Shown here: positions 1 to 64,000 of the stretch, one piece after another | Position numbering within the stretch: the first letter of the stretch is position 1 | How the letters are laid out: each line of letters begins with the position of its first letter | From: Chitinophagaceae bacterium | Lineage (GTDB): Bacteria; Bacteroidota; Bacteroidia; Chitinophagales; Chitinophagaceae | Length of the DNA: 64,000 bases | Assembly (NCBI GenBank): GCA_021151685.1 | Contig: JAGKWS010000004.1 | Location: forward strand, 15,800 to 79,799 | Direction of reading: 5' to 3' | Position numbers and translations under genes: made by a program | Notes under the pieces: generated by a model | Seen by the model: only the letters and a program-made list of their open reading frames with translations | Database searches by the model: none | Told to the model about the DNA's origin: nothing

Positions 1-3000
1 TAACGGCTACTTTATAGCTACCATCGCCACTTACAGGCAGGCTCCATGATGTGCCACCTGTAACCGGTAACAGATTTTTGTACCACTGGTAGGTTACATA
101 ATAGTTGCCGGTATACACTGCGTTAGTGCCGTTGTAAGCCACTACAGGGTTGGGCAGAGGTATGTCGGTAACGGCTACCGAGCTGGAAATAGGTGCGCAG
201 CTTGCCGGTACCGATACTACACAGTGGTAGGTGCCGGGGAGGGTAGCACTGTAAGTAGCACCTACTGCGCCCGGTACCGGAATGCCATTGCGGAACCACT
301 GATAACCCAATGCAGTACCGAGGTACGATACGTTTGTAGAGAGCAGGGAAGAACCACCCCAGCAGAAACGTGCAGGAGTGAGCGGTACTGCTGTAACGGT
401 AGAGATAACAGTTACTACGGTGTCGGCAGCGGTAATGCTGCTACAGCCCGTAGTTGCGTTGGTAACACGTACCCTGTAGCCGCCACTTGCGCTGGCAATG
501 TAGGTAGCATTGACGGCACCCGGTATTGCTACGCCACCTACATACCATTGGTACTGGAAGCCCGGTGCAGCATCGAGTGCCACAAAGCCACCAATGCAGA
601 AGATACGAGTGCCACCGGGTGTGATGGCTGCGCTGGGTACTGCATTAACCGTTACTGCCTGTGGAGTAGATGTAGCAGTGCAACCTGCACTGTTGGTTAC
701 CGTAACATAGTACCCTTCGGCCGTAGTAGCGGAGTACGATACTGATGTTGCACCGGCAATAGCACCTGTGCCATCGTACCATTGGTAGGTATAGCCTGCG
801 CCAGATGCGGCAGTGAGTGTAACACTACTGCCCGCACATATGGCCAATGGACCTGAAGCCGTAACCGTGTTGGATGGTATGGGGGTAGACGTTACTGCTA
901 CAGCGGCAGAAACTGCCCAGCAACCTGTGGCATTGGTTACGCGAACGGCATAACTACCTGTAGCAGTAGCATTGTAGGTGGCTGTATTGGCACCGGGTAT
1001 GGCTACACCACCAAGCTCCCACTGGTAGCTAAGACCAGTACCAGTATTGGCGTTTAGTACCACTGGTGTACCTGCACAGGTGCTGGTAGTGCCACCCGGT
1101 ACGGTAATAGTTGCAGTAGCTGGTGTTACGGCAACACTCATAGGTATGGAGGTAGATGAACAGCCAGATGCAATGCTAACCATTGCCGAGTAGCTGCCGG
1201 ATGCGGTAACTACCAACACGGGCGATGTGGCCCCTACAATAGGTGTGCCACCAGAGAACCACTGGTATGATACACTGGGTGAGGTGCTGACAGAAAGTGA
1301 TACAAAATCGCCGGGGCATATTACCGTATCGCCCAGTGGCGTGATAATAGCGGGTGGTGCGGCCGAGATAGTAACTACCGCTGTAGTGCTACAGCCAGTT
1401 GAGGTTTGTGTATATGTAATGGCCGATGTGCCCGAAGTAACACCTGTGTATGCACCAGTGCCGGCAACTATTGTAGCCACTGCGGTGTTGCCACTGGCCC
1501 ATGTGCCGGGCGTAGCGGCATTGGTAAGGGTGGCCGTAGAGCCGGGGCACAGTGTTGTAGGGCCGCCTATGGCCGGTGGCAATGCATTCACCGTCATGGT
1601 GCGTACACGCTCGCAACCGTTGGGTATGGTATAGGTGATATTGGCGGTGCCAGAGGCTACGCCATTTACGGTGCCGGTAGTGGCACCTACTGTAGCTATA
1701 GTGGTGTTGCCACTGGTCCATGTGCCGGTTGTAGGTGTGCTGCTGAGGGTAACACTGCTACCCAAACATACTGTAGAAGCACCGGTAAAAGTTGATGGGA
1801 GTGAGTTGACTGTAACGGTGCGTATAGTGCTACAGCCCGATACTGTGTAGGTAATGTTGGTAGTACCAGCAGTAACACCGGTAACAGTGCCTGTAACCAC
1901 ACCTGCAACAAATGGTGTGCTGCTGGACCATGTGCCACCAGTTGTAGTGCTGCTGAGTACTGTAGATGAACCCACACACACTGTTGCTGTGCCGGTAAGT
2001 GAGGCAGGCAGTGCATTTACAGTAACTACTACCGAGCGGGCACAACCATTGGTGCCTGTTGCGGTAATGGTGGCAGTGCCCAGGGCGTTGCCGCTTACCA
2101 CGCCTGTGGTAGCACCTACGCTGGCCACTGTAGTGTTGCTGCTGGTCCAGTTAAGTGGAGTTGTTGCACTGGTGAGTGTAGTGGTGCTACCCTGACATGC
2201 TATGAGGCTACCGTTAATGCTGGCTGGCAATGCCAAAACTGTTACTACCTGTGTGGTGATGCAGCCCGATGTGGGCAGTGTATAAGTAATGGTGGCTGTA
2301 CCGCCAAGTACATTTACACCGGTTACTACGCCCGATAAAATACCTACGGTTGCTACTGTAGTATTGCTGCTGGTCCATGTGCCGCCGGTGACAGGGGGGG
2401 TAAGAGTTGTTGTGCTGTTGGCGCATACCGATGCTGTGCCGGTTATAGCACCGGGTGTAGCGTCTACAGTGGCAATAGCTGTAACATTGCACCCAATGGC
2501 GGTGTAGGTAATAATAGTAGTACCTACGCCAGCACCTGTGAGTACGCCGGTACCGCTGATGGTAGCTACCCCTGAGGCGGAAGATACCCAAGTGCCACCG
2601 GCTGGGGTGCTGCCCAGTGCTGATGTGGCACCCACACATATATGCCTATCGCCAGTGATGGCAGATGGTGCAGGATTGACCGTAATGACAAAAGTACTGG
2701 TACACCCGGCTGGTGTAGTGTAGGTGAGTGTGGCTGTGCCTACCGACACACCGGTGACTACACCGGAAGTGAGCCCTACTGTGAACCGGGCAGTATTGCT
2801 ACTGGCCCATGTGCCACCCACTACTATGTTGCTCATGGTTACTGTACCGGTAGGGCAAACAACGCCACTGCCTGTAATATTTTCAACAGAATCTACCCTA
2901 ATGGTGCGGATAGTAGAGCAACCGGTGAATAGTTCATATTCTACAGTATCTACACCGGGGCCGGCAGATGAATATATGCCCGAAAACAAATCGACACTAC

Positions 3001-4171
3001 CTACGCCGGTATGATAGTTGAACCAAAAACCACCAATAAGAGGATTTACCAGTGCAGAGGCATCGCCGTTGCACAGCATTGTGTCGCCGGTAATGGGGGC
3101 AATAACGGTAGGATCTACTGTTACTATGGCCGATACGAGACAAGCCCCTGCTGCATAGCGAATGGTAACAGTGTCGGCGGATATGCCGGTTACAATACCG
3201 GTAGAGGAACCTACGGTAGCTGTAGTGGGGTCGAAACTGGTCCATGTGCCACCGGGTATAGGGTGCGATAATGTGATGTGTGAACCGATGCAGGTTTCGA
3301 GGCCACCAATAATATCGTCGCAAAGGAGACTGATGGAAAAATTGTCGAAATAACCATTCAGCGCATCTGGTGCAGCGGTAAGATAGGTAACGCTGTAGTT
3401 GCCATAAAAGCCGAAAGTGGTCATTACGGCACTGGTATATGTACCATCTGTACCGGTACCTACAGAGAATAATGTACCAGTGGTGGGGGAGGTAAAGCTG
3501 GTGAAACCATCATCGCGCACTTGTAGTTCCCAATCGTCTGTTGCGGGGTCGTAAATGACCTTTACACTGGCATAGTCTATAGAAGACATCATAAATGGGC
3601 CAGTTGCAACAATGGTGCTTAATGTGCCCAGAAGGCCGCCAGAATAATTGATAAGTGAAATACCATCGGGCGTAGTAGGGTCGAAAACTACTGCATAGCC
3701 CTTGCCGGCATTGCGTACGTCCGGATTGTCGGCAGCCAATACTACGGCAATGCCGTTGCGGCCATCAGAAAAGCCGGTAACGGGAATGCCTGTTTGCATA
3801 TTGAATGCCCACTGTACCCGCATAGTGTTGGCCGATAGAATAGGGTTGAACGGAGCGGCAACCGCAGACATAGGGGCCGTGGCGGCGGCATAGCCGTTGT
3901 TGGTAATACCCAGGGGTGATGTGGCTGCGGTGGTCCAAACCGAAAGTAAACCGGGTGTGAACACAATACTACCAGCAGAGCCACCAACCTGCAACCCTGC
4001 ATTGCTGCCGGGTGTGGCATCGGTATTGCCGTTGGCCAGGGCATAACCCACCGGGGGGAAGCTTGCCGGAGTGGTACTAAAATCGTCGGAATAAACTACC
4101 GTTTGGGCTTGGGAGTAGGTGAGCCCCAAAATGGCAGCAATAAGAAAATAATAACGTAACATTTTGTTCAT
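1..4171 (-). CDS. Large Ig-like repeat surface protein (probable T9SS cargo/adhesin), 3' end runs off the window
   Basis: Absent from the ORF track because it has no stop in the window. Hand translation of the minus strand is open in every segment read. In-frame ATGs at 4189/4183/4171/4162, signal peptide MNKMLRYYFLIAAILGLTYSQA, about nine ~73-aa repeats (C..G...GGTW.S.N..VATV..TG.VTGV..GTA.ITYT..GC) and four ~80-aa YQW-type repeats. Confidence 0.85.
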   Translation of the reverse strand, partial: MNKMLRYYFLIAAILGLTYSQAQTVVYSDDFSTTPASFPPVGYALANGNTDATPGSNAGLQVGGSAGSIVFTPGLLSVWTTAATSPLGITNNGYAAATAPMSAVAAPFNPILSANTMRVQWAFNMQTGIPVTGFSDGRNGIAVVLAADNPDVRNAGKGYAVVFDPTTPDGISLINYSGGLLGTLSTIVATGPFMMSSIDYASVKVIYDPATDDWELQVRDDGFTSFTSPTTGTLFSVGTGTDGTYTSAVMTTFGFYGNYSVTYLTAAPDALNGYFDNFSISLLCDDIIGGLETCIGSHITLSHPIPGGTWTSFDPTTATVGSSTGIVTGISADTVTIRYAAGACLVSAIVTVDPTVIAPITGDTMLCNGDASALVNPLIGGFWFNYHTGVGSVDLFSGIYSSAGPGVDTVEYELFTGCSTIRTIRVDSVENITGSGVVCPTGTVTMSNIVVGGTWASSNTARFTVGLTSGVVTGVSVGTATLTYTTPAGCTSTFVITVNPAPSAITGDRHICVGATSALGSTPAGGTWVSSASGVATISGTGVLTGAGVGTTIITYTAIGCNVTAIATVDATPGAITGTASVCANSTTTLTPPVTGGTWTSSNTTVATVGILSGVVTGVNVLGGTATITYTLPTSGCITTQVVTVLALPASINGSLIACQGSTTTLTSATTPLNWTSSNTTVASVGATTGVVSGNALGTATITATGTNGCARSVVVTVNALPASLTGTATVCVGSSTVLSSTTTGGTWSSSTPFVAGVVTGTVTGVTAGTTNITYTVSGCSTIRTVTVNSLPSTFTGASTVCLGSSVTLSSTPTTGTWTSGNTTIATVGATTGTVNGVASGTANITYTIPNGCERVRTMTVNALPPAIGGPTTLCPGSTATLTNAATPGTWASGNTAVATIVAGTGAYTGVTSGTSAITYTQTSTGCSTTAVVTISAAPPAIITPLGDTVICPGDFVSLSVSTSPSVSYQWFSGGTPIVGATSPVLVVTASGSYSAMVSIASGCSSTSIPMSVAVTPATATITVPGGTTSTCAGTPVVLNANTGTGLSYQWELGGVAIPGANTATYNATATGSYAVRVTNATGCWAVSAAVAVTSTPIPSNTVTASGPLAICAGSSVTLTAASGAGYTYQWYDGTGAIAGATSVSYSATTAEGYYVTVTNSAGCTATSTPQAVTVNAVPSAAITPGGTRIFCIGGFVALDAAPGFQYQWYVGGVAIPGAVNATYIASASGGYRVRVTNATTGCSSITAADTVVTVISTVTAVPLTPARFCWGGSSLLSTNVSYLGTALGYQWFRNGIPVPGAVGATYSATLPGTYHCVVSVPASCAPISSSVAVTDIPLPNPVVAYNGTNAVYTGNYYVTYQWYKNLLPVTGGTSWSLPVSGDGSYKVAV

Positions 4172-4530
4172 AACTGTACGCATTAGCATGAGTACAGCAA
4201 GGTACTAAGAATCTGTAGATTTACAAAAATGACAATATATTTTTTGTAATTGGTTGATATTCATTGTGCTATTGTTTAACTGTTAGTTTATTTTTTGCTT
4301 TGTATGTATATTGCTGGTTCCATAGGACGGCAGGTTTGCCACAAAGTGTATGATTGTTTTTTGCTGCAATGCTTTGGGGAGGGGGTAGATAGGGACTGGG
4401 GCAATAATTCCCTTTTTTATGGTAAAAGAATCTGTTTTGGGGAAAGGAAATAATTGTTGGTGCTTGGGTCACACCATTGTAATATGGAGGTATAGATTTT
4501 TGTTAACGGCGTGGCCAGTGACAAAGGGCT

Positions 4531-4538
4531 TACCTTTG
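4531..4538 (+). promoter_or_regulatory. Bacteroidota sigma-A -7 element (TACCTTTG) for the AraC gene
   Basis: Exact TAnnTTTG match inside the computed ORF, suggesting the true start lies downstream (ATG 4625). No clear -33 box. Confidence 0.45.
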
Positions 4539-4624
4539 CCCATGTGAAGGCTGTTACAGAAAAGATACGCAACAGGGCTGGGGTAGTAAACTTTCCGGGG
4601 GGCGATGCGCGGGTGGTGAACACT

Positions 4625-5401
4625 ATGGTGCTACCCGTAAATAACTTTGTGGTAGCAGAGCGCAGGGAGGTAATTTTGCAAGACAGTGAGCCATCGGACG
4701 AACAAGGTATGCTGCACTTGTACCCTATTGAAGATAACCGCTATTGTTTGGAACTACATTACCTGCAATATGCAGATGGCCCTGCCGATAATGATGTGGT
4801 GTATGTAATACGGTATCTGCCCACCTTTTTCCTTCAGTTTTCGGACAAAGATCTTGCTGCCAACCGGCCATTTCGTTTCGACCAGACTACCGAGCAACAG
4901 TTTACCGTTTGTAGCCGCTCGCGTAGCCTGCTGCAACAGTTGGATGGTGACAAAACAGGTACTGCCATTACCCGGTCGCTGGAGGCTACCGAGGTAGTGG
5001 TACATCTTTTGCGCAGGGCTTTGGAATGCATTACTGTGCCGTTTGCCGCCTGTCAGGTGCCTGCCTGCCGCTTTTTGGCGTTTGAGGGAGAGCGCGATAA
5101 GATAACGGCTGCCATGCGCATTATAGAGGCCAACATAGACCAGCCACAAACCATACGCGAGCTGTCGCGCAAGGTAGCGATGAACGAGTGCTACCTGAAA
5201 AAAGGATTCAAGGCCATAACCGGCAAAACCATACACGAATACCAGCAGTCTTTGCGAATAGCTCAGGCCCGCATACTGCTGCAAGAGCAGGGGCGCACCG
5301 TAACCGATGTGGCCAATACGCTGGGGTATAGCAGTATTTCGCATTTCAGTACGGCATTCAAGAAGGTGACCGGTATGAAGCCGTGCGAGTTGCTGGCGTA
5401 G
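4625..5401 (+). CDS. AraC-family transcriptional regulator
   Basis: C-terminal double HTH (TIRELSRKVAMNECYLKKGFKAITG...VTDVANTLGYSSISHFSTAFKK). Track starts at GTG 4511; ATG 4625 preferred because of the promoter motif. Confidence 0.9.
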   Translation: MVLPVNNFVVAERREVILQDSEPSDEQGMLHLYPIEDNRYCLELHYLQYADGPADNDVVYVIRYLPTFFLQFSDKDLAANRPFRFDQTTEQQFTVCSRSRSLLQQLDGDKTGTAITRSLEATEVVVHLLRRALECITVPFAACQVPACRFLAFEGERDKITAAMRIIEANIDQPQTIRELSRKVAMNECYLKKGFKAITGKTIHEYQQSLRIAQARILLQEQGRTVTDVANTLGYSSISHFSTAFKKVTGMKPCELLA

Positions 5402-5427
5402 TGGTGGACATAGGCTTTCTCCACGTA

Positions 5428-6159
5428 TCAGGAGGTGAAAGAGTGAAAGTGTGGCTTATGAGACTTGTCTGCGGAAAAAATAGATTTTACAAAGTTGATT
5501 TCTTTAACAAAGTAGTCTGCAGTAACCGGAGACTCTATGATGAAAGGGATATTGAGTGGAACTAATTTAGCTACCTTCCTGTAGGCTGTTATTGCTTCAG
5601 AGTTTATAGGGACGTGATTGCAGTCGGATGTAACATCGCTGATGTGAAACTGAATAAGTTTGTCTGCAAATAATCTCAGCATTCTTGCACACTCGGCCAT
5701 AGAAGAGTCAACTTGTTTTGCATGTGCAAAGTCTAAACAAAAGCGAGCATGGGGCAAATGTCCGAAAATCATTTGCAAATCATTTGATGTGCGACCGATT
5801 GCCTTTCGTTTGTCCATATTTTCTATACAAAGTATATCGCCCAATACTAACCATTTATCGAAATCTACAATTACATCGGGGTGTACTACAATTGGGTATT
5901 GATACTTTGCAAGTTCTCTAAGGTGTTCAATCAGATTGTTTTCAGAGAAATCGTTTAGTTTACTTGGTGCATGTATTGATATATGTTTGTACTTACGTAA
6001 GTCAAGGTTTGGAATTGCATCAATCAGAATTGGTAATTCACGTTCTCTGAGCGTAGAAAGTTCAATTGCATTGGCAGAATTGGGTGTGCCGGAAAGTATA
6101 TCCAGTGCTTTAACAAAATCGCCTTTTGCAAGGCTTCCGGTTGAGTATCCAATAAACAT
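5428..6159 (-). CDS. Xylose-isomerase/endonuclease IV-like TIM-barrel metallohydrolase, function unknown
   Basis: Ordered metal-ligand pattern IHAP, VHPD, IENMD, LDFAH, FHISD, NHVP, IIES. The ATG overlaps the upstream stop (TAATG). Confidence 0.7.
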   Translation of the reverse strand: MFIGYSTGSLAKGDFVKALDILSGTPNSANAIELSTLRERELPILIDAIPNLDLRKYKHISIHAPSKLNDFSENNLIEHLRELAKYQYPIVVHPDVIVDFDKWLVLGDILCIENMDKRKAIGRTSNDLQMIFGHLPHARFCLDFAHAKQVDSSMAECARMLRLFADKLIQFHISDVTSDCNHVPINSEAITAYRKVAKLVPLNIPFIIESPVTADYFVKEINFVKSIFSADKSHKPHFHSFTS

Positions 6160-7193
6160 TAAAAAATGCCGTATTTAAGTGTTAGTGTTTTCAGGCTCCC
6201 TTCATTTATCAGAAAAATATTGTCTAAGGCATTCTGCAATTCATCGGCTGTATTGCGCAGGTCTAAGAAGTAAGCATTGCCATATATGTCGTTCATGTTT
6301 ACTTTTAATAATGTTGTTCTGATTTCATCATTATCGATTTTTGACAAAAAGTTGCTATAGCAATTGATGATACGAACAATATTGTCTGTTGGTATAGAAA
6401 AGTGTTCCTGAAGCCCGATAATGAGTTCTAAAGGGACGATTTTAACCATGTCATTCAAGCTTTGTATTAATTCTGCTTTATCTTGATGTTGCCCGTAATG
6501 GCTAAAACACATCAATAAACCCTTTACGAAGAGCATTTTTCGGGAAATACGTAGTTTGATATTTCGCAAAGCCCATTTATCTCCTTCTTGTTCTCTTTGT
6601 TTGTATGCAAAATCTACACACATTGTGCGCCAGAATCTTACTATATCGTTTAGTAAATACCGGGGTATGGCTGGCCTGTCAGAATTAAGACCAGAATCAT
6701 GTTCAATATATTGAGACAATATTCCTTTTATAACGCTGTCATATGCGGTGCCATTTGTAGATGTGGTACTACCTAATAGGATATTGGTTGATTCGAGGAG
6801 CAGTAATATTCTTTTGGTCAGATTGTGATTGGTGTCCGATTGGCCTCCGATATTGTGCAGTAGCTCGTGGCTGAAAGATATATTTCCGAACATACCCGAA
6901 GTGCCAGGGTCTGTGTATCCTTTCGCTCTAAGTTTCTTTCTAATTTCATTTTCCATACTGGAATGACGAACATTCGCCTGTCCGTCAACCAGTAATGTCC
7001 AATCTATATCGCTGCCGCCAACACATTCTTTCCTGGCTATGGAACCAAATGCTATCAAATCTTCATCGGGCGAAAAAGGTGGAATTCCATATAGGGATTT
7101 TATTCCGCCTATTATTTCATCAGTTTTTCTGTAGCACCTTTCAAAATTGTCGATGTCAACTTTGTGGTGTTGTGCAAATTCTGGTAATGAAAT
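6159..7193 (-). CDS. Pol-beta-superfamily nucleotidyltransferase with helical C-terminal domain (DUF294/GlnD-like architecture)
   Basis: GSIARKECVGGSDIDW motif (GS-x10-DxD). Track start is TTG 7058, but the frame stays open upstream to an ATT at 7193. Confidence 0.75.
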   Translation of the reverse strand: MSLPEFAQHHKVDIDNFERCYRKTDEIIGGIKSLYGIPPFSPDEDLIAFGSIARKECVGGSDIDWTLLVDGQANVRHSSMENEIRKKLRAKGYTDPGTSGMFGNISFSHELLHNIGGQSDTNHNLTKRILLLLESTNILLGSTTSTNGTAYDSVIKGILSQYIEHDSGLNSDRPAIPRYLLNDIVRFWRTMCVDFAYKQREQEGDKWALRNIKLRISRKMLFVKGLLMCFSHYGQHQDKAELIQSLNDMVKIVPLELIIGLQEHFSIPTDNIVRIINCYSNFLSKIDNDEIRTTLLKVNMNDIYGNAYFLDLRNTADELQNALDNIFLINEGSLKTLTLKYGIF

Positions 7194-7213
7194 GTTTGAT
7201 TAAGTCACATTCT

Positions 7214-7245
7214 CAAAGTTACACGATTGAATTTGTACAGGCAAA
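7214..7245 (-). promoter_or_regulatory. Consensus Bacteroidota sigma-A promoter for the NTase operon
   Basis: Minus strand TTTG (7245-7242), 20-nt spacer, TAACTTTG (7221-7214). Confidence 0.75.
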
Positions 7246-7317
7246 TCTCAAGGGCGAAATATGACCATGGAAATATGGTGTACAGCTTGCAGAGAATGAA
7301 TCTGTAAGTAACCATAC

Positions 7318-7348
7318 AAATTGGGCACCCACATAAGGTGCCCAATTT
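7318..7348 (-). terminator. Hairpin terminator after pdxA
   Basis: aaattgggcacc-cacataa-ggtgcccaattt inverted repeat 29 nt past the pdxA stop. Confidence 0.6.
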
Positions 7349-7376
7349 AAGAAAATATACATATTTTTTGTCTCCC

Positions 7377-8447
7377 TTACCCCTCGCTCCTCTCCTTTTC
7401 TATTTTGCCACGCCGCATGGGGTTGGCGGTGTTTTCGGCATACTGGTCGCGCTGGCGCAGTAGTGTGATGGCCTGAAATACGGCTTCGCGGAAGGATGAT
7501 GGGTCGGCAAGGTCTTTGCCGGCAATGTCGAAGGCGGTACCGTGGTCGGGCGAGGTGCGTATGATGGGCAGGCCTGCAGTATAGTTTACCCCTTCGCCCT
7601 GTGCCAGTGTTTTGAAGCCCACCAAGCCCTGATCGTGATACATGGCCAGTACGGCATCGAATTGGGTATAACTACCGCCGGCAAAGAATGCATCGGCACT
7701 GTAGGGGCCATATACCAGCGCATCTTTGTGGCGGAAGCCCTCTATAACCGGCCGTATGATGGTTTGTTCTTCGGTGCCTATTTGCCCATCGTCGCCGGCA
7801 TGGGGGTTGAGGCCCAGTACGGCTATTTTAGGTTTGTCTATACCAAAATCGCGTATGAGGGTTTCGCGCAGTATCATCAGCTTGTTGGCAAGCAGCTCTT
7901 TGGTGATGCTGCCGGCTACTTTGGCTATGGGTATATGCTCTGTAGCCAGTGCCACGCGCAGGCGGTTGCTGTACAGTATCATCAGTACGTCTTTGGCCCC
8001 AAACTTTTCTTTGAAGAACGGTGTATGCCCTGTAAAGGGGAAGTCGGCCAGGTTGGTATTGCTTTTGTGTATGGGTGCGGTTACTATGGCATCGAGTTGG
8101 CCATCTTTGAGGCACTGTGTGGCTACCTGGAGCGATCGCACCGCGTACTTGCCACCAACATCGGTGAGTACACCGGGTTGTATGGGCACATCTTCGTCCC
8201 AGCAGTTGAATATGTTTACCTGCTTGGGGTTCAGCTTGGTAAGGTCTTTGGTATTGTTGAAGTTGATTGTGGCTTCGGCAATAAGGCGGCGGTAAAAACC
8301 GAGCACCTTATTGGAAGAAAATATGACTGGCGTACACAGATCCAGCATACGGCTGTCGGCAAAGGTTTTGATGATGACCTCGGTGCCTATTCCGTTCAGA
8401 TCGCCGGTGGTGATGCCTATTACTGGTTTTTCGTTGTTGGTATGCAT
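7377..8447 (-). CDS. pdxA: 4-hydroxythreonine-4-phosphate dehydrogenase
   Basis: GITTGDLNGIG, VTAPIHK, LGLNPHAG, AMYHDQG, RTSPDHGTAFDIAG motifs. Confidence 0.95.
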   Translation of the reverse strand: MHTNNEKPVIGITTGDLNGIGTEVIIKTFADSRMLDLCTPVIFSSNKVLGFYRRLIAEATINFNNTKDLTKLNPKQVNIFNCWDEDVPIQPGVLTDVGGKYAVRSLQVATQCLKDGQLDAIVTAPIHKSNTNLADFPFTGHTPFFKEKFGAKDVLMILYSNRLRVALATEHIPIAKVAGSITKELLANKLMILRETLIRDFGIDKPKIAVLGLNPHAGDDGQIGTEEQTIIRPVIEGFRHKDALVYGPYSADAFFAGGSYTQFDAVLAMYHDQGLVGFKTLAQGEGVNYTAGLPIIRTSPDHGTAFDIAGKDLADPSSFREAVFQAITLLRQRDQYAENTANPMRRGKIEKERSEG

Positions 8448-8566
8448 GCTGTTGGGTGTAATGTAATAGTAGTGAATACCATATCATTAAGTTAACCGCA
8501 AAGAATGGTATGTAAGCGGTTTCTGTTTCGGGCTAAGTTAATGACATTGGTGGTGAATGGTTGTTG

Positions 8567-9997
8567 TTATTTGCCGTAGTGGGTGAGAAAGTCTACCAAC
8601 ATACGAATGCCGTAGCCTGTACCGCCCGACGGGATATACCCCTTGCGCCCGGTGGCAAAAGATACGCCGGCTATGTCGAAGTGCATCCACGGATAGTCGG
8701 TGAAATGCTCCAGAAACTTGCCGGCTGTAATGGCACCACCTGTAGGGCCACCTACATTTTTGATGTCGGCCACTTCCGATTTTATTTGTTCGCCATACTC
8801 ATCCCACATAGGGTATTCTACCAATCGCTCGTATTGGCGGTAGCCACTCTCGCGGAATGCTTTTACTACGTTTTCATCGGCATTGCCCATGCACACTATA
8901 CCATGCTCGCCCACGGCCATGCTGGCTGCACCGGTAAGGGTAGCAAAGTCGGCCACGAGTTCGGGTTTGTAGCGTTTGGCCCAGTGCAGGGCATCGGCCA
9001 GTACCATGCGGCCTTCGGCATCGGTATTCAGTACCTCTACTGTGGCACCGCTATACATAGTTATTACATCGCCGGGGGTGTAGGCGTTTTCGCCGGGGCG
9101 GTTGTCGGTGGCTGGTACCAGTGCTATTATGTGCAGGGGCAGTTTCATGAGTGCTACGGCATACATGGCGGCACATACTACTGCGGCACCGCTCATATCG
9201 CTCTTCATGCGGTCCATAGAGTTGGGCGTAGGTTTCAGCGACAGGCCACCTGTATCGTATACAATACCCTTGCCCACCAGTACTATTGGCTTTTTGTTGA
9301 TGGCCCTGGCTGGTTTGTGCTCCATAATGGTGAATGTGGGTGGCAGCGGGCTACCCATATTCACGGCCATGAGGCCGCCCATTTTCTCTTTGGCGATGCG
9401 TGCTTTATTCAGTATGGTCACCTTAAAGCCTGCCTCCTTGCCCATGGCATCTATTTCTTCGGCCAGTTTTTCGGCGGTGAGTACGTTGGGTGGTTCGTTT
9501 ACCAAATTGCGGGCACGCTCTATGGCATTTACCGTTATCTGCAATTGGTTCACATCGCGCAGGGTAGCCGAATTTTTGGCTATGAGTATGCGCTGCAGGG
9601 TATTGGTTAGTTTTTTAGCTTCGGTACGGTATTTCAGAAACTGGTAGCTGGCCAGTGCTGCCCCCTCGGCCAGTAGCAGTGCTGCATTGGCAGTTTGGGT
9701 GAGGTTGTTGATGCATATTTCTGTCAGCTTCAGTTGGTTGGCCAGTGAGGCCAGTTCGGCACCTGTTTTCCTGAGCGATTCGGCGGTTTGCCAATCGGTT
9801 TTTTTGTTGCGTAGCAACACCACAAAAGCAAAGCCGTTGTACTTATTGATACTTGCTACCGACTTTTCGGCGGCGAATACATCGGTAACATACTTGCGTT
9901 CATCGGCAGTGAGTATGTCCAGTTCGTTTATTTTATCGGTATTGTCTACTACCCACACGCCCGATGCGGTAGCCTTCTGCAAAATTTTTATCTCCAT
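8567..9997 (-). CDS. pepA: Leucyl aminopeptidase (M17)
   Basis: VGKGIVYDTGG, MKSDMSGAA, NTDAEGR signature motifs. Confidence 0.92.
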   Translation of the reverse strand: MEIKILQKATASGVWVVDNTDKINELDILTADERKYVTDVFAAEKSVASINKYNGFAFVVLLRNKKTDWQTAESLRKTGAELASLANQLKLTEICINNLTQTANAALLLAEGAALASYQFLKYRTEAKKLTNTLQRILIAKNSATLRDVNQLQITVNAIERARNLVNEPPNVLTAEKLAEEIDAMGKEAGFKVTILNKARIAKEKMGGLMAVNMGSPLPPTFTIMEHKPARAINKKPIVLVGKGIVYDTGGLSLKPTPNSMDRMKSDMSGAAVVCAAMYAVALMKLPLHIIALVPATDNRPGENAYTPGDVITMYSGATVEVLNTDAEGRMVLADALHWAKRYKPELVADFATLTGAASMAVGEHGIVCMGNADENVVKAFRESGYRQYERLVEYPMWDEYGEQIKSEVADIKNVGGPTGGAITAGKFLEHFTDYPWMHFDIAGVSFATGRKGYIPSGGTGYGIRMLVDFLTHYGK

Positions 9998-10128
9998 AAC
10001 GTTGTATGTGCTGAAAAATAATGGACGAAGGTAACGTTAAATCAAAATTAATCGGGTGGTAGAAAGCTTCAATTTATGATTGTTAAGACCATATTATATA
10101 TCAGTAGCCATTGGTGGGAGCGGCTTTG

Positions 10129-10136
10129 TACCTTTG
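10129..10136 (+). promoter_or_regulatory. -7 promoter element (TACCTTTG) for rsmA
   Basis: Exact TAnnTTTG match ending 4 nt before GTG 10141. Confidence 0.5.
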
Positions 10137-10140
10137 CCTG

Positions 10141-10902
10141 GTGTATACGTTAAAGAAAAGTCTTGGCCAGCATTTTTTGCATGATGCCAATATGTGCCGC
10201 AAGATAGTGGCACAGGTAACCCAAACACCGGGTATGTCTCTGCTGGAGGTAGGGCCGGGTGGTGGTGCCATATCGCGCTACCTGATAGAGTGGCCCGATA
10301 TACACTATGTAGCCATAGAGGTAGACAAGGAAAAGGTAGATTACCTGAATGCCACCTTCCCCGCCATACAGGGCAAGGTGATACTGGAAGATATATTGAA
10401 GGCAAAGGCACCATTTGAAGGGCAGTTTTCGGTTATTGGAAATTTTCCTTATAATATTTCTTCGCCCATTATGTTTCGCATTCTGGAGTGGGAGCCGCAG
10501 GTAAATGAGGTGATAGGGATGTTTCAGAAAGAGGTAGCGCAGCGTATAGCTGCGGGGCCGGGTACCAAAACGTATGGTATACTGAGTGTGCTGCTGCAAA
10601 CGTTTTTTAAGGTGACCTATCTGTTTGATGTACATGAAAACTGCTTTACGCCACCACCCAATGTAAAAAGTGGCGTTATTCGTTTTGCCAATACCGGAAA
10701 CCCATATCGTATAGATAACAAGAAGAAGTACATTAATCTGGTAAAAGCTGCCTTTAACCAACGGCGCAAAACGCTGCGCAATGCGCTGAAAGGTACATTG
10801 CCGCCCGAGGCACTGGTAGACCCTGTGTTTGATAAGCGTGCCGAGCAGCTATCGGTAGCCAACTTTGTAGAACTATACAATAAATATATACGTGAGCAGT
10901 AA
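10141..10902 (+). CDS. rsmA: 16S rRNA m6(2)A dimethyltransferase
   Basis: KKSLGQHFL, LEVGPGGG, GNFPYNIS, FNQRRKTLRNAL. Start placed at GTG 10141 (track 10111). Confidence 0.95.
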   Translation: MYTLKKSLGQHFLHDANMCRKIVAQVTQTPGMSLLEVGPGGGAISRYLIEWPDIHYVAIEVDKEKVDYLNATFPAIQGKVILEDILKAKAPFEGQFSVIGNFPYNISSPIMFRILEWEPQVNEVIGMFQKEVAQRIAAGPGTKTYGILSVLLQTFFKVTYLFDVHENCFTPPPNVKSGVIRFANTGNPYRIDNKKKYINLVKAAFNQRRKTLRNALKGTLPPEALVDPVFDKRAEQLSVANFVELYNKYIREQ

Positions 10903-11851
10903 GAAGGTGCTGATAGCCGCCCCTGTGCACCCGGTACTGATAGATGGTTTGCGCAACATGGGCTACCATTGTGTGATGCAGGAAGCCATACAACAACAGC
11001 AGGCGGCAGACCTGATTGCCGAATGTGAGGGGGTAATAACATCTACAAGGCTGTATTTGGGTAAGGAGCTACTGGACGCTGCCCCTATGCTGCGCTGGAT
11101 AGGCCGTATGGGCTCTGGTATGGAAGTGATAGATACCGGCTATGCCGCACAGAAGGGCATATATTGTGCCAGCAGCCCTGAAGGCAACTGCAATGCTGTG
11201 GCAGAGCATGCCGTGGGTATGCTACTGGCCGTGCTGCGCCGCATACCTTGGAGCCATGCCGAGATGCAGGAAGGTATATGGAAGCGGGAAGAAAACCGAG
11301 GCCACGAGCTGGAAGGGAAAACCATAGGTATAATAGGGTATGGACATACCGGCGCAGCGTTTGCCCGCAGGCTGGCCGGCTTTGATGTGCGGGTGCTGGC
11401 TTACGACAAATACCAGCAGCCATCCCATGTACCTACACACGTTACTATGTGCAGTACGCTGCAACCAATATATAATGAGGCCGATGTGGTGAGCTTTCAT
11501 GTGCCCCTACAAGAGGACACTGTTCACTACTTTGACAATAATTTTTTGAAGCAGATGCAACAACCTTTTTTGCTGCTGAATACCTCTCGCGGACCTGTAG
11601 TGGCTACCAATGCAGTGTATGAAGGGCTGGAAAGCAAAAAAATAATTGGTGCTGCGCTCGATGTGTTTGAAGAAGAGCCAGTGAGCCGTATGAATGGTGA
11701 GATTGAAAAAAAGTTTAAGTCTATATTGTTGATGGACAACGTGGTGACAACGCCACACATAGCCGGATACACGCATGAGGCACTCTATAAAATGAGTGCT
11801 ACCTTGCTGAGAAAGTTGGAAAAATGGCAGGTAGCAACCAATTGCCAATAA
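10892..11851 (+). CDS. D-isomer-specific 2-hydroxyacid dehydrogenase (SerA-like catalytic domain)
   Basis: GIIGYGHTG Rossmann motif, NTSRG, LDVFEEEP, TPHIAG. Confidence 0.9.
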   Translation: MSSKKVLIAAPVHPVLIDGLRNMGYHCVMQEAIQQQQAADLIAECEGVITSTRLYLGKELLDAAPMLRWIGRMGSGMEVIDTGYAAQKGIYCASSPEGNCNAVAEHAVGMLLAVLRRIPWSHAEMQEGIWKREENRGHELEGKTIGIIGYGHTGAAFARRLAGFDVRVLAYDKYQQPSHVPTHVTMCSTLQPIYNEADVVSFHVPLQEDTVHYFDNNFLKQMQQPFLLLNTSRGPVVATNAVYEGLESKKIIGAALDVFEEEPVSRMNGEIEKKFKSILLMDNVVTTPHIAGYTHEALYKMSATLLRKLEKWQVATNCQ

Positions 11852-12051
11852 AATCCTAACTTTTTTTTAAAATTCACCCAAGATTCCCCCTTCGTTTATC
11901 GTCTTTTTGTACAGGTATACCTAAATCTGAACACTTTGAGAACACGGATGAAACCCACAGGCGTTAAGAAAATAATTGAGTTTGACCATTGAGTTTTAAC
12001 AGATTTTTTTATCTTTACGCCCTATTTGCTAATAATTTATTAATATAGGAT

Positions 12052-15000
12052 ATGATACGTAGACTACGTTTCCTGCTATTGTTTGTCTTACTGGGGCTAT
12101 CGGCAGATGTTTTTGCGCAAACCGGAGAGGTTACCGGTACTGTATTGGATGATAAAAAGCAACCTATCATTGGCGCTATCATTACCATTACCCAAGGTGG
12201 TATTACTAAGGGTGGTGCGGCTACCGACATGGATGGTGTCTACATCATCAAACCCCTTGACCCGGGTATTTATACATTAATCGCACAGTATACCGGATAT
12301 CCTAAATACACAGTTGATAGGGTACAAGTTACTAATGGCAGGGTGGAGCAGAATTTCAACATGTCGAGTGCAAACGAACTTAAGGAAGTAAAAATCATTT
12401 ACGAAAAGCCACTGGTGCGTAAGGGTGGAGGTTCGGGCCAAACACTGAGTTCCACTGATATCAAGCAGCTTGCTGTAAACCAAACGGGCGACATTGCGGG
12501 TCTTACAGCCGGTACTTATGTGGCCAAGCGCGGTGAAGGTCTGTCTATTGGTGGTGCCCGTAAAACAGGAACCCTGTATGTGATAGATGGTGTGCAGGTA
12601 CAGAATATTGGCGAAAATGCCAATACCGGTATCGACATGTCGCAGAACTCTATAGAGCAGATGGAAATCATTACCTCTGGTATCCCAGCCAAGTATGGCG
12701 ACGTATCGGGCGGTGTGGTAAGCATCACATCTAAGGGGGTTGCCCGCAAAACATCTGGTAGCCTTCGTGTACAGCAGTCTATAGATGGTTATAACAACCG
12801 TCTTATCAACTTTACACTGGCTGGCCCGCTGTACAAAAAGCGTGTAGACAGCGTTACCAAGAAACCAGTGCTGGGTTTTGCCCTGAGTGGTGACTGGTAT
12901 GATGACCGTAACAGGTACCCTGCATATGACCGCCAGTGGGTGGTAAAAGAAGACAAGCTGAAAGAAATGGAGAACACGCCATTGAAAGTAGAGTCTGACA
13001 ATACTGGTAACAAAATATACAACTACGCTTCGAACTATATCACATTCAACGATATGGAGCGCAGGAAGATAGTACCACGTAACAGAACACAGGAAGCGCG
13101 TTTGAACGGTAAACTGGATTATCAGCTTAATGACAATATGCGTGTTATTGCCGGTGGTATGTTCAATTATGTGGAAACAGATGAATATAGCCGTCGTGCA
13201 AGCCTGATGGCACCTGATGCTACTTTTACCCGTAAAGACCTTACTGGTCGTGGTTTTATCCGCTTCACACAGAAGTTTGGTAAAATGAATGATACCTCTG
13301 CCCGTAACAACATTATCTCTAATGCATTCTATAGCGTACAGGCCGACTACCAGCGTACACAAACTGGTCGTGAAGATCCGCGCTTCAAGAAAGATCTCTT
13401 CAAGTATGCATATGTAGGTAAGTTTGATGCACGTGAGCGTACAAATCTTTACCAGTTTAGTGGCGAAGACTCTTTGAGTGGTAAAAAAGGTGTGGTACTG
13501 CAGGGCTCTGCTGCCGGTGGTTACGATTTTACACGTTCTGAGTTGAACCCAATATTGGCTAACTACACATCTCAGTACTATCGCGAACTGGGTGGCGCAG
13601 CACCGGCTACCATCCAAACGATTCAGGCAAACAATGCTATGGCTAATGGCGATCTTCCCCGCTACACCTACAGTGTGGATGGTGTGGGTATGTTTAATAG
13701 CCCCGGTACTTTGCCTAATTATTACTACAACTTTACTTCAGACCAGTATGCATTGGATGTGAACGCCTCTTTTGACCTGCAAACCGGTAAAACAAAGCAT
13801 GCTATTGAATTTGGTTTGTACTACCAGCAGCGTATCATTCGTTCTTATGCAGCGTATGCCAACTTTGGCCCTGGTGCACAGTCTTTGTGGAGCCAGATGC
13901 GTAACCTTGTAAGTACTGTAGACAACCAAAACCTGCGTTTGGACAAAGAAAACCCAATGTTCCGTGTAAATGGTCAGGATTATCGCTATGTATCTAACGG
14001 TACTGTAGGATCTGGTTACTTCTTGAACAGTGCAGGACAGGTAGCTAACGTGATACCCGGCCCTCAGGATACCATTTACTACAATTTGAAGAACTATGGC
14101 TCAAGTGCATTTGACAAGAGCCTGCGTAAAAAGCTGGGCGTTGCTGATAATGTAAACATCAATGTAGATGCACTGGACCCAAGCGTATTCTCTTTGGATA
14201 TGTTCTCTGCCGACGAACTGTTGAACATCAGTGGTAACTCATTTGTAGACTACTACGGTTATTCGTACACAGGTGCTCGCCAGACTGGTACAGTAAACTT
14301 CAATGACTTCTGGACACAGAAAGATGCCAATGGCAACTTTACCCGCCCAATGGGAGCCTTCTCGCCAACGTACATTGCAGGTTATTTGCAAGACAGGTTC
14401 AACTACAAAGACATCTCTTTCAATATAGGTGTGCGTGTAGACCGTTACTCTGCCAATACAAAGGTGTTGAGAGATCCATATTCATTGTATCCTGTTACTA
14501 CTGTAGGTCAGGTGGCTGGTACTACCAACTTTGTTAATGGTGGTGCACACCCAAGCAACATTGGTAGCGACTATGTGGTATATGTAAACGACAACCAGTC
14601 TACCAACCCAACCATTATTGGTTACAGAAATGGTAATACATGGTATGACCCAACTGGTAAACAAATTGAAGACCCTGCTGCATTGAAGGCATATTCTGAT
14701 GGCCGTGACCCTCAGCCATTCATACAGTCTCAGTACAAGAACATTGGTATGACGGATAGCAACTTCAATCCGAACCTGTCATTTACCGACTACGAACCAC
14801 AGGTAACTGTTATGCCTCGTATACAGTTCTCGTTCCCTATATCAGATGTGGCTAACTTCTATGCACACTACGATATATATGCACAACGTCCTTACCCAAG
14901 TTCTATAGGTTATGCAACTGCATGGGATTATTACAAACTCTCTGCATCTGCGCCAACCGGTGTATTGCCAAACTCTAACCTGAGGTCTACAAAGACTTTC

Positions 15001-15876
15001 GACTATGAAGTTGGTTTCCAGCAAAAACTTACCAAAAAATCGGCACTTACGCTTACTGCTTACTACAAAGAGCGTAAAGACATGGTGGGTACTGTACCAT
15101 ATGTATATGCATTCCCTTATCAGTATCAGACTTATGGTAACCGCGATTTCTCTTCTACAAAGGGTACAACATTGTTCTATGACATGCGTGCTACCAATCA
15201 CCTTCGTATGAGTGTATCTTATACCTTGCAGTTTGCCGAAGGTACTGGTGCCAGCTACAATAGTGGTCGTGGTTTGTTGAACACACTGATAAACGAGGGT
15301 ATTCCTAACCTGCGTTATGTAACATATCTTGATGTGGATTCAAGACACATTATATCTGCCAATGCCGATTACCGTTATTACGAAGGTGAAGGTCCAACGG
15401 TTGGTGGCAAGCGCATTTTGCAGAATGCTGGTGTGAACCTGATAATGCGTACAAGAAGTGGTGAACCTTATACACGCTACACCGATGCGATGGCACAAAC
15501 AGTGGTTGGTGGTGTGAATGGTGCCCGCCTGCCATGGCACTTTGGTATGGATCTTCGTATAGACAAAGACTTCGCGTTGAAGTTTGGACGTAAGTCTAAA
15601 GATGTTACAGAGGGTAAGAAGCCACGTCGTACCCAGTACATAAAAGGTATTGTGATGGTGAACAACTTGCTGAATACACGCGAAGTACTGGGTGTATATG
15701 GTTTCACAGGCCGTACGGATGATAATGGTTATATCACATCTTCTTTCGGTCAGCAATTTATACCACAGCAAATCAACCCACGTTCATATACCGATTTGTA
15801 CACAATATATATGAACAACCCTGGCTACCTGAACTATGCACGTACTATTAACCTTGCCGTTGAATTTAATTTCTAA
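12052..15876 (+). CDS. TonB-dependent receptor-like outer-membrane protein with N-terminal carboxypeptidase-regulatory-like domain
   Basis: Signal peptide, GEVTGTVLD...PIIGA N-domain, plug motifs LYVIDGVQV and IEQMEIITSGIPAKYGDVSGGVVSI, terminal Phe (VEFNF). Confidence 0.85.
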   Translation: MIRRLRFLLLFVLLGLSADVFAQTGEVTGTVLDDKKQPIIGAIITITQGGITKGGAATDMDGVYIIKPLDPGIYTLIAQYTGYPKYTVDRVQVTNGRVEQNFNMSSANELKEVKIIYEKPLVRKGGGSGQTLSSTDIKQLAVNQTGDIAGLTAGTYVAKRGEGLSIGGARKTGTLYVIDGVQVQNIGENANTGIDMSQNSIEQMEIITSGIPAKYGDVSGGVVSITSKGVARKTSGSLRVQQSIDGYNNRLINFTLAGPLYKKRVDSVTKKPVLGFALSGDWYDDRNRYPAYDRQWVVKEDKLKEMENTPLKVESDNTGNKIYNYASNYITFNDMERRKIVPRNRTQEARLNGKLDYQLNDNMRVIAGGMFNYVETDEYSRRASLMAPDATFTRKDLTGRGFIRFTQKFGKMNDTSARNNIISNAFYSVQADYQRTQTGREDPRFKKDLFKYAYVGKFDARERTNLYQFSGEDSLSGKKGVVLQGSAAGGYDFTRSELNPILANYTSQYYRELGGAAPATIQTIQANNAMANGDLPRYTYSVDGVGMFNSPGTLPNYYYNFTSDQYALDVNASFDLQTGKTKHAIEFGLYYQQRIIRSYAAYANFGPGAQSLWSQMRNLVSTVDNQNLRLDKENPMFRVNGQDYRYVSNGTVGSGYFLNSAGQVANVIPGPQDTIYYNLKNYGSSAFDKSLRKKLGVADNVNINVDALDPSVFSLDMFSADELLNISGNSFVDYYGYSYTGARQTGTVNFNDFWTQKDANGNFTRPMGAFSPTYIAGYLQDRFNYKDISFNIGVRVDRYSANTKVLRDPYSLYPVTTVGQVAGTTNFVNGGAHPSNIGSDYVVYVNDNQSTNPTIIGYRNGNTWYDPTGKQIEDPAALKAYSDGRDPQPFIQSQYKNIGMTDSNFNPNLSFTDYEPQVTVMPRIQFSFPISDVANFYAHYDIYAQRPYPSSIGYATAWDYYKLSASAPTGVLPNSNLRSTKTFDYEVGFQQKLTKKSALTLTAYYKERKDMVGTVPYVYAFPYQYQTYGNRDFSSTKGTTLFYDMRATNHLRMSVSYTLQFAEGTGASYNSGRGLLNTLINEGIPNLRYVTYLDVDSRHIISANADYRYYEGEGPTVGGKRILQNAGVNLIMRTRSGEPYTRYTDAMAQTVVGGVNGARLPWHFGMDLRIDKDFALKFGRKSKDVTEGKKPRRTQYIKGIVMVNNLLNTREVLGVYGFTGRTDDNGYITSSFGQQFIPQQINPRSYTDLYTIYMNNPGYLNYARTINLAVEFNF

Positions 15877-15902
15877 TTTTTACATTATTAATCATATAAG
15901 TT

Positions 15903-18900
15903 ATGATGCTCAGAAATAAAATACAGTTTGTTCGCACCATCGTCCTACTTGGGGCGGGTATCCTGGGGATAGCAGGCTCTGCCAGTGCGCGCGAAAATGT
16001 AGGAGGAAAGCGTGATCCTAATGCCCAGCTAAAATCAACTGCTGCAGGTTGTCAGCCAGCAACAGCATCAATCGACCTTGATATCAATAACGTACGTGCC
16101 CGTTTGATGACTGGTGGCGATATGTGGTGGAACAATGGTCAGAGCAATGCCGCTTATGAAATTCCTAAAGGTTCAGGTAGGCATTCTCAGTTTGCTGCAT
16201 CTTGCTGGATAGGTGGTTATGACAAACAGGGACAATTGAAAGTTGCCGCCCAGACATACCGTCAGGATGGTAATGACTACTGGCCTGGTGCATTGGATGA
16301 AAATGGTAAAATTACTTCTGAGGGTTGTGTCCTTTGGGATAAATTTTGGAAAGTAGACCGATCTACTATCAATCGTTTCCGCCAGGCGTACAAAACTGGT
16401 ACCGACACAAAGGCTGCCGATTTTGATGCCATCAACCAATGGCCGGCAGTAGGTAACAACAATATTGTAGGTAACGGTGGATCTAAAATAACACTTAACC
16501 CTGCCAATACTTATGCACCCTTCGTTGACTTGAATGGTGATGGCAGGTATCAGCCTTCGGAGGGTGAATATCCGGACATACGTGGTGACCAATACATTTG
16601 GTGGGTATTTAATGATGCCGGTAACGTGAAGCAACAGTCTATTACGGCTTCTATGGGTATAGAAGTACAGACAAGTGCTTTTGCATATGCTACTCAGGAT
16701 TTCCTGAATAATGCATCTTTCTATAACTACCGTGTTATTAACCGTGGTCCTCTTACAATAGACAGTACGTATATTGCTGTATGGGACGATGCGGACCTTG
16801 GTTATTATTATGATGACTTTATTGGTTGTGATACTGCACGTGGTTTGGGTATACTGTATAATGGTACCAACAACGATGGTGGTGCTGCCGGTAACCCACG
16901 TAACAGCTATGGTATCAATCCGCCACAGATAGCACTTGACTATTTTCAGGGGCCTAAGCGTGTGAAAAAGCGTGCTGGCTTGCCTGATACTGTGGAGCAG
17001 CTGAAGATGACTAACTTCACCTATTACAATAACGACCCGAGTATCATTGGTAACCCTTCGAATGGTATCCAGATATACTATTACATGACGGGTTCTATAC
17101 GTAACGGTCAGCGTTTTGCTTACGATTTTCAGGGTCCTGGCATACCTTCAAAGGGATATGGGTCTGGTCCGGTTTCTAACTTCGTATTCTGGGGCGATCC
17201 TTCTGACAACTCTCAATGGTCTGAGTGTGCTTGTGGTAACAACCCCGGTGACCGCCGTTTTGTGTTCTCATCTGGTCCTTTCCAATTGTTCCCAGGTGCT
17301 ATCAATGACATAACCTTCGGTACTGTTTGGGCAGCCAATCAGGGTGGTTGTCCTGCAGCCAGCTTCAAAACCATTAAGAATATAGATGATGGTGCGCAGG
17401 CTTTGTTTGATAACAACTTTAAGACTATAGAAGGTCCTGAAGCCCCCCGTATGGTGGTGCGTGAGCTTGATCGTAAATTGGTATTCTATTTGGTAAATGA
17501 CTATGGTAGCAATAACTATGGTGAGAATTATGGCCGCACCGATGGTGCTTATAACGACTCTCTGCTGTATCATCAGTTTGTTGTAAAGTCAAAAGGCATC
17601 AGCGACGACTCTTTGTACAAATTCCAGGGTTATCGTGTATTCCAGTTGGCTAACAGCCAGGTAACTGCTGCCGAAATATTTGACCCGGTTACTGGTGAAG
17701 TTGACGCAAGCAAGGCTGCTGAAGTATTCCAGTGCGATATTACTGACAGCATTACGCAGATAGTAAACTATGTAAAAAATATAGCTGTAAGTGATACTAC
17801 ACATACCGCACAGATAAAGGTGAAAGGAAAGGATAGTGGTATTGTACACAGCTTCCAGTTGACACAAGATGCCTTCGCATCTGGTTCTGATAAGCGTTTT
17901 GTAAACTACAAGAACTATTACTTTGTAGCGATTGCTTACTCTTACAACAACTTTGCAAACTTTGATGCCCGCAATACAGTATCTACACAGGATATCCCTT
18001 ATTTGGCAAGTTCTCATGGTGCTGGTGGTACTGAAATAAGCGTTGTAACAGCACTACCTAACCCTGCGAATGGCGATATGGGAACTGTGTTGAATTCAGA
18101 CTATGGTGATGGCGTTATCATTAAGAGAGTACAAGGTACTGGTAATGGTGGCAATGAAGTTCAGCTTGATGAGGCTTCTGAAGCTGAAGCTCTAAAGAAC
18201 AATGTAGTTGCACAGCCTACTTACCAGAAGAATATGGGCCCTGTAAATGTACGTGTAGTGGATCCTGTGAAAGTACCAGCAATGGATTGGGTACTTCAGA
18301 TTCATGGCCCTAATACAACCTTGGTTGGTTCTACTCCAATTTCTGGTGGTGTAGACGCTCCTCAATCGAGCTGGTCACTTACTGGTTATCTGCCAAATAG
18401 CAATACTAAAGATATAGTTATATACAGTGAACGTAATCTTAACCAGCCTAACGAGCAAATACTGGAAAAGTATGGTTTGGCTGTATCTCTGAAGCAAGTG
18501 TCGCATCCTGGTAGCAAGGTACTTGGAACTAAGAATGGTTACATCACTTCGGATGTTACTTTTGAAGATGCTGCTAAACCTTGGTTGTGGGGTGTTAAAG
18601 ATGAGGCTGATAGTAGCTTTGCTAACTGGCTGCGTGCTGGTAGTACCAGCAACTTTGGTCCTGTATCTGCACCAAACCCATGTTTCTTCAATGACTTCAA
18701 TATTAGTGGTAACTACGTGGATGAGAAAGGAAACTTTGGTAACATGATGAGCAACTTCTCGCCCATGCAGAGCTCTTGGGGCCCTTATGGTTTGGCTGCA
18801 TTCTGGTTTGATGGTGGTGTATTTACATCATCTCCTATAGGTGCGTATGCGGTGTGTGGAATGCACGTAGCGGCTTATAAGCTTACACTGAACCAGATTA

Positions 18901-19970
18901 AGTCTATGAGCGATGTTGACCTTGTACTTACCAACGATATGAGCAAATGGACACGCTGTGCCGTTGTAGAAATGCAGGAAGACAGTATGCTGGCTGAAAA
19001 CCGTGGTAAGAAATTCTACATGCGTAAGCACAAGGGTTGGAACCTTGAATTCAATGGTGACTCTCCCAAGTATTCTGAAAGTACTGATGACGAAGGTATG
19101 TCGTGGTTCCCTGGTTATGCTATTGATCAATTGACTGGTGAGCGATTGAACATTGTGTTTGGTGAAGATTCTTATTTGTCGTCTGACAATGGTAGAGATA
19201 TGATTTGGAACCCAAGTGCACCAGCTGGTATCAATGGTTTCAATCCATTCGACAATTCGATAGTATTTGGTGGTAAGCACTTTGTATATGTTATGACATC
19301 TCGTTATGACAGCTGTAAGAACTTCGTAACTAATGCTCGTAAAGCAAGTTCTGCAAACGGTTTCCTGAAGACAGCTTATGCAAACTCTCAGTGGGTGGGT
19401 GTACCAATGCGCAATCCGCTGATACAGTATCGTTCTTTGAAAGATGGTTTGATACCAACAACTACAAGATTGCGTTTCCGTGTAGAAAAGCCATATGCAC
19501 CATATGCTGCTGTTGACTCTACTACTGCTTTTGCTAAACCTGGTACTACGATCACTGCTGGTCAGGCAACCAATCCTTACTATACATTCACTACTGCAGA
19601 TATGGCTAAAACCAGCCTTGCTGACAATCCGAAGGGTAGCGAGTTTATTGACAGGATTTATGCGGTTCCTAACCCATACTATGGTTACTCTGGTTATGAG
19701 AAGGCCGGTAGCCGTTTCGATACCAAGGTTCGTATCATCAACCTGCCTGCTAAAGCTACTGTAGCTATATACACGCTGGATGGTGTACTTGTGAAAACAC
19801 TGACTAAGAGCGACCCCGGTGTATCTTACATTGATTGGGATGTACGCAACTCAGTTGGTTTACCAATAGCCAGTGGTATGTACCTGATGCACGTAAAAGC
19901 TGAAGGAATAGGCGAGAAGGTGATAAAGTGGTTTGGTTCACTTCGTCCACTTGATGTTACACAGTATTAA
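15903..19970 (+). CDS. Large secreted protein with T9SS type A-like C-terminal sorting domain, function unknown
   Basis: Signal peptide; C-terminus IYAVPNPY...VAIYTLDGVLVKTL...WDVRNSVGLPIASGMYLMHV; Ca-loop-like DLNGDG. Confidence 0.8.
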   Translation: MMLRNKIQFVRTIVLLGAGILGIAGSASARENVGGKRDPNAQLKSTAAGCQPATASIDLDINNVRARLMTGGDMWWNNGQSNAAYEIPKGSGRHSQFAASCWIGGYDKQGQLKVAAQTYRQDGNDYWPGALDENGKITSEGCVLWDKFWKVDRSTINRFRQAYKTGTDTKAADFDAINQWPAVGNNNIVGNGGSKITLNPANTYAPFVDLNGDGRYQPSEGEYPDIRGDQYIWWVFNDAGNVKQQSITASMGIEVQTSAFAYATQDFLNNASFYNYRVINRGPLTIDSTYIAVWDDADLGYYYDDFIGCDTARGLGILYNGTNNDGGAAGNPRNSYGINPPQIALDYFQGPKRVKKRAGLPDTVEQLKMTNFTYYNNDPSIIGNPSNGIQIYYYMTGSIRNGQRFAYDFQGPGIPSKGYGSGPVSNFVFWGDPSDNSQWSECACGNNPGDRRFVFSSGPFQLFPGAINDITFGTVWAANQGGCPAASFKTIKNIDDGAQALFDNNFKTIEGPEAPRMVVRELDRKLVFYLVNDYGSNNYGENYGRTDGAYNDSLLYHQFVVKSKGISDDSLYKFQGYRVFQLANSQVTAAEIFDPVTGEVDASKAAEVFQCDITDSITQIVNYVKNIAVSDTTHTAQIKVKGKDSGIVHSFQLTQDAFASGSDKRFVNYKNYYFVAIAYSYNNFANFDARNTVSTQDIPYLASSHGAGGTEISVVTALPNPANGDMGTVLNSDYGDGVIIKRVQGTGNGGNEVQLDEASEAEALKNNVVAQPTYQKNMGPVNVRVVDPVKVPAMDWVLQIHGPNTTLVGSTPISGGVDAPQSSWSLTGYLPNSNTKDIVIYSERNLNQPNEQILEKYGLAVSLKQVSHPGSKVLGTKNGYITSDVTFEDAAKPWLWGVKDEADSSFANWLRAGSTSNFGPVSAPNPCFFNDFNISGNYVDEKGNFGNMMSNFSPMQSSWGPYGLAAFWFDGGVFTSSPIGAYAVCGMHVAAYKLTLNQIKSMSDVDLVLTNDMSKWTRCAVVEMQEDSMLAENRGKKFYMRKHKGWNLEFNGDSPKYSESTDDEGMSWFPGYAIDQLTGERLNIVFGEDSYLSSDNGRDMIWNPSAPAGINGFNPFDNSIVFGGKHFVYVMTSRYDSCKNFVTNARKASSANGFLKTAYANSQWVGVPMRNPLIQYRSLKDGLIPTTTRLRFRVEKPYAPYAAVDSTTAFAKPGTTITAGQATNPYYTFTTADMAKTSLADNPKGSEFIDRIYAVPNPYYGYSGYEKAGSRFDTKVRIINLPAKATVAIYTLDGVLVKTLTKSDPGVSYIDWDVRNSVGLPIASGMYLMHVKAEGIGEKVIKWFGSLRPLDVTQY

Positions 19971-19983
19971 TATTCATTTTACT

Positions 19984-20010
19984 GATCCGGACAGTTCTGC
20001 TGTCCGGATC
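19984..20010. other. Intra-operon stem-loop without U-tract
   Basis: gatccggacag-ttctg-ctgtccggatc, perfect 11-bp stem. Confidence 0.7.
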
Positions 20011-20033
20011 ATAACAATAACTACTTAATTTTT

Positions 20034-21113
20034 ATGAAACAGGGATCAGTAAAATCAATCATAACAATACTGGCTGTAAGTTCTGCACTTACAGCGGTAG
20101 CTGGCAACAAAGACCGTTCTGGTCAGGCTGGTGCTGGTGAAATGAACATCAATCCGTGGGCTCGTTCAACTGGTTTGTTTGGTACTAATACACCGTATGT
20201 TACCGGTGTTGAAGCAATGAAATCTAACATTGCCGGTTTGGCCAACCTTACTGGTACAGAAATAGGCGTTTCGCGCGGCGAATATCTGAGCGGTACTGGC
20301 ATCAACATTAACAATATTGCTGTCGGACAGAAGTTGGGCGAATCTGGTTCTATTGGCCTGAACCTTATGTCTATGAACTTTGGCGAAATTACCAGTACCA
20401 CGTATGACATGCCAGAAGGTTTGGGTACTTTTCGTCCTCAGTTTCTGAACATTACTTTGGGTTATGCCAAGCAATTTTCATCGCACGTAAATGCGGGTGC
20501 TGCCATGACATATGTAACTGAGCAGGTGGGTAACATTGCCGCTTTGGGTGTTGCATTTGAAGGTGGTATACAGTATGTAACCGGCAAACGCGATAATTTT
20601 CATTTTGGCATCACATTGCGCAATTTGGGTAGCAATATGCGTTTCAGTGGTACGGGTTTTGCAGTGAACGCAGAAAAGCCACAGAGTAACCCATCTTACG
20701 TAGTTTCTCAGCAGTTTCCTGCCGATAAGTTTTCTATGCCTACCTACCTCAATTTCGGTGTGGCTTATGATTTTTACCTGGATGAAGCTCATTTGGAGAA
20801 GGATGGTGTTTCTAAGCACAAATTGACTGGTATGTTCAACTTCCAATCTAACTCGTTCAATAACGATTATCTTGGTTTGGGTGCTGAATATGGATTCAAA
20901 GATATGGTGATGCTACGTGCTGCATACCGTTACGAAAAAGGTATTGGAAACATTGAAAAGAGTACTACTATGTACTCTGGTCTTGCCTTGGGTGCTACTG
21001 TACAGAAGCGTTTTGGTGACAAAGGGCCATTGGTTGCACTTGATTATTCGTTCCGCTCTACGCAACGCCCGGCTAATGGTGTGCACATGTTCTCAATCCG
21101 TTTTACACGATAA
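20034..21113 (+). CDS. PorV/PorQ-family outer-membrane beta-barrel (PorV paralog)
   Basis: N-terminal L.INPWARSTGL motif, NIAGLA, alternating beta strands, aromatic C-terminus; same layout as porV at 30232. Confidence 0.8.
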   Translation: MKQGSVKSIITILAVSSALTAVAGNKDRSGQAGAGEMNINPWARSTGLFGTNTPYVTGVEAMKSNIAGLANLTGTEIGVSRGEYLSGTGININNIAVGQKLGESGSIGLNLMSMNFGEITSTTYDMPEGLGTFRPQFLNITLGYAKQFSSHVNAGAAMTYVTEQVGNIAALGVAFEGGIQYVTGKRDNFHFGITLRNLGSNMRFSGTGFAVNAEKPQSNPSYVVSQQFPADKFSMPTYLNFGVAYDFYLDEAHLEKDGVSKHKLTGMFNFQSNSFNNDYLGLGAEYGFKDMVMLRAAYRYEKGIGNIEKSTTMYSGLALGATVQKRFGDKGPLVALDYSFRSTQRPANGVHMFSIRFTR

Positions 21114-21135
21114 GCTAATTTTACTTACTTTTACA

Positions 21136-21175
21136 GCGCAACGCTTCTGTGAACCAGAGGCGTTGTGTTTTTTTT
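21136..21175 (+). terminator. Rho-independent terminator
   Basis: gcgcaacgcttctg/cagaggcgttgtgt stem followed by a T run. Confidence 0.8.
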
Positions 21176-21199
21176 CAGTAAATACTAAATGATAAGCAC

Positions 21200-21673
21200 A
21201 TGTCTGAATTGAACTACCTGACGAAGGAAACGCTGATGCAAATGAAGGAAGAGCTGATCAAATTGAAAGGCGTAGGCAGGGCGGAAATTGCACGGCAGAT
21301 AGCTGAGGCACGAGAGAAGGGTGACCTGAAAGAGAATGCTGAGTATGATGCAGCGAAAGAGGCACAGGGCTTGCATGAGGCAAAAATTGCCCAGCTGGAG
21401 TCTGCCATCATTACAGCGCGCGTTATTGATGCTAAGGATATAGACATTAGTAAAGTGTCAATTCTTAGTAAGGTAACTGTTACTAATATTGCCAACAACA
21501 AGACTGTTGTATATCAGATAGTTTCTGAAAAAGAAGCCGATTTGAAATTGGGCAAGATTTCATCTACCTCGCCTATTGGAAGGGGCCTTTTGGGCAAGCA
21601 AATAGGTGATGTGGCCGAGATACAAGTGCCCAGTGGTAAGTTCACTTTTCGTGTAGAGAATATATCAATATAG
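21200..21673 (+). CDS. greA: Transcription elongation factor GreA
   Basis: AREKGDLKENAEYDAAKE and SPIGRGLLG motifs. Confidence 0.96.
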   Translation: MSELNYLTKETLMQMKEELIKLKGVGRAEIARQIAEAREKGDLKENAEYDAAKEAQGLHEAKIAQLESAIITARVIDAKDIDISKVSILSKVTVTNIANNKTVVYQIVSEKEADLKLGKISSTSPIGRGLLGKQIGDVAEIQVPSGKFTFRVENISI

Positions 21674-21677
21674 TTGT

Positions 21678-22079
21678 ATGGGTTCCAGCATTTTTTCTAA
21701 AATAATTGCCGGCGAAATTCCCAGCTATAAGATTGCTGAAAATGAGCTCTTTTTCGCTTTCCTTGATATTTTTCCTTTGCGTAAAGGACATGTATTGATT
21801 GTGCCTAAGCAGGAAACTGACAAATTCTTTGACCTTGATGATACATTCCTTGGTCAATGGTTGCTTTTTGCTAAACCTATTGCTACTGCAATAGAATGTG
21901 CATATTCTTGCAACCGTTGCGGCATCAGCGTTGTTGGTTTGGAAGTACCCCATGCGCATATGCATTTGGTGCCTATAGACACGGCTGATGATTTGAATTT
22001 TACACGCCCAAAGCTACAAGTGAGCAGCGAAGAACTGAAAGAGAGTCAGCAATTGATTACGTCTTTTTTGCACCGGTAA
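21678..22079 (+). CDS. HIT-family hydrolase
   Basis: SIFSKIIAGEIP, GHVLIVPK, histidine triad VPHAHMHL. Confidence 0.92.
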   Translation: MGSSIFSKIIAGEIPSYKIAENELFFAFLDIFPLRKGHVLIVPKQETDKFFDLDDTFLGQWLLFAKPIATAIECAYSCNRCGISVVGLEVPHAHMHLVPIDTADDLNFTRPKLQVSSEELKESQQLITSFLHR

Positions 22080-22170
22080 TAGTTACCAATATTGTTAAAC
22101 TATTATCAGCATTCAACTTTGGATTTTTGCCAATAGTATATTTGCCAGCATAGAAAAATACACGCTTGAG

Positions 22171-22905
22171 TTGAAATACAGGACTGCGTTATTGATAGTT
22201 TTTTTGGTGGTATTTGCCGACCAGGCACTGAAAATATACATCAAAACCCATTTTGCCAACGGCGACGATGTGCGCATTATTGGTGATTGGTTCAGGCTTC
22301 ATTTTATAGAAAATGAGGGGATGGCATATGGTATGAAGTTGAGCGAGTCTCCTATAGGAAAGATTGTGCTTTCCTCATTCCGTTTGATTGCTGTGTTTGC
22401 TGGTTTCTTTTTCATGAAGCGTTTGGTAAACAAAGGATATTCAAAGGGTTTGCTGATATGTGGTTCTCTTGTTTTGGCGGGTGCTTTGGGAAATTTGCTG
22501 GATAGTATGTTTTATGGGCTCATTTTTACAGAGAGCCCTTATTCTTGTTTTTCGGGCAATTACGATAGTATCACTTCTCTATTGCGCGACCATAATAAGG
22601 ATGCTGTGGCAAGTTTTACCAGTTTTGGAACAGGTTATGGTCATTTCCTTACCGGTAAGGTGGTAGATATGTTCTACTTTCCTGTTATCAGTACTACATT
22701 ACCAACATGGGTGCCGTTTTGGGGTGGTGGCAGTTTTGTGTTTTTTGAGCCAGTTTTTAATATAGCCGATGCGGCTATTTCCATCGGCATCATTACGCTT
22801 TTGCTGTTTCAGAAGAAATTGTTGGAGATGCCTTCTGAGGCCATAGAAAGTGGGAGTAACAGCGAACAACATTCTTCAAAAGAGTCTGGTTTAGATTTAC
22901 AGTAA
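22171..22905 (+). CDS. lspA: Lipoprotein signal peptidase II
   Basis: DQALK, ENEGMAYG, GALGNLLD, VVDM, FNIADAAI. TTG start; TATATTTG -7 box at 22137-22144. Confidence 0.93.
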   Translation: MKYRTALLIVFLVVFADQALKIYIKTHFANGDDVRIIGDWFRLHFIENEGMAYGMKLSESPIGKIVLSSFRLIAVFAGFFFMKRLVNKGYSKGLLICGSLVLAGALGNLLDSMFYGLIFTESPYSCFSGNYDSITSLLRDHNKDAVASFTSFGTGYGHFLTGKVVDMFYFPVISTTLPTWVPFWGGGSFVFFEPVFNIADAAISIGIITLLLFQKKLLEMPSEAIESGSNSEQHSSKESGLDLQ

Positions 22906-22921
22906 TTCAATTGTACGCATT

Positions 22922-23242
22922 ATGGATGCACTGCAAGAACAAGAAAATGATGGTCTGTTGCCTGTTACCGTATGGCTGGCTGGCCGCAGTTACAGGTTGC
23001 GTGTAAAACCGGATGAAGAGTCGCAGGTGCGCAAAGCGGTGAAGCTGGCAGACCAAAAGATAACTGAATTGCGTACACACCTTGCTGGTAAGGATGATCA
23101 GGATTTTTTGGCTATGTGTCTTTTGATGTATGCTGCAGACACCGCTATTGATGTGTTTAACAATCCACTGTTGCACCAAGAACTAAAGCAAATTGGCGAT
23201 AAAATAGACCGTACTCTGCAGGCAATGCCAGAAGGTGATTAG
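22922..23242 (+). CDS. zapA: Cell division protein ZapA
   Basis: V.LAGRSYRLRV...E..VRKA...D.QD.LAM pattern; typical size. Confidence 0.85.
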   Translation: MDALQEQENDGLLPVTVWLAGRSYRLRVKPDEESQVRKAVKLADQKITELRTHLAGKDDQDFLAMCLLMYAADTAIDVFNNPLLHQELKQIGDKIDRTLQAMPEGD

Positions 23243-24531
23243 GTGTGGAGTGCGGCTGCCATTATTTCCATTTTAGAGCCTCGGGAGCCTTTTATCAGTA
23301 TACTACAGTTGGTTGGCGTTTCTTGTGCTATGTATTGTGCTGCGGCATTGCTATCTGCGAACCATAGGAATGGGTGTTCTATGGTGGCAAATTCTTGGCC
23401 TACCAATATGACCTGATGCCAGTTTTGTTGCATAACAAAGGCTATTAGTTCTTTGTGCTCTTGCTTTTCGTCTGCACCCATTTCTTTCATTCCGCCCAGC
23501 CAAAGGCATTTATTGGGCAATTCTGTATTTATAAAGTTTGTGATGGCGGCCCGCATGCTGGTTGGGTTTGCATTATAGGCATCCATTATCAGGTTATTAG
23601 TGCCCTTTTGCATCCATTGCGAACGGCTATTGTCGGGCTGATACTTTTCTATTGCTGCAGTTATGTTTTTGGCAGCGACATTAAAGAATAAACCCACCGC
23701 TACTGCGCTCATTACATTGGCAAAATTGTAGGCACCGGCCAAATGGGTTTTTATGTATTCTGCTCTATTTTCTGCTTCATATTTTACCGTCAGAAACACG
23801 CCTTCCATGCTGGCCGTTCCCTTGTATTGTGCGAGTGCTTCGCTGCCATATGTTATTTGTTTTGCGGTATGCTGTGCCATATTTTCCAGATAGGGTAGGT
23901 CGGCATTTCTGAATATAACGCCATTGTTTTGCCTTAAGAAAGCATACAGCTCGCCTTTGCCTTTTCTTACTCCTTCTTCGCCGCCAAAGCCTTCTATATG
24001 CGCTTTGCCGCAATTGGTAATAAGGCCGTGTGTTGGGGCCGCTATGGTACAATAGCTTTCTATTTCCTTTTGGTGATTGGCTCCCATTTCTATTACTGCA
24101 ATTTCGGTATCGAACGGCATATGTAGCAGGGTTAATGGTACGCCTATGTGGTTGTTCAGGTTGCCATCGGTAGCATGTGTGCGGTATGTGGTTTGCAGCA
24201 CCTGTGTCACCAGTTCTTTAGTAGTTGTTTTTCCGTTAGACCCTGTTATGGCCAGCACTGGTATGTTCATTTGCATGCGGTGATAGTGGGCCAGGTGTTG
24301 TAGCGTCTGTAATACATCTGTAGTGAGGATACACCGGTTATCTGTAGCAAAGGCAGGGTTGTCTATTATGGCATAGGCGGCACCTTGTTGCAGTGCTACT
24401 GTAGCATAGCTGTTTCCATCGAAGTTGGGGCCTTTTAATGCGAAGAAGATACCGCCAGCCTGCACTTTGCGAGTGTCTGTAAACACGATTGGATGCATTT
24501 TGTACAGTTCGTATAGCTCTTCTATTGGCAT
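23239..24531 (-). CDS. murF: UDP-MurNAc-tripeptide:D-Ala-D-Ala ligase
   Basis: ITGSNGKTTTKE, NLNNHIGVP, EMGANH, DAYNANP, IKGSR. Confidence 0.95.
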   Translation of the reverse strand: MPIEELYELYKMHPIVFTDTRKVQAGGIFFALKGPNFDGNSYATVALQQGAAYAIIDNPAFATDNRCILTTDVLQTLQHLAHYHRMQMNIPVLAITGSNGKTTTKELVTQVLQTTYRTHATDGNLNNHIGVPLTLLHMPFDTEIAVIEMGANHQKEIESYCTIAAPTHGLITNCGKAHIEGFGGEEGVRKGKGELYAFLRQNNGVIFRNADLPYLENMAQHTAKQITYGSEALAQYKGTASMEGVFLTVKYEAENRAEYIKTHLAGAYNFANVMSAVAVGLFFNVAAKNITAAIEKYQPDNSRSQWMQKGTNNLIMDAYNANPTSMRAAITNFINTELPNKCLWLGGMKEMGADEKQEHKELIAFVMQQNWHQVILVGQEFATIEHPFLWFADSNAAAQYIAQETPTNCSILIKGSRGSKMEIMAAALHT

Positions 24532-24555
24532 AGTAGGTTGTTTTTGTAAAAATAA

Positions 24556-24584
24556 AAATCCCCTTCCAAACTGGAAGGGGATTT
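24556..24584 (-). terminator. Terminator after gldJ
   Basis: aaatccccttcca-aac-tggaaggggattt, 13-bp stem with T-rich tail on the minus strand. Confidence 0.75.
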
Positions 24585-24603
24585 GCTATAGAATATTGGA
24601 ATA

Positions 24604-26148
24604 TTAGCGTTTGTGATACTTCTGGCGACCAAACGAGTTGCCTCCGGGTTGTACATCGCCTGTTGGGCTACCCAAACGGTCCATCACACAACGGAAGCCG
24701 ATTGTTGATGTAGACATGTCGCCCTGAATGTAGCGGCGTGTGCCGGGTGATAGCCAATATGCGCGGTCTGCCCATGAACCCCCTTTGTACACCTTAGTAG
24801 AATCATTGATGAGGGACATTTCGCCATACTTGTACTGTGACTGAGATACACGGTCTCCATCGCGGTAGCTGTGTAGGTTAGTGGTATCGGTACGATTTTC
24901 GTATCGTTGGTACGATGAAAGTCCATCGAATGGTACTCTTTCCATAGGTATGTGACCTATGCTGTCTTTTTCTTCCAGCGTATAATCTTCCTGAGACTTG
25001 TAGCGCATGTATTCGTTACCACGGAATGGACGATAGTCGTTTACGTCGGTATGATTGTTAGGACGGTAAGTGTCCATTACCCATTCGTTTACGTTACCTG
25101 CCATGTTGTACAAACCAAATGCGTTGCGCAAGAATTGGTTTACTTGTGTTGGTCCGTCGGCATTGTCGTTCAGACCACCGGCAACACCCATATAGTCGCC
25201 TTTGCCACGCATGAAGTTGCCTTCAAATTCGCCTTGGAACTGGTTGTGCAAACCATAGCGAGTAGTGTTTTTGGGCCCAAATGGATATACGTTACGATCT
25301 GTAATTACTTCCTCGCCACGGCGGCGTTTGTTTTCGGGACTTGGGTTGTTACCAATGAGACCCAGTGCTGCATATTCCCACTCGGCTTCTGTAGGTAGGC
25401 GGAAGTCTGGTACAAACAATCCATCGCCGTAGTCAACTGGTCTTTCTCCAGATCCGTTTGGTTCCAAATCGGTCTTTTTGCTACGTCTGCTACCACCGTA
25501 TTGGCCAGCAATGTAAGATTTTGTATTGAATACGTCCTCACCGCTTTGGTTTACGTTGGTGTATTGGTACCCGGCACGCACCAGCAACATTTCGTTGTAG
25601 CGGTCGGTACGCCATTCGCAATAATCATTGGCTTGGTACCAGTTTACACCAACTACAGGGTAATGGTTGTAGGCGTTGAAGTTGAAGTAGTTCTTAACGT
25701 ACGGTTCGTTGTAGCTCATTGCAGACCTCCATACGGTTTGATCGGGCATTGCACGGAGATACATTTCTGGATAATCGGTGAAGTATGTTCTCTTTACCCA
25801 GTGTGTATATTCGCGGTAGCTTTCATTTTCCAGTTCGGTTTCGTCCATATAAAAAGACGAAACAGTAACCGTACGCCGTGTATTGTTGTATTCCAAAGTC
25901 GGCATTTCGTCGTCAACGGCACCCATAGTAAATCTGCCTCCCTGTACAAAGACCATACCCGATGGTGTGGGTTGTCCTTCGAATTCTTTCACCTCGAAGC
26001 CGCCCCAACCACTGTTGTTGCGCTCCCAGCCTGTTGTCTTGGAGATAGAACCACCCTTGCCCTTTTTTACAGACTGTGGTGTACAAGCCGAAAAATATGT
26101 AGCCGCCCCTATACAGAGCAAGCTTAAGCCTATGAGTTGTCTTTTCAT
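24604..26148 (-). CDS. gldJ: Gliding motility lipoprotein GldJ (FGE-sulfatase domain)
   Basis: Lipobox FSAC; RLPTEAEWEYAA, GLYNMAGNVNEW, GFRC. murF-gldJ-porU-porV synteny is known in Bacteroidota. Confidence 0.85.
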   Translation of the reverse strand: MKRQLIGLSLLCIGAATYFSACTPQSVKKGKGGSISKTTGWERNNSGWGGFEVKEFEGQPTPSGMVFVQGGRFTMGAVDDEMPTLEYNNTRRTVTVSSFYMDETELENESYREYTHWVKRTYFTDYPEMYLRAMPDQTVWRSAMSYNEPYVKNYFNFNAYNHYPVVGVNWYQANDYCEWRTDRYNEMLLVRAGYQYTNVNQSGEDVFNTKSYIAGQYGGSRRSKKTDLEPNGSGERPVDYGDGLFVPDFRLPTEAEWEYAALGLIGNNPSPENKRRRGEEVITDRNVYPFGPKNTTRYGLHNQFQGEFEGNFMRGKGDYMGVAGGLNDNADGPTQVNQFLRNAFGLYNMAGNVNEWVMDTYRPNNHTDVNDYRPFRGNEYMRYKSQEDYTLEEKDSIGHIPMERVPFDGLSSYQRYENRTDTTNLHSYRDGDRVSQSQYKYGEMSLINDSTKVYKGGSWADRAYWLSPGTRRYIQGDMSTSTIGFRCVMDRLGSPTGDVQPGGNSFGRQKYHKR

Positions 26149-26416
26149 AATTTCACAAGAAAGTTATGCTTACTGCCGATATTCATTGCTAAAGCAGTTA
26201 CAATGATACCGCGTTCTTTTTAGATTTTCAAGTATTCGAACCCTTTTTACCAAAAAAAGTCCATTTTTTATTTTTTCAACGTGTAATATAACCCTTTATG
26301 ATACGTTAAATTATGGTAATGGCTGAAATGGCACATTTTTCTGTGAAACCAGCACAATTACGTAATTTTGATGTAACCACTATTTGCCTGCGGGGGCAAT
26401 ATCTCGTACAAAAGTG

Positions 26417-29400
26417 ATGAAAAAACTGATTCCTACCCTTGTCTTGTTTCTTAACTATGGTATACCCACTGCATGGGCTAAAGTGGAAGACTGCATAGTA
26501 AATAAGTCTGAAGTATATAATGGTTACATTGTTCGTAAATTTTCGTTGCAAACTACCGAAACACCGGAAGTAGTGTTGGAAGACGAGCATTTTGCACCAG
26601 TGGCCAGCAGTGCCGCCACAAACATAGCTACTGGTATACAAGTCTCTGTAGGTATGGAAAAGAAGCAGCCGATAGCTGTGGTGCGCATACCGGCATATGT
26701 AAAAGATGCATCGGGCAATGTGCAGATGCGTACCAGTTTTAGGTTGCGAATTTCTGAAAAGGAAGCTGCAACCATAACTACTGCTGCCAAACCTACGGGT
26801 AGCGATGTGAGGGAGTCTGCACTGAATACGGGTACCTGGTATCGCATTGGCATAACCCGTACAGGTTTTTTCAAAATTACTTCTTCCTTCATTAGCTCTA
26901 TGGGGGTAAACCCCGCGCAGGTCAATCCGGCCAATATTCGCATATATGGTAATGGTGGGCGTATGCTGCCCGAGCAAAATTTCTTGCCCCGCGCTTCCGA
27001 CCTTGTAGAGAATGCTATAGAAGTACGTGACGATGGTAATGGTATTATGAACGAGGGTGACTATGCTGTATTTTACGGCATGGGGCCCACTGGTTGGGAT
27101 GCGGATAGTGCTAACGACAAGTTTGTACACCAGAAAAATTTGTATTCCGACACGGCTTATTATTTTATTACATTTGATAAAGGGGCAGGCAAACGCGTAG
27201 CGACGCAAAATGCTACAGGCACCGGCAATACTACTGTTACCGAGTACAGCTTTTATGATGTGTGGGAAAAGGATCTGGTGAACCCTGCCGGGTATGGCAA
27301 AAACTGGTACGGCGAGCAGTTCAATCCGCTTGCAGGCAACCTTACGCAAAACTTTCCAATTTCTTTCGGTAGTCAGGCATCGCGTACCAAAATAAAGCTG
27401 AGTGCCGGATTGCAGGGAAATGCGCCCTGTAGTTTCAATTTTTCTGTGAATGGAGTTTATACAGGCAATTTGCCCATCAATACTGGTGTGAGTGAGAATG
27501 TGGCTATGGTATACCGTAGTGGCGAGTGGACTACCACCACGCCTGCTACCGGTGCCAACATATCTATGACATTTGTGCCGACATCTGGTGCTGTAGGCTA
27601 CCTTGACTACATAGAGGTAAACGCACGTTGCCAGTTGGCCATTACTGCCGACCAGCTATCTTTCCGCGACATCAGAAGTTATGGTGTGGGTAAAGTAGCC
27701 ACTTATCAGTTGCAGGGTGCCAATGGCAATACCCGCGTGTGGGATGTGACAGACCCGTACAATGCTGTAAGGCTCAACGGTAGTTTGGGCGGTAGTACCT
27801 ACACTTTTACGCAGGATGCTGCTATACTGCACGAGTTTGCCGCTACCAACAGCGACAACCTTTACACCCCTGTTTATTCTGGTACAGTGGGCAATCAGAA
27901 CCTGCATGGGTTGGGGCCGGTTGATAACATTATTGTCAGCCACCCATTGTTTGTGCCCTATGCCGAGGATTTGGCCAACTATCACCGCACACACGACAAT
28001 ATGCGGGTAATAGTGGTAACACCACAAGCCATATACAACGAATTTTCGTCGGGGGCACAAGACATCAGTGCCATACGCGACTTTGTGAAGATGTTCTACG
28101 ACCGTGCCGGTACCGATGTATCGCAGATGCCACAATACCTTACCTTGTTTGGTGCCGCATCATACGATTACAAAGACAGATTGCCCAATAACTCGAATTT
28201 TGTACCTGTTTTTGAGTCGGCCGAATCTTCGCTGAGCCTTGCAGCCTTTATGACCGATGATTTTTATGGATTTCTTGACGACAGAGAATATATAGAGGAT
28301 GTGCTGAAGCTGAATGTGCTGGATATAGGTATAGGGCGGTTGCCTGCGCGCAATGTGCAGGATGCGGCTACACTGGTAGCCAAAATAAAGGGATATAAAT
28401 CGCCTGCAACTCTGGGGCCATGGCGGCTGGCATCTACCATAGTGGCCGATAATGCGGATGGTGCCGGCGACCATATGAATGATGGAGAGGAAATGGCAGC
28501 ACACATTACGGCTACTACGCACAACCTGTATAACCACGGTAAAATATACATTGATGCCATTCCGGTTATTAGTACGCCGGCGGGGCCGCGGTGCCCCAAT
28601 GGCAGTGCGGCACTTTCGGACAGGGTGTATAAGGGTACCATGCTCATTAACTACAGTGGCCATGGCAATACACAGGTATGGGCCGAGGAGCGTCTGCTGA
28701 CTCCGGATGACTTCAATAAGTGGAATAATGCCAATATGCTACCATTTATGGTGACAGCCACCTGCGATTATGGTCAGTACGATCATCCCCAATATGTATC
28801 GGCCGGTGAGCAGCAAGTTTTGCACAAGGGTGGTGGTGTTATTTCTATGCTTACCACCACGGCTGCAGTATATGCTACCTACAACAATCCGCTGAATGAA
28901 CTGTATCTGAAAACACAACTTACACAGAAGAGCGATGGTAAGTGGCATAGCTTTGGTGAAGCTGCCCGTATTGGTAAAAATGCCACTTACGCCATTTCTG
29001 TAAATGGCAGCCAACTGGCCAATTACCGCAAGTTTGCGTTGCTTGGCGACCCTGCACTTACTCCTAACTTCCCCGAGTATTTTGTAGCAGTAGACAGCGT
29101 GACCGATGTAGCCATTAACGAACCTGCCGATACCATAAAGGCACTGGGTGCCTACCGGGTTACCGGGCACCTGCACAATGCCAATGGTGCCTTGTTGTCG
29201 GACTTTAATGGCATTTTGTCGGCTTCCATATTCGACAAACCCCGCACCATAACTACCATTACAGCTGCCAACAAAACCTTTAAGCTACAAGATAATCTGG
29301 TATACAAGGGGAAAGTGAGTGTGACTGGTGGCCGCTATACCTATACATTTATAGCTCCCAAAGACATAAATTATAACTATGGTACGGGCAAAATAAGCTC

Positions 29401-30145
29401 TTATGCGCATAATGGCGTTACCGATGGTGCTGGTGCCGATACGTCTGTAACCATTGGTGGTTTCTCGGACAATCCGGTTTACAGCGATGTTGCCCCTATT
29501 GTGAAGCCATACATCAGCGATAGTATGTTTCAGAATGGTGGGGTGACGGGTACCAATACATCTTTGTACGTAGCACTGTACTCAGAAACGGGCATCAATG
29601 TGTCTGGCAACAAGCTGGGGCACGACCTTACTGCCGTACTGGATGGCAATATTGAGCAACCCTATATATTGAACGATTACTATGAGACTGCCCCCAATAC
29701 CTACCAGCGAGGTTTTGTTAATTTTCCTATTAATGGTATACCCAATGGCCGTCACACCATCAGGGTAAAGGCATGGGATGTAAACAACAACTCGGGCGAG
29801 GGTACGGTAGACTTTGTAGTGATGGATGGTAAGGTAATGGCCATAGAAAATTTGGGCAATTACCCCAACCCTTTCAGCAACTTTACCCGTTTTGTATTTG
29901 AGCATAACCACCCCGATGAAGAACTGGATGTAAAAATCAACATTTACAATGCAGCCGGTGCGCAGGTAAGAGGTATAGAGCAACAGTTTACCCCCAGTGG
30001 TAGCCGTTCTGCCGAAATTACGTGGGATGGCACCACCGATAATGGTGAAATATTGCCATCGGGCATGTATGTTTATCGTCTGATGATAACAACTTCCAAA
30101 GGTTATCACTCATCGGCATACCAAAAAATGGTGATTGTGCGTTAA
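26417..30145 (+). CDS. porU: T9SS sortase PorU (peptidase C25)
   Basis: YGNGGRML, GRLPA, His-Cys dyad INYSGHG/MVTATCD, LLGDPAL, C-terminal CTD NYPNPFS. Start at ATG 26417 (track 26384). Confidence 0.93.
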   Translation: MKKLIPTLVLFLNYGIPTAWAKVEDCIVNKSEVYNGYIVRKFSLQTTETPEVVLEDEHFAPVASSAATNIATGIQVSVGMEKKQPIAVVRIPAYVKDASGNVQMRTSFRLRISEKEAATITTAAKPTGSDVRESALNTGTWYRIGITRTGFFKITSSFISSMGVNPAQVNPANIRIYGNGGRMLPEQNFLPRASDLVENAIEVRDDGNGIMNEGDYAVFYGMGPTGWDADSANDKFVHQKNLYSDTAYYFITFDKGAGKRVATQNATGTGNTTVTEYSFYDVWEKDLVNPAGYGKNWYGEQFNPLAGNLTQNFPISFGSQASRTKIKLSAGLQGNAPCSFNFSVNGVYTGNLPINTGVSENVAMVYRSGEWTTTTPATGANISMTFVPTSGAVGYLDYIEVNARCQLAITADQLSFRDIRSYGVGKVATYQLQGANGNTRVWDVTDPYNAVRLNGSLGGSTYTFTQDAAILHEFAATNSDNLYTPVYSGTVGNQNLHGLGPVDNIIVSHPLFVPYAEDLANYHRTHDNMRVIVVTPQAIYNEFSSGAQDISAIRDFVKMFYDRAGTDVSQMPQYLTLFGAASYDYKDRLPNNSNFVPVFESAESSLSLAAFMTDDFYGFLDDREYIEDVLKLNVLDIGIGRLPARNVQDAATLVAKIKGYKSPATLGPWRLASTIVADNADGAGDHMNDGEEMAAHITATTHNLYNHGKIYIDAIPVISTPAGPRCPNGSAALSDRVYKGTMLINYSGHGNTQVWAEERLLTPDDFNKWNNANMLPFMVTATCDYGQYDHPQYVSAGEQQVLHKGGGVISMLTTTAAVYATYNNPLNELYLKTQLTQKSDGKWHSFGEAARIGKNATYAISVNGSQLANYRKFALLGDPALTPNFPEYFVAVDSVTDVAINEPADTIKALGAYRVTGHLHNANGALLSDFNGILSASIFDKPRTITTITAANKTFKLQDNLVYKGKVSVTGGRYTYTFIAPKDINYNYGTGKISSYAHNGVTDGAGADTSVTIGGFSDNPVYSDVAPIVKPYISDSMFQNGGVTGTNTSLYVALYSETGINVSGNKLGHDLTAVLDGNIEQPYILNDYYETAPNTYQRGFVNFPINGIPNGRHTIRVKAWDVNNNSGEGTVDFVVMDGKVMAIENLGNYPNPFSNFTRFVFEHNHPDEELDVKINIYNAAGAQVRGIEQQFTPSGSRSAEITWDGTTDNGEILPSGMYVYRLMITTSKGYHSSAYQKMVIVR

Positions 30146-30167
30146 GCTTTTGATAGCAATATTTTTG

Positions 30168-30198
30168 TTGACGAAATGGGTGAAAAAGAATATTTTTG
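30168..30198 (+). promoter_or_regulatory. sigma-A promoter for porV
   Basis: TTG, 20-nt spacer, TATTTTTG (30191-30198). Confidence 0.55.
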
Positions 30199-30231
30199 CT
30201 CAACATTAGATTAAATATAATAAATCAAACA

Positions 30232-31425
30232 ATGTCGAAAAACCTCGGTATATCAGGATTGTTGTTGCTTGCTGGCATGTCAGCGTCGCAGGTTATGGCA
30301 CAGTCCAGTACAAACCTCAATGGAACATCTGCGTCATTTGTTACCACCGCGGTTCCTTTTTTGCGCATTTCGCCCGATGCCCGTTCCGGAGCTATGGGTG
30401 ATGCAGGTATAGCACTCTCACCAGACCCCAACTCACAGTATTGGAATGTTGCAAAAATGCCATTTACCGAAAAGTCTTATGGTGTATCGGCTACCTACAC
30501 GCCATGGCTTAAGGATCTGGTGCCAGATATTTTTCTTGCCTACCTCTCTGGTTATGCCAAGTTTGGCGAAGAGCAAGAGCAGGCGGTGAGTGCATCTATG
30601 CGTTATTTTTCGTTGGGTAATATCAATTATACCGACATACAGGGCAATGGCATAGGTACTGGTATGCCCCGCGAATATGCTTTCGATTTCGGCTATTCCC
30701 GTCGCCTGTCAGATAATCTGTCTGCCGGGTTGACAATGCGTTACATTCGCTCTGCAATAGCATCGGGTGTTACCTACACTACTACCGGTGGCGATTATAA
30801 GCCCGGTAATGCATTTGGTGCCGACCTCGGTGTGTTTTACACCAAAACAACAGAAAAAGAAGAGTACCATGCCAATACCTTCAACTTTGGTGCGGTTATC
30901 AGCAACCTGGGTTCAAAGATTACGTACAATTCTACCCGTCGCGATTTCATACCCATGAATCTGGGTATAGGTACGGCCTACACTATGCAGTTGGATGCGT
31001 ATAACAAAATCACCTTTGCGCTTGATTTGAATAAGCTATTGGTGCCTGCCTTGACCACAAGTGGTGCCGATACTGCTATTTCGGTGCCAAGTGGTATCAT
31101 CAAGTCGTTTACCACCGGCGACCAATTGGCACAAATAAATGTTGCTGCCGGTGCTGAGTACTGGTATCAGAATACGTTTGCGGTACGTGCCGGTTATTTT
31201 TACGAAAACAAGAACAATGGCGACCGCCAGTACCTTACTACCGGTATTGGTATCAAGTACAATGTGTTCCAGTTGCATGCTTCTTACCTGGTGCCACAAG
31301 GTTCAGGTATCAATCGCAACCCATTGTCTAATACATTGCGTTTTACACTTACTTTCGAGTTTGATAACCTTGGTACAGGTGGTAGCGATGAGCCTGTAGA
31401 AAGTGAGGCTCCTACACAAAACTAA
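30232..31425 (+). CDS. porV: T9SS outer-membrane shuttle PorV
   Basis: TTAVPFLRISPDARSGAMGD, YTPWL, SMRYFSLG; directly after porU. Start at ATG 30232. Confidence 0.93.
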   Translation: MSKNLGISGLLLLAGMSASQVMAQSSTNLNGTSASFVTTAVPFLRISPDARSGAMGDAGIALSPDPNSQYWNVAKMPFTEKSYGVSATYTPWLKDLVPDIFLAYLSGYAKFGEEQEQAVSASMRYFSLGNINYTDIQGNGIGTGMPREYAFDFGYSRRLSDNLSAGLTMRYIRSAIASGVTYTTTGGDYKPGNAFGADLGVFYTKTTEKEEYHANTFNFGAVISNLGSKITYNSTRRDFIPMNLGIGTAYTMQLDAYNKITFALDLNKLLVPALTTSGADTAISVPSGIIKSFTTGDQLAQINVAAGAEYWYQNTFAVRAGYFYENKNNGDRQYLTTGIGIKYNVFQLHASYLVPQGSGINRNPLSNTLRFTLTFEFDNLGTGGSDEPVESEAPTQN

Positions 31426-31450
31426 TACCACGGTATTGCCATATTTACAG

Positions 31451-31488
31451 AAAGGAAAATCCCGGTTGCAGCCGGGATTTTCCTTTTT
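31451..31488. terminator. Bidirectional terminator
   Basis: aaaggaaaatcccgg/ccgggattttccttt, 15-bp stem between convergent genes. Confidence 0.85.
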
Positions 31489-31537
31489 ATATTCAGTTGT
31501 ATATTTTGTTGCGAGTAGTGCTTGTGGCACTATCAAA

Positions 31538-32065
31538 TTAGTGCTGAAACAGGAAGATAACTATCGTAAAGCCACCCTTGTCTTTGTTGTACAGCACCTC
31601 CATGGTTACGTGTGGGGGTAAGTCTTTGACTGTGGTGCCTTCTTTGGGTTCGCCAATGTCTTTCATAAACACAACCTTCTTAAAGTCGCCAAGCCCGGCA
31701 GTCACATTTTCCTGAAGGGTCATTTTGTAGCCTTTGGGTCCGAGGCAGTCGGCCAGTTTCTGCTTATACTCTTCGTAGTAGGGTTGCAGTTTTTCTTTGT
31801 CTGACGACTGAAAGATAGCAGCCTCGTAAAACAACCCCATAGACTGCACCAAGCGGTAACCAATACTGCCCGGTAGCTTAATGGTACTGGCCCACATGGT
31901 GGCATTCATGTTCGACTCCATCATTCTTCCCTTTATGTTGCGGAAGTCTTGTGGTGCATCGGCCAGTATTGTGTTTACCCCCTCGCAAAAGGTAGTTTGT
32001 GCGTGTGATGCATAGCATGCAGCCACAGATGCAGCCAATAGTAATAACGTTTGTTTCAGAAACAT
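31538..32065 (-). CDS. Hypothetical secreted protein
   Basis: 175-aa ORF with signal peptide (ASHA-Q); no family recognised. Confidence 0.7.
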   Translation of the reverse strand: MFLKQTLLLLAASVAACYASHAQTTFCEGVNTILADAPQDFRNIKGRMMESNMNATMWASTIKLPGSIGYRLVQSMGLFYEAAIFQSSDKEKLQPYYEEYKQKLADCLGPKGYKMTLQENVTAGLGDFKKVVFMKDIGEPKEGTTVKDLPPHVTMEVLYNKDKGGFTIVIFLFQH

Positions 32066-32208
32066 ACTGCAATATAAGCGTTACCCGGTACGATGGCAAA
32101 ATAAAGAAGTGTTAATATGCCTATGTGTAGGTTGGTGCATAGATTGATAGCTATAGTGTTTGGGGGGGTCTTATACTATCTTCGTGCAGCAAATAAGTAG
32201 TACATAGT

Positions 32209-32652
32209 ATGGAGCAGAACGATGAATATTACATGCGGCAGGCCCTGCGCGAAGCCCGGTTGGCTTACGATGCAGGAGAGGTGCCTGTAGGAGCTGTGGT
32301 AGTAGCCGGAGGTAAGATTCTGGCCCGTGGCCACAATCAGGTAGAGCGGCTGAACGACTGCACTGCCCATGCCGAGATGATAGCCCTTACGGCTGCCTTC
32401 AATGGTTTGGGGGCCAAGTACCTGCCCGATGCTACACTGTACGTAACGGTAGAGCCATGCCTTATGTGCTGTGGTGCCCTATACTGGTCTAAGATTGGCC
32501 GGATAGTATATGGCACTGCCGATGCCAAAAATGGCTATCGCAGGGTTGCAGGGGAACAATGGCCCTTTCATCCCAAGACCGAGCTTACAGATGGGCTGCT
32601 GGCCAATGAATGTGCCCAGCTAATGAAAGACTTTTTTGCTGCGCGCCGGTAA
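32209..32652 (+). CDS. tadA: tRNA adenosine(34) deaminase / nucleoside deaminase
   Basis: GEVPVGA, AHAE, TVEPCLMC. Confidence 0.88.
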   Translation: MEQNDEYYMRQALREARLAYDAGEVPVGAVVVAGGKILARGHNQVERLNDCTAHAEMIALTAAFNGLGAKYLPDATLYVTVEPCLMCCGALYWSKIGRIVYGTADAKNGYRRVAGEQWPFHPKTELTDGLLANECAQLMKDFFAARR

Positions 32653-32666
32653 TTTCTGCGGTTGTG

Positions 32667-35048
32667 TTATCGGATGAGGGTTATGTCGCCCGCCAGCATC
32701 TTTCGTTCGCCATTCAGTACAAAGCTTATTTTGTAGAAGTATACGCCCACATCGGCAGGTGTTCCCTTGTACAGGCCATCCCAGCCGGCATAGATATCGT
32801 CTGTGAGAAATACATTTTCTCCAAACCTGTTGAAGATGGCTAATGTGTAACCACTATACCATTTCAGGTTGCCCTTTACCCTTGCTACGTCGTTTTTACC
32901 ATCGAAGTTGGGGGTGAATGCTGATGGAAACCAGATGTTGCATAACTCTACCTTTACCTTCACCGAATCGTCGGCTACGCAACCGGTAATGTCGGTTGCA
33001 TGCACATAATAGGTGATGTTGTCTACCGGCGAGGCCTCGGGCTCGTCGCAAATATGGCAGCTCAGGTGGTCGGGCGGCGACCATGTGAGCGTGGCGGGGT
33101 AGGTAGGGTCCATAGGGCCGGGGGTAAGGTGTATGGTTTCATCGCGGCAAATGGTGGTATCGGCTATCACCCACAAATACATGGTATGCCTGTTTACAGC
33201 AATGGTATCGGATCTTTTGCAACCAAGATTGTCGGTAACGGTGAGCGTATAGGTACGGTTTTCGGTATCGGTGGCGGTTGGCGAAGCACAAGTGGTACAG
33301 TTGAGCCCCGTAGCTGGTGACCAGTTATACAGTGCTCCTACTGCCGTAGTGGTTGGGTAGATGGTTTCGGGGAGGCCAATGCAACGCACCACATCATCGG
33401 GCATTGTCAGTGCAAAATTGCGTACATGTACCGTTATGGTATTGGTTAGCTGGCATCCGCGTATACTTGTGCCTGTTACGGTAAAAGAAGTGGAAGCAGA
33501 CGGATATGCCGGTGTAACAGCGCAAGTGGAACACTGTACTGACGAAGTAGGTAGCCATGCATATGTTGTTGTGCCGGCACCACTGGTAATATTTGCGGTA
33601 AGCAGTATGGTGTCTCCTAAACAAATGGTGGTGTCGGTAATTGCAGTACTCGTCATTTGTTCGCGGTACACGGTTACTGTGTCTTTCACCACACAGCCGC
33701 TGTTGTCGGAAACCTGCCATATGTAGGCAGTTGTTGCCAGATTATGTGCTACTGTTACAGGGCAGGTAACACAGCTGAGGCCGGAGGAAGGTGCCCAACT
33801 ATAGTTGTATGGCGGATAAAAGCCAGTTACACTATACCCAAGGCTGATGGCGGAGGTGTCGCAAAGCATGGTGTCTCGCAGCGATAATGGTGTGAACTGC
33901 GGGGCTACCATTACAGTGTCGGTAGCGGTACAGCCTTCGGCATTGGTTACGGTAAGTATGTACTGTACCCCATAAGAAGGCGATACTGTAATGGAACTAC
34001 ATGTAGCGCACGATACGCCGCCATATGAGGCACTCCAAAGGTAAGAGAGGGAAGTGCCGGGAGTAGAAACAGCAGGTGCCAGTACTACTGGTGTAGACGG
34101 GCAGAACAGTGTGTCGTGCATGGGGGTAAGGTCTATATGGGCATCGTGAATGGTAGAATACAACGTGTCGGTACAGGCATAGCCGGGTGGCTGATGTAGC
34201 ACTAATGCATAGGTGCGTGTACCTGTAGCTGGCATAGGTGTGGTGAGTATACGGGAGGTACCCAGCAGGGTTGTAAAGGAAGAATCGTACCACGAATAGC
34301 CGTAGAAGCCCAGCGGGCCTGTAAGAATGGCAGAGTCTCCTCTACAGATTTCGTTGCTGATGGCAAATACGCCACAGGTCATGTCTACATAACCATAGCC
34401 AAAGTGTGCGCCCAAACCACAATCTGTGGCTGTAAACTCGATACGCACGGTATGCCCACCCAAGCCGCTCAGGTTTAGCATGCCTGTTGTCCATGGGCGG
34501 TAGTATACCATGGTATCTATAGAAGCACGATAGAAACCCTCGGCCCCGGTATCGGCAATAAAAGAATACTCTGCACAAGGTAGTGGAGCCCCCGTGGCCG
34601 AATCGGATGCTTTTACCTGAAAACGAGGCTGGTAGTATGCCGCATGGTAGGGTGCCTGAAACACCACTGCATACCGGTATATGAGGGCATAGGCACTGCT
34701 GCCGGTGGGTACGGTGATATAATACCGGGCACGTTCGGCACCGGAGCCGGAGGCATTGTTGCCCAATTTGAGCGAATAGGTACCACCGCCCGGTGCAACA
34801 GTTGGGAACAGGCCGTAGGGATCCATGGTGGGCGGTCCGGTTATTTGGTGGCGGGTAGGCAATGGTGGTGACGGTACCACCACTACAGGACAGCAACTGC
34901 CCGTATCGTAGTGCCAAACCGAGGTGTTGCCAAGTTCAAAGTCTATGTTGGGTGGGCAGCTGACGGTTTGAGCATGTATGCCGCTGGCATACATAACAGA
35001 GAGAAGCAAAGAAAGGAATACGGCAAAGAACGAGGGTATTCGGGTCAT
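32667..35048 (-). CDS. Secreted Ig-repeat protein with gliding-motility-associated (T9SS type B) CTD
   Basis: Repeated YxWSP..GLSC..C units; C-terminus WFPSAFTPNFDGKND...IFNRFG...WDG...G.ITLIR. Confidence 0.88.
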   Translation of the reverse strand: MTRIPSFFAVFLSLLLSVMYASGIHAQTVSCPPNIDFELGNTSVWHYDTGSCCPVVVVPSPPLPTRHQITGPPTMDPYGLFPTVAPGGGTYSLKLGNNASGSGAERARYYITVPTGSSAYALIYRYAVVFQAPYHAAYYQPRFQVKASDSATGAPLPCAEYSFIADTGAEGFYRASIDTMVYYRPWTTGMLNLSGLGGHTVRIEFTATDCGLGAHFGYGYVDMTCGVFAISNEICRGDSAILTGPLGFYGYSWYDSSFTTLLGTSRILTTPMPATGTRTYALVLHQPPGYACTDTLYSTIHDAHIDLTPMHDTLFCPSTPVVLAPAVSTPGTSLSYLWSASYGGVSCATCSSITVSPSYGVQYILTVTNAEGCTATDTVMVAPQFTPLSLRDTMLCDTSAISLGYSVTGFYPPYNYSWAPSSGLSCVTCPVTVAHNLATTAYIWQVSDNSGCVVKDTVTVYREQMTSTAITDTTICLGDTILLTANITSGAGTTTYAWLPTSSVQCSTCAVTPAYPSASTSFTVTGTSIRGCQLTNTITVHVRNFALTMPDDVVRCIGLPETIYPTTTAVGALYNWSPATGLNCTTCASPTATDTENRTYTLTVTDNLGCKRSDTIAVNRHTMYLWVIADTTICRDETIHLTPGPMDPTYPATLTWSPPDHLSCHICDEPEASPVDNITYYVHATDITGCVADDSVKVKVELCNIWFPSAFTPNFDGKNDVARVKGNLKWYSGYTLAIFNRFGENVFLTDDIYAGWDGLYKGTPADVGVYFYKISFVLNGERKMLAGDITLIR

Positions 35049-35479
35049 AAAGAGTGGTTGAGTGTGTTGGGTAATTTATTGTGGATATACCGGTTGCGAC
35101 ATTGTAGTAGTAATTTATAACAATAAATGTGCCATAAAATATATGTAATCGGTGCACGATGTACTTGAACGAGTAGGGTGGGTAGGCGTGCGGTGTGGCA
35201 TCATAACGGTGTCTTTAGTGTGCGGCACCAACAAACTGTTGGCTATCAGCCCAATAGCAAGTGAGCTGCATGCATAAACAGACAGTGCGTTTTTGTTGTT
35301 GGTTGGTGAAAACACCAAAAAAGGCAAAAAATATTAATGGCCGGTTTAAGATTTATTCATTGCCTTTCTTATGGTGTTTCTGGCTGCAACTTCGTTACAT
35401 TTTTCGCCATAGGAAAGGCTATGGCTGCAAAATGTGTCTGGTTTCGCTCAATAACAACGCTCATAATAAACACAAGCAA

Positions 35480-35518
35480 TAAATCTTAAAGAGGCTCTAA
35501 ATCTTAAACAGGCTCTAA
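35480..35518. repeat. 18-bp tandem direct repeat (2 copies + partial)
   Basis: taaatcttaaagaggctc / taaatcttaaacaggctc / taa. Confidence 0.7.
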
Positions 35519-35588
35519 TGCTCTATTGATATTGGATAGTTGGCCGTAAGTGGTGGTTTGCTGTACACACAAGCCATATGCCTGATGG

Positions 35589-36176
35589 CTATCGCCACTT
35601 CAGGGTATTGAGCATATGCTCTATGTCTTGCAGGAGGAAGTCGGTAGCAGGTTTCAGCGAATCGGCATTGGGTGTTACGTCGAAGTAGAGTGCGCCGCGC
35701 AAAAAATGATGTGAGGAGTCGGTAGCGGCAAACTGGTAGCGGGTAGCGGCATTGCCACCTACGGTAAAAATCATGCACTGCACGCCATTGGGGTTGTCGA
35801 GTGCGCGGTTGTCTATATAGTCGGCACGCTCGTGGTGAAAGTAGGATAGCCCCCACGAATCGTCTATGAGTTTGTAGAATGGCGTTTCTTTCGTTATTTC
35901 CTTGTAGGTGATGTTGATGATGCCGCCCAGCTCTTTCATATACATGTTTATCCAGTATTTGTTTTGCTGGTCTTTGGTGAATACAGTGTCTTGTTGAATT
36001 TCGCAATACACGGGATATTCGAATGTATAAGGGAATCCCTCTTTGTCGAATATGCGATAACTGTGGTTGGCAGGGGTGTCTACCTTAAAATAGCCTGATG
36101 GTTTGGGGTAATAGGTTTCGGGCCGGCAGGATGCCAGAAAAAGGATAGCGACAACAGCAACTTTCAGTGGATGCAT
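35589..36176 (-). CDS. gldD: Gliding motility lipoprotein GldD
   Basis: Lipobox LASC; YPKPSGYFK, FPYTFEYP, GNAATRYQF, TDSSHHFLRGALYF...DSLKP. Start at ATG 36176 or 36194 (track 36287 too long). Confidence 0.88.
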   Translation of the reverse strand: MHPLKVAVVAILFLASCRPETYYPKPSGYFKVDTPANHSYRIFDKEGFPYTFEYPVYCEIQQDTVFTKDQQNKYWINMYMKELGGIINITYKEITKETPFYKLIDDSWGLSYFHHERADYIDNRALDNPNGVQCMIFTVGGNAATRYQFAATDSSHHFLRGALYFDVTPNADSLKPATDFLLQDIEHMLNTLKWR

Positions 36177-36272
36177 GGGGTGTAAAGATAACATAACAGC
36201 ATCAATGCACGCACACCTCTGTAAATACCACGAATTTCTCCTATTTTCGCATTCCTTAAAAACACAAAAATC

Positions 36273-36587
36273 ATGACAGAACAGCAATCACCCGAGCAGC
36301 AACTGAACATAGAACTTTCTGAAGAAATGGCGGATGGCGAATATGCCAACCTTGCCATCATCACGCATTCTTTTGCCGAGTTTGTTATAGACTTTGTAAA
36401 TGTAATGCCGAATGTACCCAAGGCTAAGGTAAAGTCTCGTATTGTAATGACTCCTCAGCATGCCAAGAGATTGATGCGTGCCCTGATAGACAATGTGAAG
36501 CGTTTTGAAGCGCAGAACGGCGTTATTAAAGATCAGGAGTCTACAGCGGCACCATTCAACTTTGGCGGCCCTACAGGTCAGGCTTAA
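36273..36587 (+). CDS. DUF3467 family protein
   Basis: GEYANLAIITHS..EFVIDF...P....KSRIVMTPQHAKRL. Confidence 0.85.
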   Translation: MTEQQSPEQQLNIELSEEMADGEYANLAIITHSFAEFVIDFVNVMPNVPKAKVKSRIVMTPQHAKRLMRALIDNVKRFEAQNGVIKDQESTAAPFNFGGPTGQA

Positions 36588-36601
36588 TTTATTATTTTCA
36601 G

Positions 36602-36645
36602 GCCACTGCATGCCCATGGTGTATGCAGTGGCTTCTTTTATTTTT
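36602..36645 (+). terminator. Rho-independent terminator
   Basis: gccactgcatgc/gtatgcagtggc stem followed by a T-rich run. Confidence 0.7.
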
Positions 36646-36677
36646 TAATTATTTACAGTTTCTATTACCAGACGTTT

Positions 36678-38216
36678 ATGAACGACAAGATTCTTATCCT
36701 CGATTTCGGTTCGCAGTTTACACAGCTTATAGCCCGCCGCGTGCGCGAGCTGAATGTATTTTGCGAAATACAGCCTTGTACCAAGCCTGTAACCTATACC
36801 GACGATATGAAGGGTATCATTTTGTCGGGCAGTCCCTTCTCGGTAAACGATGCTAACGCCCCCATGCCCGATATTGCGGCTATGGCTGCCCACCTGCCGG
36901 TATTGGCAGTGTGTTATGGTGCCCAGTTGCTGGCCAAACAGAGCGGGGGTGAAGTAGGAAAATCTACCCATCGCGAGTATGGTCGCGCTCATTTGCAGGA
37001 CGTGATACACGACCCGCTGATGGCGACTATTCCTACAGGCTCGCAGGTATGGATGAGTCATAGCGACACTATAAAGAGCTTGCCCGAAGGGTTTACGGTG
37101 ATTGCCCGCACAGAGGCGATACCAGTGGCTGCCTTCCGTGCCAGTGCTGCGTATGCCCCCAATCCGGTATATGGTATTCAGTTTCACCCCGAGGTGACGC
37201 ATAGTACCGACGGTGGCCAATTGCTGAAAAACTTTGTGGTAGACATATGCGGAGCTCGTCAGGATTGGACACCTGCGGCATTCATACACGAAACCGTAGA
37301 GCGCATACGCAAAGAAGCTGGCGATAAAAAAGTGGTAATGGCACTGAGCGGTGGGGTAGACTCTACCGTGGCTGCTACCCTTATACACAAGGCTATTGGT
37401 AACAGACTGTCTTGCATTTTTGTAGACAATGGCCTGCTGCGCAAAGACGAATTTGAGCAGGTGCTGGAAGGTTACCGCCATCTGGGCCTGAATACCCAAG
37501 GGATTGATGCCCGCCAGCTTTTCTATGGCGAGCTGGATGGTGTTACCGACCCCGAGAAGAAGCGTAAGATCATTGGTCGCTTATTCATTGAAGTATTTCA
37601 GGAGGAGTCTAAGAAACTGGAAGACGTAAGTTTCCTTGGTCAGGGTACCATTTATCCCGATGTTATTGAATCTGTATCGGTTCATGGTCCATCGGCTACT
37701 ATCAAGTCGCACCACAATGTGGGTGGCCTGCCCGATACCATGCATTTGTCGCTCATAGAGCCACTGCGCATGCTCTTCAAAGACGAGGTGCGCCGTGTGG
37801 GTCGCGAGCTGGGTATAGACGATATTTTCATTGGTCGTCATCCGTTCCCTGGTCCGGGTTTGGGCATTCGTATATTGGGTGCCGTATCGGAAGAGAAAGT
37901 AAAAATGCTACAAGAAGCCGATGCTATCTACATACAGCACTTGCGCGATAGTGGTATGTACCATCAGGTATGGCAGGCTGGTGCTATATTGCTGCCAGTA
38001 CAGAGTGTAGGTGTAATGGGCGATGAGCGTACCTATGAGTACACATGTGCATTGCGTGCAGTAACATCGGTAGATGGTATGACGGCCGATTGGGCACACT
38101 TGCCTTACGATTTGCTGGCGCGTATCTCTAACGACATCATTAACCGTGTGAAGGGTATCAACCGCGTGGTGTACGACATCAGCAGCAAGCCACCGGCAAC
38201 TATTGAGTGGGAATAA
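36678..38216 (+). CDS. guaA: GMP synthase (glutamine-hydrolysing)
   Basis: [39 protein letters not shown]. Confidence 0.97.
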
Positions 38217-38283
38217 TACCCACTCATTTCCTGCTTGTTATGCTTTTGTAGCTACCATAGTAGCTTGTAGCGGCCTATTGTGT

Positions 38284-39543
38284 TTATGGTAGTAGCTCGC
38301 ACATCATGCCGCATTGCTGCATGTGGGTGAAAAAGTCGGGGTACGATTTGGCTACAGCACCTGCATCAGAGATGTTTACATAGCCCTTGGCACGTAACGC
38401 ACACACTGCCGCTGCCATTACTATACGGTGGTCGTTGTAGCCGTCTATAGAGGTGTATTGCACCCGCTCGCGGCCATCTATATACAGTGTATCATCTGCC
38501 GCCGAGAAGTCTATTCCATATCGCCACAGCATCTCTGTAATGCTTTCTACCCGGTTGCTTTCTTTGGCAAACAGGCGGTGCAATCCCTTTATGCTGCTGG
38601 TGCCCCTACAGGCCGTAGCCAGTACCGCCAATGCGGGAAACAGATCGGGGCAATCGGTGGCATCGGTATCGAAGCTGGCCAGCCATGCTTTGCTTACTGT
38701 TATTTGTTGCCCATCGGCTACTACGCCTGCACCAATATCGGTTAGTATCTCCAGTATTTTTTTATCAGCCTGTCGGCTTTCTGTGTTCAGGTTTGGTATT
38801 GTTACCCGGCCTGTTATAGCACCTGCTACCAATACGCACGATGCACTGCTCCAATCGGCTTCTATAGTTATTTCGCGCTCCGATTGATGGGTAAACAGGG
38901 GTGGGGCTATGTAGAAACGCTCATACCTGTCGTGCTGTACCGGGCGGCCAAATTGTGCCAGCACATCCAGCGTCATATCTATGTAGGGGCGGCTTTTCAG
39001 GTTGTTTACCGTAAGGGTTACCGGTGTTGTAGCACTGGCACAGAGCGCAAACAACACCCCACTTACCAACTGAGAACTACCATGTGCATCAATGGTTACT
39101 GATGCAGGTGTCAGTGGCCCTTTTACGGTAAATGGCACATGGCTATTGTAGCCCTGCATGTGTACACCCAATTTTTTCAGGGTGTCTTCCAACCCTTCCA
39201 GCGGGCGTTGCAGCAGGCTGCCACTGCCTGTAAGGGTTATGGGGCTATGGTGCAGTGCTGCAATGGGGGCAAAGAGCCTTGTGGCCAGGCCACTTTCGCC
39301 ACAGTTGATGGTATTGCTTGTGGGGTGTAACCCTTTGCTGTTGATGTATTGTCCGTGGGCTGTAGCACCCAATTGATGTATTACCTGCAGTGCGGCCTGT
39401 TCATCGGCCGAATGGCCTGCATTGTGTATGAGGGTGCGGCCGGCAAACAGCAGTGCTGCTGCGTAGGCGCGTTGGGTCAAACTTTTGGATGGAGGTACGG
39501 AAACTGTTCCGTCAATGACTCCGGGTGCTATCCGGGCTTTCAT
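38284..39543 (-). CDS. aroA: 3-phosphoshikimate 1-carboxyvinyltransferase
   Basis: PPSKSLTQR, CGESG, SSQLVSG, KESNR, DHRIVM, KSYPDFF. Confidence 0.93.
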   Translation of the reverse strand: MKARIAPGVIDGTVSVPPSKSLTQRAYAAALLFAGRTLIHNAGHSADEQAALQVIHQLGATAHGQYINSKGLHPTSNTINCGESGLATRLFAPIAALHHSPITLTGSGSLLQRPLEGLEDTLKKLGVHMQGYNSHVPFTVKGPLTPASVTIDAHGSSQLVSGVLFALCASATTPVTLTVNNLKSRPYIDMTLDVLAQFGRPVQHDRYERFYIAPPLFTHQSEREITIEADWSSASCVLVAGAITGRVTIPNLNTESRQADKKILEILTDIGAGVVADGQQITVSKAWLASFDTDATDCPDLFPALAVLATACRGTSSIKGLHRLFAKESNRVESITEMLWRYGIDFSAADDTLYIDGRERVQYTSIDGYNDHRIVMAAAVCALRAKGYVNISDAGAVAKSYPDFFTHMQQCGMMCELLP

Positions 39544-40561
39544 ATAATGCCAGTGTGTGTGCTATGGTGGCCAGTGGCAACGGCTTTATTACCGCCTGCC
39601 CCTTACCGGTAAGCAAGATATAATCTATCTGGTCATTCTTACGTTTTTTATCACTTTTTAATACCTCCAGCACTTGCTGGTGGTGTATGGCAATGCTGGT
39701 GGGTAGGCCGTATTGGGGCAAAAGGGTACGTATCTGCGCTGTAACAGAAGGTGCCAGCCCGGTCTCTTGTTCCGACAGATGGCACGCAATTACCATGCCT
39801 ATGGCTACTGCCTGCCCATGGGCCAAGCCGTACAGTTTTTCTATGGCATGCCCGGCAGTATGCCCAAAGTTCAGCAGTTTTCTGATGCCCTGCTCGTGTT
39901 CATCTTCGGCTATGGTTTTGTTCTTCCATGCAGCGCATTGCTCTATTAGTGTATTGAGGGCAGTGGCGTTGTTTTGGTAGTAAGCTACATCGTGCATTTG
40001 CAGCTCGTTCAGCAATGCTGCATCAAATATGCAGCCATATTTTATTACCTCGGCAAATCCGTTGCACCATTCGGTATAGGGCAGTGTGTGCAGCAGGGTA
40101 GTGTCGTAGTATATAAAGGAGGGTTGCCGTACCGTGCCTATCATGTTTTTGTACAGGCCCGTATTTACCCCGTTTTTGCCACCAATAGCGGCATCGGTCA
40201 TGGCCAGCAGGGTGGTGGGCACAAAACCAAACCGTACACCCCGCATATATACCGAGGCCACAAAACCAGTAATGTCGGTAACCATGCCACCGCCTACTCC
40301 TATGAGTATACTATGGCGGGTAGCCCCTTTTTGTATTAGTTGGTTGGTGAGCCAGCCCACATTGTCCAGCGTTTTGTGTTCCTCGCCCGCAGGTAGCACA
40401 ATAGGGCTTTGCCCTCCAAACACTTTGGGGTGGCAGGCTGCTACGTTTTCATCGGTAATGAATACCACATCGGTATTGTCGTACAGGTTGCGTAGCTGCG
40501 ATAGATTACTATCGAAGTAATACCGTACCGTACCCGATGGAAATGTGACGTGCTGCACCAT
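39512..40561 (-). CDS. aroB: 3-dehydroquinate synthase
   Basis: GEEHKT, GGGMVTD, PTTLLAMTDAAIGGKNG, LNFGHTAGHAIE. Start at 40561 or 40582. Confidence 0.94.
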   Translation of the reverse strand: MVQHVTFPSGTVRYYFDSNLSQLRNLYDNTDVVFITDENVAACHPKVFGGQSPIVLPAGEEHKTLDNVGWLTNQLIQKGATRHSILIGVGGGMVTDITGFVASVYMRGVRFGFVPTTLLAMTDAAIGGKNGVNTGLYKNMIGTVRQPSFIYYDTTLLHTLPYTEWCNGFAEVIKYGCIFDAALLNELQMHDVAYYQNNATALNTLIEQCAAWKNKTIAEDEHEQGIRKLLNFGHTAGHAIEKLYGLAHGQAVAIGMVIACHLSEQETGLAPSVTAQIRTLLPQYGLPTSIAIHHQQVLEVLKSDKKRKNDQIDYILLTGKGQAVIKPLPLATIAHTLALYESPDSTRSH

Positions 40562-40627
40562 ATGTTGCAAAAGTAAGGGCATCTGTGTCCAGATGCCCTC
40601 TTGTGTATTTTTTATGTACTTGAGTAG

Positions 40628-42097
40628 CTATTCTTTTATCAGCCTTGCCTGTAGTCTTTGTCCGGTTTGGCGGTCTTCCAGTGTTACCATGTACATGCCG
40701 GTTGGCAGGCCGGCGATGGGCAGTGTATTGCGGGTGGCATCGGCTGCTTGCCGCACCAGCATTTGCCCGTTCATGTTCCAGAGTGTGGCTACATAGTTAT
40801 GCCCTGCCAACCAATTGGTAGCAACAGACACAGTTTGTGTGGCCGGATTGGGGAATAATTGCAGCGTGCTGCTGCCTGTATGGGCTACTACAGGTGCCGA
40901 AACAGGGGTTGTATCGAGAAATGTCTCGTAATAATACACCGTGGTATAGTCGGGCGAAGACGAATAGGCAGTCCAGTTATACAGGAAGTTCCACATTGTA
41001 TCGGGATTATTGTTGCTGTTGTAGGTTACTGCATCTTTAGATATGGGTACCCATTTGTTCAGAATGCTATCCCACCCATCGTGATACACGGTATCGGGCC
41101 GGCTGCTTGCCAGGTGTTTTGTCATGCGGTATTGTGGCCACCATGTAGTGTGTATCTCATCGAACTGGTGCTGCCGCCATGCCGTATGAAAGGGTAGGCT
41201 ACCAGTATAGTCGAATGTGTCTTTTACATAGGGCGAAAGCGTGGTGCCGTCATGTATACTGGTAAATACCGATTTCAGGCGGTTGCTGGCATCGTAGGTG
41301 TTCACATACTTTGATTGCTGTACCAATGGTTGCAGGAAAGATGTGTCCGACACATTGGCCCAGTGGTCTATCTGTGTGAGGTTGCCGCCCGCATCGTAGG
41401 TATAATAGCTTTTGGCTACAATACGCCACACGCCCAGGTGTATCTCGTACATGCTATCGGCCTTTATGCGGTTGGCGGCATCGTAGGCAAAGAGCTGGAT
41501 GAAGGCACTATCCTCTACGCCGGCATTCAGGTTGAAGGTATAACCCTTGGCTATGTCTTTGGCAGCATTGTAGGTATTGCGATAGCGGCGGTTGTCGTTG
41601 GTGGCAGAGTCTACAAAAAGTTCTGTAAACTGTGTAAGGCTGTGGTTGGTATTATATACTGCAAAGCTGCCCTCGTACAACTGAAAAGCGGGCATCAGAA
41701 AGGGGTTTATTGTCCAGTGTATATACGTGTCATACTTTACCTGTGGTTCTGTAAACACACCTGCATATTCGAACATAGGAGTGGTGCTGTACGGATAGTT
41801 GTAGGCATACAGCATGTAGTTGTAGTCGAAGGCTGACTTACGCATACCAGAGTATCGTAACAGTACAGAGTCTGTATAGGTGCCGGTGGCATTGTCGGTG
41901 GTGCTTTGGGCTATTACCCTTTGGGTGGGTACACCAGCGGTGGTTTTTTGGGCCGCAGCCAATTGCCCGTTTTTTTGCAGCAATTGCGATAGCACTGCGG
42001 CATGGTGGGTCTTGGGCTTGGCAGGTTTGTGCTGTGCCCATGCACTGCCGGCGAGCAGCAGTGCCGATAGAAGGAGCCAACTGGCGGTTCTTTTCAT
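40628..42097 (-). CDS. Secreted protein with T9SS type A CTD and YD-like repeats
   Basis: True start MKRTASWLLLS at 42097 with signal peptide; YDAANR/YDAGGN/YDASNR repeats; CTD LFPNPAT...LWNMNGQ...GMYMV. Confidence 0.85.
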   Translation of the reverse strand: MKRTASWLLLSALLLAGSAWAQHKPAKPKTHHAAVLSQLLQKNGQLAAAQKTTAGVPTQRVIAQSTTDNATGTYTDSVLLRYSGMRKSAFDYNYMLYAYNYPYSTTPMFEYAGVFTEPQVKYDTYIHWTINPFLMPAFQLYEGSFAVYNTNHSLTQFTELFVDSATNDNRRYRNTYNAAKDIAKGYTFNLNAGVEDSAFIQLFAYDAANRIKADSMYEIHLGVWRIVAKSYYTYDAGGNLTQIDHWANVSDTSFLQPLVQQSKYVNTYDASNRLKSVFTSIHDGTTLSPYVKDTFDYTGSLPFHTAWRQHQFDEIHTTWWPQYRMTKHLASSRPDTVYHDGWDSILNKWVPISKDAVTYNSNNNPDTMWNFLYNWTAYSSSPDYTTVYYYETFLDTTPVSAPVVAHTGSSTLQLFPNPATQTVSVATNWLAGHNYVATLWNMNGQMLVRQAADATRNTLPIAGLPTGMYMVTLEDRQTGQRLQARLIKE

Positions 42098-42281
42098 GTT
42101 TCCCAAATGTTTTGAAGATGAAGCGTGCAGGCACGCTTTTTTGAAAGATACCGCTTTATTTTTGAAAAATGCAAAATTTTCTCCATAGAAAATATATAGG
42201 CTGCAATGTTTGGAAAATAAAAAATAGTCATGTATTTTGCTGTAAATGTGTGATAGAGCACACAGCCAAAAACCTAAACAT

Positions 42282-43379
42282 ATGGCAAGTTTTACATTGC
42301 GGATGAAGTCTGCACCAGTGTTGCAGTTATTGTCGGTAACCGCATTGGCGGCGGTTTTGTTATTCTCGTCCTCCTGCGGAAAACGAAGCTGCAACGATGC
42401 TGCGGAGGCACCCGCTGCCAATGCGCCGGTAGTTACAACGGCAAAGGCAGGCTTGCAGCAGACATTGTCATCGGTAGTAACGGTGGCAGGTATACGGCCT
42501 ATAGCAGGTAGTAGCGATGTGGAGGTGTTTTTCAACGAAAACACACAGTTCTTTAATGCTTCGGGCGAGGCATTGATAAACAGGGTAAAGGAGGCTTTGG
42601 AAACCGGCCGACCGTTGAAGATAGCATACAACCCATGGCAGGAAGTATTGGTAAGTGCCGCATGGGCAACCGATGCCGGCAACCAGCAGGCAAAAGCCCG
42701 TACCATAGTAGATGGCAGGGCAGGTATGCGTAAAATAGACCTGAGTACTATGACCAATGCGCAACTGGATGAACCATCGGCAATGGGGGTTATGAACACT
42801 ACCGACCCCGGCCTGAACAATGTGATACCAGACTTTGCTACGGCACAGCTTATGTTCGACTACATATGCCGCCAGTGTTGTGCATTGCCCGGCCCATATG
42901 CGGTAGACTACTGTATACCATTTCAGTATTGCAGAGATGGTTGCTATGCCCGTGCCCACAAAATGTGCTGGATTATTAACAACCGTTACAAATATGGCAC
43001 CAAAAAAATATTCAGCTTTGCCAATGCCGGTACCGACAAACTATGTGTACAAGGCCAGAAGTGGGGTGGGTGCTGCATACGCTGGTGGTACCACGTAGCC
43101 CCATTGGTTACCATAAAAACGCCTACCGGCCCTAAAGCCTATGTGTTCGACCCGGCTATGTTCAATCAGCCTGTATTATTGTCTACATGGCTGCATGCGC
43201 AGGAAAACCCGGCTTGTGCTACCTCATCAACTGTTGCACATGTAACCATGATTAACGTTCAGCCTAATTCGTCATACACACCGTCAGGCTCAACAGGCTA
43301 CGTTTTTGGTACAGACCCTGTATATAGCTCTACCAATACAACACTTATCAATTATTCGGCACTTACTACATGTCCATAA
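42282..43379 (+). CDS. Protein-glutamine glutaminase (protein deamidase) prepro-enzyme, lipoprotein
   Basis: Lipobox FSSSC; pro-domain; mature region VIPD...CI.FQY..DGCYARAHKM...CC..W.YHVA...FDP matches the Chryseobacterium protein-glutaminase pattern. Triad codons: Cys 42942, His 43092, Asp 43149. Confidence 0.88.
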   Translation: MASFTLRMKSAPVLQLLSVTALAAVLLFSSSCGKRSCNDAAEAPAANAPVVTTAKAGLQQTLSSVVTVAGIRPIAGSSDVEVFFNENTQFFNASGEALINRVKEALETGRPLKIAYNPWQEVLVSAAWATDAGNQQAKARTIVDGRAGMRKIDLSTMTNAQLDEPSAMGVMNTTDPGLNNVIPDFATAQLMFDYICRQCCALPGPYAVDYCIPFQYCRDGCYARAHKMCWIINNRYKYGTKKIFSFANAGTDKLCVQGQKWGGCCIRWWYHVAPLVTIKTPTGPKAYVFDPAMFNQPVLLSTWLHAQENPACATSSTVAHVTMINVQPNSSYTPSGSTGYVFGTDPVYSSTNTTLINYSALTTCP

Positions 43380-43399
43380 TACATTACGTTTATAAAAAA

Positions 43400-43738
43400 A
43401 TGATAAGCTCAGCAGTGCGTATATGCCTGCTGGGCTTTCTTCTTTTGGCAATAGCATTTGCACCTGCTTCGGCTATGGCAAAGAAGAAAAAGAAGAAGAA
43501 CACAGGGAAAGAACCGGTTGAGTATGCCCTTACGGTGGCACAGGTGCGCCCGGCACAGCCCGGCGACCAATATGCCGAGGTGACATTTCTGGAATCGGCC
43601 AGGTTTTATAGATTGCCCCGCAATGCCGACCCTGTTTATCTTGAATTGCTGAAAAAATCTCAGGAGCAGCACATACAGGTATTGGTGAAACGGGCCAATG
43701 AATACTCTGATGTAATACTCCGTGTTAGAAAAAAATGA
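43400..43738 (+). CDS. Small secreted protein resembling the protein-glutaminase pro-domain
   Basis: Signal peptide then TVAQVRP...AEVTFLESARFY...YLELLKKS, aligning with TVAGIRP...VEVFFNENTQFF...LINRVKEA in the upstream gene. Start at ATG 43400 (track 43370). Confidence 0.7.
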   Translation: MISSAVRICLLGFLLLAIAFAPASAMAKKKKKKNTGKEPVEYALTVAQVRPAQPGDQYAEVTFLESARFYRLPRNADPVYLELLKKSQEQHIQVLVKRANEYSDVILRVRKK

Positions 43739-44631
43739 TAACAAGACATAGCATACTACAAGCGGTGCATGTGTTGCTGCTGCTGTTATGGTCTGCTACG
43801 GCAGCTATAGCTGGTATAAAACGAATGAGCCTTGCGGCGGCTGTACAGGAAAAACTGGTACAGGTAGACGCTGTGAATGTAGCAGGTGCCTATCGGGGCA
43901 TTACTACCGAGGTGATTGTGTACAACACATCGAAAGAGGTGGTGCAGATAAAGATAGATATGGGCACCATTTTTGCGCCGGATAGTGGCCGGTACCAACC
44001 AATGGTATTGGTGAACGAAGAAATACTGATGGTGCAGGCAGGAAAAACAGGCCGCATAAAGGTGCAAACCTTCTGTGGCGCCGCTGCAAAGCACTGCCCG
44101 GCACGAGACCATCACTACCGCTGGCAATCGGTAATGCATGATACGTTGCTGCCTGTGCTGCGTTTCATCAAACAGAACAATTTGTTCGATGATTTGGGGC
44201 AATCGGCCATTTGGGCCATCACCAACGACAAAGGTGCCGAGCTCTCTGGTGTGTACGACTATGCCCGCCCCGAGCTGTCATTGCGTTTGCTGGCATTAGT
44301 GTGCAAGGCAGTAGGGAAGCCCATGCCCGACTACCATACGGTGCATGCCCCCATGCAGCAAATACCCGACCAGCCAGCCTATGTGCCCAAACCACTAAAG
44401 ATAATGGCCACGTTTCAGCAGATACTTACGGCCCCCAAAACACTGACATTGGGGGTGTATAACGACAAGGGGGAAATGATACAGAAGGTATTTGAGAATC
44501 AGGAGTTCCGAGCGGCTGGTCATGAGTTTGGGGTAGAGTTTGAAGCAGCCGATGTAACCGCAGGCACCTATGCCATCAGGCTTACAGAAGGCAGCACTAT
44601 ATTGCAGGAAAAGAAAGTGGTAGTGCCGTAA
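43735..44631 (+). CDS. Secreted hypothetical protein with thioester-domain-like motifs and CTD-like C-terminus
   Basis: ATGA overlap with previous gene; signal peptide; YQPMV, FC-x7-P, GQSAIWAIT; C-terminal TLGVYNDKGEMIQKV...AGTYAIRL. Confidence 0.65.
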   Translation: MITRHSILQAVHVLLLLLWSATAAIAGIKRMSLAAAVQEKLVQVDAVNVAGAYRGITTEVIVYNTSKEVVQIKIDMGTIFAPDSGRYQPMVLVNEEILMVQAGKTGRIKVQTFCGAAAKHCPARDHHYRWQSVMHDTLLPVLRFIKQNNLFDDLGQSAIWAITNDKGAELSGVYDYARPELSLRLLALVCKAVGKPMPDYHTVHAPMQQIPDQPAYVPKPLKIMATFQQILTAPKTLTLGVYNDKGEMIQKVFENQEFRAAGHEFGVEFEAADVTAGTYAIRLTEGSTILQEKKVVVP

Positions 44632-44652
44632 TGCCAACCTTCAACATACTAT

Positions 44653-44692
44653 ATACGTGTAAGGGGCTCCAATCGGTGCCCCTTACACGTAT
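44653..44692. terminator. Bidirectional terminator
   Basis: atacgtgtaagggg/ccccttacacgtat, 14-bp stem between convergent operons. Confidence 0.85.
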
Positions 44693-44707
44693 TATTTTAC
44701 AGGTTGT

Positions 44708-45070
44708 TTAGTATTGTCCGGTGCCCAGCATTACCAGTGTGCAGGCTTCTATGGTTTGTATACCATTGGTTTCGGCTATTTGTTCCAATTCTTCGTTTTC
44801 GGTGCCGGGGTTAAAGATGATTCTCCTCGGTTTCAGCGACAGAATATAGTTGTAATAGGCCTTTTGATGGTCGGGGTTCAGGTATAGCGTTACCGTATCT
44901 ACCTCCTCGGTTTGGGGTGGGGTAGTTTCTATGGTCATACCATTTACCACCGCAGCCTTGCGGCCTACAGCTACTACGGCATGCCCCTTGCGTTGCAATG
45001 TGAGCATAGCCATATTGGCATAGCGGCTTGGGTTGTCTGATGCGCCCAGTACCAGTGTTTTGTTCTTCAT
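44708..45070 (-). CDS. CoA-binding domain protein (YccU-like)
   Basis: TLVLGASDNPSRY, VDTVTLYLNP, IIFNPGTEN, EACTLVML. Confidence 0.88.
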   Translation of the reverse strand: MKNKTLVLGASDNPSRYANMAMLTLQRKGHAVVAVGRKAAVVNGMTIETTPPQTEEVDTVTLYLNPDHQKAYYNYILSLKPRRIIFNPGTENEELEQIAETNGIQTIEACTLVMLGTGQY

Positions 45071-45123
45071 TGTATGCAAGTTCTGTTATTACCCAAAGTT
45101 ACCCAATGGTTGCCCACCAGCCA

Positions 45124-45900
45124 TTATAGCGACATAGCCACCATTTCGGCAATATCCAGCACCTTTACGCTGTCTTCTTTTTCTTTGTTCTTTACCCCAT
45201 CTGTGAGCATGGTAGTACAGAACGGGCAGTTGGCTGCTATGATGGTAGCACCCGTATCCAGTGCTTCCTCGGCACGGTCGAAGTTGACACGGGTAGTACC
45301 CGCTTCCTCTTCCTTAAACATCTGTGCCCCACCAGCACCACAGCACATACCATTGGTACGGCAGCGTTTCATCTCTACCAGTTCGGTATCGAATGCGGCC
45401 AGTACCTCGCGTGGTGCTTCATAAATGCCATTGCCACGGCCCAGATAGCAGCTATCGTGATAGGTGATGCGCTTGCCCTTAAAGGCACCGCCACCCTTCA
45501 ACACTATTTTGCCTTCGTTGATGAGTTGTTGCAAAAACGTAGTGTGGTGCATTACCTCGTAGGTGCCGCCCAGCTTGGGGTACTCGTTTTTGAAGACGTT
45601 AAAGCAGTGTGGACATATCGTTACCACCTTTTTGATGCCATAGGCATTCATGGTGTTGATGTTTTGATAGGCCATCATCTGAAACAGGAACTCGTTACCC
45701 GCCCTGCGTGCAGGGTCGCCGGTACAGGCTTCTTCCTTGCCCAGTATGGCAAATTTGATGCCTACCTTATCCAAAATTTGTACAAAGGCTTTGGTAATAC
45801 GTTGTGCCCGCTGGTCGAAAGAACCGGCACAGCCCACCCAAAACAACACCTCTGGTACTTCTCCGTTAGCGGCGTATTCCGCCATGCTTTTTACTTGCAT
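45124..45900 (-). CDS. (Fe-S)-binding protein, CCG domains (C-terminal half of FadF/HdrD-like complex)
   Basis: FWVGCAGSFD, EACTGD, TICPHC, YHDSCYLGR, CCGAGG, NCPFC. Confidence 0.9.
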   Translation of the reverse strand: MQVKSMAEYAANGEVPEVLFWVGCAGSFDQRAQRITKAFVQILDKVGIKFAILGKEEACTGDPARRAGNEFLFQMMAYQNINTMNAYGIKKVVTICPHCFNVFKNEYPKLGGTYEVMHHTTFLQQLINEGKIVLKGGGAFKGKRITYHDSCYLGRGNGIYEAPREVLAAFDTELVEMKRCRTNGMCCGAGGAQMFKEEEAGTTRVNFDRAEEALDTGATIIAANCPFCTTMLTDGVKNKEKEDSVKVLDIAEMVAMSL

Positions 45901-45913
45901 ATTGTTTCATTTT

Positions 45914-47908
45914 CTATTTTGCACCCAATAATTTTTGATGCCACTTGATATTCTTCAAGCGAGATATTTCGGCTTGTAATTCAGAAATAGTTACTTCCTG
46001 TTTACTAATTATAGCTACGTTTTTTTTATTCTCTGACATCAACTTGTTGTTGATTTCTCTTTCTTTATGCAAAACAAACTCAATGTCTTTTATTTTACTC
46101 CGTAGATCTGAGTTGTCGTTTGTAACCGTCTCAATTTTGGTGTGCAGTTCTTTGTTTTGTTGCTTTTTTTCTGCATCTAAACTATTGAGTTGATGTTGCA
46201 GAAGTACCACTGCTTTATTTGTTTTCCTTAGTTTTTCTTCAATCTGAGTATTTGCAGCCCGCAAATTAAGATTGGTACTTTGAATTGAGTTGATTTCTTT
46301 ATTTAGTGCTGCACTTTCTTTTAATAATATTTGAAAAGAAGGGCTGTTAGTAACAATTCTATGTGCAAAGACAATGAAAAATCTTCTGAATGTATCAGTT
46401 TCAACATCGTTCCTGTATTTGATAGCGAGGCAAAGATTTTGATAAGCAGATGCGAAATCTCTTGAACGAATATCCTCACGGGTTTTTCTGTAGTAAAAAT
46501 CAGCCTTACCGGAATTTAGTTCTTGTACAATGAGTGTCTCGGGTATTTCATTTTCTGCAAATTGCAATACTGCCGGGGAGGTCTTTATCACATGGGCATC
46601 GATAGGTGCTTTGAGGTATAAGCCATTAAATGATGTACATCGGCTTAGTGCAACATATACTTGTCCTGGTGCAAATGCAGCTCCTATGTCTACTACAACA
46701 TTGTCAAATGTCAATCCTTGGCTTTTGTGAATTGTAACTGCCCATGCGAGTTTGAGTGGAAGCTGTGTAAATTCTCCGATAACCTCTTCGACAACCTTAT
46801 TTTCTTTATTATTCCATGTGTAGCGTACATTCTGCCAAGAATCTGGCTTTACTTGATGGCGGAGTATTGTCCCTTTTTGAACATTGTATTCGACAGTTAC
46901 GACTTCTTCTTCAATCGAGATGACTTTACCAATAGTGCCGTTGAATATTCTGTTGTTTTTGTAGTTTTTGATAAACATGACTTGCGCACCCACTTTCAAT
47001 TGTAATTCCATTAATGTGGGTAATCTGTCTGTTGGGAATATACCGGAAATACTTCCTTTAAAAATATTTAGCGGTTCCTTTAGTGCTGCAAGCTTTGAAG
47101 AATTTGTTGCGTCAACAATCAAAGTATGGGTTGCAAGCGTTATGTAGTTACGATTTTGGTTATCTTCAGGGACAGGAGCGCATCTGTTGTTCAATACTGT
47201 AATATCAGATGGAGACAAGTGATTTACTCGAATTCTATTTAGAAGTTCAATAAATTCCAGTTCAGTTTGTCTGTATATCTTTTTTAATTCTATGTAGAAT
47301 GGTTTATTTTCGGTTAATACTCTCGAGCTAAAAAAATAAGGGCTCTCGTAAAATGGGCGAAGGATTTCCCATTCTTCTTGTTCAGCTACCGGAGATAATT
47401 GAAATGCGTCACCGATTAATATTGTCTGTACTCCGCCAAAAGGTTCATGAATTTTACTACGGTACACTCTCAAAATTCTATCGACTACGTCAAGTAGGTC
47501 ACAACGTACCATTGATACTTCATCGATAACAAGTAGGTCTAAGTTTTTTATTGATTGCTTACGTGACCAGTCTAATTGAATGTGGTCATAAATTGTTGTT
47601 TTGTCGGGATCGTCAAATGGAACTCTCTGGCGAAGTCGCTTGTCAAAAGGAACATACACACTTGGCTTAATTTTAAAGAAGGAATGGATGGTTTGCCCTC
47701 CTGCATTAATAGCGGCAATGCCTGTCGGAGCTACAATAACACTATTTTTTTTCAGAGTCTGTTTTACATACTTTAGGAATGTTGTCTTACCAGTGCCTGC
47801 TTTTCCTGTTAAATATATTATACGTTGACCATGAATTAGTGCGTCCAAAGCATACTTAAATTCCACATTGGACTCGTCTAATTCAATATCATCTACATAC
47901 TCAGGCAT
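45914..47908 (-). CDS. Pif1/RecD-like SF1B helicase with C-terminal coiled coil
   Basis: LTGKAGTGKT, APTGIAA, TIHSFF, IDEVSM, GDAFQL, YRQ, LAWAVTIHKSQGLT, YVALSR; heptad-rich tail. Confidence 0.9.
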   Translation of the reverse strand: MPEYVDDIELDESNVEFKYALDALIHGQRIIYLTGKAGTGKTTFLKYVKQTLKKNSVIVAPTGIAAINAGGQTIHSFFKIKPSVYVPFDKRLRQRVPFDDPDKTTIYDHIQLDWSRKQSIKNLDLLVIDEVSMVRCDLLDVVDRILRVYRSKIHEPFGGVQTILIGDAFQLSPVAEQEEWEILRPFYESPYFFSSRVLTENKPFYIELKKIYRQTELEFIELLNRIRVNHLSPSDITVLNNRCAPVPEDNQNRNYITLATHTLIVDATNSSKLAALKEPLNIFKGSISGIFPTDRLPTLMELQLKVGAQVMFIKNYKNNRIFNGTIGKVISIEEEVVTVEYNVQKGTILRHQVKPDSWQNVRYTWNNKENKVVEEVIGEFTQLPLKLAWAVTIHKSQGLTFDNVVVDIGAAFAPGQVYVALSRCTSFNGLYLKAPIDAHVIKTSPAVLQFAENEIPETLIVQELNSGKADFYYRKTREDIRSRDFASAYQNLCLAIKYRNDVETDTFRRFFIVFAHRIVTNSPSFQILLKESAALNKEINSIQSTNLNLRAANTQIEEKLRKTNKAVVLLQHQLNSLDAEKKQQNKELHTKIETVTNDNSDLRSKIKDIEFVLHKEREINNKLMSENKKNVAIISKQEVTISELQAEISRLKNIKWHQKLLGAK

Positions 47909-48025
47909 ACTGTTACATTTTCATAGATTGCGACTACATATTACAGGTTTTACAAACGATAGTATGTGCCGACATTAGCGATAATTTTTTGAGGAGTACT
48001 TTTGTCATGATACCTTTAGGAAAAA

Positions 48026-48247
48026 CTACGCATACATGAGTTTTCCTTTAGGGTTCGGTATAGGTCTACCTAAAGCGATTGCTGTTTCAATCCATTCAGC
48101 CATTATTACCTGCACATTGTCGATAGCTTCATTGTATGTTTTTCCATCAGCCATGCAGCCCGGAAGTTCTGGTACCTCTGCTATAAAAGTTTCATCATCA
48201 TTACTCCAGTATATTATTACCTCATATTTATTCAGATTCTGACTCAT
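48026..48247 (-). CDS. hicB: HicB-family antitoxin (short form, no DNA-binding domain)
   Basis: YEVIIYWS..D..FIAEVPELPGCMADG.T..EA...WIE....G..IP.P. Confidence 0.88.
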   Translation of the reverse strand: MSQNLNKYEVIIYWSNDDETFIAEVPELPGCMADGKTYNEAIDNVQVIMAEWIETAIALGRPIPNPKGKLMYA

Positions 48248-48497
48248 CGCTCCATAGTTTATATCTGATGATTAATTCTCTAACTTGTTTTACCTGATAT
48301 GGTTTTGCCTTGTTATTAAGCGGCTGAATATTGATTATTTCTGCTATGTCAGGTCTGGTGAATATGTGATGACTGGTTCCGTTTACCCTCAATTGAAATC
48401 CGAATGACGATAACAACTTTACTAAATCATCAAAATGAAAGTTTTTATCCGATTGTCCAGATAATAGTTTCAGAACCAGTTTCTCAAATTTACTCAT
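48228..48497 (-). CDS. hicA: HicA-family toxin
   Basis: F.DL..LL..FGF..R..GTSHHIF...INIQP...AKPYQVKQV; overlaps hicB start. Confidence 0.85.
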   Translation of the reverse strand: MSKFEKLVLKLLSGQSDKNFHFDDLVKLLSSFGFQLRVNGTSHHIFTRPDIAEIINIQPLNNKAKPYQVKQVRELIIRYKLWSDESESE

Positions 48498-48521
48498 AAA
48501 TACAGTATAACCCTATCTCTA

Positions 48522-49838
48522 CTACACGTCCGCCACCCATGCATCCCTATCATCGGGGCTGAATTTCCATGGGGCCATGTTGTTTTCTATGTTGCCAAAC
48601 ATCAGGTTCCATTCCTGTGGGGCGTTGCTTTCTTCCATTATCAGGTTGCGGCGCAGTTGCATAATGATGTCCAGCGGGTCTATGCTCACGGGGCAGGCTT
48701 CTACACATGCCTGACACGTGGTGCAAGCACGCAGCTCTTCTACCGTTATGTAGTTGTGCAGCAGGCTCTTGCCATCGTCTACATATTCGCCATTTTTGTT
48801 GATGTTTTCGCCTATCTCTTCCGCACGGTCGCGGGTGTCCATCATTATTTTGCGGGGCGATAGCTTTTTGCCTGTTTGGTTGGCCGGGCAAGATGCTGTG
48901 CATCGGCCACACTCGGTACAAGAGTAAGCATCCAGCAGGTTTTTCCACGTAAGGTCTTTTACGTCTTTGGCTCCAAAACTGGCAGGTGCAGCCGCTTCGG
49001 CAGGGGCTTTGTCGGGCTCCATAGCGTACAGCACCTCGTTTTGAATTTCCTTCATGTTCTTTATCTCGCCCTTGGGGGTAAGCTTGCCATACCATGCATT
49101 TGGGAAGGCCAGTATCACGTGCAGGTGCTTGGAGTAGGGCAGATAGTTGAGGAAGGCGAACACACCTATAATATGTGCCCACCAGCATATGCGCTCTACA
49201 GCCTCTATGGCGGCTACATGCCAGCCATCGAACAGGCCTGTAAGGTGCTGCGACAGCAGGAAGGGGGTAGTGTGCGTATAGTGTTCGGCATTCAGTTGTT
49301 GCAGGCGCAGGTCGGCGGCATTCATTATCAGAAACAGCGACATCAGTACTACTTCGGTAACCAATATCAGTTTGGCATCGTTTTCGGGCCAGCCGTTCAG
49401 TTCGGGCATGTTCAGGCGGCGTACTTTTACCACATTTCTGCGTAGCAGGAAGATGACACATGCCACCAGTACGGTGAATGCCAGCAACTCGAACGAACCA
49501 ATAAGAAACGAATAGAAACTACCCAGCAATGGGGCAAATATGCGGTGCATACCAGTAATGCCATCCACAAAAATCTCCAGTATTTCTACATTGATGATGA
49601 TGAAGCCTGCATATACAAACAGGTGCAATATGGCTGGCAGTGGCTTTTTGAACATTTTTTTCTGCCCCAGTGCCAGCAACACCATGTTGCGCCAGCGTTC
49701 ATTTGGCCGGTCGTTTATCACCTCGTCGCGGCCCAGCATTATGTTGCGTTTCAGTTCTTTTACCTTCTTTGCAAATAGATAAATAGCACCCGCTGCGCAT
49801 AAAATAAATAGTATTTGTTGTGCTATGTGCATCACCAA
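48522..49838 (-). CDS. Membrane-bound (Fe-S)-binding oxidoreductase (N-terminal half of FadF/HdrD-like complex)
   Basis: TM helices then CTECGRCTASCP and CTTCQACVEACP ferredoxin motifs. Confidence 0.9.
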   Translation of the reverse strand: MVMHIAQQILFILCAAGAIYLFAKKVKELKRNIMLGRDEVINDRPNERWRNMVLLALGQKKMFKKPLPAILHLFVYAGFIIINVEILEIFVDGITGMHRIFAPLLGSFYSFLIGSFELLAFTVLVACVIFLLRRNVVKVRRLNMPELNGWPENDAKLILVTEVVLMSLFLIMNAADLRLQQLNAEHYTHTTPFLLSQHLTGLFDGWHVAAIEAVERICWWAHIIGVFAFLNYLPYSKHLHVILAFPNAWYGKLTPKGEIKNMKEIQNEVLYAMEPDKAPAEAAAPASFGAKDVKDLTWKNLLDAYSCTECGRCTASCPANQTGKKLSPRKIMMDTRDRAEEIGENINKNGEYVDDGKSLLHNYITVEELRACTTCQACVEACPVSIDPLDIIMQLRRNLIMEESNAPQEWNLMFGNIENNMAPWKFSPDDRDAWVADV

Positions 49839-50059
49839 CCCAATTTTACCCCGAAAGTAACAGGTTTTGAGCCAATAGACAAAAATGCACCCCGTTTTTG
49901 GCTATATGTGGATTGATGAGACCAATACTATTGCATTGTATTGGTTTGTACATATTTTCTTGATGTTTATTTAATCCTATTCGCATTCTGTTGGTCTTAT
50001 TTAGTGGGCACAAGTTGCCACAATTTGTTACTTTGCCATTATTATTGCCCTCTATAAAC

Positions 50060-52681
50060 ATGCGGTACACACACCTTGTCTCGTTTTTGCTGCTATTGGC
50101 TACCTTTTGTAGCCATGCGCAGACGCAGGACAGTACCCGTACCGATACCCTGAAATTGAAACCAATCATTCGGGATACTGTAGTTATAGACACGCTCGAT
50201 TTTTTGGTGCCGGTACAGCCCGAGAAACCTAAAACACCCGCACCCCGCACGGGTTACTCTATTTATGGCAAAGTAAATGATGCTGCCACAGGCGAGGGTA
50301 TTCCGTTTGCTACTGTCTTTTTTGCCAGTGGCAACAAGGGTACCGTGGCCGACCTTGATGGGAACTTTGTACTGCGGGCCGATAAGTTGCCCTCGGACAC
50401 CTTGCGGATAGAAGCCGTAGGGTACAAGGGCATGCGCAAGCTGCTGAATAAGGACAAGAAAGAATATAACTATATACTGGAGCTGGAGCGTGCCGTAATG
50501 GCCCTGGATGAGGTGACCATACGGGCAGGCGAAGACCCTGCCATAGCCCTTGTGAAAAAGATAATAGAGCGCAAACCCTATAACAACCCCGACAAGGTAG
50601 AAAACTACCGCTACGAAGCCTATAACCGTATGGAGGCCGACCTGCAACGCCTGACGCGTGAACAGTTTGAAAAAATGCCCCTGCTGCGCCAGTATAGCTT
50701 CATTTACAACAATCTGGATACGGTATCGGAAAGCAAGCCATACCTGCCCCTATACCTTACCGAAACGCTTTCGGACTACTACTTTCAGAGTAAACCCAAG
50801 AAAATGCGCGAGGTGATAAAGGCCAGCATGATAAAGGGGGTGAACAACGAAAACGTGGTGAAGTTTCTGGGCACCTTTCATCAGAACCTGAATGTGTACA
50901 AGAGTTATGTGCCGGTATTCGATAAGAAGTTTGTAAGCCCTATAAGCGATGAGGGTTTGCTTTTCTACAAATACAAGATACGCGATACACAGACTGCTTA
51001 CGGTCACCGCATCATATTGGTGCAGTACACCCCCAAACGCCCGCTGGAGAATTGTTTCTCGGGCGACTTTTGGGTGGTAGACTCGGTATATGCCCTGCAA
51101 CGGGTGAGTATGCAGGTGGGTAAGGAGGTAAATGTAAACTGGCTGGAGCATGTGGCCCTCTATCAGGAGTTTGCCCCTATTGGCGATAGTGTATGGTTTT
51201 GTGTGAAAGACAAATTTGTTGCCGGTTTTTCGGCCTACAACTCTAAGAAGTTGCCCGGTATGATAGGCAGAAAAACCACTACCTACCACCATATTCGCAT
51301 CAATGACGATTCGGTAACGATAGCCCTCAACGACCCCAAAGCAAAACAAGAGGTAATGCGGCTGGACTCTGCCAAACACAAAACCGACGAGTGGTGGAAC
51401 AACAACCGCCCCGATACGCTGACGCATAACGAACAGGCTATCTACAAAATGGTAGACACCATCAACCAGATGCCAATAACAAAGGTGTATAAAAATGCCA
51501 TCCGTTTTCTGGCTACCGGTGTTATAGATGCGGGGCCTGTACAATTGGGGCCATACTACTATCTGTATAGCCGCAACCCGGTAGAGGGCAGCAGATTCAG
51601 GCTAACGATTGGTACACCACGTAAGGTGCGCAATCTGCAACTAACGGCCTATGGTGCCTACGGCCTGCGCGATGAACGTTTCAAATATGGGTTCACCGGC
51701 AAATACATGCTTACACGCCAGCCATGGAGCTATCTGTACGGTATGTATGTACATGACGTAAGCCAGACCACCAATTACTACGACCAGCAAGGTGCCGATA
51801 ACATCTTCAGTACCCTTGCCCGCAAAGCGGGTGTGCCATGGAAGCTCGCCTTTACCGATGATGCCCGCATAGAATACTACAAGCAGTATTTCAGCGCATT
51901 CAGCCATAAACTGATTTTGGAACGCCGCCAGTTTACCCCCTATGCACCACTGCCCGATGAAGATATTTTTGTAGATGATAAAGGGCTGTCCTCTAAAAGT
52001 GCCATTAGCAGCGAGGTAGGTATAGAGCTGCGCTATGCCCATAAAGAAAAGTATGTAGAGGGGCAGTTTACCCGCCTTACCGTTACCAGCAAGTATCCTG
52101 TGATCAACTTCTCGGTAACGGCTGGTATTCCCCGTGTGTTGGGTAGTGCGTATGCGTATCAGAAAGCCCGGTTTTCGGTAGTGGGCAATTCTTATATACC
52201 GCCATTTGGTATACTGTATTACAATGTATTTGCCGGTAAGTATTTTGGTACGCTGCCCTATGCTTTGCTGGAAATTCACCCCGGCAATGAGTTCTATTAT
52301 TACAACCGCTATGCGTTTCAGATGATGAACAATTACGAGTTTCTGAGCGATGAGTATGCGGGCTTTAATGTAGAGCACAATATGGGGGGCGGTATCTTTA
52401 ACCGTGTACCGCTGCTGCGTAAGGCAAAATTCCGGCATTTCTGGACGGCAAAAGGGGTAGTGGGTCGCCTTAGCGATGCCAATCAGGCACTCAATCTTGA
52501 TAAGGGTTATGCGTTCCGTACCTTAAAAGGATCGCCCTACCTGGAGCTGGGCACCGGAGTGTCCAATATTCTACAGGTAGGGCGCATAGATTTTGTATGG
52601 AGGGCTACCCCCAAGCCTATTGCCAGTGAGGCCCGGTGGCGTTATTTTGGCATTTTCGGCAGCGTTCAGTTCGAGTTTTGA
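50060..52681 (+). CDS. Outer-membrane protein, carboxypeptidase-regulatory-like domain + DUF5686-type barrel
   Basis: Signal peptide from MRYTHL (50060); GKVNDAATGEGIPFATV, YNPVEG-like RNPVEGSRF; terminal Phe. Confidence 0.8.
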   Translation: MRYTHLVSFLLLLATFCSHAQTQDSTRTDTLKLKPIIRDTVVIDTLDFLVPVQPEKPKTPAPRTGYSIYGKVNDAATGEGIPFATVFFASGNKGTVADLDGNFVLRADKLPSDTLRIEAVGYKGMRKLLNKDKKEYNYILELERAVMALDEVTIRAGEDPAIALVKKIIERKPYNNPDKVENYRYEAYNRMEADLQRLTREQFEKMPLLRQYSFIYNNLDTVSESKPYLPLYLTETLSDYYFQSKPKKMREVIKASMIKGVNNENVVKFLGTFHQNLNVYKSYVPVFDKKFVSPISDEGLLFYKYKIRDTQTAYGHRIILVQYTPKRPLENCFSGDFWVVDSVYALQRVSMQVGKEVNVNWLEHVALYQEFAPIGDSVWFCVKDKFVAGFSAYNSKKLPGMIGRKTTTYHHIRINDDSVTIALNDPKAKQEVMRLDSAKHKTDEWWNNNRPDTLTHNEQAIYKMVDTINQMPITKVYKNAIRFLATGVIDAGPVQLGPYYYLYSRNPVEGSRFRLTIGTPRKVRNLQLTAYGAYGLRDERFKYGFTGKYMLTRQPWSYLYGMYVHDVSQTTNYYDQQGADNIFSTLARKAGVPWKLAFTDDARIEYYKQYFSAFSHKLILERRQFTPYAPLPDEDIFVDDKGLSSKSAISSEVGIELRYAHKEKYVEGQFTRLTVTSKYPVINFSVTAGIPRVLGSAYAYQKARFSVVGNSYIPPFGILYYNVFAGKYFGTLPYALLEIHPGNEFYYYNRYAFQMMNNYEFLSDEYAGFNVEHNMGGGIFNRVPLLRKAKFRHFWTAKGVVGRLSDANQALNLDKGYAFRTLKGSPYLELGTGVSNILQVGRIDFVWRATPKPIASEARWRYFGIFGSVQFEF

Positions 52682-52696
52682 TGCTGCTGAATGCCT

Positions 52697-53500
52697 TTAG
52701 AATAGCTCCTTCAAAAAGATCATCATATCGGCCCACGACTTTTTGTCGGCGGTCTCGTTGTATGCTATGGGCAGGTTGAATTTCTTTCCATTCTCGGTAG
52801 CATCGGGGTTGGTGAAAGCGTGTGTAGCATCGGGGTAGCTAATGAATTTGTAAGTGACACTGTTTGTTTCCAGGTCTTTTTTGAAGTTAGTTACGTCCGA
52901 TTCCGGTACAAATTTGTCGGCTGCACCATGGCATACCAGTATTTTTCCTTTGATGCCTTTTTTTGCAGGAGCGGTCGCCAAACCACCATGAAAGCTCACT
53001 ACGCCTTTCAGATTGGTACCCAGCTTTATGGCATTCAGCACCATACTGCCGCCAAAGCAATAACCCACTGCCGCAATTTTGGTAGGGTCGGCTTCTTTAT
53101 ATTGCTTCACACGGGCTATGGCCGCCTCTATGCGCTGCTTGCCCACATCGGGGTTTTTGTAGAATGGGGTTGCATATTCCTGCGCCTGTTGCGGATTATC
53201 GGCCAGCTTGCCATCGCCATACATGTCGGCAGCTATAGCTATGTAGCCAAGCCCTGCCAGCATACGTGCCCTCATTTTGGCATAGTTGTTATTGCCCCAC
53301 CATTCGGGCACTACCACCACTACCGGGCGTTTCCCTTTTTTAGTGGCATCCCATGCTACATAGCTGTGTAGTTTGGTGCCGTGGTCGGTATAGGTTACCT
53401 CTTCGGTTTTAATGTTCCCCTCTTCTCTTTGCTGTGCGTGCGCCACCGAGCCGGTTACGGCCATCAGGCATACCAATGCTTGTACCAGAATATGCTTCAT
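52697..53500 (-). CDS. Dienelactone hydrolase family protein
   Basis: VPEWWG, GYCFGG nucleophile, SFHGGL, HGAAD, HAFTNP. Confidence 0.92.
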   Translation of the reverse strand: MKHILVQALVCLMAVTGSVAHAQQREEGNIKTEEVTYTDHGTKLHSYVAWDATKKGKRPVVVVVPEWWGNNNYAKMRARMLAGLGYIAIAADMYGDGKLADNPQQAQEYATPFYKNPDVGKQRIEAAIARVKQYKEADPTKIAAVGYCFGGSMVLNAIKLGTNLKGVVSFHGGLATAPAKKGIKGKILVCHGAADKFVPESDVTNFKKDLETNSVTYKFISYPDATHAFTNPDATENGKKFNLPIAYNETADKKSWADMMIFLKELF

Positions 53501-53572
53501 AAAACTCTCTTTTAGTTACATGTTTGTACATGCAAAATTAAGGGTGCCTGCCAATAGAAGTATCAAAAGACC

Positions 53573-55810
53573 TTATTGACGGTTCAGCATTTGGTGATAT
53601 GCCTTAATGAATAGCACACCCAGATTTTTGTGGGGCGGTACATAGTCGCGATAGCGGGGGTATAGTTCGGGCTTCTTTACAAAGTACTCCTCCAGCCCAT
53701 TCCAGATGTTTATCCAGTTGATGTCTGTTTTCTCCAGCAGGCTGGTGTTGATGGCGCGTACTATAGGCTCGTTGATGGCACCTACCCCTGTCTGTTTGGA
53801 CGATATGATGTGGGCAGACGGGGCAGACTGCAGCACTTTGGTTACGTTTTGGTAGCCACCGCAAGAACCCAACACTACAATGCGTGCATTACTATCTATA
53901 CGGGCCAGTGTGGCCTTTACGTGGTAGCTATGCCCCCTGTGTATCACCACTCGCGGGTGTATGCCCGCAGCCGCCAGAAACTGGTCTACCGTGTCTATAG
54001 CCTGCTCATCTTCCGGCGTGCGCAAAGGGTTGTTGGCATACATCACTATCCGCTGCCCGGTAAGTGCGGTAACGGTAGTCATGTAATGGGTAGTATCTAC
54101 CCGCCATTTCGGGTTTTTGCGGTACTCGTCGGTAAAGCCTACCCATGCATTGTGGCCATCATCGTCGCCATAGAAGAACACACGCTCGTATATAGTGCCT
54201 GTATCGTTGGTGAGCTGCGTAAAGGGGACAATATTGATGGGCGGTAAATTCAACTTGCCCGATGCTGTGCTTGCACTGGCCTCGGCATTGCTGTTGGTGG
54301 CACTTTCGGCCAGCAGCGACAGCAGGCCGTATATGGCTATGCCTTTTTTGTTGTCAAAATACTTGCACTTCTTGTAGTTTTCTATGATGCGGCCACGCAG
54401 CAGGGCTATGAGTGCAGGATCGTTAATGCTGCCAATGGCATCGGCTACGTTTACTGCGTCTTCCAGCTCATCGGCAGGGCCTTCTTCCAGTCCGTTTATG
54501 AATCGGGTCATTACCGTGGTGCGGGCGGTATCGTCCATAGCTCCCAGAAACTCTGAGAGGGTATTGTATGCTGCGCACAGCCTGATGAAGGTGCGGAAGT
54601 AGTCGTAGTGCAGCGAGTCCAGAAATACATTGGCGCGCATGGGGGGCATGCGCTCCATCATCCGCTTAAAGGTGCCCAGAAAACTGCTGGTATATATTTC
54701 CTCGCGCCCGTATATCATTACATAATAGAGCGATGTGGCGGGCAGGCTATCGGTACAGGCAAAACGCACAGCTTCGGTAGTGTCGTGCAGCTCGTTCATT
54801 TGGCGCACAAAAAATTTAAGTGTGCGGTATTCCAGCTCGCTGGTATATAGTTTTTTAGAGAGTGGCTCGCGGCTGCGGCGTAGCTCGGCCAGTGCATTGT
54901 AGCTGCGGGCAGGGTCGGCCGCTATAGAGTCTATGCCGCTTATGCCCATACTGCCTGTGTACAGGTAAGACACAAATGGCAGTGCCCTCAAGGGGGCATC
55001 GCTCTCGGCAGCGGCCTGTACTATGGCCTGCACATAGGGGTCGTGTGTTTTGTATACGGCAGCTTTCAGCAATAGGTTACTGGATAGCGCATAGTTGAAT
55101 ATGAGCGAAGGCTCCAGCCGTGCTGCAGCTGCTATAATAGGTGGGGCAAATGTGTCGCGGGCAAATTCCTCCAACCGCTGCACCAGCCGCACCGGGTATT
55201 GTGCCCCCATGCGGGTGTATATCAGTTCTCGTGCGGGCGACTGTTTTTCCAGCAACAGACGGGCATTGTCCAGCGTATACAGGTTGCAATTTGCCACCAC
55301 AAAGTCGTACTCCTTGTGTTCGTTTACTGCCACCATAAGGTGGTGCATATTGGTGGCAAGGCTATCATAGAAGCCGGGGCGTGGTTTGGGGTCGCTGTCG
55401 TATTGCCGCATCAGTTCCCACAGGGCGCGCAGGCACTGTATTTGCAATTGGTTGTGGGCGTTGCTGTCTCTGCCTACAACCGGTAGGTTTTCTGCCAATA
55501 TCTGTAGGGCATCTACTTCCTGTATCAGTGCATGGGTATAGGCGTTTCCAGCACCCGCAACGGCTATTTTGTCGTCGGCTTTGCCATCGGCATTGTCGGC
55601 CTTGCGCTGTTCGTTGTCTATTTTGTCGTGAAAGAGGGCATGTGCCAGCGGTATGGGTGCCAAGAGCGTATCGGCCAGATAGGGGTTGGGGCGGCTTTGC
55701 TTCCATGCGCTAAAAGCGGCTGGTTGCTTACCCGAACGGGCGGCTTGTGGCTGCGCATAGCTTACGGCAACCCAACAACACCATATGACAGACAAAAAGA
55801 ATACCCTCAT
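53573..55810 (-). CDS. Secreted hypothetical protein, possible clan CD His-Cys peptidase domain at C-terminus
   Basis: 745-aa ORF with signal peptide; VVIHRGHS and IVVLGSCGG; TATATTTG -7 box at 55849-55842. Confidence 0.65.
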   Translation of the reverse strand: MRVFFLSVIWCCWVAVSYAQPQAARSGKQPAAFSAWKQSRPNPYLADTLLAPIPLAHALFHDKIDNEQRKADNADGKADDKIAVAGAGNAYTHALIQEVDALQILAENLPVVGRDSNAHNQLQIQCLRALWELMRQYDSDPKPRPGFYDSLATNMHHLMVAVNEHKEYDFVVANCNLYTLDNARLLLEKQSPARELIYTRMGAQYPVRLVQRLEEFARDTFAPPIIAAAARLEPSLIFNYALSSNLLLKAAVYKTHDPYVQAIVQAAAESDAPLRALPFVSYLYTGSMGISGIDSIAADPARSYNALAELRRSREPLSKKLYTSELEYRTLKFFVRQMNELHDTTEAVRFACTDSLPATSLYYVMIYGREEIYTSSFLGTFKRMMERMPPMRANVFLDSLHYDYFRTFIRLCAAYNTLSEFLGAMDDTARTTVMTRFINGLEEGPADELEDAVNVADAIGSINDPALIALLRGRIIENYKKCKYFDNKKGIAIYGLLSLLAESATNSNAEASASTASGKLNLPPINIVPFTQLTNDTGTIYERVFFYGDDDGHNAWVGFTDEYRKNPKWRVDTTHYMTTVTALTGQRIVMYANNPLRTPEDEQAIDTVDQFLAAAGIHPRVVIHRGHSYHVKATLARIDSNARIVVLGSCGGYQNVTKVLQSAPSAHIISSKQTGVGAINEPIVRAINTSLLEKTDINWINIWNGLEEYFVKKPELYPRYRDYVPPHKNLGVLFIKAYHQMLNRQ

Positions 55811-55930
55811 GCATTTGCCGCAACATACGGCCCTGTAGGTTCAAATATAGTTTTTATAGTGTGAAGAAAACCCGAAATATACTTTTTAGGAGCTGTGTGT
55901 ATAATCCTGCGTTGTTCATAAAACAATTGC

Positions 55931-56040
55931 CACCGCAAAGAACGCTGAGAAATGCGCAAAGCCACGCAAAGGGCTACGGACAGGCATAGCAGCCTTCACC
56001 TTTGAGTGGCGCAAAGAACATGTTGCCGGGTTCTTTGCAC
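55931..56040. repeat. CGCAAAG-rich palindromic intergenic element
   Basis: Four CGCAAAG copies (55934, 55955, 55965, 56010); stems gccacgcaaagg/cctttgagtggc and gcaaagaac/gttctttgc. Confidence 0.6.
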
Positions 56041-56058
56041 TTTTGTGAATAAATCGGG

Positions 56059-58002
56059 TTATAGCTTATTCAGAAAATCCCACTCGTCTATCCATGTAGA
56101 TTTATCGACAAGTTTTATCAATTCTATAAAATCTGACTCAATAGAGAATACCAACCCATACTGTTCTATGGTCTGTTTGATTACGTTCTCTACATCTCGT
56201 TTATCCATCAATTGGTACAGAAGTTCATTCGCAAGACAATCGCCAAAATAAGTCTCGATGTATTTGAGTAACAGCAGGTCTTGAATGTTGATAATTTTTG
56301 GGCCAAACAGCTCGTGTACTTTCTTTATTTTACTATTCAGGTATCTGTTTACGGCATTTCTATAATACTCGTCATTGAATTTTGCTTTTAGTGTAGCCCC
56401 ATAGTTGCTGTAGGCCTGCGCCAGGTCTTGCAGAATGGCTGCCACATCGGGTATAGTTCCGGTTGCATTTTCTACCAGTCTTTGCAGTAGTTTGGCTGTT
56501 TTGGGTAGGTCGCTCAGCAGGGTTGCTTCAAAGGTATAAGCATTGGCACAGTAGGTTTTTATGCCGAGCTTTTCCCGGAAGGTGTCCAGAATAATGTCTT
56601 TGTGCGCCACCGATAGTTCATCCTTGTCAAATACCAATGCAGCCTTATCCCAAAGCGTCACCGAGTTTTTGATGGTGCTAAACACGGTTTTATAGGCATT
56701 TATGTTTTCAAGCACTTCGCCTATGCCGCCCAGTACCCAGAACATATACTTTTTCTGGTTGTTTATTTGTTGGTTTAGCAAAATTCTGAACACCCGTGCA
56801 TCATCTTCGCCTTCTACAAATATCAGTCGGTCACATTCAAGCGCATTTATGAAATCGAGCCCGGTGGTATTGCCAATAGACCTGATGACTGGTGTAAGAT
56901 TGCTGGGCATAATGCCCTTGAAATGCAACCCCAAGTGTTGGTCATTGGTGTCGAAATGTATGCTGCGCACTTCCCCTTCTGGCTTCCCCGTCATATGAAA
57001 AACATGTTGCGGGGCGGCACTACGTATCAGCGATTCGTTGTGTGTAGACAAAAAAAGTTGTGCATCCGATGAATACCTCAGAAAAGTCTCTACCAGTCTG
57101 CGTTGTATGTCTCTGTGTATATGGCTGTCTGGCTCGTCCAGCAATATCATTCGGTAATCTACCCGGTTATTGTCGCCCGCATACAGGTTTAGCAGTATTT
57201 CTATTATCTGTAAGGTGCCGCTACCCAGCAGCGAAATATCTTTTTCCACATCCGATGCGCTATGCCTGTACAGTATCACGGCCTGTGCATCGGCATTCAT
57301 GTCGGTAGCGGTTCTTATAGTTATTCTTTGCTCATTGTTATACAGTATATAGTTCAGGTCGTTCATAAAGACCGAAACCGTGTTGGTATTGGCACTTCTG
57401 AGCACACGGTACAGCCTGTTCCTGAATACTCGAAACGATTGTCGCAATAACATACGTTCTTTTATCCCGGGGTCTGTTAGGAAATCTTCCGTTTCTTGTA
57501 TTTGTGCAACTGGTGTGCCGTAGACTACAGTTATTGGTTCTGGGAGGTAGCGGAAATAATTATTGAATTTGCTGTGGTTGTAGGTTTTGTAGCCATCCAT
57601 CTCAATAACATAGTTGCTACCTGAACTAGATATTGTAAAGCCAATTGATAATTCGTCAATTAGATCGCAAAAACTAACTACCAGCTTAATTTTCAAACGT
57701 TTGGAACGTTGATGAAAGATGTCTTCAAAGTTGGGACTTCGAACGCTATTGATCTCGCTGAAGGGAAAGTACTTATTGTAGGAAGGCCCTAAAACATAAT
57801 CGCCTTTCTTGTATCCTTTCTCACCTCTTTTGGTTTCCTTAATTAGTTTAGTAAAGCATTCGTGCCATAGAGACAGTGCTTCCAACACAGTTGTTTTGCC
57901 AGAATTATTGCTACCAGTAAGGATATTCAGCCCATCATTAAAATGGAATGTAATGTCCTTGATAGACTTGAAATTCTGAATCCTGAACTTCTGTATATAC
58001 AT
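56059..58002 (-). CDS. OLD-family ABC-ATPase + TOPRIM nuclease (putative defence)
   Basis: IQNFKSI, Walker A GSNNSGKT, signature LGSGT, Walker B LLDEPDSHIH, H-loop STHN, TOPRIM FVEGEDD and FDKD. Confidence 0.85.
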   Translation of the reverse strand: MYIQKFRIQNFKSIKDITFHFNDGLNILTGSNNSGKTTVLEALSLWHECFTKLIKETKRGEKGYKKGDYVLGPSYNKYFPFSEINSVRSPNFEDIFHQRSKRLKIKLVVSFCDLIDELSIGFTISSSGSNYVIEMDGYKTYNHSKFNNYFRYLPEPITVVYGTPVAQIQETEDFLTDPGIKERMLLRQSFRVFRNRLYRVLRSANTNTVSVFMNDLNYILYNNEQRITIRTATDMNADAQAVILYRHSASDVEKDISLLGSGTLQIIEILLNLYAGDNNRVDYRMILLDEPDSHIHRDIQRRLVETFLRYSSDAQLFLSTHNESLIRSAAPQHVFHMTGKPEGEVRSIHFDTNDQHLGLHFKGIMPSNLTPVIRSIGNTTGLDFINALECDRLIFVEGEDDARVFRILLNQQINNQKKYMFWVLGGIGEVLENINAYKTVFSTIKNSVTLWDKAALVFDKDELSVAHKDIILDTFREKLGIKTYCANAYTFEATLLSDLPKTAKLLQRLVENATGTIPDVAAILQDLAQAYSNYGATLKAKFNDEYYRNAVNRYLNSKIKKVHELFGPKIINIQDLLLLKYIETYFGDCLANELLYQLMDKRDVENVIKQTIEQYGLVFSIESDFIELIKLVDKSTWIDEWDFLNKL

Positions 58003-58021
58003 AGTGTCGTTTTATACACAA

Positions 58022-61000
58022 TTACATATTCCTTCTGTACTGGCCACCTACCTCAAACAGGGCCTTGGTTATTTGCCCCAGCGAGCAGTATTTCACCACA
58101 TCTACCAGCGATTCGAAGATGTTGCCGTTATGGATAGCTGTTTGTTGCAGGGCACGCAGTTTTTCGGCACTTTTGCCTTCGCTGCGTTTCCACAAGTTTT
58201 GTACGGTAGCTATCTGTGCTTCTTTTTCTTCGGTGGTAGAGCGTATCACCTCGGCAGGTATCACTGTCGGCGACCCCTTAGAGCTCAGGAAGGTGTTTAC
58301 TCCTATTATCGGGAACTCACCTGTGTGCTTCAGCATTTCGTAGTGCAGGCTTTCTTCCTGTATCTTGCCACGCTGGTACATGGTTTCCATGGCACCCAAT
58401 ACGCCGCCACGTTCTGTTATGCGGTCGAATTCTGTCAGCACCGCTTCCTCTACAAGGTCAGTCAGTTCTTCTATAATGAAAGAACCCTGTAGTGGGTTCT
58501 CGTTTTTGGCCAGACCCAGCTCTTTGTTGATAATGAGTTGTATAGCCATAGCACGGCGCACACTTTCTTCGGTAGGCGTGGTAATGGCCTCGTCATAGGC
58601 ATTGGTGTGCAGCGAGTTACAGTTGTCGTATATGGCATACAACGCCTGCAGGGTAGTACGTATGTCGTTAAAGTCTATCTCTTGTGCGTGCAGCGAGCGG
58701 CCCGATGTCTGAATATGGTATTTCAGCATTTGAGAGCGTTCGTTGCCGCCATATTTCAGCTTCATGGCCTTGGCCCATATGCGGCGGGCCACGCGGCCTA
58801 TCACGCTATACTCGGGGTCTATACCATTGCTGAAGAAGAACGACAGGTTGGGTGCAAAATCGTCTATATGCATACCACGGCTCAGGTAGTACTCTACAAA
58901 CGTGAAGCCGTTTGACAAAGTAAATGCCAACTGTGATATGGGGTTGGCACCCGCCTCGGCTATGTGGTAGCCGCTGATAGATACCGAATAGAAGTTGCGT
59001 ACCTTTTTGTCTATAAAGTATTGCTGCACATCGCCCATTACCCGTAGCGAGAACTCTGTAGAGAAGATGCAGGTATTCTGTGCCTGATCTTCTTTCAGTA
59101 TGTCGGCCTGTACCGTACCACGTACGGCACTGAGGGTTTTGGCTTTTATCTGTTCGTAGACATCGGCAGGCAGTACCTGATCACCAGTTACACCCAGCAG
59201 CATCAGTCCCAGCCCGTCATTACCCTCTGGCAAAGTACCGTTGTAGCGGGGGCGTTCCAGTCCCAAATCTTTGTAAATGGCTTCTATTTTAGCTTCCACC
59301 TCTGCCTCCAGCCCATGCTCGCGTATGTACAACTCGCACTGCTGGTCTATGGCGGCATTCATAAAGAAGGCGGCAATAGTAGGTGCAGGGCCATTGATGG
59401 TCATGGACACCGATGTCATAGGGTCGGCCAGATTGAAGCCGCTGTACAGTTTCTTGGCATCATCCAGACAGCACACACTCACACCCGAGTTGCCCACCTT
59501 GCCATATATGTCGGGGCGATGGTCGGGGTCTTGTCCGTAGAGCGTCACACTATCAAAGGCGGTACTCAGGCGTTTGGCCGGCATACCTGCCGATACATAG
59601 TGGAAACGTTTGTTGGTACGCTCGGGGCCGCCTTCGCCGGCAAACATACGTGCAGGGTCTTCGCCCACCCGCTTGAACGGATAGATGCCCGATGCATACG
59701 GAAACTCGCCGGGGAAGTTCTCGGCCAATGCCCACTTCAGTATCTCGCCCCATGCCTCGTAGCGTGGTACCGATACCTTGGGTATTTGCAGGTGAGAGAG
59801 CGACTCGGTATGGGTTTTTACCTTCACTTCCTTGTCGCGCACCTTAAATACATAGTACTCGTCGGTATAGTTGCGTTTCTTCTGTTCCCAGTTTTCCAGC
59901 AGGTGCTTGTTTTTAGGGCCCAGTTCCATTTCGGTGCGAGCGTACACCTCTTGCAGTGTTTTTATGAGGCGGTCTTTGTCATCTACATTCATAGCCTCTA
60001 TGGTGGCTATAGTTTGTTTGATGCCAAAGAGCTTTTGTGCAATGCCAGCCTGTGTTTTGGCCCAGTTGTCGTAGGTGCGGTTGTTGTCGGCAATTTCGCT
60101 CAGGTAGCGGTTGCGCTGTGGTGGAATGATGAATATCTTCTCGCTCATCTCGTCCGTTACGGTAAAGTCCGAGTTGAGCGGGGCACCTGTTTTGGCCACA
60201 ATAGCATCCATTAGTTTGCGGTACATGGTATTGGTACCGGGGTCGTTGAACTGAGAAGCTATGGTACCAAACACCGGCATATCATCGGCGGGTTGTTCAA
60301 ACAATTTATGGTTGCGCTGGTATTGTTTCTTTACATCGCGCAGGGCATCCATGGCACCGCGTTTGTCGAACTTGTTAATAACCACGATGTCGGCAAAATC
60401 CAGCATGTCTATCTTCTCCAACTGTGTGGCGGCACCGTATTCTGGTGTCATCACGTATAGGCTCAGGTCGCAATAGTCGGTTATCTGCGTATCGCTCTGG
60501 CCTATGCCCGATGTTTCGAGGATTATGAGGTCGAAACCCGATGCCTTCAATACGTTTACCGCATCGTGTATGTGCTTAGACACTGCAAGGTTGCTCTGGC
60601 GGGTAGCCATAGAGCGCATGTACACCCGGTTGTTGCGTATGGCATTCATACGTATACGGTCGCCAAGCAGGGCACCTCCGGTTTTCCGCTTAGATGGGTC
60701 TACCGATATAATGCCAATGTGTTTATCCTTAAAGTCGAGCAGGAAACGGCGCACCAGTTCGTCAACCAGCGAGCTTTTACCCGCACCACCGGTACCGGTA
60801 ATGCCCAGTACGGGTGTGGTAGATTGTGCAGCAGCAGCCTCTACCTTGCGCAGTGCGGCCTGTGTCTCGGGCAGATGGTGGTAGTTTTCTGCGGCCGATA
60901 TGAGTTTGGCAATGGCTTTCACATCGCGCTCAGCCAAATGGCCGGCTTCGCCGTTCAGTTGGTTGCCGGTGGCATAGTCGCATTTTTGCAGCAGGTCGTC

Positions 61001-61396
61001 TATCATACCCTGCAAACCCATAGCGCGGCCATCATCGGGCGAGTAGATGCGGGAAATGCCGTAGGCTTCCAGCTCCTTTATTTCGTCGGGCAGTATAACA
61101 CCGCCACCGCCGCCAAAGATTTTTATGTGGCCGCAACCGGCCTGTTGCAGCAGGTCGTACATGTACTTGAAGTACTCCATGTGGCCACCCTGATAAGAAG
61201 TGATGGCAATGCCATTGGCATCTTCCTGAATGGCACAGTCTACCACGTCTTGCACACTGCGGTCGTGGCCCAGGTGTATCACCTCTGCGCCACTGGCTTG
61301 CATAATGCGGCGCATGATGTTGATAGATGCATCGTGCCCGTCGAACAATGAGGCCGCTGTAACCAGCCTTACTTTGTGCTGTAGTGTATATGCCAT
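58022..61396 (-). CDS. icmF: Fused B12-dependent acyl-CoA mutase + MeaB-like GTPase (IcmF type)
   Basis: B12-binding [12 protein letters not shown], GTPase [12 protein letters not shown], mutase barrel RMFAGEG...LSTAFDS...[10 protein letters not shown]. Confidence 0.88.
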
Positions 61397-61426
61397 ACAG
61401 TTATTTTATATATCAATTTCGGATGG

Positions 61427-61434
61427 CAAAGTTA
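61427..61434 (-). promoter_or_regulatory. -7 element (TAACTTTG) for icmF
   Basis: Exact TAnnTTTG match 30 nt upstream of the ATG. Confidence 0.55.
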
Positions 61435-61485
61435 CGACATGAAAGGGTAAAACAAGGCCAACATAACAGTAGTAGCGATATTTAC

Positions 61486-61493
61486 TATCTTTG
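61486..61493 (+). promoter_or_regulatory. -7 element (TATCTTTG) for the AAA ATPase operon
   Basis: Exact TAnnTTTG match 17 nt upstream of the ATG. Confidence 0.55.
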
Positions 61494-61510
61494 CGTGAAA
61501 ATTTCACGCG

Positions 61511-62872
61511 ATGTTGGTAAGGGTAGTTGTGAAGAATCTTTTTTCATTCCGGGAATACACGGAATTCAACTTGTTGCCGGGTAAGTTCAACCGCTTGCCG
61601 CATCATGTACAACATGTTGGTAATGTTGATGTGCTTAAACTTTCTGCTGTTTATGGTGCCAATGGTGCCGGAAAAAGCAACTTGATACGAGCACTGGCAC
61701 TACTGCAACGACTTGTAATGACAGGGACGCTGCCAATAGAGTTGATAACGCAGACCTATAAACTGGACAAAGACGGTGCTGAAAAAGATGTATATCTGGG
61801 TCTGGAGTTTGTTAAGGATGAAGTGCCATATTATTATGGTATCACAATAAATAAGGGCATAATTATAGAAGAAGAATTGCAGATAAGCGGTCTTGGTAAA
61901 AAAGATGATATTACTTTATTTATTCGTACAGACACGAATGCGGAAAAAAACATATCACTGACATTCTCTGCAGACATTGCTGTAGACAGTGATGCCTCGC
62001 AGTTTCGCTCGTTTCTGGAGAATGAAATGCTGGAACGCAACAAGCCCGCATTTTTTTACATGAAAAACAGAAAGAATGTGGTGTTTGAACCATTTAAGAA
62101 AGCGTTGGAATGGTTCGAAAAAGATCTTGTGATACTCTTGCCTACTACCAAAGCAAGGGCAATAGCCAAATTATTGGAAAAACAGGACCAGTTCAGCACG
62201 TTTATAAGAGATACGTTGCAGACGTTAGGAACAGGCATTGCAGATATTCATATAGAGAGTATACCCATAGAAGAATATTTTGGACAGGATGATATAGATG
62301 AAGCTGAACGGATATCGGCTAAATTGAGGGCCAACCCCCAAAAGAACAATTTTTCGAATAGTGCGAATCAAGGTGTGCTTTTTACGCTGGAGAATAATAG
62401 AGTGTTTGCCAAAAAGATTGTATTCACCCATAGTTCTGGTAGTGGTCTGGTAAAGTTCCAATACTCAGAAGAATCGGACGGAACCAGAAAGCTTATAGAC
62501 CTTCTACCTGCTATCTATTTTGTGAAGAACGCTGAAAAGGTGTTTGTTATAGACGAAATAGAAAGAAGTATTCATCCGTTGCTGATCAAAGAGTTGATTA
62601 GCAAATATTCCCTGGACAAGGAAACGAAAGGACAGCTTATCTTCTCTACGCACGAGTCGAACTTGCTGGATCAGGCCATTTTTCGGCCCGATGAAATATG
62701 GTTTGCCGAAAAGAACAGGGATGGTGCCACTGAAATATATACGCTCAGCGAATTCAAAGAGCATCATACCATAGACATAAGGAAAGGTTATCTGAATGGC
62801 CGCTATGGGGGTATACCTTTTTTGGGCAATTTAAAGGACTTGAACTGGGACAAATATGCCGAAGCCAATTAA
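61511..62872 (+). CDS. AAA_21-type ABC ATPase (RloA/AbiLi-like)
   Basis: NLFSF, YGANGAGKSN, ESDGTRKL, IDEIERSIHP, FSTHES, WFAEK, YLNGRYGGIP. Confidence 0.88.
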   Translation: MLVRVVVKNLFSFREYTEFNLLPGKFNRLPHHVQHVGNVDVLKLSAVYGANGAGKSNLIRALALLQRLVMTGTLPIELITQTYKLDKDGAEKDVYLGLEFVKDEVPYYYGITINKGIIIEEELQISGLGKKDDITLFIRTDTNAEKNISLTFSADIAVDSDASQFRSFLENEMLERNKPAFFYMKNRKNVVFEPFKKALEWFEKDLVILLPTTKARAIAKLLEKQDQFSTFIRDTLQTLGTGIADIHIESIPIEEYFGQDDIDEAERISAKLRANPQKNNFSNSANQGVLFTLENNRVFAKKIVFTHSSGSGLVKFQYSEESDGTRKLIDLLPAIYFVKNAEKVFVIDEIERSIHPLLIKELISKYSLDKETKGQLIFSTHESNLLDQAIFRPDEIWFAEKNRDGATEIYTLSEFKEHHTIDIRKGYLNGRYGGIPFLGNLKDLNWDKYAEAN

Positions 62873-63511
62873 ATTCAACTACGAGAAGAAAGCACCCTTC
62901 AGAGACGCTTCTCTGTTCATTATTGTGTGCGAAGGTGGCAACTGGGAGCCCGATTATTTCAGGTTCTTTGATGGCATGTCGCCAAGGGTGATAGTAGTAC
63001 CCGTAGAATGTGTGGATGGTAAGAGTGCTCCTAAGTATCTCATAGAACCGGCTACCGCAGAGGAAGAGAAACGTGATGCAACCAGAGAGAATGATTGCCT
63101 ATGGTTTGTGATAGACACTGACAAGTGGCAGGATCAGATACACGAATTGAGGCAGATATGTAATGACCACCCTCGTTGGCATGTGGCACAAAGTACCCGT
63201 GTTTTGAGGTGTGGTTGTATAGGCACGTAAGCGCATTGTCGGCCAAAATTGCCCAGCCCGGGCGGTGTAGTACATGGAAGCCCTATTTGCACCAAATTTT
63301 GAATGGTGGTTTTGATCCTACTCGTCACCCGGTGGCAATAGAAATAGCCATTGAAAATGCTAAAAATACTTACTCTGAAACGGGCTATACCCCCAATGTG
63401 GGTAGCACACAGCTTTGGCAACTGGGAGAGATGTTGCTGCCTTTTATAAAGAAGCAGTTGGACGATATAAAGGTACATTACCCTGCGCCTGTTGTTGTTT
63501 CCAACTCATAA
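62856..63511 (+). pseudogene. RloB/AbiLii-like TOPRIM protein with a 1-nt frameshift
   Basis: IVCEG and VIDTD in the first frame; the expected SNPCFE.W motif is split (agt acc cgt gtt vs agt aAc ccg tgt ttt gag). One base is missing at about 63195; the remainder reads in the frame of track ORF 63176..63511. Confidence 0.8.
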
Positions 63512-63763
63512 TTTGACATCGATAGTGTATTAATATTCTTGTGGAGCTGTAGTAAACCTACATTACAAGGTTCATTATTAGCGAGAAATTAATTAATTGA
63601 GAATAAATATATTATTTGTATGGCATATTTTGCAAATGCCGCATCTATTTGATTATCTTTAATTCTTATCTGTTGGCAATAAAATTCGAGTTTTGCAAGT
63701 CCTGTATTTAGTTGCCACTGGTTTGTACCCAACAATATCTTGTCACCATTACACCACAAGCCT

Positions 63764-64000
63764 ATGTTACACACCACTACCCACCCCATACGAATACTTA
63801 TCTGCATTGTGATGGTACTGTGCGGTACACACATACCCACCTTTGCCCAAATCGTTACCACCGTAGCAGGCAACGGCACTTTTACCCTCTCGGGCGATGG
63901 TGGGCCGGCTACACTGGCGGGTATAAGCATACCGGGCCATTTAGCGGTAGATACTGCTGGTAACCTCTATCTGTGTAACAGTACGGTAGTTCGTAAAGTA
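63764..64000 (+). CDS. NHL-repeat secreted protein, partial (runs off right edge)
   Basis: Hand translation: MLHTTTHPIRILICIVMVLCGTHIPTFAQIVTTVAGNGTFTLSGDGGPATLAG...AVDTAGNLYLC. Confidence 0.8.
   Translation, partial: MLHTTTHPIRILICIVMVLCGTHIPTFAQIVTTVAGNGTFTLSGDGGPATLAGISIPGHLAVDTAGNLYLCNSTVVRKV

Follow-up and report, generated by a model that had tools for sequence, protein, structure and literature searches.

A Chitinophagaceae copy of the phage-defence candidate PDC-M70: a predicted GlnE/DrrA-like nucleotidyltransferase gene, probably silenced, beside an intact gene for an endonuclease IV-like barrel

Described systems that pair a nucleotidyltransferase or a modifying enzyme with a second protein

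One of 145 PDCs that have been called untested, PDC-M70 (CAS_00217) occurs nested within loci for BREX, DISARM or type I R-M (Payne, Hughes, Fineran, Jackson, bioRxiv 10.1101/2024.01.29.577857). The name is a label for a candidate defence locus and carries no mechanism. No paper on PDC-M70, or on a defence pair of a nucleotidyltransferase and a xylose-isomerase-like protein, was found in the literature. In the window, the whole stretch of 64,000 nucleotides analysed here, two minus-strand genes termed A (PDC-M70A) and B (PDC-M70B) are a copy of this candidate, as profile matches show. Protein A matched the PADLOC model PDC-M70A (PDLC04778) with an E-value of 1.7e-105 (residues 13-345 on positions 17-355 of 355), and protein B matched PDC-M70B (PDLC04779) with an E-value of 5.6e-89 (residues 3-232 on positions 4-231 of 238). 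The catalogued cassette order, FAM_01459>>FAM_02243, was matched by A>>B, adjacent and on the same strand. The earlier note had put the pair forward as a candidate new system, recognised from no named one, a claim that gave way in the PADLOC search, for which it had itself foretold no match in the case of a novel pair. With gene order, strand and overlap alike and both HMMs matched nearly end to end, there is no architectural difference from PDC-M70; the window copy of A has a stop at codon 3.

Other systems resemble the pair in part. In DarTG, the gene of a modifying enzyme overlaps that of the hydrolase encoded after it, which is able to reverse the modification, and the genes lie in mobile and defence contexts, as do A and B. 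Neither folds nor chemistry are related (DarTG uses ADP-ribosylation and a macrodomain; for A and B, NMP transfer and an EndoIV-like barrel are predicted), and the proposed analogy is functional only. Clover, composed of the dGTPase CloA and the nucleotidyltransferase CloB, and Hailong, composed of HalA and the nucleotidyltransferase HalB, are two-gene defence systems with a non-CD-NTase Pol-beta enzyme, as in the pair of A and B. CloB makes p3diT, and CloA is toxic alone and is suppressed by CloB. Unlike the effectors of these two systems, B is not an HD dNTPase or a channel. CBASS combines a SMODS synthase with a signal-sensing effector, whereas A gave no SMODS or cyclase match and B is a single barrel domain. 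Type VII MNT-HEPN systems (MntA-HepT) also combine a nucleotidyltransferase with an enzyme that cleaves nucleic acid, and MNT antitoxins are reported to AMPylate HEPN toxins (PMC13000451). MntA and PDC-S09 matched the core motif of A weakly. A is three times the size of MNT and reached 12.4 bits with the NCBIfam MntA model, which has a cut-off of 60, and B is not a HEPN protein.

The islet and its two predicted proteins

The pair lies in a low-GC cassette (approximately 5402-7300) between an AraC gene on the plus strand (4511-5401), which ends 26 nt from the stop codon of gene B, and the terminator hairpin of pdxA (7318-7348). In the GC profile of the window, the content is 0.35-0.40 over 5500-7250 as against 0.50-0.55 in the flanks. 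Gene B (5428-6159, minus strand) starts with ATG at 6159-6157 and ends with TGA at 5430-5428; it is intact and encodes 243 amino acids. Gene A (6159-7208, minus strand) has its homologous start, GTG, at 7208-7206 and its stop, TAA, at 6161-6159, and its reading frame is open from 7199 to this stop, with 345 codons over 7196-6162. The stop of A and the start of B share the letters TAATG (6161-6157 on the minus strand, read from the sequence), suggestive of translational coupling. This 1-nt overlap is present in 26 of 52 intact homologous pairs; seven others overlap by 4 nt, and in 15 the genes are separated by 0-2 nt. The overlap, the AT-richness of the pair relative to its neighbours and its place between AraC and the pdxA terminator had all been described in the earlier note and were all confirmed; its view of the pair as self-contained is supported as well, and the pair is an accessory one.

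The site between AraC and pdxA is empty in two genomes of the same genus, which have a spacer of 230 bp (G017) or about 37 bp (G012). These empty sites, together with the low GC and the patchy distribution (in a sample of 400 other genomes of the phylum only one had A, and B was found in 561 of 185,579 species genomes, or 0.3%, from at least eight phyla), show that the pair was acquired horizontally, as an islet of about 1.9 kb that stands by itself. The surroundings of the cassette in the window gave no terminal repeats, target duplication, IS or integrase. A Bacteroidota-type promoter-like motif, TTTG-N20-TAACTTTG (7214-7245, minus strand), ends 5 nt before the homologous GTG, and both the TTTG and the TAACTTTG boxes are conserved in the closest homologous locus (L011). 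The pattern is matched twice in the window as against 1.4 times expected, which is chance frequency, and no E. coli-type sigma-70 site was found on the gene (minus) strand. The perfect sigma-A promoter of the earlier note is this Bacteroidota-type motif.

A is predicted to be a nucleotidyltransferase of the Pol-beta superfamily, with a modelled fold nearest to those of the protein AMPylases DrrA and GlnE. The pol-beta motif GS-x10-DxD, previously pointed out in the first gene, is present as G51-S52-x10-D63-x-D65; G51, S52 and D65 are invariant and D63 is at least 90% conserved in 106 homologues. A total of 2543 homologues was found, with a typical length of 349 amino acids. A by itself gave 17.6 bits with the Pfam model NTP_transf_2, below the gathering cut-off of 21, and 105 of the 106 relatives matched this model at E ≤ 0.1 (best E-value 1.6e-7); SidM_N and DUF294 matches also occur among family members. 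No CBASS cyclase, CD-NTase or SMODS model in Pfam or PADLOC matched A. The AF2 model (pLDDT 94.4) has DrrA as its best Foldseek match (6yx5_B, E-value 6.5e-4, TM 0.48), followed by GlnE (1v4a, 2e-3; 3k7d, 2.1e-3), with aminoglycoside nucleotidyltransferases among the weaker ones. With TM values of 0.45-0.48 and identities of 10-14%, the similarity to DrrA and GlnE is at the level of the fold only and does not fix the substrate. PDB sequence searches gave nothing useful, the matches of A being weak ones to the core motif of MNT, Cid1 and HalB. A shares with GlnE and DrrA/SidM, and also with GlnD and DUF294, a Pol-beta core bearing GS-x10-DxD and, after it, a helical domain; it differs from GlnE and DrrA in being a single 349-residue domain set devoid of regulatory or GEF domains.

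B is predicted to be a minimal EndoIV-like TIM barrel with a multi-metal phosphodiesterase site. It matched Pfam PF01261 (xylose-isomerase-like TIM barrel) with 33.9 bits, above the cut-off of 31.1, and its AF2 model (pLDDT 94.1) is a single-domain, eight-strand barrel with no extra ligand-sensing domain. In Foldseek, the best match was the sugar-phosphate epimerase UlaE, and EndoIV (2nq9_A and 1qum_A, E-values of about 1e-7), UVDE and sugar epimerases were also found. On the other hand, no NCBIfam family, Nfo included, matched B at E ≤ 1, the hhalign probability was 45%, and the B profile matched no PDB sequence. The series of ligands H, H, E, D-x2-H, H, H, E that had been read in gene 2 is borne out by 119 homologues, in which H63, H93, E113, H146, H172, H182 and E209 are invariant and D143 is present in at least 90%. 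Endonuclease IV (Nfo) and UVDE share the TIM barrel with B, and the Nfo ligands H69, H109, E145, D179, H182, H216, H231 and E261 have proposed equivalents in B. E113, D143, H146, H172, H182 and E209 align to Nfo E145, D179, H182, H216, H231 and E261 by profile (six residue pairs as listed, five in one count), while only the order of the strands places H63 and H93 opposite H69 and H109. By this reckoning B keeps eight of the nine EndoIV metal ligands, Nfo D229 having no conserved equivalent. B is shorter than Nfo (243 and 285 amino acids) and has shorter loops. The cobamide phosphodiesterase CbiR, of the AP_endonuc_2 superfamily, is presumably comparable to B.

The two genes travel together. 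In all seven A-seeded places, B comes after A with an overlap or almost one; two rhizobial megaplasmids show the same arrangement, as do all 22 loci (22 of 22) taken from the order to which genome G429 belongs. The conservation of the pair, which the earlier note had proposed to check, holds across phyla. PglZ, SduA, DruM, GajB, AriA, AbiLi and DRT reverse transcriptases, and also SIR2, AbiEii, KAP NTPase and RloB, often adjoin the pair, whereas in the window and in several other loci it lies among housekeeping genes. B is also found alone or behind other toxin-antitoxin genes, and no homologue of A or B was found in phage genomes. Relatives of A are paired with other nucleotide phosphoesterases, namely a DEDDh exonuclease, a HIT hydrolase beside HsdR and a histidine phosphatase. 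The DEDDh exonuclease, which stands beside second-tier relatives, matches the PADLOC model Effector/Exonuclease with an E-value of 2.3e-37, and one distant relative with a histidine phosphatase lies inside a glycosyltransferase/MFS cluster. Collectively, the distribution and the neighbours of the pair fit a role in defence or as a toxin-antitoxin system.

The start of gene A and the asymmetric decay of the pair

In the window, gene A is probably silenced, or at best translated at a low level from a near-cognate codon, because an in-frame TAA (7200-7202, minus strand) stands at its third codon. The closest homologue, L011, reads GTG ATT TTA in the DNA alignment where the window reads GTG ACT TAA, so that a single substitution in a Leu codon accounts for the stop, within an N-terminus that is conserved and begins with GTG. 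The same TAA recurs, with identical sequence, in two further independent Logan assemblies (L136 and L137). Apart from this GTG, no ATG, GTG or TTG is present at the homologous N-terminus, and the first canonical start downstream, TTG at 7058, would cost 46 residues before the GS motif.

Gene A may still be expressed. A protein started from ATT at 7193-7191 (7191-7193, minus strand), hypothetical and the only candidate for a near-cognate start of full-length A, would begin where the shortest homologues begin (MSIKEF, MTVSEF), perhaps by re-initiation after the two codons of GTG-ACT-TAA or after an ATG-TGA mini-ORF at the start of the transcript, and the cassette would then be fully functional in this genome. 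All 345 codons after the stop and all family-invariant residues are intact, and no relaxed constraint was seen in the window copy, the lineage-specific amino-acid changes (15 vs 9) showing no significant excess; the dN/dS values are 0.049 (A) and 0.043 (B), although dS is saturated and these values are uninformative on relaxed selection. ATT initiation is rare. None of the 52 intact homologues has a non-canonical start, the comparison with L011 points to loss of a Leu codon from a GTG-started protein, and early or internal stops recur in the A family. We consider translation from ATT to be rather less likely than not.

The state of the window copy, with A stopped and B intact, matches a pattern of the whole family, in which A decays and B persists. 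Among 72 evaluable B-seeded loci, which were selected for good B matches, A is one ORF in 52, split in nine, partial in four and absent in seven; it is thus broken or absent in 20 of them (28%), including the window and G003. When the loci were seeded with A instead (n = 22), B was intact in all 22 and A was damaged in four. The asymmetry between A and B gave a Fisher p of about 0.01 in these counts, which come from MAGs, some of them nanopore-derived, and related genomes. The genus yielded a single further carrier, G003 (L020), in which TGA replaces the conserved Gly101 codon of A while B is intact. One of the split copies carries a transposase insertion (L040). The persistence of B without A in 28% of the loci is opposite to the asymmetry of Clover and Hailong, where the product of the nucleotidyltransferase restrains a toxic effector. 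Two other candidates were set aside: an apparent A-B fusion (L084), in which out-of-register sequence replaces the C-terminus of A before the start of B, is probably a frameshift or assembly error, and P0016 (244 amino acids), considered as a second case of an internal stop, is only cut by the end of its contig.

Possible functions of the pair

A decay that strikes A and spares B favours a scheme in which A is a harmful "writer" and B its "eraser". As writer, A would attach NMP to a protein side chain or to the end of a nucleic acid, in a target belonging to the cell or to the phage, and would thereby do harm or arrest growth. B, its translation coupled to that of A immediately upstream, would hydrolyse the resulting phosphodiester and restrain A until the balance shifts upon infection. 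A DarTG-like module of this kind, with A of the window probably silenced, is the best explanation that we can offer for this PDC-M70 copy, and our confidence in it stands about midway between belief and disbelief. Of the two mechanisms that the earlier note had offered, a writer/eraser pair and a nucleotide signal with a nuclease effector, it is the first that gains indirect support, from the loss of A with retention of B and from the relatives of A that stand beside other nucleotide phosphoesterases. On the other hand, the fold of B is also that of sugar epimerases, and the fold matches of A are weak (TM 0.45-0.48). A distant A-like gene is present alone on a 4.5-kb E. coli plasmid, which implies that cells can in some cases tolerate the transferase fold when it has no partner. 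A wider proposal, that PDC-M70 in general is an immune or toxin-antitoxin module of reversible nucleotidylation, in which the transferase arrests the infected cell by NMPylating a protein or the end of a nucleic acid, an EndoIV-fold protein acts as dedicated de-NMPylase and the A family swaps erasers (DEDDh exonuclease, HIT, histidine phosphatase), is put forward only tentatively, as rather less than probable. We know of no de-NMPylase activity in the EndoIV fold.

An activating scheme, CBASS- or Hailong-like, in which A makes a linear or cyclic nucleotide upon infection and thereby switches on B as a nuclease or phosphodiesterase, appears unlikely. Pol-beta enzymes outside the CD-NTases do make defence signals, such as the p3diT of CloB, and HalB is among the weak PDB matches of A; the exonuclease paired with second-tier relatives matches an effector model, and EndoIV-fold enzymes cut DNA. 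However, A lacks a CD-NTase or SMODS match in Pfam and PADLOC, and B, a minimal barrel of 243 residues, has no extra domain to sense a ligand. The scheme does not predict preferential decay of A beside an intact B either, since loss of the synthase should free B to decay too.

A function outside defence, in which the pair would be an accessory to metabolism, repair or resistance (ANT-like nucleotidylation of a small molecule together with a sugar or phosphodiester barrel being one example), seems improbable. UlaE is the best structural match of B, aminoglycoside nucleotidyltransferases are among the weaker fold matches of A, a distant relative lies in the glycosyltransferase/MFS cluster, and housekeeping genes surround the pair in the window and at several other places. 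A sugar epimerase has a Glu-Asp-His-Glu site, whereas B has the His-His-Glu-Asp-His-His-His-Glu series of EndoIV. Moreover, the distribution of the pair is patchy, with carriers making up 0.3% of species and coming from at least eight phyla; defence neighbours recur; and the cassette has been found inside loci for BREX, DISARM or type I R-M (bioRxiv 10.1101/2024.01.29.577857). It is very improbable that A restrains a toxic B, whether by an inhibitory signal, for which CloA suppressed by CloB is a precedent, or by nucleotidylation of B, as MNT antitoxins AMPylate HEPN toxins, because intact B without A should then be rare, yet it is seen in 20 of the 72 loci, the window and G003 among them, and B occurs alone or behind other toxin-antitoxin genes.

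For the genome of the window, the result is mostly one of tidying: the pair has already been named, and its first gene is probably off. If the writer and eraser explanation is true, nucleotidylation and its reversal, carried out by a GlnE-like enzyme and a hydrolase of the EndoIV fold, would join the known chemistries of bacterial immunity, and the EndoIV fold would gain a new activity. The comparative results, that A is lost where B is kept and that varied hydrolases stand beside one transferase family, provide concrete and cheap predictions for the bench.

A catalogued cassette between AraC and pdxA

The observation of the earlier note is confirmed: two minus-strand genes lie here. Gene B has its ATG at 6159-6157 and its TGA at 5430-5428, for a product of 243 amino acids. 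Upstream of it, gene A has a reading frame without a stop between 7199 and its TAA (6161-6159), and the two genes overlap as TAATG (6161-6157) when read from the sequence. The earlier note had proposed a new defence or toxin-antitoxin system for which no match would be expected in PADLOC. The pair is a candidate of that sort, but it is not new, because PADLOC-DB already lists both genes: A matches PDC-M70A over nearly its full length (E 1.7e-105) and B matches PDC-M70B (E 5.6e-89). By these matches the pair is another copy of an already catalogued candidate kind. Payne et al. give the cassette CAS_00217 (FAM_01459>>FAM_02243) in their supplement as "assigned as candidate PDC-M70"; they call their 145 PDC systems untested candidates and detected them as genes lying within BREX, DISARM and type I R-M loci (bioRxiv 10.1101/2024.01.29.577857). 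A literature search found no paper naming PDC-M70 or this pairing.

The islet is AT-richer than its neighbours, as had been remarked, with a GC content of 0.35-0.40 over 5500-7250 against 0.50-0.55 in both flanks. The AraC gene (4511-5401, plus strand) ends 26 nt from the B stop codon, and pdxA (8447-7377, minus strand) lies upstream of A, as does its terminator hairpin (7318-7348). AraC and pdxA homologues adjoin each other in two congeneric genomes, G017 and G012, with a spacer of 230 bp and about 37 bp, respectively, compared with about 1.98 kb in the window, and homology ends at the AraC stop codon. By this comparison the cassette is an insertion. No repeats, IS or integrase flank it in the window. 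It also adjoins an AraC gene in a relative whose B has 82% protein identity, and in a third genome of the genus, G003, the pair and pdxA are on different contigs. A Bacteroidota-type promoter motif, TTTG-N20-TAACTTTG, lies at 7245-7214 (minus strand) and is also kept in L011, the locus of the closest homologue, although the bare pattern occurs at chance level (2 matches in the window against 1.4 expected). No E. coli-type promoter is present on the gene strand at the locus. Elsewhere in the window, at 2700-4100, long ORFs overlap on both strands, where GC and AT skew are strong. A matching assembly (L136) annotates there the gene of a Big_2/Por_Secre_tail (T9SS-secreted) protein of >1,400 aa, and the additional ORFs are therefore shadows.

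Folds and putative active sites

The motifs pointed out earlier were all found and are invariant or nearly so: G51-S52-x10-D63-x-D65 in 106 homologues of A, and H63, H93, E113, D143-x2-H146, H172, H182 and E209 in 119 homologues of B. NCBIfam has no family for either protein. Pfam NTP_transf_2, Polbeta and DUF294 match A below threshold; DUF294 is touched by 95 of its 106 relatives and SidM_N by 4. In the PDB, the confident AlphaFold2 model of A, built from a deep alignment (pLDDT 94.4), is closest to two protein AMPylases, Legionella DrrA/SidM and E. coli GlnE, the latter with each of its halves (E 6.5e-4 to 2e-3, TM 0.41-0.48), and more weakly resembles aminoglycoside nucleotidyltransferases, Cid1 and HalB.

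B belongs, just above the Pfam threshold, to the xylose-isomerase-like TIM barrel family. Its model, likewise from a deep alignment (pLDDT 94.1), matches UlaE, endonuclease IV, ketose 3-epimerases, UVDE and MbnB (E about 1e-8 to 1e-5), so that the fold alone cannot choose between an epimerase and a phosphodiesterase. Here the ligand pattern helps, predicting an EndoIV-type multi-metal site. When B is aligned by profile with E. coli Nfo, its E113, D143, H146, H172, H182 and E209 fall on Nfo E145, D179, H182, H216, H231 and E261. The alignment is mis-registered at H63 and H93, which are on strands 3 and 4 in the strand order of the model, where H69 and H109 (Nfo numbering) are presumably their counterparts. 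The equivalent of Nfo D229 is not conserved among B homologues. B is therefore regarded as a distinct family with an EndoIV-type site, and the possibility that it is an Nfo orthologue was rejected.

Linkage of the pair and loss of A

Relatives in a metagenome protein collection number >2,500 for A and >700 for B. In a pattern scan that took a single genome for each species, 561 of 185,579 genomes carry B; they come from Bacteroidota, Planctomycetota, Acidobacteriota, Myxococcota, Gemmatimonadota, Elusimicrobiota, Ignavibacteria and Alphaproteobacteria. A occurs in just one other genome of 400 sampled from the phylum of the window, and neither gene was found in phage genomes. The linkage is tight: B follows A in all seven A-seeded places and on two rhizobial conjugative megaplasmids. 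The junction in 52 intact pairs is a 1-nt overlap (26), a 4-nt overlap (7) or a gap of 0-2 nt (15). In one locus (L084:4699-6714) A and B form one 672-aa ORF, with the last 13 or so residues of A replaced before the B start, so that a frameshift or assembly error is more probable here than a true fusion. In two acidobacterial loci (L072:4465-4816 and L110:1011-1362) a fragment of B covering profile positions 2-65 precedes A and resembles what is left of a tandem or replaced cassette.

A defence context holds for only part of the copies. Some neighbour a methyltransferase with UvrD/PD-(D/E)XK, an MNT/HEPN-like pair, AAA_21 with RloB, a KAP NTPase, an Eco57I-type methylase, SIR2 with an ATPase, or AbiEii, and 130 flanking ORFs from 48 loci include PglZ, SduA, DruM, GajB, AriA, AbiLi, DRT reverse transcriptases and HNH/REase; others, as in the window, sit among housekeeping genes.

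A is often damaged where B is kept. Among 72 B-seeded loci, from species genomes with enough upstream DNA and selected for intact B, A is one ORF in 52, split in 9, partial in 4 and absent in 7. Among 22 strong A-seeded matches in 401 genomes of the order of genome G429, A is damaged in 4 and B is intact in all. The partner of an intact gene is thus intact in 18/18 for A and 52/72 for B (Fisher p about 0.01), with the caveats that the genomes are mutually related MAGs, some nanopore-based, that the B-seeded loci were ranked by B quality and that A is 1.4 times the length of B. The disruptions are not all sequencing errors, since in a deltaproteobacterial MAG (L040:4257-5519) a 420-aa transposase gene splits A, with B intact just downstream. 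In G003, the one further carrier detected in the genus, TGA replaces the conserved Gly101 codon of A (L020:88-90), so that the GSTGMFGH of relatives reads GST*MFGH; B is undamaged, and upstream the contig breaks off after 90 nt. Elsewhere B is present without A, either by itself or, in a Pirellula MAG (L066:3731-5293), directly after a same-strand VapB/VapC-like (PIN) pair.

The window copy carries a similar lesion. Homologues of A are about 349 aa long, and that of L011 (72% identity) starts directly after the same promoter boxes with GTG ATT TTA TCA GCT ATT TCA (M-I-L-S-A-I-S), whereas the window has GTG ACT TAA TCA AAC ATT TCA, so that a one-base change turns Leu codon 3 into a stop. Contigs assembled from two other runs, SRR13740820 and SRR13740840, match this sequence without a difference along 2,151 and 2,022 nt, so the stop is not the error of one assembly, although the two runs may have a common source. 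The next ATG, GTG or TTG in frame, TTG at 7058, would remove the 46 residues before the GS motif. Translation from a near-cognate ATT (7193-7191, minus strand), giving the N-terminus of the shortest homologues, is rather less likely than not: all 345 downstream codons are intact, dN/dS values to the nearest relative are 0.049 (A) and 0.043 (B), and A has no significant surplus of amino-acid changes in this lineage, yet all 52 intact homologues have a canonical start. These features indicate that the stop is either recent or leaky. The pair is probably half-silenced in this genome.

Candidate mechanisms

Relatives of A are found with other partners. A second-tier relative (about 330 aa, about 95 bits to PDC-M70A) in about 19 of the 401 genomes, additional to those with strong matches, is always preceded by an overlapping gene for a 221-aa DEDDh 3'-5' exonuclease (L123-L130; e.g. 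L125:834-2475), which matches Pfam RNase_T and PADLOC PDLC00753 "Effector/Exonuclease" (E 2.3e-37); the two could form a two-gene candidate of their own that is not yet catalogued. More distant relatives are paired with a HIT-domain hydrolase on a Mycobacterium plasmid (L132:3863-5352), with HsdR and an AAA ATPase adjacent, and with a histidine phosphatase in a glycosyltransferase/MFS cluster on a Rhizobium plasmid (L133:3905-5600). All three partners are nucleotide-phosphate-bond hydrolases. A 4.5-kb ColE1-type E. coli plasmid (L131; NZ_CP092257.1, 711-1706) carries a stand-alone A-like gene (331 aa, 32% identity) without a hydrolase partner and, just upstream, an unannotated 157-aa ORF.

These facts best fit a DarTG-like writer/eraser module, and we give that reading about an even chance. 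A would add a nucleotide to a target, and B, produced through translational coupling with A, would take it off. A would be the harmful half and hence the gene lost by mutation. The modelled fold of A hints at a protein target, and analogy to EndoIV and DEDDh chemistry hints at a nucleic-acid 3' end. It is unlikely, in our estimate, that A simply synthesizes a signal for an effector B; the "effector exonuclease" beside paralogues of A and the precedents of HalB and CloB speak for this scheme, and the loss of A with retention of B speaks weakly against it. That A restrains a toxic B, as the nucleotidyltransferase restrains its partner in MntA-HepT and in Clover, where CloA is toxic on its own, is very improbable given the same asymmetry. 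The modest interest of the pair comes from the putative writer/eraser mechanism and not from the window locus.

Follow-up and report, generated by a model that had tools for sequence, protein, structure and literature searches.

A stand-alone homologue of the protein-glutaminase pro-domain, encoded directly downstream of the enzyme gene, is a candidate inhibitor in trans

Stand-alone, propeptide-like inhibitors are already known for proteases. Spi, a propeptide analogue from Streptococcus pyogenes, is encoded next to speB and has been suggested to have a protective role (Kagawa et al. 2005, cited in PMC2873492), which would consist in shielding the producing cell from enzyme that is active where it should not be. 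A subtilisin propeptide-like inhibitor of the Plasmodium protease SUB1 likewise stands alone and acts in trans (PMC6993865). MEROPS families I9 (subtilisin type, e.g. the SUB1 propeptide-like protein) and I29 (cathepsin type, with crammer and CTLA-2) represent the general principle of a pro-domain paralogue that works in trans. In the literature, we found no description of a stand-alone pro-domain or a protein inhibitor of protein-glutaminase (PG), an industrial food enzyme, nor of a stand-alone propeptide-like inhibitor of other protein deamidases or of transglutaminase-fold enzymes. The pro-region of Chryseobacterium proteolyticum PG is an N-terminal extension that is removed by proteolysis. 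Reportedly, the pro-region loop that joins strands 2 and 3 covers the active site and mimics the substrate, with Ala47 lying just above the pocket, and the structures of an A47Q mutant are said to represent an enzyme-substrate complex and an S-acyl intermediate.

We analysed a window of 64,000 nucleotides (the whole stretch of DNA under study) from a Chitinophagaceae bacterium, in which a PG gene is directly followed by a small gene (Table 1). By sequence and modelled fold, the small protein is a free-standing homologue of the PG pro-domain, and it belongs to the PG pro-domain superfamily. It shares with the Chryseobacterium pro-region (PDB 3A56; A47Q mutant, 3A54 and 3A55) the same fold (rmsd 1.5 Å), detectable sequence homology and the loop that joins strands 2 and 3, in which an Ala again occupies the position of Ala47. 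However, the small protein is the product of a separate gene, has no linker to a mature domain, and coexists with a PG that still bears its own pro-domain; because it is not part of a precursor, it lacks the defining feature of a pro-region. It also has features of its own when compared with the Chryseobacterium pro-region, namely a near-invariant E-S-[A/Q]-R-F-Y motif and a conserved segment spanning strands 4 and 5. Like Spi, the small protein is small, is homologous to the pro-segment of a Cys-His enzyme (a papain-like one in the case of Spi) and is encoded beside the enzyme gene, and reading it as an inhibitor would follow the same protective logic. In contrast to Spi, to which it has no sequence relationship, its target would be a protein deamidase rather than a protease, and the pair is exported in Bacteroidota; physical binding and inhibition of PG are here what we infer. 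The principle is also that of I9 and I29, which differ from it in fold, in sequence family and in the class of enzyme, and no Pfam model of either family matches the small protein. While stand-alone propeptide-like inhibitors of proteases are not new, the application of the principle to a protein deamidase would be, as would the natural alternation of Ala and Gln described below.

Table 1. Features of the PG locus within the window.
Feature	Position	Strand	Evidence or remark
Divergent T9SS-sorted protein, 489 aa	40628..42097	-	YD/RHS-like repeat match, Por_Secre_tail (Pfam, NCBIfam)
PG lipoprotein precursor, 365 aa	42282..43379	+	PF18626, E 5.8e-25
PG lipobox Cys32	42375-42377		invariant
Cis pro-domain of PG, aa 61-128	42462..42665	+	hhalign; AlphaFold2 secondary structure
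Loop of cis pro-domain, F-F-N-E-N-T-Q-F-F	42528-42554
PG catalytic domain	~42813-43376
PG Cys221	42942-42944		invariant in PG alignment
Alternative in-frame ATG of small gene	43370		would give 122 aa; overlaps PG stop codon/last codons
Stand-alone PG pro-domain paralogue (small gene), 112 aa	43400..43738	+
Signal peptide, small protein aa 1-25	43400..43474	+	ends APASA before M; read from sequence
K6 run, small protein aa 28-33	43481..43498	+	read from sequence
OB-like pro-domain core, small protein aa 40-112	43517..43735	+	AlphaFold2 model, Foldseek
F-L-E-S-A-R-F-Y motif, small protein aa 63-70	43586..43609	+	spans loop between strands 2 and 3
Ala67 codon	43598-43600
Downstream exported ORF, 298 aa	43735..44631	+	ATG overlaps TGA of small gene (ATGA, 43735-43738)

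The small open reading frame, the peptides quoted from it, the signal peptide and the run of six lysines were all present as described in the original prediction. The protein begins with MISSAVRICLLGFLLLAIAFAPASA, followed by M, six lysines and a domain of ~73 residues. In the window and in the closest relatives, the signal peptide ends in A-P-A-S-A before M, with none of the lipobox Cys that would mark a lipoprotein; many other Bacteroidota homologues carry an L-x-S-C lipobox (S-C-A or similar). We observed that, among the Bacteroidota members of the family, the signal peptide or lipobox Cys is immediately followed by a conserved run of 4-6 lysines, and that the PG, too, has K-rich residues after its lipobox Cys; lipoprotein sorting and membrane contact are both possible roles of the Lys run.

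We identified 34 homologues of the small protein at 90% clustering, and an exhaustive HMMER search yielded ~49 clusters at 50% identity, whose members are 70-146 aa long in all but one instance. That single exception, a protein of 4550 aa with matches scattered over 19 short stretches, was taken as spurious. The core of the family is strongly conserved in alignments of homologues, and dN/dS of the small gene is ~0.1 (calculated against three relatives, synonymous sites being saturated in four other comparisons). We conclude that the open reading frame is a real, conserved gene. We rejected the notion that it is the remnant of a pseudogene on the grounds of this dN/dS and because it has a signal peptide and conserved motifs of its own. 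The window's small protein had no significant match in Pfam, NCBIfam or PADLOC, including the curated inhibitor families in these collections, and Pfam gave no meaningful match for any of 66 members of the family.

The neighbouring enzyme appears, from its sequence, to be intact, since the Cys-His-Asp triad (Cys221, His271 and Asp290, all invariant in the PG alignment) is kept. The only Pfam family detected in the PG was PF18626, and PADLOC gave no matches. The NCBIfam model for protein-glutamine glutaminase scored below its cut-off and covered the mature part alone, and matches to PDB entries 3a56, 2ksv and 8z3i (E ~1e-19 to 1e-21; ~5e-21 for 3a56 and 2ksv) were likewise confined to the catalytic part, residues 190-376. 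In an AlphaFold2 model of the PG, residues 61-128 repeat the order of strands and helix seen in the small protein with pLDDT of 75-92; the mean pLDDT of the whole model is 55, and we used it solely for the strand and helix order of the pro part. The window's own genome has one copy each of the PG gene and the small gene.

The homology between the small protein and the PG pro-region is marginal when judged from a single pair of sequences: BLASTP of the small protein against the N-terminal region of the upstream PG gave 32% identity over 34 aa (E 0.005), and phmmer against PDB gave one unrelated match (E 2). Comparison of the two families bore out the parallel to the enzyme's own pro-region that the original prediction had drawn by eye. 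Aligned with hhalign, the families matched with a probability of 95.1% (E 3.2e-8, 54 columns), residues 39-96 of the small protein corresponding to residues 61-114 of the PG. An HMM of the small-family core matched the pro-region in 119 of 120 PG homologues, 67 of them at E<1e-3 and the best at 6e-8. In the other direction, tblastn with the pro segment of the window's PG found the small genes of other loci, with E down to ~5e-6. When the small-family profile was searched against all PDB sequences, the sole matches were chains of pro-PG (3a56 and 3a54; E 0.022), and the aligned stretch, chain residues 34-77, falls within the pro-region. The resemblance to a Chryseobacterium pro-peptide pattern that the original prediction had pointed out thus has a basis in the deposited structures.

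The fold is also that of the pro-region, as far as a predicted structure can tell. AlphaFold2 modelled residues 40-112 of the small protein with pLDDT of 94-98, as an OB-like barrel of five strands and one helix (strand 1, 40-50; strand 2, 58-63; strand 3, 69-73; helix, 78-90; strand 4, 93-98; strand 5, 105-111). We compared this model with the whole PDB using Foldseek, the very check that had been proposed for the pro-glutaminase structure, and the top match was pro-PG 3a56_B (E 6.7e-4, rmsd 1.5 Å, 76 columns), which we placed in the pro-region from the profile alignment, as the Foldseek output gives no target range. Hence, the fold is not a different one. Foldseek also listed the Flavobacterium PG 8z3i, and the remaining matches are generic OB folds (toxin B subunits, eIF5A).

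Profile alignments to 3a56 and to the A47Q chain both place Ala67 of the small protein on Ala47 of Chryseobacterium pro-PG, that is, on chain residue 47, the exact position at which the deposited mutant chain differs. In these alignments, the family motif F-n-E-s-A-R-F-Y falls onto S-F-M-L-T-A-Q-F-Y of the Chryseobacterium chain, and in the AlphaFold model, Ala67 lies in a loop (residues 64-68) between strands 2 and 3. Across 66 members of the small family, F63 is present in all 66, and S66, R68 and Y70 in 65 each. Thus, conservation in the free protein peaks in the active-site-mimic loop, whose motif, S-[A/Q]-R-x-Y, is near-invariant in these 66 members from several phyla. Position 67 itself is Ala in 41 members, Gln in 20, Ser in two, Glu in two and Asp in one. 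The equivalent loop of the attached pro-domain, compared across 80 Bacteroidota PGs, is looser and different: F-N-E-N-[A/E/T/Q]-[E/Q]-x-F, with A in 42, E in 21, T in 14 and Q in two at the variable fifth position. Judging from these alignments, the residue at the centre of the loop in the free protein is either Ala, which is no substrate, or Gln, the very residue that PG deamidates. We take position 67 to be the site that Ala47 occupies above the active-site pocket, going by the reported role of Ala47 and by the titles of the PDB entries.

The small gene was found directly downstream of the PG gene, on the same strand, in 32 of 32 public genome loci (one genome per species scanned), and directly after PG in four of four contigs as well. 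In all 32 loci, it is a separate open reading frame with its own start after the PG stop codon, and the window's copy has its own signal peptide. All 32 loci are Ala-type because the search patterns contained ESARFY; the context of Gln-type members was checked through P0019 alone (locus L043), where the small gene likewise follows PG. Every copy of the small gene with readable surroundings adjoins a PG gene, and none is an orphan. We also examined 251 genomes sampled from the bacterial family of the window, among them the window's own. The small gene was present in seven and the PG domain in 34, and in all seven, again counting the window's own, the small gene lies ~200 bp after the PG domain. 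Conversely, 27 of the 34 PG-bearing genomes have no small gene, including one (G008) whose PG is of the same subfamily; since most PG genes occur without it, the small protein is dispensable for PG as such. We conclude that the small gene is an accessory to PG. In G008 (locus L008, G008:C94), the T9SS-sorted neighbour and PG are followed by an unrelated 325-aa open reading frame in place of the small gene; G156 (G156:C212), which is of the same genus, has PG with the small gene, so that the presence of the small gene is polymorphic.

Beyond the pair, the surroundings are less constant. The divergent T9SS-sorted protein is encoded in 18 of 20 Bacteroidota-type loci, the contigs of the other two ending just upstream of PG, and also in L001-L003, L008 and L043, of which L008 has no small gene. 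Three contigs from the protein collection share the order divergent T9SS-sorted protein, PG, small gene, with differing wider flanks, and a cultured strain, Nemorincola caseinilytica JCM 32105 (L001, L011), has this trio of genes. The T9SS-sorted neighbour could be a partner or a substrate of PG. In the non-Bacteroidota loci, it is absent, and the small gene is still linked to PG. The 298-aa open reading frame downstream has a weak match to Por_Secre_tail, the T9SS C-terminal domain (E 0.11). Homologues of it follow the pair in only five of the 32 loci (L013-L016 and L026), and we therefore rejected a three-gene operon as the unit. Neighbours in two other loci examined are unrelated. In one Acidobacteriota chromosome (L036), a gene for a 687-aa trypsin-like peptidase (72-2135, minus strand; Trypsin_2, E 6e-11) lies divergently upstream of a cytoplasmic pair; in this one locus, it is possibly an activating protease.

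We detected the pair in Chitinophagaceae (Nemorincola, Flavipsychrobacter and Taibaiella) and in metagenome-assembled genomes of Acidobacteriota and Planctomycetota. In the latter two phyla, the PG is ~310-350 aa long with a pro-like domain of its own, the small protein is 74-93 aa long, and both are without a signal peptide. We scanned the hydropathy of the N-termini and found a signal peptide in either both proteins or neither in all 28 pairs for which both N-termini were readable: both in 19 Bacteroidota-type loci and neither in nine others (four of the 32 loci are outside this count because the PG side was unreadable, owing to a truncated contig or frame). The small protein and the PG are thus predicted to share a compartment, and co-variation of their predicted localisation is what would be expected if the two must meet. 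The periplasm had been proposed as the place of action; since the pair has no signal peptides in non-Bacteroidota, where it would be cytoplasmic, this location holds only for the Bacteroidota lineage of the window, in which both proteins would be exported. Every linked PG with a readable N-terminus keeps its own pro-domain, as judged by HMM match or by reading of the N-terminus. A further genome of the same bacterial family encodes a signal-less, 349-aa PG-like protein with no small gene downstream (L007 1804-2853, G096:C61), so cytoplasmic PGs also occur within Bacteroidota. This protein has one weakly detectable pro-like domain (residues 90-151); two tandem pro-like domains were considered for it and not confirmed, one weak match being all that was found.

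The original prediction also spoke of a "liberated" pro-domain. From an alignment of 75 columns, we constructed a maximum-likelihood tree that comprised 32 free domains and 20 attached ones, the latter being those detectable by the free-domain HMM. The two kinds of domain split on a single branch with 100/100 support, and this split extends across three phyla. Hence, the free domain arose once, long ago, and then travelled with PG, and we rejected a recent local duplication of the 5' end of the neighbouring gene.

Homology, fold, the loop equivalent to Ala47, a PG gene always just upstream and matching localisation signals sustain the idea of a stand-alone copy of the pro-domain, and these properties, together with the conservation of the loop and the single old origin, all fit a propeptide-like inhibitor acting in trans. 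By analogy with SpeB and Spi, we give slightly better than even credence to the reading that the small protein is a trans-acting pseudo-substrate inhibitor of PG. In this mechanism, the free OB-like domain would dock on the catalytic domain of its PG in the manner of the attached pro-domain of Chryseobacterium pro-PG, and the S66-A67-R68 loop, which joins strands 2 and 3, would cover the active-site pocket, with Ala67 over the pocket of Cys221. Ala67 would sit at the place of the substrate glutamine, and it could not be deamidated. Any PG that had shed or otherwise lost its pro-domain while still within the producer would thereby be silenced by the small protein, in the periplasm or, in other phyla, in the cytoplasm. 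The Gln-type members, ~30% of the family, may bind as genuine substrates or become trapped in the form of acyl-enzymes. A further proposal, which we consider unlikely, is that the family comprises two flavours of active-site-directed deamidase inhibitors, the Ala-type members being non-covalent pseudo-substrates and the Gln-type members being trapped by the catalytic Cys as a thioester acyl-enzyme. Three observations speak against inhibition: PG already has a pro-domain of its own, so that the need for a second copy is argued rather than demonstrated; most PG genes occur without the small gene; and Gln67 in ~30% of members suits a substrate equally well.

We considered whether the small protein might bind PG in the manner of a pro-domain with a main job other than inhibition, as a folding helper or stabiliser in trans or as a membrane tether. 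Pro-regions of secreted enzymes are, as is generally known, often intramolecular chaperones; gene linkage and matching localisation would fit such a role equally well, and, because both proteins are lipoprotein-like in many Bacteroidota homologues, they could share a membrane. However, the linked PGs with a readable N-terminus retain their own pro-domain, which would make a second foldase redundant; close relatives of these PGs also manage without the small gene, as in L008, and the conservation is strongest in the active-site-mimic loop, which points to occupancy of the active site. We consider this role unlikely. The same loop argues against an OB-fold protein that does not bind PG at all, sharing with it only ancestry and operon and binding instead, for example, the T9SS-sorted neighbour, a glycan or the envelope. 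Such a role could be read into the generic OB folds among the remaining Foldseek matches, and the K-rich tail and the positive charge could serve to bind components of the envelope, but the small gene stays with PG in non-Bacteroidota loci that have no T9SS neighbour, and we regard the idea as distinctly improbable.

Variation at position 67 raises another possibility, that the small protein is a substrate, a switch or a decoy: PG might convert Gln67 to Glu, or the small protein might compete with the attached pro-domain for the activating protease, and in either way it would tune activation or report activity. The 20 members (out of 66) with Gln and the two with Glu are consistent with this, as are the usual gene context of the Gln-type member P0019 and the trypsin-like peptidase gene that adjoins the pair in one Acidobacteriota locus. 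On the other hand, the window's copy and 41 of the 66 members have Ala, which is not deamidatable, and no protease gene was consistently linked to the pair in the loci examined; we think this quite unlikely. That the small protein is an immunity protein, either against PG-type enzymes of competitors or against a PG that is itself an effector, seems to us hardly probable at all. The order of enzyme and then small binder is like that of effector-immunity pairs, and the cytoplasmic pairs of Acidobacteriota and Planctomycetota are formally similar to these, yet neither PG nor its neighbours matched any domain of secretion systems, toxin trafficking or defence in Pfam, NCBIfam and PADLOC. Hence, the suggestion that the small protein blocks the enzymes of rivals found no footing in the gene context. 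Moreover, there is no orphan small gene, PG being beside every copy with readable surroundings, and the window's PG is of the Sec/lipoprotein type with its own pro-domain.

If the small protein is a substrate-mimicking inhibitor, its co-inheritance with PG suggests that the activity of PG endangers the producing cell and is restrained, and the small protein offers a route to the role of PG in the cell. A specific inhibitor or stabiliser of PG could also aid its production, purification and control. The alternation of Ala and Gln at the pseudo-substrate position would be a natural repeat of the engineered A47Q substitution; if there are indeed two flavours of inhibitor, the Gln-type members would be the natural counterpart of engineered A47Q pro-PG. 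PG and the small protein together would then form a self-contained, tightly controlled module for protein deamidation that has moved between phyla and between compartments.

Four contigs with the pair (L020, L025, L030 and L031) are labelled as Asaia bogorensis, Bordetella parapertussis, Azoarcus and Xanthomonadales. Two of the four have a T9SS neighbour of the Bacteroidota type and a PG that is ~82% identical to that of the window, and the labels of these metagenome-assembled genomes are probably wrong, or the contigs mis-binned.
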